Source: Oculatellaceae cyanobacterium bins.114
Lineage (GTDB): Bacteria; Cyanobacteriota; Cyanobacteriia; Elainellales; Elainellaceae
Direction: 5' to 3'
DNA length: 64,000 nt
NCBI GenBank assembly: GCA_033764315.1
Contig: JANRJA010000065.1
Location: 21,794-85,793 of the forward strand
In this document: positions 1 to 64,000 of the stretch, one piece after another
Layout of the letters: each line of letters begins with the position of its first letter
How positions within the stretch are numbered: position 1 is the first letter of the stretch
Notes under the pieces: generated by a model
Databases searched by the model: none
What the model was told of the DNA's origin: nothing
Seen by the model: the letters and a program-made list of their open reading frames with translations, nothing else
Translations under genes and position numbers: made by a program

Positions 1-138
1 ATGTCAACCACCAGAATAGACTAATCACCCGGTTGGATCGTTAACTATGGATGATCAATTGGTAATTGTCTAACCCCAATTTGAATTGGCTTTGCTGCAC
101 ATGACTCTATCGAGTATGCCTGGATTCGGTTTACTATC

Positions 139-245
139 ACTTTTTCCCTCTTCTTTTTTCCCTCTTCTCTTATCCTTTATCCTTCATCGTTTTATCCTTC
201 CCTCTTCCCTCTTCCCTCTTCTCTCTTCCCTCTTCTCTCTTCTGC
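139..245. repeat. Pyrimidine-rich short tandem (heptamer-like) repeats
   Basis: Runs such as TTTATCC and TCTTCCC; they produce the spurious low-complexity N-terminus of ORF 86..1642. Confidence 0.6.
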
Positions 246-280
246 TATGCTTGAGCCTTGAAAACCTCCTCATACCCAGT

Positions 281-1642
281 ATGTTCATACGCTACAGGCT
301 AAGATGGGCAAGTCGTTTCGGCGTTGCCTTGCTGATTGGAATGTTAACGTTTAGTCTGGTTTTGACAACGGCTCCCACCCGCGCTCAAGGCGCGATCGCC
401 CAAGCAACGGCAGCGGCTCGGCAGCAACAACGAGATCAGCAGGTGCGGCAGGTGCGGGCTGAAAACTATGATGTCAACCGCTATCCGGTGACGGACGCTA
501 ATGAGCGACACTGGCGTAATATCTTGTGGACAACAGCCGTGGTGGAGCCGCAGGAGCCTTATGTGGCAGAGGCGATCGCCCGCATCTTATCTCTGGCTGC
601 TCAAACGGGTCTGTCTCGTCCTCAACAACATACGGTTGAGATGGCACTACAAATCGGCACTCAACTCTATTTCAGTAACCCTACTGGGTATGCGGCAATT
701 GGGCAACAGTTGCGGCAAGTGGTTGAACGCAGTCCTAATGCAGAGTGGGCAGCGATGTCACTGTCAGCCCTAGCCAAAACGGGGCTTGATCCCCAGCAAC
801 GCCAATCTCTAAGCGATCGCTTACGACAGCGGTTTCCCCAATGGACTCAGGATGTCTATCTCTATACGACCCTGCGCGATTTGGCTCTGTTGGATCAAGC
901 ACCTGCAACCCCTCCGTTGAGCGATCTGTTGCAGTGGGCGATCGCCCCCAATCAAGTCCATCTCTATGTGGTCTGCCGACCCGATCGCGGTGTATTGTGT
1001 CAGACCGTGGTCAAAGACGGCAATGGTGAATTTTTGCGGCAAAATGGTCAACTGTGGTCAATGCCGCTGTTGTTGCGATCGCTGCATGAGTTGTCCTGGA
1101 ACTTTACACGTGGGCAAACCCCTCAGGGCATTTACCGGATTGAGGGAGTCCGGACTGCTGACCTGACAACCTTTAGAGCCTATGGTGCCTATGATCTGGT
1201 GAAACTTTTTGCACCCTATGAAGAGGGTGTGCGGGAGTTTATTCCCGGTCGCCCTGGTCAACTACCTGCGACGTTAACCGCCTATCAAGCTCTTTTGCCC
1301 CCTTCGTGGCGCAGTTACTATCCTATTCAACAAAGCTATTGGGCAGGCAAAGCGGGACGAGGTTTATTTCGGATTCATGGCAGTGGTGAAGATCCGGGGT
1401 TCTTTACCAATAACAACCGCTATCCCAACAGTCTGGGCTGGAATCCGGCGATCGGGTGCCTCTCTGCTTTAGAGCTTTACGACGACACAGGCTACTTGCA
1501 ACAAGCCCATATGCCATCTCTTTTAAGCGTCTTAACCCGTTTAGGAGGGCGATCGTTTACGGGATATCTCACCGTTGTCGAAGTGCCGGGATCAAATACA
1601 CCGATTTCGATGGCAGAACTGGAAGCGGCGATCGCGCGATGA
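281..1642 (+). CDS. Exported protein with C-terminal L,D-transpeptidase (YkuD)-like domain
   Basis: Signal-like segment after ATG 281; motifs TPQGIYRI, FRIHGSG and AIGCL resemble the YkuD His/Cys pattern; start uncertain. Confidence 0.6.
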   Translation: MFIRYRLRWASRFGVALLIGMLTFSLVLTTAPTRAQGAIAQATAAARQQQRDQQVRQVRAENYDVNRYPVTDANERHWRNILWTTAVVEPQEPYVAEAIARILSLAAQTGLSRPQQHTVEMALQIGTQLYFSNPTGYAAIGQQLRQVVERSPNAEWAAMSLSALAKTGLDPQQRQSLSDRLRQRFPQWTQDVYLYTTLRDLALLDQAPATPPLSDLLQWAIAPNQVHLYVVCRPDRGVLCQTVVKDGNGEFLRQNGQLWSMPLLLRSLHELSWNFTRGQTPQGIYRIEGVRTADLTTFRAYGAYDLVKLFAPYEEGVREFIPGRPGQLPATLTAYQALLPPSWRSYYPIQQSYWAGKAGRGLFRIHGSGEDPGFFTNNNRYPNSLGWNPAIGCLSALELYDDTGYLQQAHMPSLLSVLTRLGGRSFTGYLTVVEVPGSNTPISMAELEAAIAR

Positions 1643-1645
1643 GGA

Positions 1646-1692
1646 ATTTAGGTTTGGAGTTTGGATTTTAGATTTTGGATTTTGGATTTTGA
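1646..1692. repeat. TTTTGGA-type heptamer tandem repeat
   Basis: tttaggtttggagtttggattttagattttggattttggattttg. Confidence 0.7.
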
Positions 1693-1796
1693 GTAAAACT
1701 GTGGGGAAGGACTCATACCAAATTAAACAGTAATCGTTGCACATGACCTCACCGCCTGGGGCACCTGCCCTTGCCAAGGCGAGTTCATTCCTGCCG

Positions 1797-1823
1797 CAGG
1801 GATGTTTCGCGAAACGCCCTTAC
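1797..1823 (-). repeat. REP-like palindrome GTAAGGGCGTTTCGCGAAAC, also at 18364-18390
   Basis: Reverse complement matches the 18364 copy over about 25 nt. Confidence 0.65.
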
Positions 1824-1879
1824 AAAATTCCTAGCCTCATCTCCTCACTTTTTGCCTTTTGTTGAGGCTTGGTGCTACC

Positions 1880-3361
1880 TTACGATTGCGAATCTGATGG
1901 GTTAGAGGGTTTTGGGGGAGTCTCGTTTTCTTCCATAGCGCGCCGTTCTCGAATGGTTTTTGCCCGCACCATCAAATCTTGAAAATATCCCGACTCAGTA
2001 ATCTCAGACACTTGCTTGGCGCGTTTTTCTTGGTCGATCTCAATTTTGGGTTTGAGGACGACTTTAACCTGGTCGCGCACCTGTTCATAAATGGCCTGAG
2101 TATAGCCGCCTTTGGTGGCTCGATCGACTAACACAACTCCCACAGCACTCCCCACAAGGGCGATCGCCGGAGGCACCAGCGGCACCCATCCACTTTTGAG
2201 GAAGATGAAATAACAGGCTCCGTACAGCACGCCCAGAGCAACTCCCTCTGAAACGATAAAGACGAGCGTTTTGCGCACTGACCAGGCTACGACACCACCC
2301 ACAACTGCCCAGCCCACAATCCACAGCATCTCAATGCCTTCTGGCCAATACCACAGCAGAGGCCGCTGATCAAGCACTGCCCGCAAAATTTGACTGGTTG
2401 CGTGGGCATGAATGACGACTCCTGGGATCTCTTCACCCAACGGGGTTAGAAATACATCATTGGCGATTTGGGAGGTATAGCCAATCAACACAACGCGATC
2501 GCGCACCCAATTGGGGTCAATCCGATTCTCTAAAACATCGGTCAACGTGACCTGTCGGATGCTATCCAGGGAGCCGTAATTTAATAAAACCTGATAATCG
2601 GGTGTATCTGCATTGCGATATCCCCCGGCATTGGGTTGCAAACGATTAAAGACCACCGAGCCAATCTGAATGTCTCCATTCGGGGCTTCTGTGGCCGCAA
2701 TTCCCTCTCGCTCTAGATACATCAGAGATAAGAGCAAGCTTAATGACGGAGGTTGAAGATCGGCGTTAACGTCACTACAAAGGCTGGGGTTGACGATAGG
2801 GTAATCAGAAATTCCGGGGCTTGACACCAAGGCAATGCGACGGATCACCCCCAGATTGTCTTTTGGAAAATCTGCAAACCCCACCCGATCGTCGGGGACT
2901 CCTGGAGGAGGGGCTATACCGGGGTCGTCTTTAGAACTCAAGACACAGGTGGCGGCAATGAGATCACTCTCTTCTAAAATTTGCAGCAGTGCATCTCGAT
3001 TGTTGCCCTGGGGCACATCTCTGGCGATGTCAATTCCAATGGCACGGGGTTGGTTTTCGAGAAGTCGATCGAGCAATTGTGCTAGAGTGCCGTCTTGAAT
3101 GGGGAATTCGTTACGGGTTTGGATATCGGTTTCACTAATACCAACGACTAACAACCGATGATCAAAGTCTTTGCTCTGGCGCGATCGCACCAACTGATCA
3201 TAAGCATTCAGCTCTGCTCCTTCGAGTCCCCCCAGTTGCCGCAAGAGCAACACGCATCCTGCGACCCCCAGACTGGTTAGCAAAACAGTGCCCCCCAAAG
3301 ACTTTAGGAGCGATCGCCAACGTTTAGGGTTAGTAAACCAAGACCGAAAATGTTGCACCAT
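1880..3361 (-). CDS. CHASE2 domain membrane protein
   Basis: ELNAYDQL, LLVVGISETDI, PRAIGIDI, VLIGY and PGVVIHA motifs, three TM helices, short cytoplasmic tail. Confidence 0.85.
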   Translation of the reverse strand: MVQHFRSWFTNPKRWRSLLKSLGGTVLLTSLGVAGCVLLLRQLGGLEGAELNAYDQLVRSRQSKDFDHRLLVVGISETDIQTRNEFPIQDGTLAQLLDRLLENQPRAIGIDIARDVPQGNNRDALLQILEESDLIAATCVLSSKDDPGIAPPPGVPDDRVGFADFPKDNLGVIRRIALVSSPGISDYPIVNPSLCSDVNADLQPPSLSLLLSLMYLEREGIAATEAPNGDIQIGSVVFNRLQPNAGGYRNADTPDYQVLLNYGSLDSIRQVTLTDVLENRIDPNWVRDRVVLIGYTSQIANDVFLTPLGEEIPGVVIHAHATSQILRAVLDQRPLLWYWPEGIEMLWIVGWAVVGGVVAWSVRKTLVFIVSEGVALGVLYGACYFIFLKSGWVPLVPPAIALVGSAVGVVLVDRATKGGYTQAIYEQVRDQVKVVLKPKIEIDQEKRAKQVSEITESGYFQDLMVRAKTIRERRAMEENETPPKPSNPSDSQS

Positions 3362-3630
3362 CTTGCACTGCTAATACTGATTCTGCTTATGCTCCATCGT
3401 TCCACGAGAGTCGTCTAGAGCAAATTCCTAATTCTTAATTTTCTGCCACTCCTGATAGGAGCGTAGCAAGCATCACACATTTTGGCACAATTTTTTTTTG
3501 CAGCTATCCTAAAGGCATCTCAAAATTATTTGATGTCAGTAGAATCCAATCTTAAGAATCCAATCTCACTTAGAAGCCAGTTCTCAGCAAATTTAGCGTC
3601 TTAATCGATCTTAATTTAGAGGATAGTCTG

Positions 3631-6075
3631 ATGGTTGACCCGATAGCGACCGATGCATCTGCGATCGCACCAGAATCTCAGGGGGCGATCGCGCAGAGAT
3701 ACCCGCAAGGGGGCGCGCTTGATCAGTTTATCCTTCAGCCCGTTATTTTAGCAGGAGATCCCAACGGCAATCCTCCTGACTCTCCCGATCAGCGAATTGA
3801 CCCCAATACGCGCACTTCTCCCTATGCCGGAGTCGGCAGCGTTGGCGTTTCGCTTCCGGGCACGGGTGACTTTTTAGGCTCAGGCACGGCCATTAGTCGT
3901 CGCCACATTCTCACGGCGGCTCATCTGCTCGATATTGTCAACGAAGATGGGGTCATTGATCCCTCTCCTGAAAATGTCATCTTTAACCTCAACTTTGGAC
4001 GCATTCTCTCCGATCGCATCCCCGCTGAGTCGTTACAAATCTTTCCAGGCTATCAAGGATTTGACAATACCGTTAGTAATGATCTGGCTATTATTACCCT
4101 CAGTCGTGATCTGCCAGAAGGGGTGCCGATTTACGACCTCTATCGCCAACCTCTGACAACTGGCACCACCCTGACCCTCGTAGGATATGGCACGTCAGGA
4201 GATGGCATGAATGGACAAACCCCTGGCACAGCGAGCTTTGACCAAAAACGAGTCGGGCAAAACCAGGTCGATCTCACCCTGGAAGGGGCTTTTGTCTATG
4301 ACTTTGATGGCTCAGATGCATCTAGCAATCTGTTTGCTGGGGTTGGCTCAGGGCTGACGTTGGGCAACACCATCGAATCCTCAGTCGGGCCAGGTGACTC
4401 TGGCGGGCCCAGTTTTATCCAAAACGGCAATACCCTCTTGTTGGCGGGGGTGAATACTTTTGCGTTTGCCCTGCCTGAAGGTTTTGGTTTACCTGGCACG
4501 ATTCAAGGGGTGTTTGGCACTGGAGGGGGTGGCGTCATTGTCTCAGACTCTGACAAGCTAGCCTGGATCGATGGCATCTTGGCGACCTTGCCGAGTACAA
4601 CCGGGACGGTGTCGGGTACGGTCTGGGAGGATGTGAATGGGGATGGCGATCGCGACACTGACGAAACTGGACTCTCCGGTTGGACGATCTATCTCGATCT
4701 AAACCAGGATGGGCAGTTGACCGCCAACGAACCCACCAGCATCAGCACTGCCCAAGGAACTTATCAATTTACGGGGTTAGCGGCAGGCAGTTATACGGTC
4801 GCTGCCCTGACCCAATCTGGGTGGGAGCAAACCTTTCCGGTCGGTCGCACCGTTGAATTGCTCAACGCCGACTTTAGTGACAGCAGTGGCAATGCCAGTT
4901 TGGATGGATTTACCATCGACAATACTGGAGCCTCTGCTGCTGGGCTATGGCATCTCTCGACGGGACGCGGCAACCAAACCGGACACTCCGCCGATGACAG
5001 CCTCTATTTTGGTACGGGTGAAGGAGTGGATGGTGGTGGCAATTACAATGTGGGTCACACGGCTGGTCGAGTCACCTCTGGGGCGATCGCTCTTCCCGCA
5101 GGCTCTAACGTGGAACTGGCCTTTAACTATTTTTTGAATGTCGAGATTCCAACCACGACGGATCAGGTGCGCGTCCAGATTTCTCAAAACGGGGGAGCCT
5201 TTCAGTCAATTGGCACTAAGGGCACGACCTTATTGTCGGTGATCAACCCCACCTGGCGCAGTGCCACGCTGGACTTAACCCCTTATGCAGGGAGTACGGT
5301 GCAACTCCGGTTTGAGCTGGATACGCTCGATGCCTCCTTCAATCGCTTTGAGGGATGGTATATCGACGATGTGGCAGTTCGGGCAACCAGCACCAACACG
5401 CATCGGGTGCAACTGGTGAATGGAGCAACCCTGGGCGATCTCAACTTTGGTTATCGTCAAATCAGTGCCCCTACTCCCACGCCAACTCCAGCTCCAACTC
5501 CGACTCCGGCTCCGACTCCAGCCCCCACTCCGGTTCCTGCCCCGGCCCCCACCCCAAACCTGATTCCGGGCACCGACAGTAACGATACCCTGTTGGGGAC
5601 AGATGCGGCTGACGTCGTTAATGGCGGCACTGGACGCGATCGCCTCTCAGGAGCCGGGGGCAATGACGAACTCAACGGTGAAGCGGGTAACGACACCCTG
5701 TTTGGCGGAGACGGAGTAGACATCCTCAATGGTGGCAGTGGCAACGATGTGTTAGTCGGCAACAGTGGCAGAGACGTCCTCACAGGTGGCGCAGGGCGCG
5801 ATCGCTTTGTGTACCTTGCTGCCTCAGATCGAGTCGATCGGATCACCGATTTTGAGGGCGATCGCGATGTACTTGACTTAAGAGTCCTATTTGCTCAACC
5901 TGGTTTTAACAGTGTCACCCCTATTGCAGACTACATCCGTCTCACCCAAATTGGGGTGCACACGGTTGTTAGTGTTGACTTTAACGGCGACATCGGCGGC
6001 AATCGATTTAACCGATTGGCCATCCTTGAAAATGTTGTTGCCACCACCGTGGGTAATAACAGCTTTTGGGTCTAG
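3631..6075 (+). CDS. Secreted trypsin-like serine protease with SdrD-B-like domain, Pro/Thr linker and RTX Ca-binding repeats
   Basis: ILTAAH / NDLAI / GDSGGP triad; GTVWEDVNGDG; PT/PA linker; GGxGxD repeats. Confidence 0.85.
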   Translation: MVDPIATDASAIAPESQGAIAQRYPQGGALDQFILQPVILAGDPNGNPPDSPDQRIDPNTRTSPYAGVGSVGVSLPGTGDFLGSGTAISRRHILTAAHLLDIVNEDGVIDPSPENVIFNLNFGRILSDRIPAESLQIFPGYQGFDNTVSNDLAIITLSRDLPEGVPIYDLYRQPLTTGTTLTLVGYGTSGDGMNGQTPGTASFDQKRVGQNQVDLTLEGAFVYDFDGSDASSNLFAGVGSGLTLGNTIESSVGPGDSGGPSFIQNGNTLLLAGVNTFAFALPEGFGLPGTIQGVFGTGGGGVIVSDSDKLAWIDGILATLPSTTGTVSGTVWEDVNGDGDRDTDETGLSGWTIYLDLNQDGQLTANEPTSISTAQGTYQFTGLAAGSYTVAALTQSGWEQTFPVGRTVELLNADFSDSSGNASLDGFTIDNTGASAAGLWHLSTGRGNQTGHSADDSLYFGTGEGVDGGGNYNVGHTAGRVTSGAIALPAGSNVELAFNYFLNVEIPTTTDQVRVQISQNGGAFQSIGTKGTTLLSVINPTWRSATLDLTPYAGSTVQLRFELDTLDASFNRFEGWYIDDVAVRATSTNTHRVQLVNGATLGDLNFGYRQISAPTPTPTPAPTPTPAPTPAPTPVPAPAPTPNLIPGTDSNDTLLGTDAADVVNGGTGRDRLSGAGGNDELNGEAGNDTLFGGDGVDILNGGSGNDVLVGNSGRDVLTGGAGRDRFVYLAASDRVDRITDFEGDRDVLDLRVLFAQPGFNSVTPIADYIRLTQIGVHTVVSVDFNGDIGGNRFNRLAILENVVATTVGNNSFWV

Positions 6076-6337
6076 AGGGAGGAGGGGGTTGGGGACAGGG
6101 GGTTCAGCTAGGGTGACGATCGCCAATTGTTGATCGACCTTGGATCTTGACGATTGACCAGCGACCAGCGATCCCAAAAAATAGGGGCACCCGTACTGGG
6201 AACAGATGCGAAGCGCGCCTTCCTTCTGTTCCTACACACTATGCGGAGGGAGTCTGAGGGACGTGCTTCGTCTCTCAGCGAGGGGGGGTGGGGGAAGCTT
6301 CCCCCAAGGCTCGGTTTCCCAGGCACTCCAAAATGAT

Positions 6338-7285
6338 TCACGCCAACTGAGACAGCCGTTCCACCAATAATCTGTGAAAGCCATCGGCATCTCCCGATAA
6401 CACCACATTGACATTGGGGTGGTGGTTGCTCCCCCCTAACCCATCTACCACCGTCCGCCCCAACGACAACTCACTAGCAATCTCCACATCTACCCGCATT
6501 TTGCGGCTAGTGAATAAATCTGGCTGAATCAAGTAGGCAATCACACAGGGATCATGCAATGGATTGCCTGCGAAACCGTGTTGCTCGACCTCAAAGGTGT
6601 AATCGCTCAGCAACGCAGCCGCAATTTGACCCACAGGAGTGGCGATCGCCCGAATTGCCGCTAACCGCTCTGGAGTCGTCAAAATTTGGTGGGTCACATC
6701 CAGCCCAATCATCGTCAGGGGAATGCCACTGGTGAACACAACATGCGCCGCATGGGGATCAACAAAGATATTAAACTCAGCCGATGAGGTGACATTTCCT
6801 CGACCGATCGCCCCTCCCATCAACACCACCTCAGGGATTTTGAGCGCAATACGAGGTTCCTTGATCAGAGCGATCGCCACATTAGTGAGGGGGCCTAGCG
6901 TCGCCAGGGTAATCGGTTCTGAGGCGGTCATTAGCGTCTCAATCAAAAAATCGACCCCATGTTGCGGCTGCAATGGCATTGTCGGTTCTGGTAAATGCAC
7001 TGTTCCCAATCCGGTCTTGCCATGCACCTCTTCAGCCGTTGCCAGAGAACGCATGATCGGACGTGAACATCCGGCATATACGCCTAAGTCGTTGCATCCG
7101 GCTAATTCACAAATACGGCGAGCATTTTTTTGGGTGAGTGCTAAGGGCACATTACCCGCAACCGTTGTGATCCCTAATAGATGCAACTCTGGTGCAGCAA
7201 AGGCCAACAACAGGGCGATCGCATCGTCTACCCCCGGATCACAATCAATCACGATCGGCTTTGCAGCCTGCATTCCATCTGTCAT
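6338..7285 (-). CDS. Inosine/uridine-preferring nucleoside hydrolase
   Basis: IDCDPGVDD, LGPLTN, AEFNIFVDP, LHDP. Confidence 0.92.
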   Translation of the reverse strand: MTDGMQAAKPIVIDCDPGVDDAIALLLAFAAPELHLLGITTVAGNVPLALTQKNARRICELAGCNDLGVYAGCSRPIMRSLATAEEVHGKTGLGTVHLPEPTMPLQPQHGVDFLIETLMTASEPITLATLGPLTNVAIALIKEPRIALKIPEVVLMGGAIGRGNVTSSAEFNIFVDPHAAHVVFTSGIPLTMIGLDVTHQILTTPERLAAIRAIATPVGQIAAALLSDYTFEVEQHGFAGNPLHDPCVIAYLIQPDLFTSRKMRVDVEIASELSLGRTVVDGLGGSNHHPNVNVVLSGDADGFHRLLVERLSQLA

Positions 7286-7355
7286 TTGGAATCCCCTTAT
7301 CGACTCATGCCAATCTACGTTAGCGTAGGGATGGAAACTTGATGCTCAGTGTACT

Positions 7356-8720
7356 GTGTTGTTCTCCAAAAAAAGTGTTATTTTAGCGGGTCTAGTGTTC
7401 ACATTGCTGCCGTTGGCATCGTGTGCCAATACACCGTTTGCAGAACGGTTTGAGCGATCGCTGGCGGCTGATCCGCGTTTAACCAATACTCCCAATGCTG
7501 GGCCATCCAGTCCTACTCCCACGGGCGACAATGTTCAGCTTCCGGCTGACTTTCCTAGTGATATTCCCCGTTATCCTGGAGCCGAATTATTAGCGGTTAT
7601 TCCTGCTGACCTATCAACGACCGCTGCGTCGGGTCAAGCGACAGAGTCACGATGGCGAACCCCTGATAGAGCAGACCAGGTACAGCAGTTTTATCGGGAT
7701 ATTTTGCGGTCAAACGACTGGCGCATCTTGCAACCTACTGCCGATAACCCCACACCTGAGAGTGCCGATGAGAGTGCTGACATTGTCGCTGAACGCAGTG
7801 GCATCCGGCTCACATTAAGCGTTACGCCATCATCTACTCCAGTTCCGGCTCCTGGCAGTGGCACCGACTTTACCCTCAGCTATAGCCAAAGTGATCCTAA
7901 TTTAGCTAGCTCTCCTACCCCCACCCCTACTTCAGGGGGAGTGATTGCTTCTAGCTCAGTGCCCCAACCCGGTGATCCTAACTTTGTTGGCCCGCTGCCT
8001 CAATCGGGGGCTACGCCACGACCGACTCAATCTGAACCTGCTACTCCTACGGCTGCCCCTCAAACCTTTAGTGACCTCAGCCAAGCCCCAGAGGAATTGC
8101 GCTCTTATATTGAAGATCTTGCTAAGCTCGGTGTCCTTAGCACAAACAGCTCTAGTCGAGAGTTTAAACCCAACGCGATCGCCACTCGTCGCGACTATGC
8201 TCGTTGGTTAGTGGCGGCAAACAACGCGATCTATCGCGATCGCCCTGCCCAAAAAATTCGCTTGGGGGTCAACACCGATGAACCCGTGTTTCGCGATGTG
8301 CCTCGCAATGACCCTGACTTTGCGGCTATTCAAGGCTTAGCCCAGGCAGGCTTAATTCCCAGTCCATTGTCGGGCGATGCCACCACCCTCACCTTTCGCC
8401 CTGATGCGCCGCTTACCCGCGAAAACTTGATCCTCTGGAAAGCTCCAGTCGATGTCCGGCAAACCCTCCCTAACGCAACCGTACAGGCGATTCAGGAAAC
8501 CTGGGGGTTTCAAGATGCTAACCGCATTGACTCTAGGTCGCTTCGAGCTGTTTTAGCTGATTTTCAAAATGGGGATCTCTCCAATATTCGCCGTGCCTTT
8601 GGCTATACCACCTTGTTTCAACCCAAAAAAAACGTGACTCGCGCCGAGGCGGCAGCGGTGCTCTGGTATTTTGGCACTCAAGGCGATGGTCTGTCGGCTA
8701 AAGATGCCCTGGCTGAGTAG
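7356..8720 (+). CDS. S-layer homology (SLH) domain lipoprotein
   Basis: Lipobox LASC; SLH-like FKPNAIATRRDY, FRPDAPLTRE, FQPKKNVTRAEAA. Confidence 0.85.
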   Translation: MLFSKKSVILAGLVFTLLPLASCANTPFAERFERSLAADPRLTNTPNAGPSSPTPTGDNVQLPADFPSDIPRYPGAELLAVIPADLSTTAASGQATESRWRTPDRADQVQQFYRDILRSNDWRILQPTADNPTPESADESADIVAERSGIRLTLSVTPSSTPVPAPGSGTDFTLSYSQSDPNLASSPTPTPTSGGVIASSSVPQPGDPNFVGPLPQSGATPRPTQSEPATPTAAPQTFSDLSQAPEELRSYIEDLAKLGVLSTNSSSREFKPNAIATRRDYARWLVAANNAIYRDRPAQKIRLGVNTDEPVFRDVPRNDPDFAAIQGLAQAGLIPSPLSGDATTLTFRPDAPLTRENLILWKAPVDVRQTLPNATVQAIQETWGFQDANRIDSRSLRAVLADFQNGDLSNIRRAFGYTTLFQPKKNVTRAEAAAVLWYFGTQGDGLSAKDALAE

Positions 8721-8817
8721 ACTATTTGCTTTTTGTCTCGTCAAGGATCTCCTGAATAAGACCAAAATAAAGTCCTTAATTGGGCTAGGATATTCAACTT
8801 GAGTCTTAATTCAATGA

Positions 8818-9828
<1,011 letters not shown>

Positions 9829-9856
9829 GTATTCCAGATCAAAAATCTAATTCCTA

Positions 9857-11020
9857 ATGACGGCTTTCATTCCCTACGGACGGCAAGACATTACTCAGCA
9901 CGATATTGATGCTGTGGTTGAAGTACTGCAATCGGATTGGATTACCCAAGGCCCAACAATTGATCGTTTTGAACAGGCAGTTGCCGCTTATTGTAGAGTC
10001 CAATATGCAGTTGCTGTTTCGAGTGCTACAGCCGCATTGCATATCGCTTGTCTTGCCGCTGGATTAGGCAATGGAGACTATCTCTGGACTTCACCTAACA
10101 CCTTTGTTGCCTCAGCAAACTGTGGTTTGTACTGTGGGAGCAAGGTCGATTTTGTCGATATTGACCCCCAAACCTATAATCTGAGCGTTGCTGAACTAAA
10201 ACGGAAATTGAGATGGGCGGAGGAACAAGGCTGTTTACCCAAACTTGTGATTCCAGTTCATCTGGCAGGCCAATCGTGTGAGATGGAGGCGATCGCCTCT
10301 CTTGCCCAAAAATATCAGTTTTGTGTGATTGAAGATGCCTCTCATGCGATTGGTGGACGGTATCAGCAACAACCCATTGGCTCCTGTCAATTTTCAGATA
10401 TGACGGTATTCAGCTTTCATCCTGTGAAGATTATCACGACGGGTGAAGGTGGCATGGTGTTGACCAATCGGGCCGACCTGTACGAAAACCTAATCCGCTT
10501 GAGGACGCATGGCATCACCCGCAATCCCAACTTGATGCAGGGAGAGTCGCATGGCCCCTGGTACTACCAACAAATTGAGTTGGGCTTTAATTACCGCATG
10601 ACGGATATTCAAGCGGCGTTAGGGTTAAGCCAATTGCAACGGCTTGACGAATTTGTGCGGCGACGACGATTTTTAGCCGATCGCTACAACCAATTACTGC
10701 AAGATTTGCCGATTATCTTGCCCTGGCAACATCCCGACACAGAATCTAGCTTTCACCTCTATGTCATTCGTCTCAAGCTCGACAAGATTGAGAAAACCCA
10801 TCGGCAAGTGTTTGAAGCATTGCGTCGCTGGAATATTGGAGTTAATCTCCATTACATTCCCATTCACATCCACCCTTACTATCAGCAATTGGGGTTTCAA
10901 TGGGGTGATTTTCCCACAGCAGAACACTACTATCAAGAAGCCATTACCCTGCCCATCTATTCTGGATTAACTGAGGACGATCAAGATAGAATTGTCGCCA
11001 TCTTGCGGGAGATTTTATGA
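9857..11020 (+). CDS. pseC: UDP-4-amino-4,6-dideoxy-N-acetyl-beta-L-altrosamine transaminase
   Basis: IPYGRQ, SSATAALH, EDASHA, FSFHPVKIITTGEGG; follows pseB. Confidence 0.92.
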   Translation: MTAFIPYGRQDITQHDIDAVVEVLQSDWITQGPTIDRFEQAVAAYCRVQYAVAVSSATAALHIACLAAGLGNGDYLWTSPNTFVASANCGLYCGSKVDFVDIDPQTYNLSVAELKRKLRWAEEQGCLPKLVIPVHLAGQSCEMEAIASLAQKYQFCVIEDASHAIGGRYQQQPIGSCQFSDMTVFSFHPVKIITTGEGGMVLTNRADLYENLIRLRTHGITRNPNLMQGESHGPWYYQQIELGFNYRMTDIQAALGLSQLQRLDEFVRRRRFLADRYNQLLQDLPIILPWQHPDTESSFHLYVIRLKLDKIEKTHRQVFEALRRWNIGVNLHYIPIHIHPYYQQLGFQWGDFPTAEHYYQEAITLPIYSGLTEDDQDRIVAILREIL

Positions 11021-11766
11021 TGAAAACCGCTGCTATTATTCAGGCACGTATGGGGTCAACTCGTCTGCCAGGAAAGGTAATGAAGTCGCTCTGTGGAAAG
11101 ACGGTTTTGTCTCATGTCATCACACGAGTGAAAGCTTGTTCTCTGGTGGATGAAATTATTGTGGCTACGACAACCTCTGATGATGCTGAGGCAATTGTTT
11201 TAGAAGCAGAAAAAGCAGGTGTTAATTGGTTTAGAGGCAGCGAAGATAATGTTTTGGAGCGGTATTATTTAGCTGCACAGCACTATCAAGTAGATCTCAT
11301 TGTACGAGTCACCTCTGACTGCCCACTGTTTGATCCAGAAGTGTTAGAAAGTTTGCTGGATTATTTTCATATGATGACGGATGTAGGGTTATTCATTGAC
11401 TATACCAGTAACACACTGACTCGCAGTTATCCTATTGGCTTAGATGCGGAGGTGTTTACATTTAGCACTCTAGAAAATGCTTACAATAATGCTACAAAAC
11501 CTTATGAAAAGGAGCATGTGACTCCTTATATTTATCAACATCCTGAAATTTTTGCATTACACAATCAACACTACGATGAAGACCTATCTAGTTATCGTTG
11601 GACGCTAGATACGCCTGAAGACTTTCAATTTATTGAAGCTGTTTATCAGGCGTTATATCAGCCCGATCGCCTCTTTACAATGGATGATATTTTGGAGTTG
11701 TTGGAGAAAAACCCCAGTCTAACCCAAATCAACGCCCACATTCGACAGAAGAAATTAGGAGAGTAA
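11017..11766 (+). CDS. SpsF-type nonulosonate cytidylyltransferase (PseF-equivalent)
   Basis: IIQARMGSTRLPGK, RGSEDNVLERY, SDCP, EHVTPYI, RWTLDTPED. Confidence 0.85.
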   Translation: MMKTAAIIQARMGSTRLPGKVMKSLCGKTVLSHVITRVKACSLVDEIIVATTTSDDAEAIVLEAEKAGVNWFRGSEDNVLERYYLAAQHYQVDLIVRVTSDCPLFDPEVLESLLDYFHMMTDVGLFIDYTSNTLTRSYPIGLDAEVFTFSTLENAYNNATKPYEKEHVTPYIYQHPEIFALHNQHYDEDLSSYRWTLDTPEDFQFIEAVYQALYQPDRLFTMDDILELLEKNPSLTQINAHIRQKKLGE

Positions 11767-12380
11767 TGAGATCTAAAACAGAACAAGAACTCTTTTGGGA
11801 AGGGCAGTTTGGTAATGATTATACTCAACGCAATGATGTTTTATGGGAACAACGGCAACCCTTTTTTGCGACTGTTTTAAGCAAAACGTTTGGAGTCAAA
11901 ACTATTTGTGAATTAGGAGCAAATCGGGGACATAACCTTGAAGCGATCGCCCATCTTAGCTCCAATTTCGAGTTAACTGGAGTTGAGCTAAATCCATCTG
12001 CGTTAGCAAGTTTAAAGGCTATCCCAACTGTGAATGCAGTTCATTCATCGATTCAAGAATTTCAGCCAAACCAAACGTTTGATCTGGTTTTCACCTGTGG
12101 TGTCCTAATTCACATCAATCCAGATGATCTACCCCTGGTTTATCAAAAGATTTTTGACCTTTCGAGCCGATATATTCTCATCAATGAATACTTCAACCCT
12201 GCCCCTGTAGAGCTAAGTTATCGCGGGCATTCGGAGAAGCTATTCAAACGAGATTTTGCCAAAGAATTCATTGACCAAACCCAACACGTATCTGTTGTGG
12301 ATTATGGTTTCTTGTGGCAACAAGTTAATCCCTCCTGGGACAATACCACCTGGTTCTTAATGGAGAAAACCGCTGAATGA
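11766..12380 (+). CDS. Pseudaminic acid biosynthesis-associated methyltransferase
   Basis: TEQELFWEGQFGNDY, ELGANRG, GVLIHINP, YRGH..KLFKRDFA. Confidence 0.85.
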   Translation: MRSKTEQELFWEGQFGNDYTQRNDVLWEQRQPFFATVLSKTFGVKTICELGANRGHNLEAIAHLSSNFELTGVELNPSALASLKAIPTVNAVHSSIQEFQPNQTFDLVFTCGVLIHINPDDLPLVYQKIFDLSSRYILINEYFNPAPVELSYRGHSEKLFKRDFAKEFIDQTQHVSVVDYGFLWQQVNPSWDNTTWFLMEKTAE

Positions 12381-12383
12381 GTT

Positions 12384-13016
12384 ATGGCTGAAAATCAACG
12401 ACTAGTCGGTATTGTCAACTATGGCATGGGCAATCTTCGCTCAGTGGCCAATGCGATCGCCTCCCTCCAGTTTCCTGTTCAAATTGTTGATCACCCTACC
12501 GAACTGAGCCAATTCAGCCATATTATCTTGCCTGGTGTTGGGGCATTTGGGGATGCAATGAACAATCTGCAAACTCAAGGTTGGATTTCTGCTTTAGAGC
12601 GGGAAGTTAGGGAGAACAAAAAGCCATTTTTAGGAATTTGTTTGGGGATGCAGCTATTAGCCACCGTGGGTAAAGAACACGGTAGTCATAAAGGATTGGA
12701 TTGGGTTTCTGGCACAGTAGAGCGGCTCCAATCTGATGATCCAGATATTCGGATTCCCCATATCGGTTGGAATGATGCTCAGATTTTGAAATCAGAAAGT
12801 CTGTATGCTGGGTTTACCAAAACACCTGCCTTTTACTTCGTCCATAGCTATGTGTTGATACCTAGCGATCGCACCATTGTCAGTGCCACTACGTCTCATG
12901 GAACGGAGTTTGTCACCAGCATCGAATTTGATAATATCTATGCCACCCAGTTTCATCCTGAAAAGAGCCAAAAAGCAGGATTAGCGTTGCTCAAAAACTT
13001 TCTAGGTAGCACCTAG
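12384..13016 (+). CDS. HisH-like glutamine amidotransferase (glycan-locus paralog)
   Basis: LPGVGAF, GICLGMQ, FVHSY, QFHPEKS. Confidence 0.9.
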   Translation: MAENQRLVGIVNYGMGNLRSVANAIASLQFPVQIVDHPTELSQFSHIILPGVGAFGDAMNNLQTQGWISALEREVRENKKPFLGICLGMQLLATVGKEHGSHKGLDWVSGTVERLQSDDPDIRIPHIGWNDAQILKSESLYAGFTKTPAFYFVHSYVLIPSDRTIVSATTSHGTEFVTSIEFDNIYATQFHPEKSQKAGLALLKNFLGST

Positions 13017-13048
13017 CTCCCCGGCTGCTCGAAGCAGCCGGGGAGCTA
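13014..13048. repeat. 16-bp-stem hairpin of the AG(A/C)TCCCCGG inverted-repeat family
   Basis: TAGCTCCCCGGCTGCT-CGA-AGCAGCCGGGGAGCTA overlapping the hisH-like stop. Confidence 0.8.
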
Positions 13049-13076
13049 AAAGACACCTCTCTAGTTGATAAAAACC

Positions 13077-13865
13077 ATGCTTAAAAAACGTTTGATCCCA
13101 ATTCTTCTATTAAAAAATGGATTACTCATTCGCAGTGAGCTATTCAAAATTCATCAAATCATTGGCAACCCTATTCATGAAGTGCAACGGTTTAATGAAT
13201 GGAATGTCGATGAATTAATTTATTTGGATATTAGCCGCGACGATCAATACGATTCACGACGCGATGATCACAAAATTAAGAACCTAACCAATCCCCTTGA
13301 TATTTTGGACGAGGTGAGCAAAACCTGCTTTATGCCGTTGACCTGGGGTGGTCGCATTCGCACTGTGGATGATATGCGGCAACGCATTAGCCGAGGAGCT
13401 GACAAAATTACGCTGAATACAACGGCTGTGCGATCGCCAGAATTAATGACCCAAGGAGCCACTGTTTTTGGGAGTCAGGCGATCGTCGTCAGTATTGATG
13501 TCTTACGTCACCCTGATGGACAAACCGAGGTTTTTATTGATGGGGGGCGGGAAGCAACGGGCAAAAAGCCTGAAGAGTGGGCACGAGAGGTAGAGCAACG
13601 CGGAGCAGGGGAAATCTTACTCAACAGCATCGATCGCGATGGCACAGGCAAAGGCTATGATCTTGCTTTGATTAGTAGCGTTGCAGCAGCTACCACAATT
13701 CCGGTGATCGCTTGCGGTGGGGTTGGACGCTATGAACACTACGCCGAGGGCATTCGGGCTGGGGCGGCAGCGGTTGCCGCTGCTAATATTTGGCACTTTA
13801 AGGAACTATCAGATAAAGGCGGCAAACGAGCCTTAGCCAAAGCAGGAATTGACGTCCGGCTCTAG
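13077..13865 (+). CDS. HisF-like cyclase paralog (glycan-locus type)
   Basis: [43 protein letters not shown]. Confidence 0.9.
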
Positions 13866-13921
13866 CTTATCTAAAGCTCTACAAAAAGCGGTATGATTCC
13901 CGCAGTATTTGGTAGGGTGCG

Positions 13922-15157
13922 TTGCTCAACGCACCAACACACCCAAGTTTTGATGCACTCATCAATCTATATCCACCCATGCCAGTCCAATACTGTACTC
14001 GATGTGTTTATCCTGCTGTTAGCGCGGCTCCTCTCACCTTTGATGAACATGGCGTGTGTTCGGGTTGTCGAGTCCACGACCAGAAAAAAAATATTGACTG
14101 GGAGCAACGCTGGCAGTGGCTCAAAGAGTTAGCCGATGAATATCGCAGTAGCAGCAACTACGATATTGTGATTCCCGTCAGTGGTGGCAAAGACAGCTAT
14201 TTTCAAACCCATGTGGCGGTCAAAGAATTGGGGCTAAAGCCTTTGCTCGTCACCTATCACGGTAATAACTACTTGCCGGAAGGTGAGTACAACCTCTATC
14301 GGATGCGCGAGGTATTTGATTGCGACCACATCATTGTGCGCCCTGGTGTAGACACCCTCATCAAGATGAATCGCTTGGGTTTTAAGCTTCAGGGTGATAT
14401 GAATTGGCACGGTCACTGTGGCATTTTTACAGTACCGATTCAGGTGGCAGTGCGCTATAAAGTACCGCTCATGCTGTGGGGTGAACATGGATTTATGGAT
14501 TTGGGTGGCATGTATTCCTACAACGATTTGGTAGAATTTACTGCCAAGTTTCGCTTAGAACATGCGCTGCGGGGCTATGACTGGGATGATTTTACAGATG
14601 AAGGTTTAGAGACATTAGGACGAGCTGAACTCAAAGAGGGGTTGACCGCTAAAGATTTGTTGTGGGCACAGTATCCCTCCGACGACGAAATTGATGAAGT
14701 GGAGGTACGGGGGATTTACCTCAGCAATTTTGTTAATTGGGAGGCCAACGAACACTCGAAACTTGTCATGCAGCATTACGGCTGGAAACCGGCTCAACAA
14801 CCTTTTGAACGCACCTACCGAACAATTTCTAACCTGGACGACATGCACGAAAACGGCATTCACGACTATCTCAAGTTCATCAAGTTTGGCTATGGACGTG
14901 GCTCTGATCATGCCTGTAAAGACATTCGGGCAGGGGCGATGACTCGTGAACAAGGTATCGAAATGGTTCGCCAGTATGATCATGTCAAACCCCGACGCGA
15001 TCTGGAGCGATGGCTAGAGTATGTCGGGATGGCCGAAGAGGAGTTTGATACGATCTGCGATACCTTCCGCGATTCGCGAGTCTGGCGTATCGAGGATGGG
15101 CAGTGGGTCAAAGACAATATTTGGGGCGAACCCTCTGGCTATGGTGTGGTTCACTAA
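13922..15157 (+). CDS. N-acetyl sugar amidotransferase (WbuX/PseA-like)
   Basis: CxxC...CxxC N-terminus, PP-loop VSGGKDS, KFGYGR; adjacent to HisH/HisF paralogs. Confidence 0.88.
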   Translation: MLNAPTHPSFDALINLYPPMPVQYCTRCVYPAVSAAPLTFDEHGVCSGCRVHDQKKNIDWEQRWQWLKELADEYRSSSNYDIVIPVSGGKDSYFQTHVAVKELGLKPLLVTYHGNNYLPEGEYNLYRMREVFDCDHIIVRPGVDTLIKMNRLGFKLQGDMNWHGHCGIFTVPIQVAVRYKVPLMLWGEHGFMDLGGMYSYNDLVEFTAKFRLEHALRGYDWDDFTDEGLETLGRAELKEGLTAKDLLWAQYPSDDEIDEVEVRGIYLSNFVNWEANEHSKLVMQHYGWKPAQQPFERTYRTISNLDDMHENGIHDYLKFIKFGYGRGSDHACKDIRAGAMTREQGIEMVRQYDHVKPRRDLERWLEYVGMAEEEFDTICDTFRDSRVWRIEDGQWVKDNIWGEPSGYGVVH

Positions 15158-15246
15158 ATTCTTAGATCCTCCCTAACCCTCCTTAAAAAGGAGGGGATCG
15201 GAAGTCCTCTTCTAAAAATCTTTTGTACTTATTCAAATGTATAACC

Positions 15247-16242
15247 ATGCTCAAAGAATCAGAGATTCGACCCGATGAATTGATGAAGGATCAAGCTGCA
15301 CGACTTGCGGCTGATATTCGACGCTTGTTACAGCACAAGCATGAGTTTGTTATTGTGAATTGTCCAGCATGTGATTTTGCTCAGAGCCATAAAATCTACG
15401 AAAAATACGAGATTCAATTCGTGAGTTGTGAGGTATGCGAGACGGTGTATGCTAACCCTCGACCTCAACCTGAACATTTAGACGAATACTATCGAGAATC
15501 GGAAAATTACGCTTATTGGAATCAATACATTTTTCCAGCTTCTGAAGCGGCTCGACGTGAAAAAATCTTTAAGCCACGAGTGCAAAAAGTGCTCGATATT
15601 TGTCGTCGCTTTGATGTACCGACCCATACCCTTTTAGAGGTTGGTGCAGGGTTTGGCATCTTTTGTGAAGAGATACAAAAAACAGGAGTATTTCAACAAG
15701 TTATTGGAGTTGAACCGACGCCAGATCTAGCTCAGACGTGTCGCGATCGCGGTCTTACCATTATCGAAAAGCCGATTGAGCAGATTCACTTTGGCTCTGA
15801 ACCCATCAATGTAATTGTTAACTTTGAGGTAATTGAGCATCTATTTTCACCACGCGAATTTTTGGTGAAATGCTATGAATTACTATCTCCTGGTGGCATC
15901 TTTATTGTTACTTGCCCTAATGTCAAAGGATTTGATATTGTTACCCTCAAAGAGCAGTCAAGCGCGGTAGATAATGAACACTTGAATTTATTTAACCCTA
16001 ACTCTTTATCTCAGCTATTAGCATCTTGTGGCTTTGAGGTGATTGAGCAGCAAACCCCCGGACGCTTAGATGCAGAACTAGTCCGTAAAAAGGTTTTATC
16101 GGGTGAGTTTGATATTAGTCAGCAACCGTTTCTCAAGCAAGTATTAATTGACGAATGGGAAACTAAAGGTGAAGCATTTCAAAATTTCTTATCGGATAAC
16201 AACCTCTCGTCTAATATGCTGCTAGTTGCTAGAAAATATTAG
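15247..16242 (+). CDS. Class I SAM methyltransferase with N-terminal Zn-binding CxxC pairs
   Basis: CPAC, CEVC, LEVGAGFG, FEVIEHL. Confidence 0.85.
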   Translation: MLKESEIRPDELMKDQAARLAADIRRLLQHKHEFVIVNCPACDFAQSHKIYEKYEIQFVSCEVCETVYANPRPQPEHLDEYYRESENYAYWNQYIFPASEAARREKIFKPRVQKVLDICRRFDVPTHTLLEVGAGFGIFCEEIQKTGVFQQVIGVEPTPDLAQTCRDRGLTIIEKPIEQIHFGSEPINVIVNFEVIEHLFSPREFLVKCYELLSPGGIFIVTCPNVKGFDIVTLKEQSSAVDNEHLNLFNPNSLSQLLASCGFEVIEQQTPGRLDAELVRKKVLSGEFDISQQPFLKQVLIDEWETKGEAFQNFLSDNNLSSNMLLVARKY

Positions 16243-16245
16243 AGG

Positions 16246-17271
16246 ATGGTTATTCTGATTCGAGCCGATGCATCAGTGGCAATCGGCACAGGTCATATCA
16301 TGCGCTGTCTGGCTCTGGCACAAGGTTTACAGTCAGCAGGTCATTACCCGATTGTTGTCGCGGCTCAAATCACCCCCAATTTAGTCAGCCGTCTTCAAAC
16401 ATTAGACATTCAGCTCATTAACATTCCGCATGAACTGGGTAGTTTGGATGATGCTCAGGCAACGATCGCCCTGGCTCGTCTACAGCAAACCAGTTGGATG
16501 ATTGTCGATGGCTATCACTTTGGCGCAGAGTATCAACGCTGGATCAAATCGGCAGGCTTGAACCTACTGTTTTTTGATGACTATCAACATGCCACTCATT
16601 ACTATGCGGATCTGGTGCTGAATCAAAATGTCTATGCTCACCCAGAGCTTTATGCTAACCGTGAGCCTGACACTCAACTGCTATTAGGCACTCGCTATGC
16701 CCTACTCAGGCCAGAGTTTTTGCAATGGCAGGGTTGGCAGCGATCGCCCAATCCTGCCGCAAACAAGATTTTGATCACGATGGGAGGGGCTGACCCAGAC
16801 AACGTAACGCTAAAGATTTTGCAAGCCATTCAGCACATCAACTGCAAGTTGGAGGTCATTGTTGTCATTGGAGGCAGCAATCCTCATCGGGAGTCGCTTC
16901 AACAGGTGATTCAATCATCTCGCCACTCGGTTCATTTGAAGCAAAATGTGACCAATATGCCCGAACTGATGGCATGGGCAGATGTGGCGATCGCCGCAGG
17001 GGGCACAACCTCTTGGGAACTCGCCTTCATGGGTCTGCCAACGTTAATGCTGATCTTGGCAGAGAACCAACGGGCGATCGCTGAAAAATTGGGCGAATTA
17101 GGAGTTGTGGTCAACCTGAGGTGGCATCAGGATGTAACAACGGAGGCGATCGCGACGACATTGACTGAGCTTCTTTCTAACCCTGCCAAATGCCGTGACA
17201 TGACGCAGCGAAGCCAAAGCCTGGTAGATGGCAAAGGGGTTGAACGAGTTTTGGAATGTTTGGTGAACTGA
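16246..17271 (+). CDS. pseG: UDP-2,4-diacylamido-2,4,6-trideoxy-altrose hydrolase
   Basis: IRADAS..IGTGHIMRCL, VDGY, LLGTRYALLR, ITMGGADP, AGGTTSWE, AENQ, VDGKG. Confidence 0.9.
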   Translation: MVILIRADASVAIGTGHIMRCLALAQGLQSAGHYPIVVAAQITPNLVSRLQTLDIQLINIPHELGSLDDAQATIALARLQQTSWMIVDGYHFGAEYQRWIKSAGLNLLFFDDYQHATHYYADLVLNQNVYAHPELYANREPDTQLLLGTRYALLRPEFLQWQGWQRSPNPAANKILITMGGADPDNVTLKILQAIQHINCKLEVIVVIGGSNPHRESLQQVIQSSRHSVHLKQNVTNMPELMAWADVAIAAGGTTSWELAFMGLPTLMLILAENQRAIAEKLGELGVVVNLRWHQDVTTEAIATTLTELLSNPAKCRDMTQRSQSLVDGKGVERVLECLVN

Positions 17272-17374
17272 GGTTTATCCAGAGAGACGCGATTAATCGC
17301 GTTTGTCCTACTGATGGTTTGTCCTAACTGAATGGGCTATGGCTACAGTTAGCGATAAGTTAGCTACAACGATA

Positions 17375-17626
17375 TTTTGAGTGTGATTCAGATCACTTAG
17401 AGTTCCTTCGTTGCGGCTCAGAGTCCTTTCATTGCCACTTTGAGTGTGATTCAGATCACTTGGATTCCCTTCGTTGTCTTGTCGAGTTCTTCCGTTGCCG
17501 CTTTGAGTGTGATTCAGATCACTTGGATTCCCTTCGTTGCCGCTCAAAGTATCTTCGTTGGGAGTCAAAGTAACTCCGTTGACACTCTCGGCTGCTTCGA
17601 TGGCATTCAAAGAGGCTTCATTCCCG
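17375..17626. repeat. Array of 12 degenerate 21-nt units with 63-nt higher-order period
   Basis: Units parse at exactly 21 nt; (C/T)TTTGAGTGTGATTCAGATCA recurs at 17375, 17438 and 17501. Confidence 0.9.
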
Positions 17627-17777
17627 CTCGACATCACAAAATTCACTGAGTCTCTATCTCTAATGAGATGTTTTTCCAGTGCTGCTACGGAGTTACTGAT
17701 CTACTAATTAAGGGAATTTCAAGAGATAGGTAACGCACCCATAAACGGTGCATCTCAACATTCCAAGGAGTCAATTC

Positions 17778-18251
17778 ATGACCATTCGTACAATCGATGC
17801 AACCCTATCCTCAACGGATGTTGCAGAGGTTCTCACTGCTCTAGAAACAGTTCGCCAAAAGCTCTCATTTTTAATGGGTTTGACTCCAACTGAACGACGC
17901 CAATTGGCGAAATTAGGACTTAAATCGCAAACCTTTGTCGTTAAAGCTCTTGATGTTGCTACTCAATATTCCAATTTAATGCCTCGTTGCCTTAACATTG
18001 ACGAAGCTCGTCGAGATTTAGCCCTGTTTGAAGCTTTAAACCCTGTCCTACAATCGCTGAGCCAACTACGAGAATTGGTTGAAGATACGCAAATGGTGGC
18101 AGGCAGTGAAGCCTATGCCGCTGCACGAGTTGCCTATAGCTCCATCAAAACGGTTGGTAAAAGCATGGGTCTGGATGAAGTTAAAGATGACCTAGCACAG
18201 CGGTTTCGTAAGACTCGTAAAGTTCAGCCTCAAACTGAACCACAACATTAG
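17778..18251 (+). CDS. Hypothetical alpha-helical protein, function unknown
   Basis: AAGGAG RBS before ATG 17778; ORF with LTPTERRQL and DTQMVAGSEAY motifs and basic C-terminus. Confidence 0.75.
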   Translation: MTIRTIDATLSSTDVAEVLTALETVRQKLSFLMGLTPTERRQLAKLGLKSQTFVVKALDVATQYSNLMPRCLNIDEARRDLALFEALNPVLQSLSQLRELVEDTQMVAGSEAYAAARVAYSSIKTVGKSMGLDEVKDDLAQRFRKTRKVQPQTEPQH

Positions 18252-18276
18252 AGATAGAAGTTAAAGATGAATAGGG

Positions 18277-18312
18277 GCGATCGCTTGATAATGGGGGAGC
18301 GATCGCTTTTTT
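18277..18312 (+). terminator. Possible intrinsic terminator formed by two HIP1 sites
   Basis: GCGATCGCT...AGCGATCGC followed by a T tract, just after the 18251 stop. Confidence 0.4.
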
Positions 18313-18426
18313 GTTCTCATTAACCTGATACCCATTTGAATTGGCTTCGCTGCATATGATTCCGTAAGGGCGTTTCGCGAAACGCCCCTGCCCAAGGATC
18401 TGCCACAATCAAAAATTAAATCGGTA

Positions 18427-18509
18427 TGAGTTTGGGATAAGGATTTTGGCGGTTGAAACCGCTGCTACACGAGCAAAACCAACCTGAGTCGGTTCAGTAA
18501 ATCTTTGAT
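18427..18509 (-). repeat. Partial copy of the MITE/REPIN-like element at 26735-26901, inverted
   Basis: 83 nt matching the reverse complement of 26814-26896 with 7 mismatches (hand alignment). Confidence 0.85.
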
Positions 18510-18571
18510 TTTGGTGGCATTTGGGGCAGCGACTATAATTGAGGGCAGATGTTTGATCCTCAGTGCTTTCT

Positions 18572-20716
18572 ATGACCCAACCGCCCACCTACGGCCCCCA
18601 CAACCCGCACCCGCTGTCAACGCTACGGACGGAACTGGTGTGGGAGGGCAAGTATGACGAGTATGGGCAGCGGCGGGAAGTGGATATTGCTGGGTGCGCC
18701 ATGCCGATGCAGCGAATTGAGAGCATTGATGAACCGCGACGGGCAGCGGCGGCAACGGGGCAGTTGGAGCTGTTTGAACAGCAAAACCCCAAGCAGGATG
18801 ACTTTCGCAATCGGCTGATCTGGGGTGACAACAAGCTGGTGATGGCATCGCTGTTGCAAGAGTTTAAGGGCAAGGTGGATCTGATTTATATTGACCCACC
18901 GTTTGATGTAGGTGCAGATTTTTCGATGAGTGTGGCGATCGGGGATGAGCAGGAAGCGATTGAAAAAGAGCAATCAACATTAGAAATGGTTGCTTATCGA
19001 GATATTTGGGGAAAAGGAACCGATTCTTTTCTGCAAATGATCTATGAACGACTTGTCCTTGCTAGAGAATTACTCACCGACAAAGGTTTGATATTTGTTC
19101 ATATCGGTTGGTTTGTATCTCATCAAGTCAAAGCAATAATTGATGATGTTTTTGGCAATAGCCAGTTCTTAAATCAAATTATTTGGAAAAGGCAAACAGC
19201 CCATAGTGATGTTGGTCAAGGTTCGCAGCATCTTGGACGTATTCATGATGTTATATTTCTGTATTCCAAGTCTGAGAATTTTACATGGAATATGCAGTAC
19301 CAGCCATATTCTGAGGAGTACATAAATTCTTTCTATAAACACATAGAGCCAGAAACAGGACGCAGATATCGACTTAGCGATACAACTGGCCCCGGAGGTG
19401 CTTCAAAGGGTAATCCGCGCTATGAATTCTTAGGAGTAACACGATATTGGCGATTTAAACAAGAACGCATGGAGGAGCTTTATAAACAGGGACGCATAGT
19501 TCAAACTAAACCAGGAACCGTTCCGCAACAAAAACGCTATTTAGATGAGATGTCAGGAGTACCTATCCAGGACCTATGGTTAGATATCAATACTGTCCAG
19601 CCTCAGTCATTAGAAAGACTTGGATATGAAACTCAAAAGCCAGAAACTCTTCTCGAACGAGTGATTTCTCTAGCTTCCAACGAGGGCGATCTGGTGGCAG
19701 ATTTCTTTTGTGGCAGTGGCACGACCGGGGCGGTTGCCGAGCGGTTGGGGCGCAGGTGGCTGATGTGTGACTTGGGGCGGTTTGCCATTCACACGTCGCG
19801 CAAGCGGATGATTGAGCTACAGCGCAAGCTGCACGGTGAGGGCAAACCCTATCGCGCCTTTGATGTCTATAACCTGGGACGCTATGAGCGGCAGTGGTGG
19901 CAAAAGGATCGCTTGCAGGGGGCAGATGCAGAACATCGACGGGTGATTCTGGAGTTCTTCAAAGCGGAGGTGCTGACCAACCCACCCTCTCCCTTGCTGC
20001 ATGGGCGCAAAGCCGGGGCATTTTGTCATGTGGATGGCATCGACTCGATGTTTACCCGCGAAGAAGCGAAACAGGTGGCGCAGGCAACGGCGCAGGCGGG
20101 TGGGCGCGAGTGTTATTGCCTCGCCTGGGAGTTTGAGATGGATTTGCATTTGCTGGTCAATGCCCTGACGCACGAGTTGGGCGTGAAGCTGAAGCTGGTG
20201 CAGATTCCCCGCGAGATTATGGAGAAGAATCGCAAGGCTCCACCGCCGTTTTTGGAAGTCGCTGTCCTCGCCGCCGAACCCGTCTACCGTAAAGCAACGA
20301 CTGAAGTCGTTACTACAAACAAGGCTCGTAGTGAGGACTTTAGACCTCAAACCGTTACTACAAACAAGGCTCGTAGTGAGGACTTTAGTCCTCAAACCCA
20401 CAGCGTAGATATCAAACTCACCCAGTTCCTCCCCTCCCTCGCCGAAGTGCCCACCAAAGAACTGGAAGCGATCAAAGAACGGGCGATCGCAAGCGGTTTT
20501 GATTTTATTGACTTCTGGGCGATCGATTTCCACTGGCAACCGGGCAAACCCTTTACCCACGACTGGCAAGACTACCGGACACGGAAGGATCGATCGCTCA
20601 AAACCATCAGCGATGCGAGCTACACCTATCCTGCTCCGGGCAAATACACCGCCTGCGTCAAAGTCGTCGATACCTTCGGCTGCGACACCTCGATTACCGT
20701 AGAGGTAGAAGTATGA
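18572..20716 (+). CDS. Type III-like R-M DNA methyltransferase (Mod, beta class)
   Basis: NRLIWGDN, IYIDPPF, YETQKPETLLERVI, DFFCGSGTT; upstream of a Res-like helicase. Confidence 0.9.
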   Translation: MTQPPTYGPHNPHPLSTLRTELVWEGKYDEYGQRREVDIAGCAMPMQRIESIDEPRRAAAATGQLELFEQQNPKQDDFRNRLIWGDNKLVMASLLQEFKGKVDLIYIDPPFDVGADFSMSVAIGDEQEAIEKEQSTLEMVAYRDIWGKGTDSFLQMIYERLVLARELLTDKGLIFVHIGWFVSHQVKAIIDDVFGNSQFLNQIIWKRQTAHSDVGQGSQHLGRIHDVIFLYSKSENFTWNMQYQPYSEEYINSFYKHIEPETGRRYRLSDTTGPGGASKGNPRYEFLGVTRYWRFKQERMEELYKQGRIVQTKPGTVPQQKRYLDEMSGVPIQDLWLDINTVQPQSLERLGYETQKPETLLERVISLASNEGDLVADFFCGSGTTGAVAERLGRRWLMCDLGRFAIHTSRKRMIELQRKLHGEGKPYRAFDVYNLGRYERQWWQKDRLQGADAEHRRVILEFFKAEVLTNPPSPLLHGRKAGAFCHVDGIDSMFTREEAKQVAQATAQAGGRECYCLAWEFEMDLHLLVNALTHELGVKLKLVQIPREIMEKNRKAPPPFLEVAVLAAEPVYRKATTEVVTTNKARSEDFRPQTVTTNKARSEDFSPQTHSVDIKLTQFLPSLAEVPTKELEAIKERAIASGFDFIDFWAIDFHWQPGKPFTHDWQDYRTRKDRSLKTISDASYTYPAPGKYTACVKVVDTFGCDTSITVEVEV
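20296..20397. repeat. In-frame REP-like cluster inside mod (3 hairpins, 45-bp tandem duplication)
   Basis: GTAG hairpins at 20296-20316(-), 20328-20349(+), 20373-20394(+); peptide TTEVVTTNKARSEDFRPQTVTTNKARSEDFSPQ. Confidence 0.9.
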
Positions 20717-20926
20717 ACATCGCCCGTAATGAGGTTCGTAGTGAGGACTTTAGTCCTCATGTTCCGGAGAGGTGGAAGTATGAACATCACTCGTAATGAG
20801 GTTCGTAGTGAGGACTTTAGTCCTCATGTTCCGGAGAGGTGGAAGTATGAACATCGCTCGTAATGAGGTTCGTAGTGAGGACTTTAGTCCTCATGTTCCG
20901 GAGAAAACGACTAAAGTCGTTACTAC
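20702..20926. repeat. 3 x 67-bp tandem repeat, each with a GTAG REP, plus one inverted REP
   Basis: Units start at 20702, 20769, 20836; GTAGTGAGGACTTTAGTCCTCA at 20738, 20805, 20872; inverted copy 20906-20926. Confidence 0.92.
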
Positions 20927-20952
20927 GAACGTTGAGGTTGGAGGTACTTGCC

Positions 20953-21687
20953 ATGTATGAGTATCGTCGGCTAACACCAGAGCAACGAGCCGAAATTGTT
21001 CAACAACGCTTAGCTAAGGGCTATCCACCCCACAGCCCACCTCACCCCATTCAGGATCAAGCGTTTTACTTGTTGACAGCAGCTTGCTACGAACATAAAT
21101 GCCATATTAAGAGTGAAGAACGACGCAAACAGCTTTTGGATTTGCTGTTTGAGCAGTTTACAGATCGTGGTGTTGAGCTACGAGGCTGGGTAATCTTGCC
21201 CAATCACTATCATGTGTTGGTTTATTTGGGTGATTTTGATGAGGGCTTAAGCCCTCACTACAAACAAGATAAACACGCTTGTAGTAAAGGCTTTAGCCCT
21301 TATGAACAAATAGGGAAAGTTTTACAACGAGTACACGGCTCTACATCTCGACAGTGGAACTTGGAAGATCACGCAGTCGGTCGGAAAGTTTGGTATGCCT
21401 ATAGCGATCGCGCTATTCGCTCTGAACGGCATTACTACACGACACTAAATTATATTCACTACAACCCAGTTAAACACGAATGGTCAAAATCACCCTATGA
21501 GTGGATTTGTAGTAGTGTGCATTGGTATTTGGAGCAGCAAGGACGTGATTTTTTACGGGATGCTTGGGTGCGCTATCCCATCAAAGACTATGGAAGAGAA
21601 TGGGATGAATTTTTAATGCCTGAACATGCCTCGCTAAAGCGAGAACTACAAACCTATTCAGGAGAAGACCTATGGCAGAGCGAATAA
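20953..21687 (+). CDS. REP-associated tyrosine transposase (RAYT, HUH Y1 / IS200-like)
   Basis: YLLTAAC, WVILPNHYH (HUH), DRAIRSE, NYIHYNPVKH, W..SS; GGAGG RBS before ATG 20953; adjacent GTAG hairpins. Confidence 0.9.
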   Translation: MYEYRRLTPEQRAEIVQQRLAKGYPPHSPPHPIQDQAFYLLTAACYEHKCHIKSEERRKQLLDLLFEQFTDRGVELRGWVILPNHYHVLVYLGDFDEGLSPHYKQDKHACSKGFSPYEQIGKVLQRVHGSTSRQWNLEDHAVGRKVWYAYSDRAIRSERHYYTTLNYIHYNPVKHEWSKSPYEWICSSVHWYLEQQGRDFLRDAWVRYPIKDYGREWDEFLMPEHASLKRELQTYSGEDLWQSE

Positions 21688-21896
21688 AAGTTTGGTTTGA
21701 CCCGGAAGCTGATTTTTTAGAGGTGATTTTCTCGGATGCTCCAGGCTATATGCAGGAAACCGAAAACGATGCCGTTATGGAGCGTGTCGATTTAGAGGGC
21801 AACCTGCTCGGCTTCTCCATTTTGGCGGTTAGTCAGCTTGCCAAATCAAAACCATTGATTGCGGAGTTGTTATCAGAAAGAGGAAGTGCGGCTTAG
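21672..21896 (+). CDS. DUF2283-like small protein
   Basis: KVWFDPEADFLEV...D.EGNLLGFSI pattern. Confidence 0.75.
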   Translation: MAERIKVWFDPEADFLEVIFSDAPGYMQETENDAVMERVDLEGNLLGFSILAVSQLAKSKPLIAELLSERGSAA

Positions 21897-21909
21897 AGGA
21901 GATGATGCA

Positions 21910-22251
21910 GTGGATAAGCTAGAAAACTATCGTCAGATCATTCAAAAGCTTCTGACTGACTATCAGCACTGGGCAATGGGTGCCAATCAGCCTGGAATTC
22001 AGCAATGTGTTGGCTTTGATGAAGAACACGACCACTATTTCTGGTTTCATGTGGGCTGGGATGGTAAGCGGCGAGATTTTGGAGTGACCGTTTACCTCCG
22101 CCTTGAAAACGGCAAAATTTGGATCGAAGAAGACTGGACAAAACAGGGCATCGCCAATGATGTACTAGAAGCTGGAGTCCCTGCCGAAGACATTGTTCTG
22201 GGCTTTCAGCATCCCAGCAAGCGTCCCCTGACAGAATTTGCTATTGCTTAA
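21910..22251 (+). CDS. xisI: XisI family protein
   Basis: DKLENYRQII, FDEEHDHY, GKIWIEEDWT, LEAGVP.EDIVLGF; probable GTG start. Confidence 0.88.
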   Translation: MDKLENYRQIIQKLLTDYQHWAMGANQPGIQQCVGFDEEHDHYFWFHVGWDGKRRDFGVTVYLRLENGKIWIEEDWTKQGIANDVLEAGVPAEDIVLGFQHPSKRPLTEFAIA

Positions 22252-22280
22252 TATTCACAATAATTGCAAGGAGGTAATTC

Positions 22281-22862
22281 GTGTCTACAGCAATCGAATT
22301 AAAAACTGATAAAAAGGTTTGGACAGATGAAGAATTTATGGCATTGCCTAAAGATGGGCATCGCTATGAGATCGTGAACGGAGAATTGGTTGACATGGGA
22401 AATTCAGGAGCATTGCATGGCAATCTTGCTATTATTCTAAGCTCTGCTCTTTTTGCTACTGTTAATGCTCAAAAACTAGGATCTTTGTTTGATTCTAGTA
22501 CCGCCTTCAAGATGAAAAATGATAATAAACGCTCTCCTGACATTTCCTTCTTTGCCAAAGAGCGTTTACAAGGCATGACCGAATTGCCAACTGGCTTCCT
22601 AGAAGGCGCACCTGATCTTGCGGTGGAAATTTTATCTCCTGGCAACACAGTAGAGGAGATAGAAACAAAAATTACTGAGTATTTTGACAATGGTGCCCGC
22701 TTAGTTTGGATGATTAGCCCAACTCAGCACTATGTCCTTGTCTACCGCTGTGCCCAAGAACCCGATCGCCTGCTGAAATCGGTTGATTCTCTGGATGGAG
22801 AAGAGGTGATTCCCGGATTTACGTTCCCCGTGGCTGATCTATTTCAAAAGCTCTCATTCTGA
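22281..22862 (+). CDS. Uma2 family (DUF820) endonuclease-fold protein
   Basis: YEIVNGEL, RSPDISF, APDLAVEILSPGN, Y..NGARLVW. Confidence 0.9.
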   Translation: MSTAIELKTDKKVWTDEEFMALPKDGHRYEIVNGELVDMGNSGALHGNLAIILSSALFATVNAQKLGSLFDSSTAFKMKNDNKRSPDISFFAKERLQGMTELPTGFLEGAPDLAVEILSPGNTVEEIETKITEYFDNGARLVWMISPTQHYVLVYRCAQEPDRLLKSVDSLDGEEVIPGFTFPVADLFQKLSF

Positions 22863-22867
22863 TTTTC

Positions 22868-25800
22868 ATGACCTCCTCCACCCTCAACCCCACCGTTCTC
22901 GAACCCCTGTTTGCCCCCTGGCAGGAACCCAACACCCATCGCGTTCGGGCAGAAAAATCCGGCGACCCCGCTGTAGTGAAACAGGGACGCAGAGCCTCCC
23001 CGATTGAGGTGGTCAATAACCTGCGAGCAGCCGTGCGAGAGTGGCGGGAAGCCTTTTACATCGGAGCCAGCGACACCACGATTCAACTGCTCAACCACTG
23101 GTTTAACCGCGCCCATCGCAAAATCACCCCCGATGGTGAAGAATTTGAGTTTCGTTACTACTTCTGTCAGCGAGAAGCTGTCGAAACCCTGATCTACCTT
23201 AAAGAAGTCCGTCGTATCGAATGCCTATCCCAAATCATTGCCGAATTTGGCGGCGTGAATGCCGAATTGCAGGCATTGGGCATCACCGAAGACGAAGATG
23301 CCTGGAGCCGCTATGCCTTCAAACTGGCAACCGGGGCAGGCAAAACTAAAGTCATGAGCCTGTGCATCGTCTGGAGCTACTTCCACGCCCTGCGAGAATC
23401 TGACTCGGAGATGGCGCGGCATTTTGTCGTGATCGCCCCCAACCTGACCGTTTACGAACGGCTCAAAGACGACTTTGCTAACGGGCGCGTGTTCGATGAA
23501 GACCCCCTGATTCCCCCAGAGTGGCGCGGCGACTGGAATTTATCTGTTGTTCTCCAGGACGAAGCCAGTGGTGCGGCAACGGGTGGAACCCTCTATCTCA
23601 CCAATATCCACCGCCTCTACGACACGTCTAAACGCAAAAAGAACGCTGACGAAGACAATTACACCTGGATGGGACCTGTGGTGTCTAAGTCAAAAGCTCT
23701 CGATACCGGAGCCGCTTTACGAGACAGAATCACCGCCCATCGTCGGGTCATGGTTCTCAACGACGAAGCCCACCACGTCTGGGATTCTGGCTCCGCCTGG
23801 AACGAAGCCATCCGTACCCTGCATGAAACCATCCTGGCTCGCAGCGGTTGCAAGCTGGTGGCACAACTCGACTTTTCCGCCACCCCCAAAGATAACAAGG
23901 GGCTATTGTTCAAACACATCGTTTGCGATACGCCCCTCGGTGAAGCAGTGGATGCCGGAATTGTCAAAACCCCACTAATTGGGCAAGCCAGCCGCAAGCT
24001 GGTCGAACAAGCCGACGACAACGCCGCCTATCGCTGGGAGCAGCATTTACTCTTGGGCTACGAACGCTGGAAAGCCAGCCAAGCCGAATGGCAAGCCAGT
24101 GGCAAAAAGCCGCTCCTGTTCATCATGTGCGATGACACCGATGCCGCCGATCAGATTACTCAACGCTTCAACACCGACCCACTGTTTGAGCAACTCAACG
24201 GCAAAACCATTAACTTGCACACTAACCTGAAGGGCAAGTTGAAAAAAGTGGGACGGGGGAAAGAGGCGCGATATGAATTTGTGGAAGACGAAAAAGCCAT
24301 CAGTGACGATGACCTGAAGGCATTGCGAAAACTCAGCCGAGAACTGGATAGCAACGCCAGTCCTTATTTCTGCATTGTCTCAGTGCTGATGCTGCGGGAA
24401 GGCTGGGACGTGCGAAATGTGACGACGATCGTGCCTCTGCGTCCCTATAGTTCCAAAGCCAACATCCTACCCGAACAAACCCTGGGGCGAGGCTTGCGCC
24501 GCATGACTCCCCCTGGTCAAGCCAATGAACTGGTGACGGTGGTAGAACATCCCGCCTTTGCCAGCCTCTATCAGCAAGAACTGGCACAGGAAGGCTTGCC
24601 CCTGGAAATTGTGGAACTCGATCGCGTTCCGGCTACAACGATTTCTATCTTCCCCGACGAAGTCCACAAGGATGTGAATACCCTGAATATCCAGATTCCC
24701 ACCCTTTCCGCTGGCTTTCGGATTGTTCCCAAGCTGGAAGGCTTAACGATTCAGGATGTGAAAAAAGCCTTTAAACCCTACAAACTGTTGCCGTTGGGGA
24801 TGACTAAAGTCATCACTACGAACGAGTTTGTAGTAACCACTCCAGTGGTTGATGAGACTACTGATGAGACGACTAAAGTCGTCACTACGAAAGAGTTTGT
24901 AGTAACCACTTCAGTGGTTGATGAGACTACTGATGAGACGACTAAAGTCGTCACTACGAACAATACGATCGCGTATGAGGGGCGGCATCTGTTTACGGGG
25001 GAAGTCGTCGAAAAAATGCAGTTGAATTTGCCGCTCCTGGAGTCGGGCATTGGCGCGGTTTCCTACTATGTCAAACAACTGGAAACTATTTGCAAGCTGC
25101 GGGGACTCCATCCCATCCTCGCTCCCCTGATTCAGACCTTTTTAGAAGAGATCTTGTTTGAGCAGAAAACTACATTGTTTGATCCGGTTCTGGTGGCTCG
25201 GTTAGCCGACTCTGATGTGGGCGAACATCTGCGGGCAGTGTTTGTGCCTCTAATTCGCAGCCGCACTACTACCTCAGAAGAACGGCTGATCGTCGAACCG
25301 CCCAAATCTCTCAACGCCTGGAAACCCTTTCAAGTCACCCTCAGTGAACGCCGTCCTGCCCTGGAAGCCGCAAAGACCCTGTTTAACCTCGTCACCTGCA
25401 ACCGAGAGTTAGAAGTAGCCGTAGCAAAGTTTTGCGATCGCGCCCCCGATGTGGCTGCCTTTGCCAAAAATGCCGGATCGCAGTGTTTGCGAGTGGACTA
25501 TCTCGCCAATGGCGATCGCCTCGCCTTCTATACCCCAGACTTCTTCATTCGTACCCTTGATAGTCACTACTACCTGGTCGAAACCAAAGGGCGAGAAGAT
25601 CGGGATGTGCCGTTGAAAGCCAAAGCGGCGATCGCTTGGTGCGAGGCTGCTTCTGGGGTGACGACTGAAGTCGCCACTACAAACCAAAACGTTCGTAGTG
25701 CTGACTTTAGTCAGCAAAAAGCAGGCACATGGCACTATCTCTACATTCCTCAAGGGGTCTTTGAACGGATGGCAGGTGATACCATTGCCGAACTTGCCCG

Positions 25801-26479
25801 CGCCTGTGCCCCCGCCTTACAAAACCTGCTCCAATCTGAGGAGTTTCAAGACTTGCCGCTGTTTGTAAATTTGGGACAGGTGGATGAAGAAGCCTCCGCT
25901 GTCGATAGCCTGATTGATCCAGCGATTCTCAATGCTCTGCCTTCTCGCTATCGCCGCGCCGCCGATCAAGCCGTTATGCTCTATCGCTTTTTTGAAAACA
26001 AAGAGGGCATGAATTATGCTCCTGTCTTTACCGCTCTACTCGGCTCGATTGACGAGGTGGCTAAAGGTTTCCTGGTAAGGCGATTGCAGCCAGAAATGCC
26101 CGTCACCGTGGATAGCCAAAAAGCCTGGTTTACTCCCTATTTGGGCAACGTAGACCGCAAATCAGAGGACTATTACCGCAAACTGGCACAAAATTTGAAA
26201 CGGACGTTAGTCTTCAATAATGGCTTGTCGCTGATTGGTTTGCTGCGATCGTGTCTAGACTATGCGCTGAATGACACCACAAAAATCGGGGGTGTATTCG
26301 AGGCGTTGCAAACTCAGTTACGGGTTCAGGGCGGACGCAAGTTTTTAGAAACTGTCACCCGTATCAACGACTTTCGGAACACCTACATTGCTCACCAGGA
26401 ACAAGAGTTAACCGATAAAAATTTAGCCGAGCAAGAACTCAAAATCTGGATCGAGGCATTGCATATGATTGGAAAATAA
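22868..26479 (+). CDS. Type III-like restriction subunit (SF2 helicase + PD-(D/E)xK nuclease)
   Basis: LATGAGKT, VLNDEAHH, FSATP, LREGWDV, EQTLGRGLR, YTPDF...LVETKG. Confidence 0.9.
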   Translation: MTSSTLNPTVLEPLFAPWQEPNTHRVRAEKSGDPAVVKQGRRASPIEVVNNLRAAVREWREAFYIGASDTTIQLLNHWFNRAHRKITPDGEEFEFRYYFCQREAVETLIYLKEVRRIECLSQIIAEFGGVNAELQALGITEDEDAWSRYAFKLATGAGKTKVMSLCIVWSYFHALRESDSEMARHFVVIAPNLTVYERLKDDFANGRVFDEDPLIPPEWRGDWNLSVVLQDEASGAATGGTLYLTNIHRLYDTSKRKKNADEDNYTWMGPVVSKSKALDTGAALRDRITAHRRVMVLNDEAHHVWDSGSAWNEAIRTLHETILARSGCKLVAQLDFSATPKDNKGLLFKHIVCDTPLGEAVDAGIVKTPLIGQASRKLVEQADDNAAYRWEQHLLLGYERWKASQAEWQASGKKPLLFIMCDDTDAADQITQRFNTDPLFEQLNGKTINLHTNLKGKLKKVGRGKEARYEFVEDEKAISDDDLKALRKLSRELDSNASPYFCIVSVLMLREGWDVRNVTTIVPLRPYSSKANILPEQTLGRGLRRMTPPGQANELVTVVEHPAFASLYQQELAQEGLPLEIVELDRVPATTISIFPDEVHKDVNTLNIQIPTLSAGFRIVPKLEGLTIQDVKKAFKPYKLLPLGMTKVITTNEFVVTTPVVDETTDETTKVVTTKEFVVTTSVVDETTDETTKVVTTNNTIAYEGRHLFTGEVVEKMQLNLPLLESGIGAVSYYVKQLETICKLRGLHPILAPLIQTFLEEILFEQKTTLFDPVLVARLADSDVGEHLRAVFVPLIRSRTTTSEERLIVEPPKSLNAWKPFQVTLSERRPALEAAKTLFNLVTCNRELEVAVAKFCDRAPDVAAFAKNAGSQCLRVDYLANGDRLAFYTPDFFIRTLDSHYYLVETKGREDRDVPLKAKAAIAWCEAASGVTTEVATTNQNVRSADFSQQKAGTWHYLYIPQGVFERMAGDTIAELARACAPALQNLLQSEEFQDLPLFVNLGQVDEEASAVDSLIDPAILNALPSRYRRAADQAVMLYRFFENKEGMNYAPVFTALLGSIDEVAKGFLVRRLQPEMPVTVDSQKAWFTPYLGNVDRKSEDYYRKLAQNLKRTLVFNNGLSLIGLLRSCLDYALNDTTKIGGVFEALQTQLRVQGGRKFLETVTRINDFRNTYIAHQEQELTDKNLAEQELKIWIEALHMIGK
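24799..24957. repeat. In-frame REP-like cluster inside res (5 alternating hairpins, 69-bp period)
   Basis: Hairpins at 24799(-), 24830(+), 24868(-), 24899(+), 24937(-); Thr/Val-rich peptide insert. Confidence 0.92.
25660..25716. repeat. Second in-frame REP pair inside res
   Basis: 25660-25680(-) and GTAGTGCTGACTTTAGTCAGCA at 25695-25716(+). Confidence 0.88.
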
Positions 26480-26734
26480 ATAAGATACGCGATGTGCAAC
26501 TTAGGGGTTTAGATCCCCGGTTGCTCGTTCAGCATCCTCAAATTGGTCTGATTCGCGTCATAGCAACCGGGGAGCTGGGAAGGTCGCACACGGGAAATAA
26601 GATGCAATTGCCAAGCAAGGCAACCAATCGATTTTTGACACCAGTTTTTTGTTTGCGTTGACTGCTTAGAGCGATCGCCCCTTGTTGATTCCAGGCTTAA
26701 AACGTCCTAATGATCATAACTAACGCTATAACTC

Positions 26735-26901
26735 TAACGTCAGTTCGGTTTAAGCAGCCCAGCGAATCAATTCGCGACTACCAGAGCAAAGTCCGCCGTC
26801 GCGGACTACCAACATCAAAGATTGACTGAACCGACGCAAGTCGGTTTTGCTTGTGTAGCAGCGGTTTCAACCGCCAAAATCCTTATCCTGAACTCAGGTT
26901 A
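26735..26901. mobile_element. ~167-bp MITE/REPIN-like non-autonomous element
   Basis: Imperfect TIRs TAACGTCAGTTCGG / CCTGAACTCAGGTTA, TA ends, two opposed GTAG hairpins inside; partial second copy at 18427. Confidence 0.6.
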
Positions 26902-27042
26902 ACGCTATGTAAAGGCAAGACCTGAAACTCAGCCTCAGACCTGTTGCAAAGAGCGATCGCCTTTTTTACCTACTTCCAGAAATACCTTTAAGCTCTGCAA
27001 TGATGGGAAAGTGAATAGAAGCGAGTCCAATTACCCCTAACT

Positions 27043-27612
27043 ATGCAGGTTTTGTTTCTGGGTCCACCTCATCCAGCGTTACAACATTTTCTAGAGAGCT
27101 GTGGCGATCGCGTTACAACTACAGAAGAGAAAATCAGTACTAGTTCTGAATTCCTTGCCAAGACCGATTTCATCGTCAGTTATCGATATCGACATATCCT
27201 AAAACAGGATGTGCTGAGCCAGTTTTTGAATCGAGCGATTAACATCCATATTTCATTCCTTCCCTGGAATCGCGGGTCTGATCCAAACCTATGGAGTTTT
27301 CTGGAAGACACTCCAAAAGGCGTGACGATTCACTATATAAACTCCGGGATTGATACTGGGGATATCTTAGTGCAACAAGCAGTTAGTTTTTCTGACCAAG
27401 ACACATTACGAACCAGTTATGAGAAACTAACACAGGTAGCTGAGGCGTTATTTAAAGCTCATTGGTTAGCCATTCGAGATGGAACGCTTCAACCATGTCC
27501 TCAGGTAGGGGAAGGTTCTTATCATCGCACCCGCGATCGCGCTCCCTATGAACATCTTTTAACCCAAGGTTGGGATACTCCTGTTTGTAGTTTGATTGGA
27601 AAAGCTCTTTAA
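27043..27612 (+). CDS. Formyltransferase (Fmt/PurN N-terminal-like)
   Basis: VSYRYRHIL, INIHISFLPWNRG, GVTIH...IDTGDI. Confidence 0.9.
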   Translation: MQVLFLGPPHPALQHFLESCGDRVTTTEEKISTSSEFLAKTDFIVSYRYRHILKQDVLSQFLNRAINIHISFLPWNRGSDPNLWSFLEDTPKGVTIHYINSGIDTGDILVQQAVSFSDQDTLRTSYEKLTQVAEALFKAHWLAIRDGTLQPCPQVGEGSYHRTRDRAPYEHLLTQGWDTPVCSLIGKAL

Positions 27613-27635
27613 GATACTCCTTTTTATCCTCCGTT

Positions 27636-28691
27636 ATGATGCAACAGCCGATTCACATCGCTAATCGAACCGTTGGGCAAGAACACCCTCCGTTCATTAT
27701 TGCGGAGATGTCAGGCAACCATAACCAATCGTTAGAACGGGCATTAGATTTAGTTGAAGCCGCGGCCAAAGCTGGAGCACACGCCCTAAAGTTGCAAACC
27801 TACACGGCTGATACGATTACCCTTGATGTCAAAGAGGGGGAGTTTTTTATTGCTGACCCCAATAGTCTGTGGAAAGGCAACTCTCTGTATCAGCTCTATC
27901 AGCAAGCTTATACCCCCTGGGAGTGGCACAAACCGATCTTAGAGCGATGCCGTGAACTGGGCATGATTGGCTTCAGTACACCTTTTGACGAGACAGCGGT
28001 AGATTTTTTAGAATCCCTGGATGTGCCGCTTTACAAAATCGCCTCGTTTGAGAATGTCCACCTGCCCCTGATTCGCAAAGTGGCACAAACGGGGAAGCCG
28101 ATGATTATCTCAACGGGCATGGCAGCGATCGCCGAACTGGATGAAGCCGTTCGTGCTGCACGAGAGGCAGGATGTCAAGACTTAGTCCTGCTGAAATGTA
28201 CCAGTTCTTATCCCGCAACCCCAGAGAACTCTAATTTGCTCACTATTCCCCATCTACAACAGTTGTTTGACGTGCAGGTGGGGCTATCCGACCACACGAT
28301 GGGCATTGGGGCGGCGATCGCCAGTGTCGCTCTGGGAGCTACCGTGATTGAAAAACACTTTACCTTGAGACGGGCTGACGGTGGGGTAGACTCAGCTTTC
28401 TCAATGGAACCGGAAGAAATGCAACAACTCGTGATAGAGTCCGAAAGAGCATGGCAGGCGTTAGGTAAAGTGCAGTATGGATCCACTGAAGCTGAGAAAA
28501 AATCGATGGTATTCAGGCGATCGCTCTATGTGGCTCAAGACATGAAAGCGGGCGATCGGTTTACCCCGGAAAATTTGCGAGCGGTGCGACCGGGTTTTGG
28601 ATTGCCACCCAAGTACTATGAAATGCTCCTGGGTAGAGCCATTAAACAGGATACCAAGAAAGGAACTCCCCTAAACTGGGGTCTGCTTTAA
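27636..28691 (+). CDS. pseI: Pseudaminic acid synthase
   Basis: IIAEMSGNHNQS, KLQTYT, KIASFE, LKCTSSYP, GLSDHT, IEKHFT, C-terminal SAF domain. Confidence 0.93.
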   Translation: MMQQPIHIANRTVGQEHPPFIIAEMSGNHNQSLERALDLVEAAAKAGAHALKLQTYTADTITLDVKEGEFFIADPNSLWKGNSLYQLYQQAYTPWEWHKPILERCRELGMIGFSTPFDETAVDFLESLDVPLYKIASFENVHLPLIRKVAQTGKPMIISTGMAAIAELDEAVRAAREAGCQDLVLLKCTSSYPATPENSNLLTIPHLQQLFDVQVGLSDHTMGIGAAIASVALGATVIEKHFTLRRADGGVDSAFSMEPEEMQQLVIESERAWQALGKVQYGSTEAEKKSMVFRRSLYVAQDMKAGDRFTPENLRAVRPGFGLPPKYYEMLLGRAIKQDTKKGTPLNWGLL

Positions 28692-28725
28692 CTTAAGAAT
28701 AAAGGTTAAAACAAACGATTGTTCT

Positions 28726-31155
28726 ATGGAAAATATTAACAACAGTAAACTGCTATTCATCAGTGGAGATGAAAAAGTTGGTGGTGAAGAAGAACTTCGT
28801 TTGCTAATTCAAGCTATTTTCGAGACTCCTAAATTGGACACCCTTGAAGAAAGAATTGTCTGTCATTTATTAGATAAGGGAAAGGAATTTTGCTCCCAAG
28901 ATGAAATTATTAAGGAAGTCAAAATTTACCTACTCAAACAACAAGAATCATTGAATTCTTACAACGAGGTTCAACAGAATCAACTGATCAATGCCCTAAA
29001 TAGCGTTACTAAACATGAAATTACAGTTGAAAGAAACCGAACTACTTACTCTCCTTCTCAAAAGCTAAATCCAAACGCCGTCTTTTGGCCTAATCCTACT
29101 TATCAAGCTAATCCTCGCTCTATATACAATGAACTTCCTTACGCCCAAAAATTTAATTTCCTAAATAAACAAACTCCAGTTGGTTCTGCGGGAAGTTGCT
29201 TTGCAATGGAAATTGCAGATCGATTGAAAACAGAGGGATACAATTATGTCGTAACGGAACCAAATCCGTATTCCTGTGCAGCATGGGGAACTTTATTTAA
29301 TGCTCCCAGTTTTCGTCAGCTTATAGAGAAAGCCTTTGGTCTTCGGCAACTTCCTCGTTTACTTTACTCCGTAAAACACTTTGATAAGACCCTATACTAC
29401 GATCCTTTTAGGGAAGAAATCAGTTTTGATTCAGTAGAAGAATTTGAGGTAGATTACGAGAGGCACATAGAACGAGCAAGGGAAGCCCTCCTTAAAGTCA
29501 AAGTATTTATTATTACTTTAGGGATGAATGAAATTTTGTACTTGAAATCGGATGGCTCAATTCTTTCACGATTTCCTTGGAGACTAGGTTCCTCTCTAGT
29601 TAATCGAAAAGTATTGACGGTTGAGGAAAATATTGCTGAACTACAGAACATGCTCGACATCTGGCGTAGCTATAATCCTGATTTGAAGTTGATTATTAGT
29701 GTTTCACCAGTTCCATTACATGCAACCTTTAGGGCAGAAAATCATCATGTTATTACAGCTAACTCTCACTCTAAGTCAGTTTTAAGAGTAGCAGCAGAGG
29801 AATTCATATCTCGCAACTCCGATGTTTATTACTTTCCGTCCTATGAAACAGTACTATATTGCACAAAGAACGCTTGGGAGAAAGATCAACGCCATGTCTC
29901 CCAAGAGGCAATCAGTAATGTTATGAAATTATTTAATGTAATGTTTTTAGAGGAATCTTCCGATGAATCAGATGCCCCTTTTAAAATGTCGTCAGAGTCA
30001 TCACAAGAACAGTTGATACAAAACTCATTGTTTTCCAATGAAGCCTCTCAATCAACTAATGTATCTATTTCTCAGCTATTAGAAAGAGTTTTGCTGAGTT
30101 GGCTAGAGAGTGTCAATGAGGAAGAAGATAAAACTGCTAATCTGAAAAAGCATATTAATACCTTTCTTGAGGGTTATCAATCCTTTGAAGCAACTAGCAA
30201 AACTCCCTTTGGAGCTTATCTTAGTTTAAGGGAACTGTATTGTCTGACAAATGGTGAATTTAACGATTTTATCTCTAATGTATTAGGGATTTACTATCCA
30301 GAATATTCTTTAAGACAAGTGAAAGGTTTGCTGGGGAAACTAGATGATCGAGCGATGGATGAAGTTGTACAATCGCTCCAAAAAGATGGTTTCTATCAGT
30401 TTGAATACAAGCTATCAAAGCAACATTGTGAAGAACTCAAAAACTTTGCGCTTACTAATCCATGTAGACCAAATTCCCTAGATGCAGAATCAGACGTAAG
30501 AACACTCTATGATCGCCAATCTGCATTAGCAACTCTCTATTATTTTGATGAAAAAGTTCTAATTAACAATCCTTTAATTCAAACACTGGTAGCTGATCAA
30601 TCATTGTTAGGAATTGCTCAAGCTTATCTAGGGTGTAAGCCTATCTGTGACAGTGTTGCGCTGTGGTGGAGTACACCTAATTCTCATACAGATGCAGACA
30701 AGGCAAAAGCAGCACAACTCTATCATTTCGATATGGATCGAATCAAGTTTCTTAAATTCTTCATCTATTTAACAGACGTTAGCCCACAAACTGGCCCTCA
30801 TTGTTATATTAAAGGGTCACATCAGAGAAAACCCGCTCCTTTGTTAAGAGATGGAAGGATCGCTGATGACGAGCTTGCTTGCTACTATACCCAAAATAGT
30901 TTTATGGAATTGCTTGGAGAGGCAGGAACTATCATTGCGGTTGATACACGGGGTTTTCATAAAGGTAAACCACTAGATAAGGATGAAAGATTGATACTTG
31001 AAATAGAGTTTTCTAATAGTTTGTTTGGTACAACTTATAGCAATCATCAATTAACAGAACCATTGGAATTGGAATTCAGGCAAGCTATCCAGAACTACAA
31101 ACATACCTACTCAAGATTTGCATTGATGAATTCACCCAGTCAAAACCATTCTTAG
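28726..31155 (+). CDS. GSCFA-domain protein fused to PhyH-like 2OG/Fe(II) dioxygenase
   Basis: AGSCFA, SVSPVPL, SKSVLR, YYFPSYE, D.RHV; C-terminal YHFDMD, GSH, DTRGFHKG. Confidence 0.78.
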   Translation: MENINNSKLLFISGDEKVGGEEELRLLIQAIFETPKLDTLEERIVCHLLDKGKEFCSQDEIIKEVKIYLLKQQESLNSYNEVQQNQLINALNSVTKHEITVERNRTTYSPSQKLNPNAVFWPNPTYQANPRSIYNELPYAQKFNFLNKQTPVGSAGSCFAMEIADRLKTEGYNYVVTEPNPYSCAAWGTLFNAPSFRQLIEKAFGLRQLPRLLYSVKHFDKTLYYDPFREEISFDSVEEFEVDYERHIERAREALLKVKVFIITLGMNEILYLKSDGSILSRFPWRLGSSLVNRKVLTVEENIAELQNMLDIWRSYNPDLKLIISVSPVPLHATFRAENHHVITANSHSKSVLRVAAEEFISRNSDVYYFPSYETVLYCTKNAWEKDQRHVSQEAISNVMKLFNVMFLEESSDESDAPFKMSSESSQEQLIQNSLFSNEASQSTNVSISQLLERVLLSWLESVNEEEDKTANLKKHINTFLEGYQSFEATSKTPFGAYLSLRELYCLTNGEFNDFISNVLGIYYPEYSLRQVKGLLGKLDDRAMDEVVQSLQKDGFYQFEYKLSKQHCEELKNFALTNPCRPNSLDAESDVRTLYDRQSALATLYYFDEKVLINNPLIQTLVADQSLLGIAQAYLGCKPICDSVALWWSTPNSHTDADKAKAAQLYHFDMDRIKFLKFFIYLTDVSPQTGPHCYIKGSHQRKPAPLLRDGRIADDELACYYTQNSFMELLGEAGTIIAVDTRGFHKGKPLDKDERLILEIEFSNSLFGTTYSNHQLTEPLELEFRQAIQNYKHTYSRFALMNSPSQNHS

Positions 31156-31221
31156 ATACCTCTTTCATAGTTGTCTTCCAAAAAAACATTTTAAGCTTCA
31201 ACACACGTTACATAGCCATCC

Positions 31222-34200
31222 ATGCAAGATTCTAAAATACCTCATAATCACCCTCAAGATGAGATAGGAAATACTCATTTAGAAAGCTCTCAAAGTGCTG
31301 GAAATCCTTACACTAAGTGGCTACAGTTAGCGGCTAAGCACTGTAATGGTTTTGCGGGCAAGCGAGTGTTAGATGTAGGTTGTGACCTCACTGGTGTCAC
31401 TGTTCAAGAATTGATTGAACAATATGGAGTGGTCGAAGCAGTTGGACTCAATTTAGCAATTGAACCTCAAGCTATCTCTCAAAACGGTCGCCTTGAGAGA
31501 GGTGATATTTGCGAAACATTTTATCCAGATAACTACTTTGACGTTATTCTTTCCATTTCTGCCTTTGAACATATCCAAAATTTTGAAGTTGCTTTGCAGG
31601 AGATGCACCGTATTTTAAAGCCGGGAGGTCGCTTATATGCTGATTTTAGTCCTATTTGGTCTGCCAGCTATGGTCATCATCTTTGGTTAAGTTTTAGCGG
31701 CGAACTCTATAATTATTGGAACGTTATGTTGCCTCCTTACTGCCATTTATTAATGACAGAAGAGGAGGTTTTTGATTGGTGTTCTCAACGATTTGATACT
31801 GACTTAAGCCAAGCCATTACTAATTTTGTTTTTCATTCTGCCGACCAAAATCGGCTATTCTTCGAAGATTACCTAAACCTAATTGATCAGAGTGATTTTG
31901 AAGTGTTTCTGTGGAAGGGATATCAGCTAGAGTTGGGCGATCGCTATCAACAATGTGTCACCCCTGAGTTATCGGAGCAATTGCATCAGAAATTTTCTAA
32001 TCAAGATGGATTTCTCTATGAGGGAATTGAAGTTTTGCTACAGAAGAAATCTGCTGATCTTTTGCCTTCAGAACAGCCAAAAAACCAACACAAAGTCCTC
32101 TTCTTTTCTCCATTTGGAGAATGGCTAGTTCATAGTCAAGTTGATGCCGTTTTAGCACTGAGATTGCGACAACAGGGAGAAGAGGTACTTGTTATCGGTT
32201 GTGATGGTCTTTATCAAGATTGCATTGTCACGTCGCGTGCTGATAAATACAGCATTGATGCATCTGTTCTCTGCCAAAGATGCGCTCAGTCGGGCAGGCA
32301 ATTCTTCAACTCATTCAATCTGCCCCATATTCAATTCAACAAATACATAATCCCAGAAGATTATGAAGTAGCACACCAATGGGTAGAAACGGTAGACCCT
32401 CGTCATTATGCTGATGCGACTTATCAAGACCTTGCCATTGGAGAATGGGTTACTTCGTCAGTTAACTCCTACTTTCGTCTCTCCTCAGTACGTGAGTTGC
32501 TTAAACCTGAAGTTCAAGAAGTCCATCGAAAATATTTGATCGATGGTTTGGTAACTTATCTGGCGTTTTCCAGGCTGTTAGATACTTATCAACCCACTAA
32601 TCTTATTATTTTTAATAGCCGCTTAACCCCTTATCGCATTGCCTTTGAAGTGGCTCGTCAACGTCAAATTGATGTGATCACACATGAGCGTGGCTTTATC
32701 GATGACAGTTTTAGCTTTTTTGACAATACCCACTGCTTAAGCCCAAAATCTGCCGAGGCTTGTGTTGATGATTGGCAAAATATTCCACGGCTCCCATCTG
32801 AGTTATCAGAAGTTAGTGAATACTTCAAGCAACGAGAAGCAGGATCAGGTTTGAATTGGAAACCTTTCTTTGACTTTCAGACCGACTACGGAAAAGTACG
32901 TCAAAAACTTAATATCCCTCAAAAGGCAAAAATTGTCACAGTTTTTACGTCTAGTCCCGATGAATTAGCTGCTTTTAACGAATATGAGGGAATCACTGAG
33001 CAACTTGAGCTAATCGATCGGTTGATCCAAGTTTTTGCAAATCGTGAGGAATATCTTATTATTCGTCATCATCCTTGGATCGGTGGCAATGCGTTCCATC
33101 CAGCCAATATGGATTTTCTGACACTGGCGTATCAACAGGCACGCTCAGTTCCCAAAAATGTCAGGATTGTGATGCCGAATGAACAAATCACCTCGTACGC
33201 CCTGCTTTGGAATACAGATGCAGCGATCGCCTTTTTTAGTACTGTTGCCATTGAGGCGGTTGCGAGGGGCGTCGCTACTGCTCCGCTGGAATCCTCTCCT
33301 TACCGCAAAGCGTTTCATCAATTAATTAGCACTTCAGATGTAGAACCTTCATCCTTGCACCAGTTAATTGACGTATTGTTATCTGAATCAGTATTTTCTG
33401 CGGCTGAATCTTATATCGAGATCTTGCGTAAGCTTTATCGATTTACCGATGCCTACTTCTTCAGATTTTCGAGACGGTTTAATTCATTTGGAATTAAGGA
33501 CTATCATTCCCCTGATATACGATTTCAGTCCTTAGAAGAATTGCGTCCGGGTGTTGATCTAACCCTCGATCAAGTTTGCGACCGCGTTATCTACAAAACA
33601 TCTCTCCATGAATTGCCAAGTAGCGATCGTCGTAATGACTCGACCTCTGAAGAAGATACTTTTCTTCAAAAAGAACTGGCTGAGATTTTAAAGATACGGC
33701 AAGTTGTTCATGAGAAGAGTGAACAAGAATTGAGCAAGAATACTGCGATATCAGTTGGTGTTATCTGTTTACAATATAACGATTCTAGACATAGTGATTC
33801 TGACAACAACGATGAGATTTTATCCTCCTGGATAGAGCATTCAAGGCATCATCGAATCACTCTACACCCTTGCCAAGTCTCTTCAAAATGGGAAGACCAC
33901 ATTGCAACCGTTAATACTATTTTGCAATGTTTAAAGTCTTGTTCAGAGCAGTATTTTTTAGTGACTGAACCTCATATTCAGTATGATGAATCATTCCTCT
34001 CCATTGCCTTAGAGCAATTAACTGCTGAGGATAACTCAGATATTCAAGGGGTGCTGGCAGGAGCATGGATCACTGATTCAGCTCAACAACAAATTACTCA
34101 CTCCGTTTTCACCCCTGCCCACCCTTGTAAAACCTATCGTGATGCTGCTCAAGTTCTTGTGTCAGTTCAACACCCTATTTCACTTCTGGCATTTACCCTC

Positions 34201-34821
34201 CTGGACAAAAGGTTATTAGTCAAGCTGCTGAACACGATTCGTCAAATTTCCTCTTTGACCGCAGCAGCAGAGAGTCTTTTCTTAATGCTAAGTGCCCCTG
34301 TGGTCAGCAGGTTAGAAGTGCCCATGATGGTCATCTATAGCAACTCTGAAATGCAGACACGAGATTTACGTCTAAAGCCATTGAGATTAGAGTACGATTT
34401 GGGTCGGGCGAGTCAGCAACTGCGAGAGCGGCAGGCAGAATTGGAGCGATCGCAGGCTCAACTTCAAGCCTCTCAAACCGAATTAGAGCAATATCAGACA
34501 GCACTCAAGGCAGCACAGGTAGAGGGGGGACGCTTTTTATATGAATTGCAGGCGGCTCAGGCGGAGATGGAACGATTGCAGGCAACCTTATATCAAATGC
34601 AAGGAGCATTAGAGGCTACTAATAATAAGCTTGCCAGAACTGAAAATAGACTGAACACGAAAGAAAAGACTCTGAAAAAAGTCCAAAATAACCTCAAGAA
34701 ATTGCGGGAAAATTTGAGGCAAACTCAGGAGACGGTTACCGCTATGGAAAGCAGTAAGTTTTGGAAACTGAGAGGGAAATGGATAAAGCTGAAAAAAATC
34801 TTTAGACTTGACTCGGATTAG
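31222..34821 (+). CDS. Multidomain protein: SAM methyltransferase + capsule-biosynthesis GT-like domain + long coiled coil/tag
   Basis: VLDVGC, AFEHI, RILKPGG; ITHERG, LIIRHHP, STVAIEA; C-terminal heptads and AMESSKFWKLR. Confidence 0.72.
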   Translation: MQDSKIPHNHPQDEIGNTHLESSQSAGNPYTKWLQLAAKHCNGFAGKRVLDVGCDLTGVTVQELIEQYGVVEAVGLNLAIEPQAISQNGRLERGDICETFYPDNYFDVILSISAFEHIQNFEVALQEMHRILKPGGRLYADFSPIWSASYGHHLWLSFSGELYNYWNVMLPPYCHLLMTEEEVFDWCSQRFDTDLSQAITNFVFHSADQNRLFFEDYLNLIDQSDFEVFLWKGYQLELGDRYQQCVTPELSEQLHQKFSNQDGFLYEGIEVLLQKKSADLLPSEQPKNQHKVLFFSPFGEWLVHSQVDAVLALRLRQQGEEVLVIGCDGLYQDCIVTSRADKYSIDASVLCQRCAQSGRQFFNSFNLPHIQFNKYIIPEDYEVAHQWVETVDPRHYADATYQDLAIGEWVTSSVNSYFRLSSVRELLKPEVQEVHRKYLIDGLVTYLAFSRLLDTYQPTNLIIFNSRLTPYRIAFEVARQRQIDVITHERGFIDDSFSFFDNTHCLSPKSAEACVDDWQNIPRLPSELSEVSEYFKQREAGSGLNWKPFFDFQTDYGKVRQKLNIPQKAKIVTVFTSSPDELAAFNEYEGITEQLELIDRLIQVFANREEYLIIRHHPWIGGNAFHPANMDFLTLAYQQARSVPKNVRIVMPNEQITSYALLWNTDAAIAFFSTVAIEAVARGVATAPLESSPYRKAFHQLISTSDVEPSSLHQLIDVLLSESVFSAAESYIEILRKLYRFTDAYFFRFSRRFNSFGIKDYHSPDIRFQSLEELRPGVDLTLDQVCDRVIYKTSLHELPSSDRRNDSTSEEDTFLQKELAEILKIRQVVHEKSEQELSKNTAISVGVICLQYNDSRHSDSDNNDEILSSWIEHSRHHRITLHPCQVSSKWEDHIATVNTILQCLKSCSEQYFLVTEPHIQYDESFLSIALEQLTAEDNSDIQGVLAGAWITDSAQQQITHSVFTPAHPCKTYRDAAQVLVSVQHPISLLAFTLLDKRLLVKLLNTIRQISSLTAAAESLFLMLSAPVVSRLEVPMMVIYSNSEMQTRDLRLKPLRLEYDLGRASQQLRERQAELERSQAQLQASQTELEQYQTALKAAQVEGGRFLYELQAAQAEMERLQATLYQMQGALEATNNKLARTENRLNTKEKTLKKVQNNLKKLRENLRQTQETVTAMESSKFWKLRGKWIKLKKIFRLDSD

Positions 34822-34861
34822 AACCTGAGATAACCTCCTACTTTGGAGCTATAGATCGACG

Positions 34862-36952
34862 ATGTCTCATTTTGTCTGCCCTATGTCATTAACGACACCC
34901 GTTGCTTTCCTTATATTTAACCGCCCCGAACTAACTGCACGGGTGTTTCAGGCGATCGCAAATGCGAAGCCCAAGAAGCTTTTGGTTGTCGCAGATGGTC
35001 CGCGTTTTCCGGAAGAGGCAGAAAAGTGTCGCATGGCAAGAGAAGTCATTAATCAGGTTGATTGGGATTGCGAGGTTCTCACTAACTTTTCAGAGCATAA
35101 TTTAGGTTGCAAGCGACGAGTATCAAGTGGCATCAACTGGGTGTTTTCTGAAGTTGAAGAAGCTATTTTGCTCGAAGATGATTGTCTGCCCGTCCCTTCG
35201 TTTTTTTCCTACTGTCAAGCTCTGTTAGAGCGGTATAGAAATGACAGTCGGATTATGCATATTAGCGGCAATAATTTTCAATTTGGAATTGAACGCACTA
35301 AATATAGTTATTACTTCTCAAGATATCCCCACATCTGGGGATGGGCGACTTGGAGGCGAGCCTGGCAGCACTACGATGTTGATATGCAGGGCTGGCTCGA
35401 CTTTAAGGAAGCAGGCTTAATTAGTAATATGTTTGAGCATCCTCAAGAGCAAATCTTGTGGACTCAGCTGCTTGACCAGGCTTATCAAGGTGAGGTAGAC
35501 ACCTGGGATTATCCCTGGGGCTACACGGTTTGGTCACAAACAGGGCTTTCCATTCTGCCCCGTGTTAACCTGGTCACCAACATTGGATTTGGGGCTGATG
35601 CAACCCATACTACCCCTGGCTCAAATAACCCCCTTGCTAATTTGCCAACGGAAGACCTCTGGGAACTGGAGCATCCCCCCTATGTAGCAATGAATCGTGA
35701 GGCAGACCTCTATACCTACGAAAAAGTCTTTGGGGGTAAGGTAGAGCAGGGCGATCGTCAACAAATCATTGACCTAAAAGCCCAACTAGAACAGAAAGAG
35801 CACCAACTCCAGGAATTGAGCAAAGTCAGGAAACGTCTCCAACAGGTGAAGGCAAATTTGGAGGATGTCCAAGGTACTATTACCGCAATGGAGTCCAGCA
35901 AATTCTGGAAGTTGCGTCAGAAATGGATGGGGTTAAAAGGTTCTGTAGTACAACCCTTGAAAAAATTTGAGGGTCTGGGTAAACCAGAAATCAGTGTTAG
36001 AGAACAAGGGAAGTTGTTAGCTAGACAGCGTGGACACCAACCCAAGCAACCCGTTGTTAGTCCGCTCACGGGTTCTAGTCAAGTCAAATTAATTGAGGTT
36101 TTTCCTTCAAGTCAACTCATTAATGATTGGAAGAATGGCTTTCGGATTGATATAACCAGTGAATTGCATAATCACCCAGAAATCTGCCTCTATGAGTGCC
36201 TTGAAACAGGGTTAAAATTCTTTTTACCCTCTGATACAACTGGCTCAGACAAACTCTATGAGCAACTCTGTGAGCTGAGTTGGTATTACATGCCCGAAAA
36301 ATGGGAATATCAGGTTGCTCTTGAAGATTTAAAGGGGCACCAAAACATTATTGAAGTTGGTTCGGGCTATGGCTACTTTATCCAGCAATGTAAACAAGCT
36401 GGCCTACAAGCACGGGGAATTGAGTTAAACGAAAGCGCGGTTAAAGCTGCACAAAAGCAAAACCTCCCGATTGAACGGGTTGACTTAAAGGATCTGGTTG
36501 AGCAGTATTCGGAAAGTTTTGATGCCGTTTGTAGTTTTCAGGTTTTAGAACACGTTTCAAACCCAAAGGATTTTCTGGACTGGTCTATTCAACTGTTAAA
36601 AAAAGATGGCAAACTGGTTCTTTGCGTCCCCAACTCAGAGAGTTTCTTAAAGCATGAATACTGTCTGTTGGACATGCCACCACATCACATGTTCCAATGG
36701 TCTAGAAAGTCATTCAAAGCTCTCGAAAAGATTTTTCCAATCAAGCTTGAAAAAGTTAAATTGGAGCCACTAGCCAGTTATCACGTTATGGGCTATTTAA
36801 CAAGCTATAGAGATTATTACCGTTCTGTCTCCCCATTAGGGAAAGTTTTGTTTAACCGTCACACGTTGGGCTTGTACCAGAAAGTCCTAAACACGGGTTT
36901 AAGGCAATTTGTTACAGGTCAAAGTTTATACGTCGAGTTTCGTAAGTTATAG
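34862..36952 (+). CDS. GT-A fold glycosyltransferase + coiled coil/tag + SAM methyltransferase
   Basis: FLIFNRP, ADGPR, ILLEDDC, WGWATWRRAW, NIGFG; then EVGSGYG, FQVLEHV, DMPPHH. Confidence 0.82.
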   Translation: MSHFVCPMSLTTPVAFLIFNRPELTARVFQAIANAKPKKLLVVADGPRFPEEAEKCRMAREVINQVDWDCEVLTNFSEHNLGCKRRVSSGINWVFSEVEEAILLEDDCLPVPSFFSYCQALLERYRNDSRIMHISGNNFQFGIERTKYSYYFSRYPHIWGWATWRRAWQHYDVDMQGWLDFKEAGLISNMFEHPQEQILWTQLLDQAYQGEVDTWDYPWGYTVWSQTGLSILPRVNLVTNIGFGADATHTTPGSNNPLANLPTEDLWELEHPPYVAMNREADLYTYEKVFGGKVEQGDRQQIIDLKAQLEQKEHQLQELSKVRKRLQQVKANLEDVQGTITAMESSKFWKLRQKWMGLKGSVVQPLKKFEGLGKPEISVREQGKLLARQRGHQPKQPVVSPLTGSSQVKLIEVFPSSQLINDWKNGFRIDITSELHNHPEICLYECLETGLKFFLPSDTTGSDKLYEQLCELSWYYMPEKWEYQVALEDLKGHQNIIEVGSGYGYFIQQCKQAGLQARGIELNESAVKAAQKQNLPIERVDLKDLVEQYSESFDAVCSFQVLEHVSNPKDFLDWSIQLLKKDGKLVLCVPNSESFLKHEYCLLDMPPHHMFQWSRKSFKALEKIFPIKLEKVKLEPLASYHVMGYLTSYRDYYRSVSPLGKVLFNRHTLGLYQKVLNTGLRQFVTGQSLYVEFRKL

Positions 36953-36999
36953 GTAACTTAATCTGAGAAACTATTGATTATTGATTGAGGAGTGGAAGA

Positions 37000-37680
37000 G
37001 TGCCGACTTTAGATTGGTTACAAAAAGAGTTTAATTACGGATATGACAGTGGTAATGTCTTATCCCTTTTTCCAGACCCGACTCGTCGCCAAGAAGAGAA
37101 GATTATTGGCGGTTCCTACCGCAAAGTTTTCTACAAAGCGGCATTTCCCCATATCAAAGCAAATTTTAAGGTGCTTGAACTGGGGCCAGGAAAAGGTTCA
37201 TGGACCAGAGCTATTTTGAAATACATTCCTCAAGGTCAGTTGCACGTTGTCGATTTTCAGAAGGTTGAGCAATGGCTTAACCCCGACCAATACAACGGCA
37301 GGTTGGTGTGTCACATGGTGACTGATAACTCCTTCTCCTGTCTTGAAGATGACAGTTTTGATTTCTTTTGGTCGTTTGGCGTTTTGTGCCATAACAACAT
37401 AGAGCAAATTGAAATGATTCTCCGCAATGCTCTATCTAAAGTCAAGCCTGGCGGAATGGCGGCGCATCAGTATTCAGATTGGAATAAGTTAGAGGCGTTT
37501 GGTTGGGTCAAGGGAAGTGTTCCGTTAGAGTTTAAAAACCTCCCGGATGACAAGATTTGGTGGCCCAGAAACAACCAAGAAACGATGGCAACTGTTGCGA
37601 AAAAAGCAGGTTGGACGGTGATCAAGCCTGATCTAGGAATTGTGCAACGTGACTCTATTATTTTGCTACGACGTGACTAG
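37000..37680 (+). CDS. Class I SAM methyltransferase
   Basis: VLELGPGKGSW, FDFFWSFGVLCH, VKPGG; GAGGAG before GTG. Confidence 0.8.
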   Translation: MPTLDWLQKEFNYGYDSGNVLSLFPDPTRRQEEKIIGGSYRKVFYKAAFPHIKANFKVLELGPGKGSWTRAILKYIPQGQLHVVDFQKVEQWLNPDQYNGRLVCHMVTDNSFSCLEDDSFDFFWSFGVLCHNNIEQIEMILRNALSKVKPGGMAAHQYSDWNKLEAFGWVKGSVPLEFKNLPDDKIWWPRNNQETMATVAKKAGWTVIKPDLGIVQRDSIILLRRD

Positions 37681-37718
37681 TTTGAACTATATTATTCAAA
37701 GTTCATCAATTCATATTC

Positions 37719-40217
37719 ATGGATTACCTTAATTTAGGTTGTGGCTATCATTTTCACCCCAATTGGACTAATATTGACTTCATTTCAACTGGTGAAGGAG
37801 TAATAGCCCATAATCTGCGGCAAGGTATTCCATTCCCCGATGCTTCCTTTGATGTGGTTTACCACTCTCATGTTTTAGAGCATTTTGCCAAGGAAGAAGC
37901 CAAGCAATTTTTGTACGAGTGTCATCGTGTTTTACGTCCCAAAGGGCAAATTCGGGTGGTTGTCCCCGATCTAGAGCAGATTGCTCGTCTCTACCTCAAG
38001 GCTCTTGAAGAAGCCAGTCAAGGCTCACAGGAATGGGCTGCAAACTATGACTGGTTGATGCTGGAAATGTATGACCAGACAGTCCGCAATCGGTCTGGCG
38101 GTGATATGGCTGTTTATCTCGCTCAAGAGGAGATTCCTAATGAGAAGTTTGTCATCGAACGGATTGGGGCTGAAGGCGAAAATTTAATTAAGTTGTTACG
38201 TCCACAACGCCAGCAAATCCTGTCAAATCTTAGGGCAACTCATTCATCAAAAACGCCTGAAGACATTGCTAAAGAGATTGGTCAGTTTCGACTCGGTGGT
38301 GAAGTGCATCAATGGATGTACGATCGCTATTCTTTGTCATCATTGTTGGCAAAAGCTGGATTTACTGATGTTAGAGTTTGCAAGCCAAATGAGTCTAACA
38401 TTCCTAATTTTGATGATTATAGGCTTGATGTAGAACCAAGTGGTCGAGTTCGTAAGCCTGATTCTTTGTTTGTAGAGGCGATCGCCTCTCGTCCTAATCT
38501 TTGGAGACAACAATTTAACGTTAATCGTGCTCACAATTTTGTCTCTGCCCCACTTAAAATCATTCAAGCTAATACGGTAGATTTTGGTGGAGGTGCTGCC
38601 AGAGCTGCTTATCGGCTCCACAAAGGATTGAATAAGATTGGCCATCAGTCATTGATGTTGGTTAACAATAAACAATCGTTTGATGACACCGTATCTGCCG
38701 TTAAGCCAATTCATCGCGATGGGGATTCTAACCGCAAGCTGATTTCAATTCTTCAGAAAAATTATATCGATTCCAATAGAACTCCGATCTCTAACACATT
38801 GTTTTCCTTTCCCTATCCTGGGTTTAATTTAAGTCAACTTGATGAATTGCTTGAAGCAGATGTTATTAATCTACATTGGGTTACACAATTTCAATCTCCA
38901 CTAACGATCAAACAACTTATTGGATTGCAGAAACCTATTGTTTGGACGCTTCATGACATGTGGGCGTTCACAGGGGGATGCCACTATACGGCGGGTTGCA
39001 CAAAATACACTTCTGATTGTATTGATTGTCCCCAATTAAAGGAAGATCCCCATAATTTAGCGGCTGCAATTTTGGCAGATAAAATTGCAAGCCTTGCAGA
39101 TGCTCATTTAACAATTGTTACTCCTAGCCATTGGTTGGCAGAGTGTGCTAAGCAAAGCCAACTATTTAAACATCAACGGATTGAAGTCATCCCTAATTCG
39201 CTTGAAACAGATGTTTTTGTACCTGTAGACAAAGCAAAAGCAAGAGAATTGTTGAGGTTAGAAGCAAATATTTTTACATTACTAATTGGGGCTGATAATG
39301 GTAACGAACGCCGAAAAGGCTTCATGGATCTCTTGAATGCTCTAAGGCTTTGTCTGAAATCAAATCAATTCCAAAATATGGCACAACAAAACAAAGTTCA
39401 ACTCCTTTGTTTTGGCTTACCAAATGAAGAGTTAAAATCCTTAAATATTCCATTAAAAAGCTTTGGTCGTGTTGACTCTGATGAAATACTGAAACTGATT
39501 TATTCCGCCGCAGATATTTTTGTTCTACCGTCATTGGAAGACAATTTGCCCAATACGATGTTAGAGGCAATGAGCTGTGGCACACCTGTTGTTGCTTATG
39601 ATGTTGGGGGTATTCCAGACTTGGTAAAGGAAGGAGTGACAGGTCGTTTGGTCCGACTAGAAGATACCTCGCATTTGGCTGAAGTGATCCTGGAATGCTC
39701 CTCTTCCCCAGGGGATCTTCAAAAGATGGGCAAACAATGTCGCCAATTAATTGAAGCGGAGTATGGCTTAGAGTCGCAGGCAAAACGATATCTGGAGCTT
39801 TATCAAGATTTGCTTGGAAAACGAGATTTTGCGTCACCTGTAGAGCAGGTAGGCATTTTGTCGAATGGAAATGATTCAAAGCGATCGAATCATCTCAACC
39901 CGCAAACTATCTCGGTTGCAGTTCCTCTGGAAACAATGTTTGCAACCCTCGACAACCCAACCTTTGAACGAGCCTCCCTTAAAGCGGCTCTCATGGAAAT
40001 GGAGTTGATGCGATCGCTCCCCACCCATACTGACTCTCAAGAGCCACCACAGCCAGCCCAAGCTAAGTTACAAAAAGTGAGAACGCAATTAAAGTCATCG
40101 CAAGAAAAGATTCAAGAATTGCAAGCAGAAGTGGAGGCAATGAAAACGAGTAAATTTTGGAAATTGCGGAGTTTGTGGTTTAAGTTGAAAGGTCTTGTAG
40201 GCTTACGGCAGGATTGA
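37719..40217 (+). CDS. Methyltransferase + GT4 (WcaC-like) glycosyltransferase + coiled coil/tag
   Basis: LNLGCG, HSHVLEH; GGAARAAYRLH, WTLHDMW, EDNLPNTMLEAMSCG. Confidence 0.87.
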   Translation: MDYLNLGCGYHFHPNWTNIDFISTGEGVIAHNLRQGIPFPDASFDVVYHSHVLEHFAKEEAKQFLYECHRVLRPKGQIRVVVPDLEQIARLYLKALEEASQGSQEWAANYDWLMLEMYDQTVRNRSGGDMAVYLAQEEIPNEKFVIERIGAEGENLIKLLRPQRQQILSNLRATHSSKTPEDIAKEIGQFRLGGEVHQWMYDRYSLSSLLAKAGFTDVRVCKPNESNIPNFDDYRLDVEPSGRVRKPDSLFVEAIASRPNLWRQQFNVNRAHNFVSAPLKIIQANTVDFGGGAARAAYRLHKGLNKIGHQSLMLVNNKQSFDDTVSAVKPIHRDGDSNRKLISILQKNYIDSNRTPISNTLFSFPYPGFNLSQLDELLEADVINLHWVTQFQSPLTIKQLIGLQKPIVWTLHDMWAFTGGCHYTAGCTKYTSDCIDCPQLKEDPHNLAAAILADKIASLADAHLTIVTPSHWLAECAKQSQLFKHQRIEVIPNSLETDVFVPVDKAKARELLRLEANIFTLLIGADNGNERRKGFMDLLNALRLCLKSNQFQNMAQQNKVQLLCFGLPNEELKSLNIPLKSFGRVDSDEILKLIYSAADIFVLPSLEDNLPNTMLEAMSCGTPVVAYDVGGIPDLVKEGVTGRLVRLEDTSHLAEVILECSSSPGDLQKMGKQCRQLIEAEYGLESQAKRYLELYQDLLGKRDFASPVEQVGILSNGNDSKRSNHLNPQTISVAVPLETMFATLDNPTFERASLKAALMEMELMRSLPTHTDSQEPPQPAQAKLQKVRTQLKSSQEKIQELQAEVEAMKTSKFWKLRSLWFKLKGLVGLRQD

Positions 40218-40226
40218 GAACTGTTC

Positions 40227-41195
40227 ATGAAGATCTCGATTATCACAGTTTGTAGAAACTCGGAAGCCTACATCGAGAAGGCTATCAAAAGTGTGCTCTC
40301 TCAGACCTATAATCAGATTGAATATATTGTCGTAGATGGTGCCTCTACAGACAAAACGGTTGATATTATTTCCCAATACGCAAAATCAATACAAAAATTT
40401 GTTAGTGAGCCAGATTCAGGCATCTATCAAGCCATGAACAAAGGGCTTTGCATGGCTACTGGCTCCTATATTTATTTTTTGAATTCAGATGATTATTTAG
40501 TAGATGATGTCGTCATTGAGGATGTTGTCGCTTTTCTCCATAAAAACCCTTTCTGTCACATTTTGTATGGAGATCTTGAGGTCAGAAATGCATCCGGTAA
40601 GACTAAAATTTTTAAGCCACCTGCTCCACGGCATATCAAAGATTTCATGATTTATGGGAGTATGCCGCATCAGGCAACTTTTGCCAGTGCTGAGGTATTT
40701 GCAAGATTGGGTCTTTTTAATGAGTGCTATAAAGCTGTCGCAGATGCGGAATGGTACTTAAAGATGCTGTCCGATGACAGCATCCATTGGTGTTACTACC
40801 CTCGAATCATTGCATCCTATTATTTAGAAGGTTTTTCAGCCAGAGATGTACGTTCAATTAGAGTAGAATTTTGGGAAGTTCAAAACAATGCATCGCTCTA
40901 TCAAACAAATGATTGGCTAAAAGCTCGAATTAAAAAATTTCAGACTGTAATTACCGATTTTGAGGAACAGCTCGAAACTCAAAAGTATGTTTCTGAGCAA
41001 GCCCAAGAGCTAGTACAATCCCTCAACAAAGCTCGACAACAAGTAAATCACTTAGAAACAGAACTAAAACTCACTCAAGAGGAGCTAAACACCGCTAAAG
41101 AGCGGATTTTCGCCATGGAAACTAGCAAATTTTGGAAGCTAAGAAAACAATGGTTTCAAATTAAAAAGAGATTAGGGTTACCCCTGAATGAATAG
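40227..41195 (+). CDS. GT2 glycosyltransferase + coiled coil/tag
   Basis: KISIITV, VDGASTD, GIYQAMNKG, FLNSDD, PHQATF. Confidence 0.9.
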   Translation: MKISIITVCRNSEAYIEKAIKSVLSQTYNQIEYIVVDGASTDKTVDIISQYAKSIQKFVSEPDSGIYQAMNKGLCMATGSYIYFLNSDDYLVDDVVIEDVVAFLHKNPFCHILYGDLEVRNASGKTKIFKPPAPRHIKDFMIYGSMPHQATFASAEVFARLGLFNECYKAVADAEWYLKMLSDDSIHWCYYPRIIASYYLEGFSARDVRSIRVEFWEVQNNASLYQTNDWLKARIKKFQTVITDFEEQLETQKYVSEQAQELVQSLNKARQQVNHLETELKLTQEELNTAKERIFAMETSKFWKLRKQWFQIKKRLGLPLNE

Positions 41196-41220
41196 ATCTT
41201 GAAAAGTGTTTTAATCCTTA

Positions 41221-42453
41221 GTGAGAATTGATCCTGAAGTTATGATCGAGACGATTACAGATCAGGTTGCTACTAATCAATTAATGGGTTCCTCCGTCGA
41301 TCAACCCTTAGTATCGGTCGTGATGCCCTGTCTTAACGAAGAAAAGGCGATCGCCAGTTGTATTCAAAAGATTCAAACTGCTTTTTCGACGGCAGGGGTC
41401 GTGGGTGAGATTGTTGTAGCTGACAATGGCTCGACAGATAACTCAATCGCGATCGCTGAAAAAATGGGTGCCCGTGTTGTGCATCAACCCCTGCGCGGCT
41501 ATGGTAATGCTTATATCAAAGGATTTAGTCATGCCAAAGGTGACTACCTAATCATGGGGGACGCGGATGACACTTATGACTTCCTACAAATTCCTCAATT
41601 CTTGGACTGTCTTCGCAATCGTGGCTATGATTTTGTAACAGGCAGTCGGTATCTTCAAGGTGGACAGAGTACAATTCCTGTCCTGCACCGTCTGTTTGGC
41701 AATCCGGCTTTAACTGCACTCCTGAACTTTTTGTTTGGAACCAAATATACCGATGTTTATTGCGGTTTTCGGGGCTTTACTCGTCAAGCTTATGATTTAA
41801 TTCAACCTGTCAGCCCAGGGATGGAATTCAACTTAGAGTTGGCGATTAATGCCGGACTAACACGTCTCAATATTACTGAAATTCCAATTCGGCTCCATCC
41901 GCGCAAAGGCGAGTCCAAATTGCGGACTTTTCGGGATGGTTGGCGCAGCTTAAGAATGATGCTTATTTATTGCCCTAATAAAGTTTTTCTTTTGCCCGGA
42001 TTGTTTTTATTAATTTTGGGTCTTCTAATTCATGCGATTGTTTTGTTAAATTTGATGAAATATCAGGATCGATCAGTCGGGGCGGTAACCAGTGTTTTTG
42101 CAACGATTTTTAGTGTGGTTGGGTTTGAAGTACTAAGCCTTGGCTTACATGTTAAAACCTATTCATGGAGTCGTCGTTTTGATCGCGATAATGCTTTACT
42201 CAAATATTTTTATCAATTTTTTACTCTAGAAATTGGATTGCTAACTGGATTTGTAACCGCAGCGATTGGTGGTTTGATATTGATTCGACAAGTCGTTGCG
42301 TGGCTCAATTCAAATCTCACTTTTATTCCCAATTCAGGCTGGACTTCTTTTGCAGCAACTCTCACGATTATTGGGTTGGGAACTATTTTCTCGTCTCTAT
42401 TTATTTCAGCAATGTCTATGAAAAAGATAGAGGCATACGATCAGCAACTGTAA
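41221..42453 (+). CDS. GT2 polyprenol-phosphate glycosyltransferase (DPM1-like) with C-terminal TM helices
   Basis: PCLNEE, ADNGSTD, MGDADDTY, TGSR, GESKL. Confidence 0.87.
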   Translation: MRIDPEVMIETITDQVATNQLMGSSVDQPLVSVVMPCLNEEKAIASCIQKIQTAFSTAGVVGEIVVADNGSTDNSIAIAEKMGARVVHQPLRGYGNAYIKGFSHAKGDYLIMGDADDTYDFLQIPQFLDCLRNRGYDFVTGSRYLQGGQSTIPVLHRLFGNPALTALLNFLFGTKYTDVYCGFRGFTRQAYDLIQPVSPGMEFNLELAINAGLTRLNITEIPIRLHPRKGESKLRTFRDGWRSLRMMLIYCPNKVFLLPGLFLLILGLLIHAIVLLNLMKYQDRSVGAVTSVFATIFSVVGFEVLSLGLHVKTYSWSRRFDRDNALLKYFYQFFTLEIGLLTGFVTAAIGGLILIRQVVAWLNSNLTFIPNSGWTSFAATLTIIGLGTIFSSLFISAMSMKKIEAYDQQL

Positions 42454-42493
42454 GTAAATTAGAGTTTGTTTGTAATGGGAAGTGGAGTGTGTT

Positions 42494-43555
42494 ATGCCTA
42501 CCGTTTTGATTACAGGTTCCGCAGGTTTAATTGGTTCTGAATCGGTTCGTTTTTTTGCCAATCTCGGATTTAATGTCATTGGCGTTGACAATGATATGCG
42601 GTCTTATTTCTTTGGAGAGTCTGCCTCCACTCAATGGAATCGAAATCTGCTCCAGGAAACCTATGGAGATAAGTATCATCATTACGATGCTGATATTCGC
42701 GATCGCGACAAAATTGAATCCATCTTCAAAGAATATTCCTCAGATATTTCTCTCATTATTCACACAGCGGCTCAACCCTCTCATGATTGGGCAGCCAGCG
42801 ATCCCCACATTGATTTCACAGTCAATGCAAACGGCACATTAGTGTTACTGGAAGCGACTCGTCAACACTGCCCCAATGCGGTTTTTATCTTTACCTCCAC
42901 CAATAAAGTGTATGGCGATACGCCTAACTTTTTACCGTTAGAGGAGTTAGAAACTCGCTGGGAAATTGCGGAAGATCATCCCTATTTCATTGGGATTGAT
43001 GAGTCCATGTCGATCGACAACTCCAAGCATTCCTTGTTTGGAGCCTCTAAAGTAGCGGCGGATGTTTTGGTGCAGGAGTATGGCAGATATTTTGATATGA
43101 AAACTGCCAGTTTTAGAGGAGGTTGTTTAACTGGACCTGCTCACTCTGGAGCCAAGCTGCATGGCTTTTTGGCATATCTGATGAAATGTATGATCACCGG
43201 GGATACTTACACCATTTTTGGCTATAAGGGAAAGCAGGTGCGAGATAACATTCACAGCTATGATTTGGTGAATGCGTTTTATCATGTCTACCAAAATCCT
43301 CGCTCTAGCGAAGTCTATAATATGGGCGGTTCTCGTCATAGTAACTGCTCTATGCTAGAGGCGATCGCCACCTGTGAAGCGATTTCAGGTAAGAAGCTCA
43401 ACTACGCCTATTCTGAAGACAATCGTTCTGGCGATCACATTTGGTATATTTCGGATGTTCGTAAGTTCCAATCTCACTATCCTCAGTGGCACTATAAATA
43501 TAATTTGCAAGACATTCTTGAAGATATTTATAACGCTCAAACGCAACGATTTTAG
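42494..43555 (+). CDS. NAD-dependent sugar epimerase (CDP-paratose 2-epimerase-like)
   Basis: [31 protein letters not shown]. Confidence 0.88.
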
Positions 43556-45451
43556 ATGAGAATTGCGATTCAAAATCCATTTTCAGGGCAACAAGTTGCA
43601 GAAACTGAGCTGTCCAAAAGGTTCTATCATGCAGCTCTAAATTTGGGTTGGGAAGCAGCTGAAGTCTACACTTCTCAAGAGATTTGTGACTTTAAGCCAG
43701 ATTTTGTGATTGCACTGCACAATAACAGTCCTAAATTAGCAGGATTCCCTACCTATGGCTGTATGTGGAATCCGCTTTCTTTTTTTCAAGGGACTGAAAA
43801 ATATGTCAAACATGTACTCAGTTATGATGCCTATTTGACATCATCTTTACCCGTTGAACGGTGGCTACATCATCTTCTTCATCACACTCCAAAACGCTAT
43901 TTTACAGTTCCGTTTTATACCAGTTGTGCTCAAACGTCTTATCAAGTTCCACAACTCGATGCTCCTCGTTTGATCTATCTGGGATCGAATTGGGATATGC
44001 CTCGATTTCAGCCGTTATTTGAACAATTAGATCATCAACCTTATATGGAGGTGTATGGTAATCCATCGGGTTGGACACACCTAAAAACGGCTTATAAAGG
44101 GGCTTTACCCTATGATGGAACGAGTGTTTTTCAAGTTCTCAATCGATCCGGTGTTGGGTTGTGTTTGCATTGGGAAGAACACACTCGGTATGAGTTGCCT
44201 TCAATGCGGATTTTTGAAATTGTGGCATCTGGAGCGATCGCCATTTGTGGAGAGCATCCCTTTATTCGCGATGCCTTTGGTGATTCAGTGCTCTATTTAG
44301 ATTTAAGCTTGAGTATTGAGGCACAGGTTCAGCAAATCTCAGCGTATATGGAGTGGATTGAAGCCCATCCTCAGGAGGCGATCGCCCTCTCTCAAAAAGC
44401 CCACGCTATCTTTTTAAAGCACTATACATTAGAAAAGTTACTGTTAGATATTGTTCCCCATCATCAACAGTTGCTTCAGACCAAAGGATTCATTCAGCCC
44501 CTTTCAATCGCTTCTAACCCTCAGGTTGAATTTGTTGTCAATATATCGTCTGAGTCCATTGAGCTAAGTCGGAAAACCTTTGAGAGTCTAGCAAAACAGA
44601 GCTACGGAAATATTGGGGTCATTGCGATCGCAGACACCACTCCTGACGTCTTGAACTTATGTGATAGCTATCAATCAACGTTTCCCATTCAGATGATTGA
44701 GCCTGCCCCAAATGAACTGTACAGCAGCGGTTTATGGAGGGGTTTAAATGCAATCAAGGCAGATTATTTTGCCGTTTTAGGTCAGGCTACTTTACAACCC
44801 AATCATACGGCAAACTTAGTTGCTCTGTTAGAAAGAAATGTGGTTTTTGGAGCCGCTTATGTTGGGGCATTGATGGCAGATGAAAAACGATTAAACGCCT
44901 CTGAACAGCATATTTCTCCACTCATTAACTTCCATCCATTTGACCTAGATAAGCTGCTTCTATTTGACCCAATGATCACATTAGATGGGTTAATCGTGCG
45001 GCGATCGCTTCTTGATTCAATCCTATTCTCTGATCCTCTGTTGAATGAGTGTGTCGATCTGTGTCTGCTGCTGCATTTTGCTCAACAAACTCGATTTCTG
45101 TTTAGCTATGAAGCGACCTGTGAAATTCATGGCAGTCCACAACAAACGACTCAATCTATCTTTGAACAAAGCCGAGATTGGTTTACGGAAGCTTCTCGGT
45201 TGCGATTAATCTTTTGGTATCAAGAATTTGCACCGGGTAAAAGTCTGCAAACGGTTCATCAAACCTACTTAAACCAACAGCGACTGCAAACAAAACTAGA
45301 GCAATCGCAGGCTGAACTGAGGCGATCGCAAGAGCAATTACACGATGCCCACGCTGTGATTACAGCGATGGAAACCAGCAAGTTTTGGAAACTTAGGGCT
45401 GCCTGGTTTAAGCTCAAACGAGCGATTGGCTTGCCCACAGAGCATGAATAA
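43556..45451 (+). CDS. Two-domain glycosyltransferase + coiled coil/tag
   Basis: GT-B-like YLGSNWD...PSMRIFEIVASGA; degenerate GT2-like second half; AMETSKFWKLR. Confidence 0.75.
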   Translation: MRIAIQNPFSGQQVAETELSKRFYHAALNLGWEAAEVYTSQEICDFKPDFVIALHNNSPKLAGFPTYGCMWNPLSFFQGTEKYVKHVLSYDAYLTSSLPVERWLHHLLHHTPKRYFTVPFYTSCAQTSYQVPQLDAPRLIYLGSNWDMPRFQPLFEQLDHQPYMEVYGNPSGWTHLKTAYKGALPYDGTSVFQVLNRSGVGLCLHWEEHTRYELPSMRIFEIVASGAIAICGEHPFIRDAFGDSVLYLDLSLSIEAQVQQISAYMEWIEAHPQEAIALSQKAHAIFLKHYTLEKLLLDIVPHHQQLLQTKGFIQPLSIASNPQVEFVVNISSESIELSRKTFESLAKQSYGNIGVIAIADTTPDVLNLCDSYQSTFPIQMIEPAPNELYSSGLWRGLNAIKADYFAVLGQATLQPNHTANLVALLERNVVFGAAYVGALMADEKRLNASEQHISPLINFHPFDLDKLLLFDPMITLDGLIVRRSLLDSILFSDPLLNECVDLCLLLHFAQQTRFLFSYEATCEIHGSPQQTTQSIFEQSRDWFTEASRLRLIFWYQEFAPGKSLQTVHQTYLNQQRLQTKLEQSQAELRRSQEQLHDAHAVITAMETSKFWKLRAAWFKLKRAIGLPTEHE

Positions 45452-45504
45452 TGTGGCATTCTATAGGGTGGCTTCTGCCTGTCAACCCTTGGTGAGATCT
45501 CCCC

Positions 45505-47931
45505 ATGCCGTTTCCCCTTCAAGACCCCTATTGGATGCAGGCGCGATCGTTTTTGGAACGACATGCTCAACCCTTAGATGCCATTCTTGCGCCGAATGAA
45601 TTTTTAGAGTTTTTTCCCGGCACGTATCACTACAACATCACCTATTTGTTGCCTGCTCGTCACTTTGACTTTGTCGTATTTCACAAGGCAATGTTGACCG
45701 AAATTGAGTTACCTCTAGCGTCAGCCGTCGTCAAACAATTTCGTCCGGTTTTTGCCAATGAAGTATTTGTAATTTACGCTCAACAGTCGTCAGTTCGTAT
45801 TCCCAAAGAAGACGAGATTCATGTTCAAGCCTTACTAGAGCAAATCTCATTTAACGAGGCGCAACAACGGAGTCAGGTCAAGGTTGAGAAGTGCGCGATT
45901 ACGGTTACGACTTACAATCGCCCTCATAGTTTAGAGCGATCGCTGCCTCAGTTTTTAGCCCTCAATGTTCCAATCGTGGTGGTAGATGATGCCTCCACCC
46001 CAGAAAATGCTCAGGCTAACCAGCAGATTACAGAGCAACACCATATTCCTTTGATTCGTATCCCTGAAAACCGGGGGTTGCCCAATGCTATCAATGTAGG
46101 CATCGGCTATTGGTTGGCTGATCCTGAGATCACCTGGATTTCTTACTGCCAAGATGATGTCGATGTTACCCCAGATCTGTTCAAGATTTTGGCAGAGGTG
46201 CAGGATCGAGATGAACGTCCGTTGCTGACGGGGCGAGATGCCTTGGAGCACCCCACCGTGAGAATAGAAGATATTGCGGGTCATCGTGTGTTGCTCAAGC
46301 GATCGATGCCGGGGCAACACTTGCATGCTCATCGCGATTACTGGAGTGCTGTTTTGCCAATTCCCACCCCCTATTTGGGTGCACCTAAACCCGACAAAGG
46401 CAAACCAGGTCAGGGGGCAGATGAAGATTGGTGGATTACGGCTTGGGCACCTAACTCAATTACAAAGCAGGGTAAGTATGTCGTGTGCATTCCTGGCTTA
46501 GTGCAGACGTTTCGTCCGATGGCCGAAGACTCTACATGGGGCAACGTCAGTGAACGGCCTGCACCCGAACCTGTGGTTTATGCAACTCCTACTCCGGTTA
46601 ACACAAAACCCACCTTTAAACCCGAACAGACCTTAAATGGATTGCACGTCCTTATTGATGGGTATAACTTGCAATTGACGAGTGGAACAGGCATCAAAAC
46701 CTATGGTACAAGTTTGGTTCAGGCGTTGAGTTTGTTAGAGGCAAATGTTGATGTTTTGCTTAGCCGCAATAGCAGCAAAGTCAATGCAGTTTTGGATGAG
46801 GTTTTGTTTTTTGACGACCAAACCAAACGCCCCAATCGAATTGTAGATATCCTCAATATTGCTAAGGGATTGATTCGATCTTCGTTGGGTCCTTTTTATC
46901 AAGCCAAACGCCGCAAAACGATTGGGCAATTAGTAATTAAACAAGGCAGGTTTAGTGATGACTTTTTGAAGTATGCAGAGTCATTTAACCTGCCTCAATG
47001 TTATGACGTGGCCAATGCAATTTATAAATACCTGCATCGTGAAACAGAGATTTATGTTCCTGAAAAGGTTGATATTTGGCATGCTACGTATCCTCTGCCA
47101 ATTCAAGTGCGAGGAGCTAAAAAAATTACAACAATGCATGATTTGATTCCACTGCGCTTACCTTACACAACACTGGATGATAAAGAGGTTTTCTATTTCA
47201 AGACGCAATCTGCGTTAAAAGATTCGGCTGTCATTATCTCGGTTTCAGAGCATACCAAGCGAGATTTGTTGACGTATTTTGATACGGATCCCGATAAGAT
47301 TGTCGTGACCTATCAACCTCCGGTGTTGGAGCCATTTACACCTGAAGAAGAAGAGAAAACTGAGGAATTTTTGCAACGATTTAAGCTTGCCCCTGAGGGA
47401 TACATTTTATTTGTTGGGGCGATCGAACCTAAGAAAAACTTAGGACGATTGTTGGAGGCTTATGCCACGATTGACACCGATATGCCGCTCGTAGTTGTAG
47501 GTAAAAAAGCCTGGTCTTGGGAAGAAGAATTGGGCAAGATGCAATACCTTTTTGATAAAGACTCCAAGCGTCAGGTGAAGATGTTGGAGTATGTTTCAAC
47601 GAATAGTTTGCGCTATCTCTATCGCGGAGCCTATTGCTTTGTCTTTCCATCGTTGTATGAAGGGTTTGGGCTGCCTCCAGTTGAGGCAATGACGTTTGGT
47701 TGTCCAGTCGTGACATCGCAAGTCTCATCGTTACCTGAAGTGTGTGGCAGTGGGGCGTTATATGTTGACCCCTACGATGTGGCTGACATTAAAGCCAAGA
47801 TTGAGCAACTGTTGGGCGATCGCGAATTGCGTCAACAACTGTCGATCAATGCTCGCAAGAATGCGGAGTTCTTTAGCATGGAGAACTATACAAAGCGGCT
47901 ATACAACGCCTATCGTCAAGCAATCGAGTAA
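45505..47931 (+). CDS. GT2 + GT4 bifunctional glycosyltransferase
   Basis: TTYNRP, VVDDAS, QDD; TMHDLIP, VGAIEPKKN, FPSLYEGFGLPPVEAM. Confidence 0.88.
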   Translation: MPFPLQDPYWMQARSFLERHAQPLDAILAPNEFLEFFPGTYHYNITYLLPARHFDFVVFHKAMLTEIELPLASAVVKQFRPVFANEVFVIYAQQSSVRIPKEDEIHVQALLEQISFNEAQQRSQVKVEKCAITVTTYNRPHSLERSLPQFLALNVPIVVVDDASTPENAQANQQITEQHHIPLIRIPENRGLPNAINVGIGYWLADPEITWISYCQDDVDVTPDLFKILAEVQDRDERPLLTGRDALEHPTVRIEDIAGHRVLLKRSMPGQHLHAHRDYWSAVLPIPTPYLGAPKPDKGKPGQGADEDWWITAWAPNSITKQGKYVVCIPGLVQTFRPMAEDSTWGNVSERPAPEPVVYATPTPVNTKPTFKPEQTLNGLHVLIDGYNLQLTSGTGIKTYGTSLVQALSLLEANVDVLLSRNSSKVNAVLDEVLFFDDQTKRPNRIVDILNIAKGLIRSSLGPFYQAKRRKTIGQLVIKQGRFSDDFLKYAESFNLPQCYDVANAIYKYLHRETEIYVPEKVDIWHATYPLPIQVRGAKKITTMHDLIPLRLPYTTLDDKEVFYFKTQSALKDSAVIISVSEHTKRDLLTYFDTDPDKIVVTYQPPVLEPFTPEEEEKTEEFLQRFKLAPEGYILFVGAIEPKKNLGRLLEAYATIDTDMPLVVVGKKAWSWEEELGKMQYLFDKDSKRQVKMLEYVSTNSLRYLYRGAYCFVFPSLYEGFGLPPVEAMTFGCPVVTSQVSSLPEVCGSGALYVDPYDVADIKAKIEQLLGDRELRQQLSINARKNAEFFSMENYTKRLYNAYRQAIE

Positions 47932-47952
47932 ATTACAACAGTCCTAAGTTTT

Positions 47953-48357
47953 CTAGGGCTGTCGCCAATTTTCGGTTTGCAAACCAGGAACTCGATCAAA
48001 TTCTCGTTGGTTGGCAGTTACCATAACGAGCTGATGTTGGAGTGCAGTAGCAGCGATCAACACATCATAAGCACCGATCGGCTGTCCTTGGGCTTTGAGA
48101 ATGACACGAATTTGAGCGGCTTGTTCTGCTTCTAAACCACTAAACCGAAGAATCGTGATGGAAGAAAGAAGGCTGGCGATCGTGGGTTCAATTTTTTGGG
48201 CGCGTTGCGGATTGAGTGCCAAACCGTATCGCAACTCCATGACGGTAACGACTGAGACAGCAATATCAGCGGGTGGCGTTTGCTTGAGTCTGGCTAGAGT
48301 TCCTGGTTCACCTTTAATGAAATCGCTGATGACGCAAGTATCGAGGAGATATTGCAT
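47953..48357 (-). CDS. vapC: PIN-domain toxin
   Basis: YLLDTCVISD, ELRYG, IGAYDVLIAATAL, VTAN.REF. Confidence 0.92.
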   Translation of the reverse strand: MQYLLDTCVISDFIKGEPGTLARLKQTPPADIAVSVVTVMELRYGLALNPQRAQKIEPTIASLLSSITILRFSGLEAEQAAQIRVILKAQGQPIGAYDVLIAATALQHQLVMVTANQREFDRVPGLQTENWRQP

Positions 48358-48599
48358 TAGAAGAGTTCCGGTTCGCGAGGTGACAACAGTTCCTCCCGGT
48401 AAGACTCAAATGCCGGAAAGTCAGGAATGCCTTCATAAGACAAGATAGTCTCCGACCATTGAGCATTGTCAAGAGATGACGTTTGAACTATTCGACGTAA
48501 GGCTTGCAGAATCAAGGTTTGTAATGGAACCTTGGATTGCGTCGCTTGACGGATCAAGTCTTGCTCCAGATCTGGTGGTAGGTCGATCGTGATTTGCAT
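48357..48599 (-). CDS. Probable cognate antitoxin
   Basis: 80-aa ORF (MQITIDLPPDLEQ) whose stop overlaps the vapC start. Confidence 0.75.
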   Translation of the reverse strand: MQITIDLPPDLEQDLIRQATQSKVPLQTLILQALRRIVQTSSLDNAQWSETILSYEGIPDFPAFESYREELLSPREPELF

Positions 48600-48615
48600 A
48601 AAATTCTCCCTGTTT

Positions 48616-51600
48616 TTATCGCAAAGCTGTGTTGAGCACATACGCACGTACCACATTGCCAGATGAAGATAACTCTTCAGCTTGATTATTAAATTGTGTT
48701 CTAGCTTCAGGTAGTGTCATCCTGGGTACTTGGTTTCTTCTTGAATCGTTGTTGTCCCACTGCTGACAGGTAAACCATCCAACTAAATACAATCCATACG
48801 GGCAAGCATTATCTGCTAAGTAGCGTTCAACAAGTTGAGTTTGCATTGCGGTTTGAACTTCACTATGCCAACAACCTTTGATTTCGATAATGGCAGTTAT
48901 CGAATCGTACGCTTCACCGTTTGGGTGTTTTAGAACAGCATCGACATGAATATCTGTCCGTTCTCCTGAATTACCTCCGTAACTACGCCTTAATTCCACT
49001 TCGCGATTAACAATAATTCCTCGTGATTTTAGATCTCTATCAAGAAATCGCTTCACATAATCTGAAAATGCATTTTCATCTAAGGGTCTAAAAGAGTTCT
49101 TGCCTGACTTATCCCATAAATCTCTGACAGCAGGAGTTTCCCCTTGAATCTCCAACTCAAGATGCTCAAGAGATTCAATTAGCACTTCAAGTAGATGTTG
49201 ACCATTTTGAACAAGTCGTTTGTCTTTATTAAGAACAAACTGAAGAAATTCTTCTGGTGTTTGAGGTTGCCAAGTTTTACGGCGCATATTTGCCTGAGCA
49301 TCAATCAACGTTCTTCCAAGCCAAACAAGATTTGGTAATTCTTGAATAAGACGTTGAATTTCAGTACATGCTTGTAGAGTTCCTTTCTGCTTCAATTGCG
49401 ATAAGACGCTGTCCCTCATTCTAGCTATACAATCTCTAGCTGTTACATCGTAGGCAAGCACCTCATTACTGTGATCGAGATCTTCTTCGTAAGGATATTG
49501 GTGTACTAGCCAAACATATAAGTCAGCTAATTGTTTTTCAGTCAGATTCAACTGAATCCAGTGGGAATAACGGTAGGAAGCCGATTCAAGAACTTCACGC
49601 CCAAATGACGTATCTTCTTGAATCAATGACCAGATAAGTGACCAACTACATGGATCTGAGTTCTCAAGCAATAATCTAAAAGCAATCAAAACTTTTTTAC
49701 GCTCACTGTCAACCAATGGCAATGGATAAGAAATTAGGGATTTGGTAAAATCTTTAGCTTCAGATGATTCTTTCTTCAACAGTGTTTCGAGTAGCTGCCC
49801 AACACAATTAGGTTTTAGTTCAGAACTTTTAACTTTTTCTAGCAAGACTAAGTTTAGTTTTTTATCCCAACATCTCTCAAAGCGGTTAATCACAGATATA
49901 TGGCTGTGCTGCTGGTTCTCTTTGTCAATGAGTTCTATTAACGTTCTAATAGATTCTTCGGGAGCATTTAGATAAATACACCTGACTAATTTTAAATAAG
50001 AAGCTTTATGTTGATTACTATTGGAAGCAGCAACAACGACAGGTGCCCAAATTTTCCATTTTTCAGATGGAAGATTTTCTAAGAAATCACAACTTTTCTT
50101 TAGAAGTAGCTGTAAGGCTCTACAACCTGCCAGTGCAGCTCTATTGAAGGTGTTTGTTCTTATCCAGTCATAACCTATATGATCTTGTTGCTGAATATAC
50201 CTCTTCGCGCCTTCAATAATTCTTTCTTGAGTAGCCTCATCTGCTTCTTGCCATCCAGGAAGTTGAGTGAGGTCTAATTCAAATTCGTTATCATAACGTT
50301 GACTTCTGGGTTTGAGAACCATTTCCATATTAAGCTGCCACCATGCAGACAAATCTCCAGCTTCTAACTTTTCTAAAAGCTGAAGAACTCTTTCTTTTGG
50401 TAGGGGATCTAATAAGGGAGGATTTTGCCTACAATTCTGCATTTCTTGTATTTTGAGATAATCAGCTTTCAATTTATTAGCTTTAGCTGAATCTAGCTCA
50501 ATAGGTGTAAAGTAAGGTGCAAAGATTTCTTGCAAAATACCATTAGTCTGTGCAGCTACGATAACTGCATCTATTTGCTTTATATCCTGACGATTAAAGT
50601 TCCATTGAATCAGTTGAGCCCAAAATTTCTGAACCTTCTCACGATTAGAAGTTTGAAGTTTTTCAAGCAGCCAAAAAATATCTTCTGAAACTAAAATTTT
50701 TTCTGTTAGGGAGCTTAATAGAAAGTCCGAGTCTTCCTCTGTTCTTAAAACACTCAAAACTGCTTGCTCAATCAAGGTATGGCGTTTTCTACTATCGTGT
50801 AAAAGCGATGAAGCAAATTGCTCTTGTAGCTTACTATCATGAGTAATGATTCTCTGATGCTCCCTCCACTGGACTAGAGCTACTTGAGTGAAATGTTCTG
50901 CTACTCCAGGTAAATCAAAGTTTTCCCATGCTTTAAGAAGAATCGCATCTCCAAGCTCCTCAAATGGATGTCCAAAGCATCTAACACCTTGAGGGTTAAG
51001 CCAATTAAGGGCAACTATTAAATCATGTGATTGAAGTTGTGGAACAATCTTATAATTGAGGAAAAATCGATATCCTCCAAAAAATTTTCTCCTCTTAGGT
51101 GGAGTTAAATTTTGAAACAGTTCCTCGGCTGTCAAACAGTCTGACCAAAGTGCCTGAAGAGCATATCCTTTAAGTTCATCATCCTCATCCTCTGGTAATT
51201 GTTCAATTGCAAGAGGCTTTAGCTTTAATCTTGTACTTGCATCACCAACTGAACAAATTGCTTTGGCTGCGCTCACTCTCAAATAAATTGACTGTGTTGA
51301 GTCAAGAGTGAGTTGGGCTAACTCATCCTGAAGCTCAGAAACTTCACAGACTTCGGCAATATCGATCGCCAGATCTCGTGCATCCTCCTGCTTGTTTGAA
51401 TTGCAGATATAAGGACGTAATTGCTCAACTAATCCAGGGTGCTTAAGCTTCGCGTAGTACCGATAGTTATTTCTATCCCGGTCAAACAGTTTCCCTTCCT
51501 CATACTGTGTCAATAAGTTATCGACAATTGATGATCTAATCTCTGGATCAGTCGGCACATCAGTTTGTAACAGCACATCTGGATCAGTTTTGATGATCTC

Positions 51601-52845
51601 TTGAAGAACATCTAATCTCATGCTAGCCAGCCATGCAGCCGTTTCATGAAGTTGAGGAATCAGCTTATGGTCTGGATCTTCGGATGAAAAGAGTAATTTT
51701 GTTATCTTTTCTAAAGGTATGTTGTGTTGCTTCAAATACCAGGAAGCTAGAAATTCAGCGTAGGTTCTGTGACTAAAATCTATTCGTTGATTGCATTCCT
51801 GGTCAGAAAATAAGCCTGTTACTTTAAAGACTTCTCTTATGTAATCTTCTTCTAAATCAAACGCTTGGTTATCAGCCTGTTCTTGACCTATACACAGATC
51901 TTGAATTGAAATATCAGAGCCATTCGCTTTTCCGTGTTCTGGGCTTGTCCAAACAGCAGATCGCCTACAAAATATCATTACAGCAGCAATTCGACCTGCT
52001 ATAAGTATCCTTTTCTTGGACGATAGTTTGCCTTTCTCTCCTGCTTCACGACGATCTGAGTTTAATTCCTCACAAAGTTGTAGACATCCCTTTTTGTATA
52101 ACTCAATTTGAGAGGATGGCAACTTCCCTTCCTCGATATAAATATCTATAAGAAACTGAAGCGTAATAGGTTTAATAGCAAGAGGCACTGCATTCCTATC
52201 AGATATTGCTCGCAAGAAATGATCAACATCAATAATGTTGCTTTTGCTTGCAGCTTCAATCACATCTTGACGACGTAGAGGTGCTAATGTGTAAACTCTA
52301 ACGCTATCTTTTCCCCATTTTTCTATCAGTTTCTCCTCTAAACTAGACGCCCATTCTGCGGTTCGGCAGGTGAGCCTAAAATAAAGGCGATCGCAGGGTA
52401 AATTATTGATTTCACGCTTTAGAATTCTGACCAAAATTTTGATTGAAAGTAACCCTTCGTCCAAGCTATCTAGGAACAAGTACAGTTTATGAGTTCCTGA
52501 AAGCCATTCCTGAAAAGCATTACTCCGGAAGATTGCAGTGCATAGGTCTGTATCTGAGCCATAATCACCCAATCTAAACAAAGGTAAGCAGACATCCTCT
52601 AAATTCTTAGTTTGTTCACAAACTTGTTTATGAGCAGCCTCTATAGCTGTTGTCTTGCCCATACCTGCCTCACCTAGAAGAACTAAGCATGGAACATCGG
52701 CGATCGCCTCTAAACTAACCAAATCTGGATTATACGTCTTGCCCAATTCTGCGTCTGGATCAGAGAGATAGCCACCATCAGCCAGGTTTATATTGCCTGA
52801 CCGAGGGCACCAAAACCGCTTCCATTGGTAATCCTGTTTCGACAT
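48616..52845 (-). CDS. NACHT/STAND NTPase with HEAT-like repeats and C-terminal PD-(D/E)xK-like nuclease
   Basis: Walker A GEAGMGKT, Walker B LFLDSLDE, LTCR, FSHRTYAEFLA; C-terminal ERTDIHV...IIEIKG; likely start MSKQDY. Confidence 0.8.
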   Translation of the reverse strand: MSKQDYQWKRFWCPRSGNINLADGGYLSDPDAELGKTYNPDLVSLEAIADVPCLVLLGEAGMGKTTAIEAAHKQVCEQTKNLEDVCLPLFRLGDYGSDTDLCTAIFRSNAFQEWLSGTHKLYLFLDSLDEGLLSIKILVRILKREINNLPCDRLYFRLTCRTAEWASSLEEKLIEKWGKDSVRVYTLAPLRRQDVIEAASKSNIIDVDHFLRAISDRNAVPLAIKPITLQFLIDIYIEEGKLPSSQIELYKKGCLQLCEELNSDRREAGEKGKLSSKKRILIAGRIAAVMIFCRRSAVWTSPEHGKANGSDISIQDLCIGQEQADNQAFDLEEDYIREVFKVTGLFSDQECNQRIDFSHRTYAEFLASWYLKQHNIPLEKITKLLFSSEDPDHKLIPQLHETAAWLASMRLDVLQEIIKTDPDVLLQTDVPTDPEIRSSIVDNLLTQYEEGKLFDRDRNNYRYYAKLKHPGLVEQLRPYICNSNKQEDARDLAIDIAEVCEVSELQDELAQLTLDSTQSIYLRVSAAKAICSVGDASTRLKLKPLAIEQLPEDEDDELKGYALQALWSDCLTAEELFQNLTPPKRRKFFGGYRFFLNYKIVPQLQSHDLIVALNWLNPQGVRCFGHPFEELGDAILLKAWENFDLPGVAEHFTQVALVQWREHQRIITHDSKLQEQFASSLLHDSRKRHTLIEQAVLSVLRTEEDSDFLLSSLTEKILVSEDIFWLLEKLQTSNREKVQKFWAQLIQWNFNRQDIKQIDAVIVAAQTNGILQEIFAPYFTPIELDSAKANKLKADYLKIQEMQNCRQNPPLLDPLPKERVLQLLEKLEAGDLSAWWQLNMEMVLKPRSQRYDNEFELDLTQLPGWQEADEATQERIIEGAKRYIQQQDHIGYDWIRTNTFNRAALAGCRALQLLLKKSCDFLENLPSEKWKIWAPVVVAASNSNQHKASYLKLVRCIYLNAPEESIRTLIELIDKENQQHSHISVINRFERCWDKKLNLVLLEKVKSSELKPNCVGQLLETLLKKESSEAKDFTKSLISYPLPLVDSERKKVLIAFRLLLENSDPCSWSLIWSLIQEDTSFGREVLESASYRYSHWIQLNLTEKQLADLYVWLVHQYPYEEDLDHSNEVLAYDVTARDCIARMRDSVLSQLKQKGTLQACTEIQRLIQELPNLVWLGRTLIDAQANMRRKTWQPQTPEEFLQFVLNKDKRLVQNGQHLLEVLIESLEHLELEIQGETPAVRDLWDKSGKNSFRPLDENAFSDYVKRFLDRDLKSRGIIVNREVELRRSYGGNSGERTDIHVDAVLKHPNGEAYDSITAIIEIKGCWHSEVQTAMQTQLVERYLADNACPYGLYLVGWFTCQQWDNNDSRRNQVPRMTLPEARTQFNNQAEELSSSGNVVRAYVLNTALR

Positions 52846-53192
52846 GTCCCAATAGCTACAGAGGCAGAATTCTCTCTCAAGGATAACTTCTACAAAAAAG
52901 TCTTGATAGATTGCCTCTTGTCTCAAGAGATACTTATTTGAGTCAATCTCAACCAGGAGTTGCCTCCTTCTCCCTGGCAATGACACAATGTTGGCAGGTA
53001 TTAGAATGACACGGTTCGGTGTGGATCGATCGTAGCCTGTGCAATTTCCGGTCAATTTGTTTATCGTGGACTGTAGTTACACCAGAGCTGCGATGTACTA
53101 CAGAAGTAATGGGTGCTCCGTTGTTCGTTGGCTAGTGTGTTTCATTCATCTACCCAATCGTGGGCTGTTACTGAACTCCTTCATATACAACC

Positions 53193-55721
53193 ATGACCCC
53201 CTCCTCCAATAGCATGTTGGCGACTCTCTCACTGGGCGATCGCAGAAGTGACCTAACGCATCGCGTTCAAGATTTGCCAGTTCCCCAGTTTGTTAGTCTG
53301 CTCGATCAGATTACACGAGAGTTTGAGCATTTTCTCCGGGCGATCGAAATGATCAACAACGAAGCCCTGGAGACGATGCTGGAGCAAATCTTGCAGGCGT
53401 TTACTTTAAAGATTGGTCAGATTTTACAAGCCGATCGCACGACGATTTTTTTAGTGGATGAAGAGAAAGAACTGCTCTGGTCTAAGGTGGCTCAAGGCGA
53501 AGGAGAAAAGCAGGTTGAGATTCGCCTACCCATGACGATGGGCATTGCCGGACATGTCGCTACGACAGGGGAATATCTCAATATTCCTGATGCCTACAGC
53601 CATGAGTTGTTTAACCCAGATGTTGATGTAGAAACGGGATATCACACACACAACATCCTTTGTATGCCCATTTTTAGTACTAAAAATCGGGTTGTTGCCG
53701 TGGTGCAACTGCTTAACAAAGCTGGGGGGCTACCTTTTGATGAAGAGGATGAGCAGCAGTTTCGAGAATTTGCCAACTCGATGGGTATCATTCTCGAAAG
53801 TTGTAATTCCTTTTATGTTGCCGCTCGTAACCAGCGAGGCGTGGCAGCTTTGTTGAAAGCAACCTCCTGTCTGGCGCAAAGTCTTAATCTTGAACAAACC
53901 CTGCGCTTGGTGATGGATGAAGCTCGCAACTTGATGCAAGCCGATCGCAGCACTCTGTTTTTGCGTGACCGTGAGAGGCATGAACTCTGGTCTAAGGTCG
54001 CTGCTGCCGATGGCACCCCAATGGAAATTCGGATTCCCGCTGATAAGGGCATTGCTGGATTTGTTGCCTCGACTGGGCAAATCCTGAATATTCCCAATGC
54101 TTACGAAGACCCACGCTTTGACCCCAACACCGACAAGCGTACCGGATACAATACCCGCAATATTCTGTGTATGCCCGTGTATAACTCTGCTGGAACGTTG
54201 ATTGGGGTGACTCAGCTCATCAACAAATATCAAGGCAGTTTCACTAGCTCTGATGAAGAGTTTATGCGGGCGTTTAACATTCAAGCCGGGATTGCCTTGG
54301 AGAATGCCCAGTTATTTGAAAGCGTGCTGCTGGAAAAGCAGTATCAGAAGGATATTCTGCAAAGCTTGTCGGATGCTGTGATTTCAACTGATATGCAGGG
54401 GCAAATTGTCACCATTAATGATGCCGCGTTGGAACTATTGGGTTGCTCAATGCCTAGAGAAGGGGGGCGAGAACAAGCTGAGTTTTGGACGCAGCAGTTA
54501 ATTGGGCGCAAAGTGTGGGATGTCGTGCCCGTCGAGAACTTGCAATTTCGGCTAGAAGACAGCCTCAACTTAGCAGCAAAGCATTACGTTCCTGAGCAGA
54601 GCTTGACGATTGGGCTGTATCGTCCTAACCCTGATAGTACCGAGTGTAGTCTGGCTGTGAGCGATCGCACCCAGCCCAATCGCTACATCTTGTGGAATGA
54701 CAGTAAAAATCCTGTGCTGGTTGATGCAAGCGACGTGCGGGAGATGGAACGCAGCATTAATCTGACGGTAAACCCGTTGACCAACCCCGAAGGCGGAGTG
54801 CGGGGGGGATTGGTAGTGCTGGAGGATATCAGCCAAGAAAAACGGATGAAAACCACCATGTATCGCTATATGACTCCGGGGGTGGCTGAGCGAGTCATGG
54901 CACTGGGCGAAGATGCCCTAATGGTGGGCGAACGTAAAGAAGTCACCATTTTGTTCTCTGATATTCGTGGGTACACGGCTCTGACCGAGCGGATGGAAGC
55001 GGCTCAAGTGGTGGCATTGCTAAATGATTATTTTGAGACGATGGTAGAGGCAGTCTTTACCTATGAGGGCACGCTCGACAAGTTTATCGGTGATGCTTTA
55101 ATGGCGGTATTTGGTGCACCTCTGCCGCTCGAAAATCATGGTTGGATGGCGGTACAATCAGCACTGGATATGCGACAACGGTTAGTGGAGTTTAACCGCG
55201 ATCGCGGCACCCCCGACAAACCCATTATTCGCATTGGGATTGGGATTAGCTCTGGAGAGGTGGTTTCTGGCAATATTGGCTCCCAAAAACGGATGGATTA
55301 TACCGTGATTGGCGATGGGGTCGATATCAGCTCTCGCTTAGAGGGTGTCACTAAAGAATATGGCTGTGACATCATTTTGAGTGAGTACACCTATCAGTTT
55401 TGCCGCGATCGCGTTTGGGTGCGAGAACTTGATCGCATTCGGGTTAAAGGCAAGATGAAACCCATCAGTGTTTATGAACTAGTGGGCGATCGCCAGACTC
55501 TATTAGACGCTGATACTCATGAGTTTCTGGACTTCTATGCGGCTGGACGCGCCGCCTACAGCGAAACAGACTTCCACAAAGCGGTTCACTATTTTGAAAA
55601 AGCACAGCGGATTCGGACTAATGACCAGGCGATCGCCGTTCACCTGGAGCGATCGCACAAATACTTACAAACTCCACCCCCTGCTAATTGGGATGGAGTC
55701 TACACGATGACCACAAAGTAA
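53193..55721 (+). CDS. cyaB: GAF-GAF-PAS class III adenylate cyclase (CyaB-type)
   Basis: Two GAFs with NK...F...DE motifs, PAS, LFSDIRGYT, DKFIGDALMA, DYTVIGD, TPR-like tail. Confidence 0.9.
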   Translation: MTPSSNSMLATLSLGDRRSDLTHRVQDLPVPQFVSLLDQITREFEHFLRAIEMINNEALETMLEQILQAFTLKIGQILQADRTTIFLVDEEKELLWSKVAQGEGEKQVEIRLPMTMGIAGHVATTGEYLNIPDAYSHELFNPDVDVETGYHTHNILCMPIFSTKNRVVAVVQLLNKAGGLPFDEEDEQQFREFANSMGIILESCNSFYVAARNQRGVAALLKATSCLAQSLNLEQTLRLVMDEARNLMQADRSTLFLRDRERHELWSKVAAADGTPMEIRIPADKGIAGFVASTGQILNIPNAYEDPRFDPNTDKRTGYNTRNILCMPVYNSAGTLIGVTQLINKYQGSFTSSDEEFMRAFNIQAGIALENAQLFESVLLEKQYQKDILQSLSDAVISTDMQGQIVTINDAALELLGCSMPREGGREQAEFWTQQLIGRKVWDVVPVENLQFRLEDSLNLAAKHYVPEQSLTIGLYRPNPDSTECSLAVSDRTQPNRYILWNDSKNPVLVDASDVREMERSINLTVNPLTNPEGGVRGGLVVLEDISQEKRMKTTMYRYMTPGVAERVMALGEDALMVGERKEVTILFSDIRGYTALTERMEAAQVVALLNDYFETMVEAVFTYEGTLDKFIGDALMAVFGAPLPLENHGWMAVQSALDMRQRLVEFNRDRGTPDKPIIRIGIGISSGEVVSGNIGSQKRMDYTVIGDGVDISSRLEGVTKEYGCDIILSEYTYQFCRDRVWVRELDRIRVKGKMKPISVYELVGDRQTLLDADTHEFLDFYAAGRAAYSETDFHKAVHYFEKAQRIRTNDQAIAVHLERSHKYLQTPPPANWDGVYTMTTK

Positions 55722-55781
55722 TGATCACAAAGTCAAAGTGTAAGTAGTGCTAAACAGCTCAATACCACCAACCCTCTACAG

Positions 55782-56621
55782 CTAATCAACTGCATCTGGA
55801 TCAACTCCTAGCGATCGCAATCGTTCAGCCAATTGGTCTGCTCGCTGTTGCGCCTGTTGCCGTTGTTGCCGTTCCTGTTCTGCTTGCTGCTGTGCCTGTT
55901 GCCGCTGCTGTCGTTCCTGCTCAACCTGCTCCGCTTCCGTCGGAATCCAGTTGCCCTCAGCATCATACCAGCGCAACCACTGGCGAGTGATGCCGCGTTG
56001 TTCACCGTGCCATAGCCCTAAACCCAAATTGAGCATCGGCATCCAAATCCGGGGTTCTGGCAAATCGAGTTCCTGATATTGACCTGCAACCAGCGTGAAA
56101 GCTTGCAATCGGTCGGTATATCGGTTGAATACCACATAGTAGGGCACCCGCAAGATCTGCTCGTAGACGTCCCATTTGGTCGGCGGACGAGAGTTCGTTT
56201 CTCGTTCAGTTCTACCTAAATCTTCGTCCTCTGTACCCGGAGAGAGGAGTTCCACAACTACGGTAGGACTGACCCCTTCTTGCCACATTACATAGCTGAG
56301 GCGCAAGTCTTGCTGATCATACAGACGGGGAATACCCACCACGGCAAACCAATCAGGGCGTTTGTGCCACAACGGGTGACGCACGTCATAGTAGATGTTT
56401 AAATCTCCGGCGGTAAAAACCTCATCAGTGGCATAGTCACTCAGCCGAAACGTTGCGCTGAGGAGCTGTGGTTGCAGGTAGTGATATTCGTCAGGCAAAC
56501 CAGGTTCGTTGGGATCTTCACTGGGAAGATCATACATGGTTGGCAGCGTTTCTCTGGGCGATCGCGGGGGATCAGTCTGTTCAACGTAGGGTTTTGCTGA
56601 AAACATAGGAGAACTCACCAC
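55782..56621 (-). CDS. Uma2 family protein with Gln-rich coiled tail
   Basis: LPTMYDLPSE, KRPDWF, VVELLSPGT, EQERQQRQQAQQ x2. Confidence 0.88.
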   Translation of the reverse strand: MVSSPMFSAKPYVEQTDPPRSPRETLPTMYDLPSEDPNEPGLPDEYHYLQPQLLSATFRLSDYATDEVFTAGDLNIYYDVRHPLWHKRPDWFAVVGIPRLYDQQDLRLSYVMWQEGVSPTVVVELLSPGTEDEDLGRTERETNSRPPTKWDVYEQILRVPYYVVFNRYTDRLQAFTLVAGQYQELDLPEPRIWMPMLNLGLGLWHGEQRGITRQWLRWYDAEGNWIPTEAEQVEQERQQRQQAQQQAEQERQQRQQAQQRADQLAERLRSLGVDPDAVD

Positions 56622-56714
56622 AACGTTTTTTATACTCTATCGCTCTTGTGAGATCCCCGGCTTCTAATGTCAAACATCCACAAACGGGAAGGGGTTTACA
56701 CAGAAGCCGAGGAT

Positions 56715-58331
56715 CTATCCTCCTGCTAACACCTTCTCCTCTGACTGCATAATGCTTAAATGACGATAGAGCCGATTTAGCGCATTCATGTAAGCATAGG
56801 CAGAAGCAACAATGATGTCAGTGTCGGAAGCTTGCCCCCAAAAGGTGCGATCGCCCTGACGCACTCGCACGGTTACCACTCCAAGGGCATCAATTCCCCC
56901 TGTCACCGCTTGCACTGAGAACTCTTCTAATTCATTCGGCACTTGTGCCAATCGATTGATTGCCCGATAAACAGCATCTACGGGACCCGTTCCCACAGCG
57001 GCATCCGTTTGGATGTCGCCACCCGGCATGACCAGCGTGATGGTTGCCGTGGGACAAGTGCAATCGCCACACGTGACTTGCACATGCTCAAGCTGAAAGC
57101 CGTTCTCGATTTGAATTTGTGTCTCATCCCGCACGATCGCCTCCAGATCCCAATCGGAGATCTCCTTCTTCTTGTCAGCGATTTCCTTAAAACGGTGAAA
57201 CGCGCGATTCAAGTCGTCTTCGCTCAACTCAAATCCCAATTCTTGCAGGCGAGTGCGAAAGGCATTGCGTCCAGAGTGCTTGCCCAACACAATCTGATTT
57301 TCAGCCAAACCAATGGAGGCAGCATCCATAATTTCATAGGTTTCGCGGTGCTTTAATACCCCATCCTGGTGAATTCCCGATTCGTGAGCAAAGGCATTAC
57401 TGCCCACGATCGCCTTATTGGGTTGCACCAACATGCCCGTCAATTGAGACACCATCCGCGATGCTTTATAGATCTCCTGCGTATTGATGTTTGTAATCGG
57501 AGCCTCTGACTCTTCTGCTCTTCCTAAATAAGAGTTGAAGTAAGCCCGACGCACCTCCAACGCCATCACAATCTCCTCTAGAGCCGTATTGCCTGCCCGC
57601 TCACCAATGCCGTTAATGGTGCATTCCACCTGCCGTGCCCCATGCTCGATCGCTGCCAAAGCGTTGGCGGTCGCCAGCCCCAGATCATTTTGGGTGTGAA
57701 CTGAGAGAATCACCTGATCGATATTGGGCACATTTTGCCGAATGCCATCAAACAATGCTCCTACTTCTTTAGGTGTGCGATACCCAACCGTATCAGGGAT
57801 ATTGATGGTCGTGGCTCCAGCGGCGATCGCTCGTTCCAGCACTTGATAGAGATAGGGTAAATCTGAGCGGGTGGCATCCATTGGCGAGAACTCAACATCA
57901 TCCACAAAGCTTTTGGCATAGGCCACCATTTCTTCAACGATCGCCAACACCTCATCCCGCGACTTGCGCAACTGGTAGTTGAGGTGAATGTCTGACGTTG
58001 AGATAAACACGTGAATCCGAGAACGTGCTGCTGGTTTCAATGCCTCAGCTGCCGCTTGAATATCTTGGCGCACAGCACGTGCCAAGCTGCAAATGATCGG
58101 CCCATCGGGTTTACCGACTGTTTCGGCAATGATCCGAACGGCTTCAAAATCACCAGGACTCGACACCGCAAACCCTGCCTCAATCACGTTTACTCCTAGA
58201 AGGGCTAGCTGTTGGGCGATCGCCAGTTTTTCTTCCACGTTTAGGGTTGCTCCGGGTGACTGTTCACCGTCGCGCAATGTGGTGTCAAAAATAATGATCT
58301 GATCGGGTTGGGATCGAATACCCATAGCCAT
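56715..58331 (-). CDS. leuA: 2-isopropylmalate synthase
   Basis: [53 protein letters not shown]. Confidence 0.93.
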
Positions 58332-58353
58332 CTCCTAAAGAAAATGCATTCAC

Positions 58354-58396
58354 TATTGGATATTGTATACGATTTTTTTGTATACAATATCCAATA
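58354..58396. promoter_or_regulatory. Probable GntR operator: perfect 17-bp inverted repeat
   Basis: TATTGGATATTGTATAC-N9-GTATACAATATCCAATA between divergent leuA and gntR. Confidence 0.72.
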
Positions 58397-59073
58397 TGAA
58401 CTTAAATGATCTAGCTGCCGATGTGTTGCAACAGCAACGCAGTACCCCTGACCTGATTGCCAATGCGTTGCGGCAAGCAATTACCCACGGCATTTTTGCC
58501 GAAGGGCAATCCCTCCGACAAGATGAAATTGCGTCTAAATTTGGGGTTAGTCGTATTCCGGTGCGAGAGGCACTGCGTCAATTAGAGGCGGAGGGGTTAG
58601 TCACCTTTCATCCTAATCGAGGGGCAACAGTGACAACCTTAACCCCTGCTGAGGTTCAAGAAATTTTTGAGATCCGAGTTGCGTTAGAAACGACCGCCTT
58701 AAAGCTTGCCATCTCCCATCTCACTGAACCCATTCTGCATCAAGCAAACACGATTTTAGTCGCGACCGATCAGGTCACTGATGTAGCGCGATGGGCAGAA
58801 CTCAATTGGCAGTTTCATGAAACTCTCTACGCCCCAGCACAACGACCTCGACTGCTCACTCTCATTAAAACGCTACACATCAATGGCGATCGCTATGTGC
58901 GACTCCAACTCGCTAATAATAACTATCTAGAATTTTCTCAAAAAGAACACTATCAACTGCTAGCAGCGTGCCAACACCAAAATGTAGAAGAGGCGATCGC
59001 GATTCTGCAACATCACATCACTACGGCAGGCGATCGCTTAGTGGCTTATCTAAAAAATAACACTCGACCATAA
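58396..59073 (+). CDS. GntR family regulator (FCD domain)
   Basis: FGVSRIPVREALRQLEAEGLV, EIFEIR..LE, N.QFH, EH. Confidence 0.92.
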   Translation: MNLNDLAADVLQQQRSTPDLIANALRQAITHGIFAEGQSLRQDEIASKFGVSRIPVREALRQLEAEGLVTFHPNRGATVTTLTPAEVQEIFEIRVALETTALKLAISHLTEPILHQANTILVATDQVTDVARWAELNWQFHETLYAPAQRPRLLTLIKTLHINGDRYVRLQLANNNYLEFSQKEHYQLLAACQHQNVEEAIAILQHHITTAGDRLVAYLKNNTRP

Positions 59074-59239
59074 TCCCATTCCCTATTCCCGTTCAGACGT
59101 TTGGTAAAACTCAGACGTTCAGCAAACCTCAGTCAAGCCACAAATACTCACGCTTCATCTCTTCAAATTGAATTTCTGGCGTTGTTGAATCTAGCGTCCA
59201 ATTTCTGAAACCCTCGCAAAAAGCTCATATTGCGCTGTT

Positions 59240-59255
59240 TGTAAGAGAAATTACA
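59240..59255. promoter_or_regulatory. Candidate NtcA box
   Basis: TGTA-AGAGAAAT-TACA matches GTA-N8-TAC, about 95 nt upstream of pfkA. Confidence 0.5.
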
Positions 59256-59349
59256 AACAGTTAACGGTGTATTGCATTCGGCTAAGCAACGCCATATTGA
59301 TTACCGCTTTTGTATAAAATGAGCCAAACCCAGCAAGGTATTGAGAAAT

Positions 59350-60429
59350 ATGGGTGAGCATAAACGGATTGGCATTTTGACCAGTGGGGGAGACTGTGCA
59401 GGCTTGAATGCAGTGATTCGAGCCGTCGTCTATCGAGCAACAGGCACCTATGATTGGGAAGTGTTAGGCATTTGCCGCGCTACACAGGGCTTGATGAACC
59501 ATCCTGCCGAAGTGGTGATGTTAGATATCGCGTCTGTTGATTCGCTGCTAACGGTCGGTGGAACTATTTTAGGAACAACTAATAAGGGAGATCCATTTGC
59601 GTTTCCGATGCCTGATGGCACGATGTGCGATCGCTCTCAAGAGATTATTGACCACTACCATCAACTGGGTTTAGATGCGTTGATTGGCATTGGCGGAGAT
59701 GGCAGTCTGGCGATTTTACGCAAGATTGCTCAACAGGGCAACATCAACTTTGTGGGTATTCCCAAAACCATCGACAATGATGTCGCCATTACTGAGCGAT
59801 CAATTGGCTTTGATACCGCTGTCAACATTGCCACAGAAGCCCTCGATCGCCTCCACTTTACGGCTGCCAGTCACAGCCGAGTCATGATTTTAGAAGTGAT
59901 GGGGCGCGATGCCGGACATATTGCCCTGAGTGCAGGCATTGCCGGAGGTGCCCATGTGATTCTCATTCCCGAAATTCCCTATACGATCGCCAATATCTGT
60001 GACAAGATTGCCAAACGACAAGAACGCGGGCAAAATTTTACCCTCATGGTTGTGGCTGAAGCCGTTCGCACGGAGTCGGGTGAATCTGTGATGAACACCA
60101 ATCGTCTGGGGCAATGCCGCTTAGGGGGAATTGGTCAATATCTCTCTGATCAAATCTCTGCCTGTAGTGGTGCCGAAACCCGAGTCACTGTTTTAGGCCA
60201 TGTACAACGGGGCGGCATTCCATCCCCATTAGATCGCTTACTGGGCAGTGCCTTTGGAGTCGCAGCTGTTGACCTAATTGCAGCAGGCAAATATGACCAT
60301 ATGGTGACGTGGCAAAATCGGCAAGTCACAAGTGTGCCCATTTTAGATGCTATCTCGCAATACAGCACCGTTGACCCCAATGGCACACTGGTTAAAACGG
60401 CAAGGGGTTTAGGCATTTGCCTGGGTTAG
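59350..60429 (+). CDS. pfkA: ATP-dependent 6-phosphofructokinase
   Basis: LTSGGDCAGLN, GGTILGT, IGGDGS, PKTIDND, EVMGR, LGHVQRGG. Confidence 0.93.
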   Translation: MGEHKRIGILTSGGDCAGLNAVIRAVVYRATGTYDWEVLGICRATQGLMNHPAEVVMLDIASVDSLLTVGGTILGTTNKGDPFAFPMPDGTMCDRSQEIIDHYHQLGLDALIGIGGDGSLAILRKIAQQGNINFVGIPKTIDNDVAITERSIGFDTAVNIATEALDRLHFTAASHSRVMILEVMGRDAGHIALSAGIAGGAHVILIPEIPYTIANICDKIAKRQERGQNFTLMVVAEAVRTESGESVMNTNRLGQCRLGGIGQYLSDQISACSGAETRVTVLGHVQRGGIPSPLDRLLGSAFGVAAVDLIAAGKYDHMVTWQNRQVTSVPILDAISQYSTVDPNGTLVKTARGLGICLG

Positions 60430-60471
60430 AGATAGAAACAGAAGAGCCGCCATTAATCGCGACTCTTCTGT

Positions 60472-61044
60472 TCAATAACAATATCGACCATCTTGAGGCG
60501 TATTGCGATCGCTACCACGCCGCATCGCCCCTAACAAAGTAGACACAATAACACACCGTCGTGCTCGTCCTCCAACGTTACCCATGACAGTCAATCTGCC
60601 CAGTTGTCCTTCAACGTTGCCCCATTGATCAAACCGCACCTGATAAACACCCCCAACATTAGCTAGGGTGGTTTCTATCGAATCGATGCGAACCTTTGAA
60701 GAGAGAACTTGCCACTCTGTGGGTAAAGGAGCACTGGTAGTACTGTGAATTGCCCATTGAACGACTCCATTGTTCTCTCGAAAGCTAGCTCTGCGATCCA
60801 TGTGTAATCGTGCTGCTTCACTTTGCGTCTGAGATAAGACCTGATAAATTTGACCTTGAGCTGCATTGAGATTACGAGTGTTCATAAAGGCTAACCAACT
60901 GGGGATTGCGATCGCCGCTAAAATGCTAACAATACTGATAACAACTGCCATTTCAGCTAGTGTGTAGCCATTGATCAATTTAGAACTATTGGTCAGCAAA
61001 AATTGAACCGTTTTTGTAACGGTAGACCCATTATGTGTTCTCAT
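60472..61044 (-). CDS. Type IV pilin-like protein (prepilin N-terminal cleavage motif)
   Basis: GYTLAEMAVVISIVSILAAIAIPSW; start uncertain. Confidence 0.85.
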   Translation of the reverse strand: MRTHNGSTVTKTVQFLLTNSSKLINGYTLAEMAVVISIVSILAAIAIPSWLAFMNTRNLNAAQGQIYQVLSQTQSEAARLHMDRRASFRENNGVVQWAIHSTTSAPLPTEWQVLSSKVRIDSIETTLANVGGVYQVRFDQWGNVEGQLGRLTVMGNVGGRARRCVIVSTLLGAMRRGSDRNTPQDGRYCY

Positions 61045-61646
61045 AGCCACACCCTGAAAAATTGATTGACTTCACCTATAATTCCCACACCCTAAAAGAG
61101 GCTATCTTCTTAAGCATTGAATTTACTCTTAACGTTTTATTCAGTTCAAAATCAATAACTGAGAACTGGACGTAGAACGATGGAAAATACTAAGTGCTGG
61201 GTAAAAGCTACGCTGCGCCTGTTAAAGAGTGATGCTAAAACTAGTTAAAAGAGACTCTTTTTTAGGGGGTTGCGATCGCTAAAAATTGAATTTAGACCGA
61301 GTAACTCAGTGAATCAGATCAGCATTGCTACCGCTAATAGTGAGTGAAATAGTTAATGCAATTGTTGTCCAAATTGCCATACATGCTTCGTTCTAAATCA
61401 CCCTATTCAGCATCTTGATGGTGTGTTCAATAAAAACCCTGAATCAGGTATGTGACAAAACATAACTCTCACATCAGAGCAATTCAGTGCAATCACATAA
61501 ATGCTAGAGTGGTGAAACCAGATGCACCCATCTTCAGCTCATAAAAGCTTCATTCATTGCACCGTTACCTCTTACAAAAGTTAGGGAACTTTAATAAGTG
61601 ACAGGCGGAGTAAAAACGGTAGCCAAGACCGCCACTAGGGATAACC

Positions 61647-62465
61647 ATGAACCTTCAGACTTTTATCGCTAATCGGGTCGATTACCAATTGTCTAGCGTT
61701 CAAACCGATCGAGAGTTAATTCAAGATATTCAGCGTCATCTCCATCGCTTAGGGTTTAATCCTGGTGTTGTTAACGGAGTTTGGAATCGACAAACCCACT
61801 ATGCCTTTAGCCACTTTAAACAGGCTCACCAACTCTCTGGTTTTGGGTTGACCGCTACAATGGCGCGATCGCTCTTGCAAGCTCCTTTACCTCAACGAGA
61901 GTTAGTGACGACGGGGGCCGTTGCTGCGTCACTCGCCTCCCCGTTACCTCGTCCGGTGCCACCACTGCCCCCATCCTTAATGGCGTCTCGCTCTAAAACT
62001 CCCCTTTCCCGACGTGTCGTCAAGACTCCTAACTTACCGCGTGTCAACGCTCAAGCACTGACCATTATCAAAACCTATGAACGGTTGAGACTAGAAGCCG
62101 GACGATGTCCTGCGGGAGTGCTGACGATTGGTTATGGGTCAACCGTTGGAGTCAGACCTGGGCAAAAACTAACCGCAAAACAAGCCGAAGCAAGACTATT
62201 AAAAGATTTAGAGCAGTTTGAGAGGGTTGTTAGAAAAGTCGTGAAGGTTCCCTTAACGAATAACCAGTTTAGTGCCCTTGTCAGTTTTGTGTTTAATGTG
62301 GGTAGTGCTGCATTTATGGCGTCTACCTTGTTGAAACGACTCAACCAGGGCAACTATCAAGCCGCTGCTGAGCAATTTCTGCAATGGGACAAAGCAGGGG
62401 GGATATCGCTGTCTAAATTGACCCAACGGCGGCAAGCTGAACAAGCTCTATTCTTAAAAGCCTAA
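61647..62465 (+). CDS. Peptidoglycan-binding domain + GH24 (phage-type) lysozyme
   Basis: IQRHL...G..PG..NG PG-binding segment; E-x8-C-x5-T in YERLRLEAGRCPAGVLTIGYG; NQFSALVSFVFNVG, RR.AE..LF. Confidence 0.87.
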   Translation: MNLQTFIANRVDYQLSSVQTDRELIQDIQRHLHRLGFNPGVVNGVWNRQTHYAFSHFKQAHQLSGFGLTATMARSLLQAPLPQRELVTTGAVAASLASPLPRPVPPLPPSLMASRSKTPLSRRVVKTPNLPRVNAQALTIIKTYERLRLEAGRCPAGVLTIGYGSTVGVRPGQKLTAKQAEARLLKDLEQFERVVRKVVKVPLTNNQFSALVSFVFNVGSAAFMASTLLKRLNQGNYQAAAEQFLQWDKAGGISLSKLTQRRQAEQALFLKA

Positions 62466-62610
62466 GAAGGAAATAACAACAACGTCAACAATGTCAAACA
62501 AACGTTGAATTTCCGCGCTCTATTTTGGCTGGAGTGCTAGGCTACTGCCATGTAGCAGCACTCTATTGCCCCATTCATGGATTGCCTGCCTACTTCTAGG
62601 AGGGTTAACC

Positions 62611-63863
62611 ATGCAACTTCAACGTTTTTCTTCTGCCTCTTTAAAGAGTCGGATTATCTTGATCTACGCTTTTTTCAGTAGCGTGTGGATTTTATTTTCT
62701 GACCGTTTACTAGAGTTATGGTTTAGGGAAAGCAGGTCTTTAACCCAGGCTCAAACTATCAAGGGGTGGTTGTTTATTGTTGTTACAAGTGGGCTGCTGT
62801 ATGTTTTGATGTACAACGGTTGGCGATCGCTACAAAAGAGTCATAGCCTGCTGATTAGCATTTTAGACGGCACCACAGATGCAGTGTTCTTAAAAGACTT
62901 GCAGGGAAACTATTTAGTTGTTAACACCGCAGCAAGCCAAATTTTAGGTAAACCAGCATCAGAGATCGTTGGCAAACGAGATGTGGATGTGTTGCCACCA
63001 GAGGTCATTGCCGAGTTTTTAGCCACCGATCGCACTGTTTTAGAATCACAACAAGCCCATGTTTTAGAAGAAACCCTGTTGATTAATGGCGATCGCCGTT
63101 CCTTTTTAACGACCAAAAATGTTTGGCGCAATCAACAAGGGCAAGTCGCAGGACTAATGGGTATTGCTCAAGATGTGACCCAGTACAAACGGGTGCAGCA
63201 AGCTCTGATAGACAGTGAAGAACGACTGCGGCTGATTTTGCAAAACATGCCGGTGATGTTGGATGCGTTTGATAGGAACGGCAACATTGCACTCTGGAAT
63301 CAAGAATGTGAACGAGTCACAGGCTATTCGGCCGCGGAAATGGTAGGCAATCCAAATGCTATGCGGTTGCTCTATCCCAACCCGACCTATTTGCGCACCA
63401 TGATGGAACGATGGTCAGATAAGAAAAATGACTATCGCAATTGGGAATGGACGATGACCTGTAAGGATGGCAGCACCAAATGCATTGCCTGGTCTAACAT
63501 TTCGGATCACTTTCCAATTTTGGGTTGGACAGCCTGGGGAATTGGGGTTGATGTCACCGATCGAAATCAAGCGGAAACTGCTCTGCGAGAGAGCGAGGAA
63601 CGGTGGAAGCTAGCTTTGCGAGGTAACAATGATGGTATTTGGGATTGGAACGTTAAAACAAATGAGGTGTTCTTTTCAGCCCGTTGGAAAGAGATACTGG
63701 GGTATGAAGAACCGGAGTTTTCTGATGATTTTTATGAATGGCAGCAGCATGTGCATCCTTTGGATCTTCATCGAGTCATGCAGTTGATTCAAGACCATTT
63801 TGATCAGAAAACGCCGTTTTACAGATCAGAGCATCGAATGCGGTGTAAAAACGGCAGCTATAA
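62611..63863 (+). pseudogene. Membrane multi-PAS sensor interrupted by an IS
   Basis: Two TM helices and three PAS/PAC domains; homology stops at CKNGSYK exactly where the IS end begins. Confidence 0.75.
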
Positions 63864-64000
63864 GAGCCTATCCGAAAACCTGAATTGCCCTTATAGCAAT
63901 ACATGCAAAAGCAAGGTGGATCATCGCTAGATAGTTTTGTGGTTTCTTCTCCCAACGAATTAATAACCGTCGAAAGCGGTTCATCCATGAGTGTGTTCGT
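63864..64000 (-). mobile_element. Right end of IS5-family element (transposase C-terminus)
   Basis: Minus frame 63999-63868 reads RTHSWMNRFRRLLIRWEKKPQNYLAMIHLAFACIAIRAIQVFG*; end GAGCCTATCCGAAAAC preceded by TAA. Confidence 0.88.

Follow-up and report, generated by a model that had tools for sequence, protein, structure and literature searches.

Genes of an unnamed bacterial protein family, here called A1, are linked to tandem DNA arrays that keep a strict 21-nt period. The linkage was followed up from a window of 64,000 nucleotides (the whole stretch of DNA that was analyzed) of Oculatellaceae cyanobacterium bins.114, in which an initial annotation had described a repeat array beside a gene for an uncharacterized protein and had suggested that similar pairs exist in other bacteria. 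That suggestion was borne out by a strong enrichment of arrays in the flanks of homologs. An array was found near the A1 gene in 69/80 loci of a species-genome collection (best 80 of 379 relatives), in 66/80 metagenome loci (best 80 of 211, from a Tannerella-like or Bacteroidota-like branch, with five closer A1 sequences as the search query), and in 22/27 loci from the nearest related genomes, compared with 41 of 1000 random pseudo-genes of this genome that passed the same threshold. The A1 family, with at least 4187 clusters in a 50%-identity library at E <= 0.001 and 2391 at E <= 1e-10, had no name, domain, or known partner; it now has a partner that can be read from sequence.

Linkage of A1 genes to 21-nt arrays

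Linkage was scored as the best self-identity at a lag of 21, 42, or 63, measured over 84 nt at no more than 800 nt from the gene, with a threshold of 0.55. Using 20/40/60, 22/44/66, 18/36/54, and 24/48/72 as control lag sets, 3, 2, 0, and 4 of the 80 metagenome loci passed, respectively. The best lag between 5 and 130 was an exact multiple of 21 in 64/80 and 57/80 loci, with 42 being the commonest value. This sharp rule, a period of exactly 21 or a multiple of it, applied in cyanobacteria, Acidobacteria, and the Bacteroidota-like branch. Acidobacterial loci were among those sampled, and the array of locus L068 counted 13.7 copies; across the family, arrays ranged from 8 to 16 units of 21 nt. 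Across the whole genome of bins.114, Tandem Repeats Finder returned 130 rows for period 21; the neighboring periods 20 and 22 had 26 and 10 rows, respectively.

Seven A1 paralogs were found in this genome. Six of them carry a 21-periodic array, which lies approximately 300 to 400 nt upstream of the gene in three cases and just downstream in the other three; the contig of the seventh paralog breaks off 119 nt downstream of the gene. Both sides were also represented in the species-genome set, where 26 of the 69 arrays were upstream (median offset -301 nt relative to the start codon) and 43 were downstream (median +83 nt beyond the stop codon). The 11 loci of this set that missed the threshold included 3 with an incomplete upstream flank, and 7 of the 14 metagenome misses had less than 210 nt of downstream sequence. 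The head-to-head arrangement described for the window pair is not a rule of the family, as arrays occur on either side of the gene and in either orientation.

Apart from the array, no conserved neighbor of the A1 gene was found in 87 loci or in the 80 metagenome loci, and this included transposases and integrases. Together with the arrays at six of seven paralogs in this genome, the lack of any other constant neighbor agrees with the initial proposal of a two-part module. The family has a patchy distribution, being present in 17/41 related genomes with up to 7 copies. It is rare outside chromosomes: tblastn found an A1 match in 1/72,556 plasmid records, a distant member on a Thiodictyon plasmid that had no array, and in 0/50,697 phage records.

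When the open reading frames (ORFs) next to other long 21-nt arrays in this genome were clustered, a second family, A2, of approximately 140-aa proteins emerged. Its five paralogs in this genome each lie 143 to 570 nt downstream of an array. Overall, 23/29 A2 loci (20/26 outside this genome) had an upstream 21-periodic array, versus 0/29 for each of four other lag sets. A2 resembles A1 in its AlphaFold2 (AF2) architecture: an N-terminal helix leads through a loop into a helix of 54 residues, which is followed by a basic tail. Despite this likeness, profile comparison gave no evidence of homology, with hhalign probabilities of 0.6% and 0.25%, and no sequence similarity between the families was detected. 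Both families were present in 13 of 41 genomes, one only in 4 and 3, and neither in 21; the one-sided Fisher test for co-occurrence (p = 5e-5) overstates the association since the genomes are kin.

The window module and the modeled A1 protein

Features of the module and the two flanking pse genes are listed in Table 1.

Table 1. Features of the A1 module and flanking pse genes (window positions)
Feature	Position	Strand	Description	Basis
pseG	16246..17271		gene to the left of the module	TIGR03590, 262 bits
Open frame through array	17308..17646	-	112 aa, GTG start, 7-aa period; judged no gene	ORF list
Tandem array	17375..17647	.	12-13 gap-free 21-nt units, 63-nt super-period	Tandem Repeats Finder and register layout
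Spacer between array and gene	17647..17777	+	blocks kept across genera: TACGGAGTT-type block, GGGAATTT block	alignment of 26 upstream-type loci
Leader element	17735..17754	+	possible hairpin GCACC-loop-GGTGC	overlaps near-invariant GTGCATC, ~30 nt before ATG
Ribosome-binding site	17765..17770	+	AAGGAG, 7 nt before ATG	direct sequence reading
A1 gene	17778..18251	+	157-aa protein, predicted all-helical, basic C-terminal tail	ORF from ATG, homologs, AF2
Possible terminator	18277..18312	+	two GCGATCGC octamers 14 nt apart, then T6	direct reading
pseI	27636..28691		gene to the right of the module	TIGR03586, 511.6 bits

As had been claimed, the units of the window array are 21 nt long and free of indels: 13 rows could be laid out in a fixed register from 17375, throughout which TTCGTTG and GAGT/AAGT hold their column positions, with decay in the final two to three rows. 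The consensus given in the initial annotation, CTYRRAGTNNCTTCRTTGCCR, fits the majority consensus CTTAGAGTGCCTTCGTTGCCA. Tandem Repeats Finder reported a period of 63 with 2.9 copies at 17376-17560 (83% matches, score 250) and a period of 21 at 17532-17587. Among lags of 5 to 69, the three best were 63, 42, and 21. The unit is not built of three similar heptamers. The array is of the direct-repeat type and has no overall dyad symmetry (p = 0.30), and its A-rich strand is the minus strand. An Rfam search of the region gave no match.

The module has a counterpart in G001, a genome of the same genus, where it likewise lies beside pseG and encodes a protein that is 90% identical. The two arrays are collinear unit by unit, with 218/272 bases identical in a gap-free alignment. 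Four-fold degenerate sites were identical at 39/71 positions in the A1 gene and at 83/129 in pseG (122/200 pooled), and thus the array, at 80% identity, is more conserved than these sites at 55 to 64% (chi-square 20.0, p = 8e-6). As judged from this divergence, the comparison shows purifying selection on the window array. Conservation with G001 begins exactly at the left edge of the array; the sequence further left could not be aligned. The 63-nt triplication, previously taken to be recent, needs to be divided into two parts. Since G001 has the same 12 to 13 units in the same order, the three-fold super-structure is old, whereas an internal identity of 39 nt belongs to this genome: 17438-17476 equals 17501-17539, the sole identical stretch, which suggests a recent local conversion.

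The minus-strand frame through the array was also compared at the codon level. It is open here, as first noted, but in this genome only, given that G001 has 2 in-frame stops. The 54 array differences from G001 fall 13/26/15 on codon positions 1/2/3 of the frame, with no bias to third positions. In paralogs C196 and C24, the array is not covered by any single reading frame. A heptad-repeat protein gene was rejected on these grounds, and the comparison shows the window array to be non-coding.

On the other side of the array, the ATG of the divergent gene follows at 131 nt and is preceded by a good ribosome-binding site, in agreement with the first description. The spacer is 70% identical to that of G001 (92/131), and its conserved blocks may represent a promoter. 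The GTGCATC motif of the leader was found in 22/29 loci with an upstream-type array versus 3/44 with a downstream-type array. In 15 of the 22 motif loci, it forms the 3' arm of a possible 5- to 8-bp hairpin, the arm sequences of which differ between loci. RNAalifold found no consensus structure in the leader, from an alignment that was poor and had one reference mis-set. Downstream of the gene, the paired octamers and T6 could act as its terminator; a consensus scan with a loop limit of 8 did not call this site, and consensus promoter and terminator scans were uninformative both for the window and for three other loci.

The 157-aa product is uncharacterized, as stated at the outset, with no match in Pfam, NCBIfam, PHROGs, or PADLOC. 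Its 81 close homologs are mostly cyanobacterial "hypothetical proteins", and its neighbors in a protein atlas are unnamed clusters, mainly from Cyanobacteriota and Bacteroidota, with one automatic "chemotaxis" label. AlphaFold2 predicted an all-helical fold (pLDDT 83.4, pTM 0.60) in which a single helix spans 57 residues and the basic tail is disordered, consistent with the helical, basic-tailed protein first described. The pI of the protein is 8.76. The best hit of a sequence profile search against the PDB had E = 7. Foldseek of the model against the PDB returned nothing at E <= 0.001 (best E >= 1.7), a VIA-wide fold search gave generic helical hairpins throughout (best Z 5.8), and no match was found among the viral structures of BFVD. 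Neither a ribbon-helix-helix, a helix-turn-helix, nor any other DNA-binding domain was recognized in A1 by Pfam, NCBIfam, or the fold searches.

When two copies were modeled together using our own alignment, A1 scored 0.80 in three runs, and none of three controls exceeded 0.00; the runs shared at least 96% of their contacts, and partner pLDDT was 83 or higher. In calibration, the mark was reached by 20/30 proteins solved as pairs and by 1/23 solved as single chains. The model depicts a symmetric, intertwined homodimer in which the long helices run antiparallel, residue 94 against residue 94. Because the most conserved A1 motif, AGSEAY, falls in this predicted interface, it looks structural rather than catalytic.

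The module occupies the edge of a variable gene island. It lies between pseG and pseI, at the left edge of an insert that splits the pse locus, as had been observed before. The window genes to its right encode a DNA methylase (PF01555), a protein resembling REP-associated tyrosine transposases (78.2 bits, slightly under the cutoff of 80), and a large protein with a relationship to a restriction-endonuclease family (275.7 bits, cutoff 800). The corresponding cargo in G001 comprises an AraC regulator, a giant LamG protein, and a subtilase. The positions of the module and of the pse genes are unchanged between the two congeners; what differs is the cargo to the right, which in the window amounts to a restriction-modification system and a transposase-like gene.

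Array anatomy and candidate functions

Unit sequences differ between A1 paralogs and are kept between orthologs. Two types of array can be distinguished. Upstream-type arrays, found in a Leptolyngbya-like clade that includes the window, are direct repeats; a core such as AGAA[AT]CGACG is kept across genera, and the remainder of the unit varies. On the gene strand, 16 of these arrays are A-rich and 5 are T-rich, the window belonging to the inverted minority. Downstream-type arrays occur in a Nostoc-like clade, in Blastocatellia, and in the Bacteroidota-like branch. They are often near-palindromic, with two dyads per unit and half-sites approximately 10.5 bp apart. Using column-permuted nulls, dyad symmetry at p <= 0.01 was detected in 30/45 downstream-type and 24/61 metagenome arrays but in only 3/28 upstream-type arrays. 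Likewise, GTTCnGAAC was present in 26/46 and 23/66 downstream-style arrays versus 0/29 upstream-type arrays. Because unit-specific variants and super-periods of 42, 63, or 84 nt are conserved among arrays, the units are not simply equivalent sites.

Of the approximately 25 long intergenic 21-nt arrays in this genome, some have no such gene in their vicinity. These orphan arrays share units with gene-linked ones, with position weight matrix similarities of 0.51 to 0.76 versus a null maximum of 0.48. C155 grouped with C40 and C172, C196 with C12 and C41, and C50 with C8, C84, and relatives. Units of the window type turned up in no orphan array and nowhere else in this genome outside the window array.

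The reading that we tentatively prefer, with a confidence somewhat short of even, is that the array is non-coding, phased docking DNA of the adjacent protein, the dimers of which would coat it as a filament. The initial annotation had offered three options, namely, a binding array with two helical turns per unit, a repeat RNA, and a heptad peptide, of which the first is the best supported. In this mechanism, A1 would form its symmetric intertwined homodimer, and each dimer would recognize a short core in one 21-bp unit. Since 21 bp correspond to two turns of B-DNA, all dimers would sit on one face of the helix, where they could touch their neighbors and build a cooperative nucleoprotein filament of 8 to 16 dimers beside the gene. 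The same filament could form on orphan arrays of like unit elsewhere in the genome. Several private protein-array pairs would coexist per genome because each paralog has its own unit sequence. Cotranscription of gene and array would not be required, as array side and orientation vary and terminator-like hairpins separate the two in 17/123 downstream loci. We infer that A1 binds the array, that its ligand is DNA and not RNA, and that a filament forms.

Several observations speak for DNA. The two-turn period is invariant across unrelated unit sequences and two protein families. Dyad units match the two-fold symmetry of the dimer model, and cores are kept across genera, AGAA[AT]CGACG in upstream-type arrays and GTTCnGAAC in cyanobacterial, Blastocatellia, and Bacteroidota-like downstream-type arrays. 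The sharing of units with orphan arrays and the basic tail point in the same direction. The docking reading draws as well on the linkage of gene and array and on the purifying selection seen in the window array. Other observations speak against the docking reading. A1 has neither a recognized DNA-binding domain nor an informative fold match. A symmetric dimer fits less well with the direct repeat in the window and with the few dyads of upstream-type arrays. These arrays are strand-skewed, an excess of G.T (see below) is what RNA hairpins would give, the units of an array are not simply equivalent, and the Thiodictyon plasmid member has no array to dock on.

As to the role of such docking DNA, our best guess is a local barrier or landmark, which might be a roadblock to transcription or replication or a means of bridging like arrays. 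A chromosomal landmark or barrier would be favored over partition or replication because the family is rare on plasmids and absent from phage records. An extension of this idea, which we regard as unlikely, is that the pairs form a new class of chromosomal address labels found in several phyla, each paralogous dimer coating only its own 21-bp-phased arrays, both gene-linked and orphan. As landmarks, the filaments would insulate or silence the borders of variable (defense) islands or, in polyploid filamentous bacteria, bridge like arrays between chromosome copies. Such pairs would amount to a centromere-like system that has no motor and arose at least twice, in A1 and in A2.

A possible alternative, although one on the doubtful side, is that the array is transcribed to a repeat RNA, either a string of hairpins or single-stranded motifs, which partners the protein and holds or regulates the dimer. 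It can be pictured as a ribonucleoprotein along the lines of a protein sponge or of a type III toxin-antitoxin pair, in which processed array RNA binds the protein and inhibits it. The layout of an array with a small protein gene does recall type III loci as described in PMC3401426, and repeats are paralog specific in a multicopy, patchy family. Some copies or arrays in this genome adjoin restriction-modification (R-M), TIR, and HEPN/MNT-like genes; of these, the R-M methylase is a family match, and the TIR and HEPN/MNT assignments are readings of ORF translations only. Many downstream-type arrays begin at the stop codon of the gene, and a terminator-like hairpin between gene and array is absent in 106/123 downstream loci. 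In addition to the strand skew of upstream-type arrays, the G+T-rich strand had more G.T than A.C at dyad positions, above the level seen in other registers. This excess is suggestive, but strand composition and mutation bias confound it, as strand-biased mutation would give the same result. As judged by eye, one substitution in G001 preserves pairing solely through U.G of the minus strand.

Against a repeat RNA, the orientation of the array relative to the gene varies, and only 8/35 upstream-type loci have a terminator-like hairpin separating array and gene on the gene strand, versus 6/35 on the other strand. The window array folds weakly, with z = -2.3 for the plus strand and -1.2 for the minus strand. 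Rfam offered no family, and 18 loci gave only subthreshold chance rows. There is no obvious RNA reason for a strict 21-nt period over unrelated units and two protein families, and the A1 protein is modeled as all-helical. Known type III repeats, as tabulated in PMC3401426 (Table 2), are 31 to 62 nt long in 1.9 to 5.6 copies.

We consider it improbable that the array is phased structural DNA, curved or bound by another nucleoid or host protein, that is coinherited with the adjacent protein and not read by it. A- or T-tracts do recur once per 21 bp in many units, and this reading would account for a protein with no recognized DNA-binding domain and for long intergenic arrays with no such gene nearby. 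It does not fit units that differ between paralogs yet are kept between orthologs, cores conserved across genera and phyla, a very tight linkage to two specific protein families, or arrays devoid of A-tracts, of which L030 and L032 are examples.

Very improbable is a small selfish or mobile unit, in which the arrays would be self-spreading dispersed repeats and the gene would ride along or help. Orphan arrays of like unit at unrelated sites, copies on small contigs and at island edges, and REP-associated transposase-like genes near some arrays would be expected of such a unit. However, the module lies beside pseG in two species with its array collinear unit by unit, and neither a conserved transposase or integrase among the neighbors nor the plasmid and phage counts given above indicate mobility.

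A heptad-repeat peptide encoded on the minus strand of the array as the partner of A1, the third of the initial options, is almost certainly wrong: the frame is open over the entire window array with a 7-aa period, and translations of several arrays have an N-E/D-x-S/T flavor in common, but this flavor is shared because the DNA core is shared, the frame has no family match in Pfam or NCBIfam, and the stops, codon-position spread, and paralogs described above contradict it.

If the arrays are binding sites as in the preferred docking reading, they would offer natural orthogonal protein-array pairs, several per genome, as possible tools like lacO or tetO arrays, and they may mark an unrecognized layer of chromosome organization or island insulation. 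If they are RNAs, they would represent a new kind of repeat-RNA/protein module.

Comparison with known systems

Full-text searching of one literature library turned up no account in which a 21-bp array is coupled to a protein of this kind, and the A1-array pairing appears to be previously undescribed. A dimeric binder beside its own phased repeat array is already known from plasmid centromeres, iterons, and operator arrays.

The toxin ToxN has a beta-sheet core. No PADLOC or Pfam match to ToxN, AbiQ, CptN, or TenpN was found in six members of the A1 family, the model of which is all-helical, and such a toxin was rejected. In type III toxin-antitoxin loci, according to PMC3401426, the array is upstream on the same strand and is followed by a palindromic terminator before the toxin gene. 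The A1 modules resemble these loci (toxIN, cptIN, and tenpIN, as described there) in having a repeat array beside a gene for a protein of approximately 150 to 170 aa, in paralog-specific repeats, and in a patchy, multicopy, often chromosomal distribution (PMC3401426). Unlike the type III loci of that account, they have repeats of 21 nt in 8 to 16 copies, mostly downstream, in either orientation, and with no consistent terminator. The type III layout as given there was rejected on the 43/69 downstream arrays, the varying orientation, and the terminator-like sites at similar counts on both strands, and the type III repeat unit on the 21 nt x 12-13 of the window and the family period of 21 or multiples.

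Cyanobacterial STRR heptanucleotide repeats, in which a 7-nt unit recurs in tandem, were rejected from the lags of the window array. Lags 63, 42, and 21 lead, and lag 7 is outside the five best of lags 5 to 69.

Iterons are typically 17 to 22 bp long, and the met-boxes of MetJ form a tandem operator array; both are bound cooperatively by dimers. The A1 arrays are like them in their direct or dyad repeats, fixed helical phase, conserved core, and variable rest. Unlike iterons, A1 modules have no Rep-type initiator domain or origin features. An iteron-type replication origin, which would have a Rep initiator with winged-helix domains beside its iterons and a replicon of its own, was rejected, given that no Rep family match was found and that in two species the module occupies a chromosomal position between pseG and pseI. 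Nor is the A1 array a simple promoter operator as in the case of MetJ, because it is often downstream of the gene.

A similar anatomy is that of plasmid centromere modules with small dimeric binders, such as ParR-parC of R1 and pSK41 and omega of pSM19035, which acts on 7-bp heptads. In these modules, the gene for a small dimeric protein lies beside an array of its own sites, either upstream or downstream, with private specificity, phased sites, and a cooperative filament. The A1 gene similarly adjoins a tandem array on either side, to which its product would bind as to its own sites. Two marks of a plasmid partition module were lacking: no partner NTPase was found among the neighbors at 87 and 80 loci, and only the single plasmid record and no phage record had a match. 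In contrast to ParR-parC and omega, the A1 module has no ParA-, ParM-, or TubZ-type motor and no detected ribbon-helix-helix or helix-turn-helix, is located on the chromosome, and occurs as up to 7 paralogous pairs per genome together with orphan arrays.

Second helical protein family and orphan arrays

A second family of helical proteins, approximately 140 aa in length, was found at five loci in the genome of bins.114, each with its own 21-nt (or 84-nt) array located 143 to 570 nt upstream of the gene. Sequence similarity between this family and the first, to which the 157-aa protein of the window belongs, was not detectable. The same gene-array arrangement was observed at 23 of the 29 second-family loci in relatives (a count that includes those of bins.114; 20 of 26 outside it), and arrays of other periods occurred at none of the 29. 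Both families tend to be found together: among 41 genomes, 13 contain both, 4 and 3 contain only one or the other, and 21 contain neither.

The bins.114 genome also harbors orphan intergenic 21-nt arrays that lack such a gene in their vicinity, in promoter-side, convergent, and tandem settings. In unit sequence they correspond to gene-linked arrays at other sites of this genome, with PWM similarities of 0.51 to 0.76 and a null maximum of 0.48.

Upstream motif and internal identity of the window array

Approximately 30 nt upstream of the first-family start codon lies a near-invariant motif, [AG][GT]GCAT[CT] (window 17735-17754), which was present at 22 of 29 loci with the array upstream of the gene, compared with 3 of 44 with the array downstream. 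It mostly forms the 3' arm of a 5- to 8-bp hairpin, the arm sequences of which vary from locus to locus. Motif and hairpin may represent a leader hairpin or an operator.

Within the window array, the 39-nt stretches 17438-17476 and 17501-17539 are identical, whereas the corresponding units in G001, a genome of the same genus with the same module beside pseG, differ from one another. This suggests recent local gene conversion within an otherwise old array.

Island slot flanked by the module and pseI

The DNA that separates the module from pseI is entirely different in the two congeneric species. Its flanks remain syntenic in both, which marks it as an island slot prone to swaps. Of the seven paralogous first-family modules of bins.114, two have, perhaps by chance, an N6/N4-type DNA methylase gene directly after them. 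A GAGGACTTTAGTCCTC hairpin is present in both the 45-nt and the 67-nt tandem repeats of the window, which look like REP elements of the REP-associated transposase-like gene.

Coordinates of modules, arrays, and slot contents (C, contigs of bins.114; L, loci)
Feature	Position	Genome or remark
Module, then N6/N4-type DNA methylase gene	C50:1564-3831	bins.114
Module gene, then N6/N4-type DNA methylase gene	window 17778-20716	
Second-family locus L089	C113:51847-52543	bins.114
Second-family locus L090	C134:40812-41631	bins.114
Second-family locus L091	C155:32283-33256	bins.114
Second-family locus L092	C212:7674-8745	bins.114
Second-family locus L093	C225:199-1226	bins.114
Orphan 21-nt array	C40:5377-5592	bins.114
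Orphan 21-nt array	C172:74237-74353	bins.114
Orphan 21-nt array	C12:15190-15512	bins.114
Orphan 21-nt array	C41:13796-13967	bins.114
Orphan 21-nt array	C8:21073-21317	bins.114
Orphan 21-nt array	C84:14236-14415	bins.114
Orphan 21-nt array	C160:303-482	bins.114
Orphan 21-nt array	C174:10270-10576	bins.114
Orphan 21-nt arrays, two	C241:386-658 and C241:12201-12359	bins.114
Slot: methylase, REP-transposase-like gene, restriction-enzyme-like gene	window 18314-26910	
Slot: AraC regulator, 1482-aa LamG protein, subtilase	L240:12497-20000	G001
45-nt tandem repeat, x2	window ~20308-20398	within 3' part of methylase ORF
67-nt tandem repeat, x3.1	window ~20697-20904	immediately ahead of REP-associated transposase-like gene
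REP-associated transposase-like gene	window 20863-21687

Follow-up and report, generated by a model that had tools for sequence, protein, structure and literature searches.

A RAYT gene and in-frame GTAG hairpins within a cyanobacterial type III restriction-modification operon

The operon and its hairpin units

The window, a 64-kb stretch of cyanobacterial DNA, carries an operon in which a type III methyltransferase gene (mod) is followed by a RAYT gene, passenger genes that vary among related operons, and the restriction subunit gene (res) (Table 1). Mod contains PF01555 and the motifs DPPF and FCGSG, scores 710 bits as PADLOC MTase_III, and has a structural model whose best fold match is EcoP15I (4zcf, E 2e-21). 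Res reaches 275.7 bits against NF046055, below the cut-off of 800, and a fold search with its C-terminal model returned no solved structure at E <= 0.001. By sequence, the layout is that of a type III restriction-modification (R-M) system, with a Mod of intact motifs 5′ of a helicase-nuclease Res. The RAYT, with its start corrected to 20953, scores 78.6 bits against NF047646 (cut-off 80) and matches PDB 4ER8 at E 1e-8. In alignment it has the motifs given for subclass 2.8 in Table 1 of PMC6006769 (HUH motif NHYH, W[YH] and catalytic YIHYNP), together with the N-terminus (GYPPHSPPHP), the cyanobacterial host (HIP1 density 1.6 per kb) and the copy number (one match in G000 at E <= 1e-25) of that subclass. 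The reading frames of mod, the RAYT gene and res are all open.

Table 1. Features of the operon, in window coordinates.
Feature	Position	Strand	Remarks
Type III Mod methyltransferase	18584..20716	+	710 aa from ATG 18584; 717 aa from GTG 18563
Mod site ~577: REP doublet and 45-bp duplication (3 hairpins, 1 half)	20293..20396	.	+31 aa in place of beta-turn
Three 67-bp tandem units, then one inverted REP	20704..20930	+	From sequence and comparison with relatives
Two overlapping 27-aa ORFs, predicted	20713-20796, 20780-20863	+	Relay from mod stop toward bridge ORF
37-aa REP-encoded bridge ORF, predicted	20847..20960	+	Ends on RAYT start
RAYT / TnpA-REP, subclass 2.8 motifs	20953..21687	+	NHYH, WY, YIHYNP, Pro-rich N-terminus
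RAYT in-frame REP doublet	21238..21304	.	Between HUH and Tyr motifs; adds about 22 to 25 aa relative to Nostoc homologs
Terminal REP in the read-through C-terminal tail of the RAYT	21626..21653	-	From comparison with relatives
Passenger genes	21672..22862	+	DUF2283 21672-21896, XisI about 21910-22251, Uma2 22281-22862
Type III Res subunit	22868..26479	+	1203 aa; PF04851; PADLOC REase_III
Res site ~645: five REPs including 69-bp tandem duplication	24796..24961	.	+50 aa
Res site ~930: REP doublet	25657..25718	.	+20 aa, C-terminal of nuclease-like motif
GTAG tags, plus strand	20328, 20373, 20738, 20805, 20872, 21281, 24830, 24899, 25695	+	
GTAG tags, minus strand	20316, 20926, 21261, 21649, 24819, 24888, 24957, 25680	-	

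All 17 GTAG hairpin units that a first-pass annotation had placed in this operon are present where it put them. With up to one mismatch allowed, the pattern GYTYGTAGTN5CTNNAG occurs 18 times in the window where 0.19 would be expected, a count reached in 0 of 100 shuffles; the eighteenth (20346-20365) is a half unit, a product of the 45-bp duplication in mod. The annotation had also noticed no hairpins elsewhere in the window, and their confinement to the operon extends to the whole genome (6.6 Mb in 251 contigs, 90.7% complete), in which the exact pattern has 17 matches, 16 at the operon and one elsewhere that is not a hairpin, and the reversed pattern has two. Equal density of the motif across the genome is thereby ruled out. 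The operon is also flanked by inverted repeats of about 65 bp; as candidate operon ends these were rejected, as they belong to a genome-wide family with 92 matches of at least 45 nt.

Conservation of structure rather than sequence, proposed from the window alone, was borne out: among 15 distinct copies pairing is kept in 94% of cells, five of the eight pairs have changed on both sides, and the covariation score of 0.55 was reached in 0 of 500 shuffles. The form of a GTAG tag followed by a hairpin likewise stands, but the loop had been put at 2 nt and the fold has a 6-7-bp stem with a 4-nt loop, its outermost pair broken in 5 of the 15 copies. The unit is 25-26 nt long and reads GTTY-GTAG-hairpin, the four bases of the 5′ GTTY being conserved at 92, 79, 97 and 95% over 242 distinct copies. 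The units conform to the description of GTAG-tagged REPs, in which the tag precedes a conserved hairpin on its 5′ side and inverted doublets are frequent; the extragenic and dispersed distribution of such REPs is absent from the window's genome and present for the same hairpin family in G444, G457, G460 and G462. As the annotation had supposed, the hairpins are cognate to the RAYT, in that members of this RAYT subclass lying outside R-M operons have the same family at their flanks; by sequence, then, the GTTY-GTAG-hairpin units are the REPs of this RAYT family. The GTAG REPs flanking the RAYT of the window have short stems of 6-8 bp. Outside R-M the family is intergenic, with 0 of 44 matches in an ORF of at least 150 aa across 19 hand-picked non-R-M regions. 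It may already carry a published name, e.g., GTAG-12, -15 or -16 of PMC3733652.

Insert sites and their variation among relatives

The REP peptides had been suspected to be variable indels at fixed loops, and most Mod and Res homologs indeed do without them, so that their being conserved protein sequence is rejected. Mod site ~577 measures 53 aa here and 22 aa in empty homologs. Res site ~645 is 77 aa long, where 112 of 120 homologs have 27-28 aa, and Res site ~930 is 41 aa long, where 92 of 120 homologs have 21 aa. Mapped on predicted structures, all three of these loops are low-confidence coil, with pLDDT below 50 at Mod 580-611 (between strands 568-576 and 614-623), Res 644-697 and Res 933-951. 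The frame is open through all three copies in the RAYT gene, but the third, taken to be internal, is a C-terminal tail produced by read-through. Similarly, the four copies between mod and the RAYT gene exist but are not strictly intergenic, as they lie in short open frames. Each 67-bp unit there consists of the last mod codons, a start signal and one REP, and the predicted bridge ORF is open and keeps its register in 10 related loci, at lengths of 33, 36, 37, 47 and 93 aa.

Copy-number changes, unit swaps and REP-to-REP deletion are all seen in relatives. In L201 a deletion runs from an upstream REP to the RAYT-internal REP, and in L001 a Mod-type unit sits at Res 930. Passenger-gene switches occur at the 5′ edge of a REP, with DUF2283, XisI or another gene directly abutting the same terminal REP. 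In some contigs of relatives the sequence is joined across the RAYT region or across one 69-bp unit, leaving it out; these contigs come from other organisms and carry no information on variation within this strain. Among the sequencing runs searched for population variation and expression, none contained more than 7% of the words, and no RNA run was listed as containing them.

In homologs the same loops are occupied by hairpin families with no relation to this one, or by an entire DUF559 nuclease. Of 120 Mod homologs, 70 have an insert at site 577 (GTAG type in 18, DUF559 type in 44 and a third type in 8). At Res 645 the flank [TV]IE is common to filled alleles from two repeat families (7/8, vs 0/86 empty alleles). 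Tolerance alone may fail to explain the choice of sites, given that the indel-tolerant Res sites 203-207, 251-259 and 920-936 (P0011 numbering) carry no large insert.

Origin of the inserts

The inserts had been expected to track the RAYT, and they do: a GTAG insert in Mod or Res occurs in 11/12 RAYT-bearing vs 1/11 RAYT-less cyanobacterial operons. Since Mod 577 lies about 400 bp from the RAYT gene, its share of the linkage can be plain hitch-hiking. Res sites 645, 930 and 30 lie 1-4 kb away, with GTAG inserts in 6/8, 5/8 and 5/12 RAYT-bearing vs 0/9, 0/6 and 0/11 RAYT-less operons, respectively. RAYT-bearing operons are spread over the res tree (9 changes); the linkage is not significant because independent pairs are too few, only four lying on well-supported branches (about three concordant, none opposite, p 0.25). 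A single clade of GTAG-type Mod alleles was rejected (AU p=0.004; quick tree with inserts removed, 102 rows, with 17 distant rows and P0237 excluded), though allele recombination could mimic this result and the test therefore gives no count of insertion events. Orthologous inserts are very similar to nearly identical across genomes, so most of them descend from few insertion events.

We lean towards an explanation in which the RAYT seeds and recombines REPs locally, selection retains only translation-neutral copies, and the peptides, having no function themselves, are passengers that are tolerated, within a type III R-M operon that is patchy among cyanobacteria and has the subclass-2.8 RAYT as one of several exchangeable passengers. 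We infer that the RAYT itself made the insertions. By analogy with TnpA-REP biochemistry in E. coli and Stenotrophomonas, the enzyme would cut and rejoin single-stranded DNA near its REPs and so drop REP doublets into adjacent DNA. As the operon seems to have almost no spare DNA, the copies to survive would be those that keep translation going, in disordered loops of Mod, Res and the RAYT or in a bridge ORF coupling mod to the RAYT gene. Resident REPs could then act as recombination points for tandem expansions, unit swaps between sites and deletions, passenger genes would be exchanged at the REP 5′ edge, and another hairpin family could overwrite an occupied loop. Several observations count against seeding by the RAYT. 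L131 has the RAYT and no GTAG insert, L121, a complete genome without such a RAYT, keeps one GTAG insert with a decayed tag, and in G444 (92% complete) there are 73 hairpin copies and this RAYT was not found at E <= 1e-25. Moreover, the insert junctions are replacements, and a CT cleavage or target-duplication signature is not general among them, being visible by eye at one Mod junction only.

The missing cleavage signature would also fit REPs that entered the operon in an earlier host with a genome-wide family, the resident RAYT being a hitch-hiker and variation coming from slippage, short-homology recombination and template switches. Palindrome-correcting template switches would be one source of present variation in such a scheme. 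The near identity of orthologous inserts and the short AGA microhomology at the 67-bp duplication point the same way, as do the 73, 73, 109 and 170 matches to the family in G444, G457, G460 and G462. We nevertheless hold this origin to be unlikely, given that GTAG inserts at the distant Res sites are seen in RAYT-bearing operons only, that junctions between genes concentrate at the 5′ edge of REPs, and that the GTAG is intact in 73/78 coding copies (from a one-mismatch tag search, itself biased toward intact tags). It is quite unlikely that pairs of hairpin and nuclease (the RAYT and its GTAG REPs, and DUF559 and a second RAYT, each paired with repeats of its own) are retained because they let the R-M locus capture and swap cassettes, probably via excised circles that re-enter by mod-end homology. 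The benefit is putative, mod or res is broken in many RAYT-bearing operons (L004, L005, L118, L197, L198 and L201), and the arrays of mod 5′ fragment, passenger gene and GTAG hairpin that would argue for such exchange, lying 5′ of an intact mod in L198, L201, L004 and L197, have counterparts in operons without this RAYT and are missing upstream of the window's own operon. Similar arrays, with no GTAG hairpin detected, occur in L129, L130 and L076. L063 also speaks for capture, with an empty mod, repeats, an NHYH RAYT of 22% identity, a doublet of the repeats and a second copy of the mod 3′ end beginning at site 577; its doublet lies in frame at Mod 577 in L064 and L072, and DUF559 with flanking repeats is in frame at that site in 8/120 Mod homologs.

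The first-pass annotation had raised a possible local diversification system, and functional diversification of the peptides was not supported. The inserts are far from the variable target-recognition region of Mod (about residues 208-355), they fall in predicted disordered loops, and unrelated, Pro/Gly-rich repeat peptides replace them at the same sites. That loop-peptide variation tunes Mod and Res surfaces, e.g., against phage anti-restriction proteins, or that a frameshift switches the system off, is thus very improbable to us despite the high occupancy of site 577 (70/120 Mod homologs) and a frameshifting expansion in L004, whose res is broken as well, so that its frameshift fits decay. 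The peptides look like passengers, not diversifiers. A bolder and doubtful idea is that a few loops and junctions serve as common landing sites for hairpin/nuclease pairs of two RAYT types and of DUF559, which would insert there, overwrite each other and exchange passengers. The operon would then be an integron-like cassette platform driven by nucleases that act on single-strand hairpins, with expression of the RAYT tied to mod by a REP-encoded leader peptide; if true, RAYTs would gain a testable host function.

The locus bears on the host role of RAYTs and on the route of REP insertion. Enzymes that are 80-95% identical provide alleles whose loops are empty, filled or overwritten at the same codons, and these matched alleles, a single candidate enzyme and the absence of other genomic repeat copies make it a clean system for studying in cells how insertion and recombination depend on the RAYT. 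The locus further suggests that defence operons can carry a RAYT along with them, and it points to loops in which type III enzymes tolerate inserts of 20-180 aa.

Comparison with known systems

Cyanobacterial small dispersed repeats, reportedly described by Elhai in 2008, are said to be small palindromes in frame in protein genes, genome-wide. Rickettsia palindromic elements are also small palindromes in frame in protein genes; they are genome-wide, and where PMC3733652 cites them no adjoining mobilising enzyme is described. Intragenic GTAG REPs occur in frame as singles, dimers and clusters coding for 20-82 aa. Genes for DNA processing are enriched in them, one example being an N-6 DNA methylase gene of O. 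terrae, and two Xanthomonas species have different REPs at nearly the same place in recB (Di Nocera et al., 2013, PMC3733652). In those families, which are spread genome-wide, coding copies are a minority, whereas here every copy lies in a single operon next to the cognate RAYT, and at least three unrelated hairpin families share the same loops.

The enzyme resembles TnpA-Y1 of subclasses 2.8 and 2.4 in NHYH, W[YH], YIHYNP, the Pro-rich N-terminus, the cyanobacterial host and flanking GT[AG]G REPs; in that account some 2.8 genes have a REP insertion, and in 2.4 members in-frame REPs separate the HUH motif from the Tyr motif (Quentin et al., 2018, PMC6006769). The 2.8 REPs are described there as long, in contrast to the short perfect stems found here, and R-M is absent from the searched passages of that paper ("restriction", 0 matches). 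With the E. coli REPtron and BIMEs and with group 3 REP-RAYT pairs the locus shares an HUH Y1 enzyme, GTAG 5′ of the hairpin, inverted doublets and local tandem amplification; S. maltophilia REPs also have short perfect 8-bp stems, and in E. coli, tnpA-REP may be missing through precise loss or have hicAB in its place (PMC3333891, PMC8266576). The REPtron is described in those papers as a fixed locus with intergenic REPs, whereas here the RAYT is inside an R-M operon that occurs in at least seven cyanobacterial family codes, and the REPs are in translated frames. Unlike shufflons, phase-variable R-M systems and integrons, the operon has no dedicated invertase or integrase among its ORFs, and the REP inserts fall outside the variable Mod region, so there is no target-recognition change of the shufflon or phase-variable kind.

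The open-access literature searched yielded nothing on RAYT or REP inserts in R-M operons or on DUF559-linked repeats. In-frame REPs are already published, and unrelated hairpin families sharing fixed loops look less well described. New here are the sharing of loops by unrelated families and DUF559, the bridge ORF in 10 loci, and the passenger switches at the REP 5′ edge.

Hairpin units and the operon that carries them

The hairpin observation is real. All 17 GTAG hairpins listed in the first-pass annotation are present at their assigned positions, and its claim that they are confined to this operon also holds: the window contains 18 motif matches against 0.19 expected, the extra one being a half unit produced by a 45-bp duplication inside mod. 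In the genome (6.64 Mb searched, 90.7% complete), 16 of the 17 exact matches lie at the operon, so the motif is not equally dense elsewhere, and 17 of the 25 hits of a structure-based scan allowing one mismatch fall there as well. Structural conservation through compensatory changes was borne out in 15 distinct copies, where pairing holds in 94% of stem cells and both sides have changed in 21; none of 500 shuffles reached either value. Slid controls pair at 12–49%, although the structure, being derived from the same sequences, is favoured in this comparison. The unit consensus is GTTY-GTAG-T-N5-CT-TY-AG-N5′, and its GTTY 5′ part, absent from the search pattern, nevertheless shows 79–97% conservation at each position across 242 distinct copies in related loci. 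The GTAG-stem layout first described was upheld, but not the 2-nt loop, the predicted fold having a 6–7-bp stem and a 4-nt loop. Other GTAG hairpin families are present in the source genome; one separate hairpin repeat, with GTAG and a conserved tail after it, was seen in seven copies (contigs C40, C53, C84, C90, C155, C209, and C250).

The operon runs mod, RAYT, DUF2283, XisI, Uma2, res, in a genome whose HIP1 density and nearest named homologs are cyanobacterial. The mod product is a PADLOC type III MTase (710 bits) with EcoP15I as top fold match. The RAYT matches E. coli TnpA-REP, scores slightly below the NCBIfam profile cut-off (78.6 against 80), and carries NHYH, WY, YIHYNP and a Pro-rich N-terminus, which a published classification gives as subclass 2.8 features (PMC6006769). 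Eleven more RAYT-family profile matches, five above cut-off, occur in the genome (contigs C187, C100, C200, C29, C134, C172, and C202). Inverted copies of a repeat whose family has 92 genomic hits of at least 45 nt flank the operon, and an ORF of repeated units lies directly upstream (Table).

Table. Coordinates of operon genes and of neighboring or related features in the window and in loci of relatives (L numbers)
Sequence	Position	Strand	Feature
Window	17308-17646	-	112-aa ORF of NEG..SDLNHTQ units
Window	18436-18500		roughly 65-bp repeat
Window	18584-20716	+	mod
Window	20953-21687	+	RAYT
Window	22868-26479	+	res
Window	26825-26887		roughly 65-bp repeat, inverted copy
L002	7680-7910		mod 3′-end remnant and bridge ORF
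L063	560-2300		empty mod, hairpins, RAYT, duplicate mod 3′ end
L207	8480-8880		regular tandem REP array, about 94-bp period
L208	2456-3940		regular tandem REP array, about 103-bp period
L198	1-4550		mod-fragment array
L201	4600-6930		mod-fragment array
L004	3030-4050		mod-fragment array
L197	4010-5070		mod-fragment array
L129	5540-6340		mod-fragment array
L130	8880-10000		mod-fragment array
L076	1190-2690		mod-fragment array

Inserts in Mod and Res and the bridge between mod and RAYT

Homolog alignment showed the REP peptides to be variable inserts rather than conserved protein, most homologs having a short loop at Res ~645 and ~930. The short loop is present at Res ~645 in 112 of 120 homologs; four others have a GTAG-type peptide there and four a Pro/Gly-rich one derived from a different hairpin repeat. 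Res ~930 (120 homologs) shows a 21-aa form in 92, a 25-aa form in one, the GTAG type in 11, and the other repeat type in 16. The 120 hits at Mod ~577, the window's own protein included, comprise 39 empty, 18 GTAG, 44 DUF559-linked, eight of a third type, and 11 others, and in eight of the 44 a whole DUF559 nuclease domain sits in frame between two repeat copies. At the DNA level inserts replace a few codons, and junction comparison revealed no common duplication. AlphaFold renders all three window inserts as low-confidence loops (mean pLDDT 64 and 71), that of Mod between two beta-strands; this is weak evidence of disorder because low confidence is expected where most alignment rows lack sequence. 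A fourth Res site (~89) holds 7–10-aa Gly-rich inserts, probably repeat-derived, in homologs P0001, P0015, P0033, P0036, P0041, P0050, and P0072. Another Mod insert (~383), with a DUF559 domain and beginning at ADFF|C in motif I, occurs in P0160, P0125, L004, L118, L121, and L197, and in P0160/L118 also holds a Pro/Gly-rich repeat peptide; we take it to resemble an intein.

The four copies described as intergenic do lie between mod and RAYT, but in open frames rather than purely noncoding DNA, and they too are probably translated. A bridge ORF runs from the mod stop codon, which its start overlaps (ATGA), to 5 nt inside the RAYT gene; 10 of the 13 loci compared keep it open and in one register, at lengths of 33, 36, 37, 47, and 93 codons. 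In L131 it is open but ends further into the RAYT, in L041 the overlap is missing, and in L201 the ORF is fused to a truncated RAYT. Two expansions, of 67 bp in the window and 121 bp in L001, have lengths not divisible by three; as each duplicated the 3′ end of mod together with its start signal, the relay is kept. The pattern is consistent with selection that keeps translation running uninterrupted along the operon. One RAYT locus without res (L002) derives from the operon, since a mod 3′-end remnant and bridge ORF remain.

RAYT distribution and rearrangements at REPs

This RAYT occurs in 4 of 57 genomes of the order, always between mod and res, and is matched in 25 of 401 sampled genomes of the class; the R-M-linked form was found under seven family codes. 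RAYT-less homologs seldom share the peptides: a GTAG insert is found in Mod or Res of 11 of 12 RAYT-bearing cyanobacterial operons (all but L131), against one of 11 RAYT-less operons (L121, one tag decayed). The latter are those with mod end and res start both in view, and the count excludes seven loci that were truncated or in fragments (L043, L100, L120, L122/L155, L124, L125, L127). By site, the proportions are 6/8 against 0/9 at Res 645, 5/8 against 0/6 at Res 930, and 5/12 against 0/11 at Res 30, which is empty in the window. RAYT presence needs nine changes on a res tree, and because well-supported branches yield only four independent pairs (p 0.25), the link, strong in counts, is statistically unproven. 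Subclass-2.8 RAYTs outside R-M operons are flanked by the same REP family, which is often genome-wide there (14–170 matches in genomes G457–G460 and G462, 0 in G456, same pattern). In 19 non-R-M regions hand-picked from hit lists, 0 of 44 REP matches lay in ORFs of at least 150 aa. The tandem REP arrays of L207 and L208 adjoin such RAYTs.

REP copy number varies at every site among related loci. In L001, a Mod-type unit lies inside Res 930 and the first Res-645 hairpin has a different, fully paired stem; in L201 the RAYT 5′ half was lost between two REPs. The gene after the terminal REP varies (DUF2283, XisI, or another), the sequence switching right after the GTTY edge, and passenger genes located upstream stop no more than a few bases from this edge. 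A flank common to filled Res-645 alleles of two repeat families (7/8 filled against 0/86 empty proteins) suggests replacement of one family by the other. Of 72 non-cyanobacterial loci, 58 were assessable; the standard Mod loop is present in 49 of them, and yet another hairpin family occupies Mod 577 in L064 and L072 as an in-frame doublet. In L063 this family stands beside an empty mod, together with a distant NHYH-type RAYT in reverse orientation and a second copy of the mod 3′ end that begins at site 577, and its order of events can be read in either direction. In several loci an array of mod 5′ fragments, each of at most about 130 codons, precedes the intact mod. Passenger genes (DUF29, DUF6883+DUF4926, DUF2283 pair, HepT-like pairs) come after each fragment, in several cases with a hairpin, as though cassettes had been captured one after another at the mod start.

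Candidate mechanism and published precedents

The explanation that we rank highest, and toward which we lean, is that the RAYT would cut and rejoin single-stranded DNA near its REPs while selection would retain only copies neutral to translation. Such cutting and rejoining has been shown for other TnpA-REP enzymes (PMC3333891, PMC8266576). Against this reading stand the insert junctions, in which no signature was found, the few founding events, and the existence of tolerant loops that stay unused.

The REPs could instead be a relic from an earlier host, which we consider unlikely; one genome (G444) holds 73 copies of the family, with no match to this RAYT found there. Somewhat more doubtful is that the operon is a selected platform for cassette exchange. 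Adaptive variation of the peptides seems very improbable; no insert falls within the variable target-recognition region (about Mod residues 208–355).

A literature search of limited coverage found no published account of a RAYT and its coding REPs within an R-M operon, or of loops shared among repeat families. In-frame REPs themselves have been published before, both in genes for RAYTs (PMC6006769) and in genes of DNA processing, one of them for a methylase (PMC3733652).
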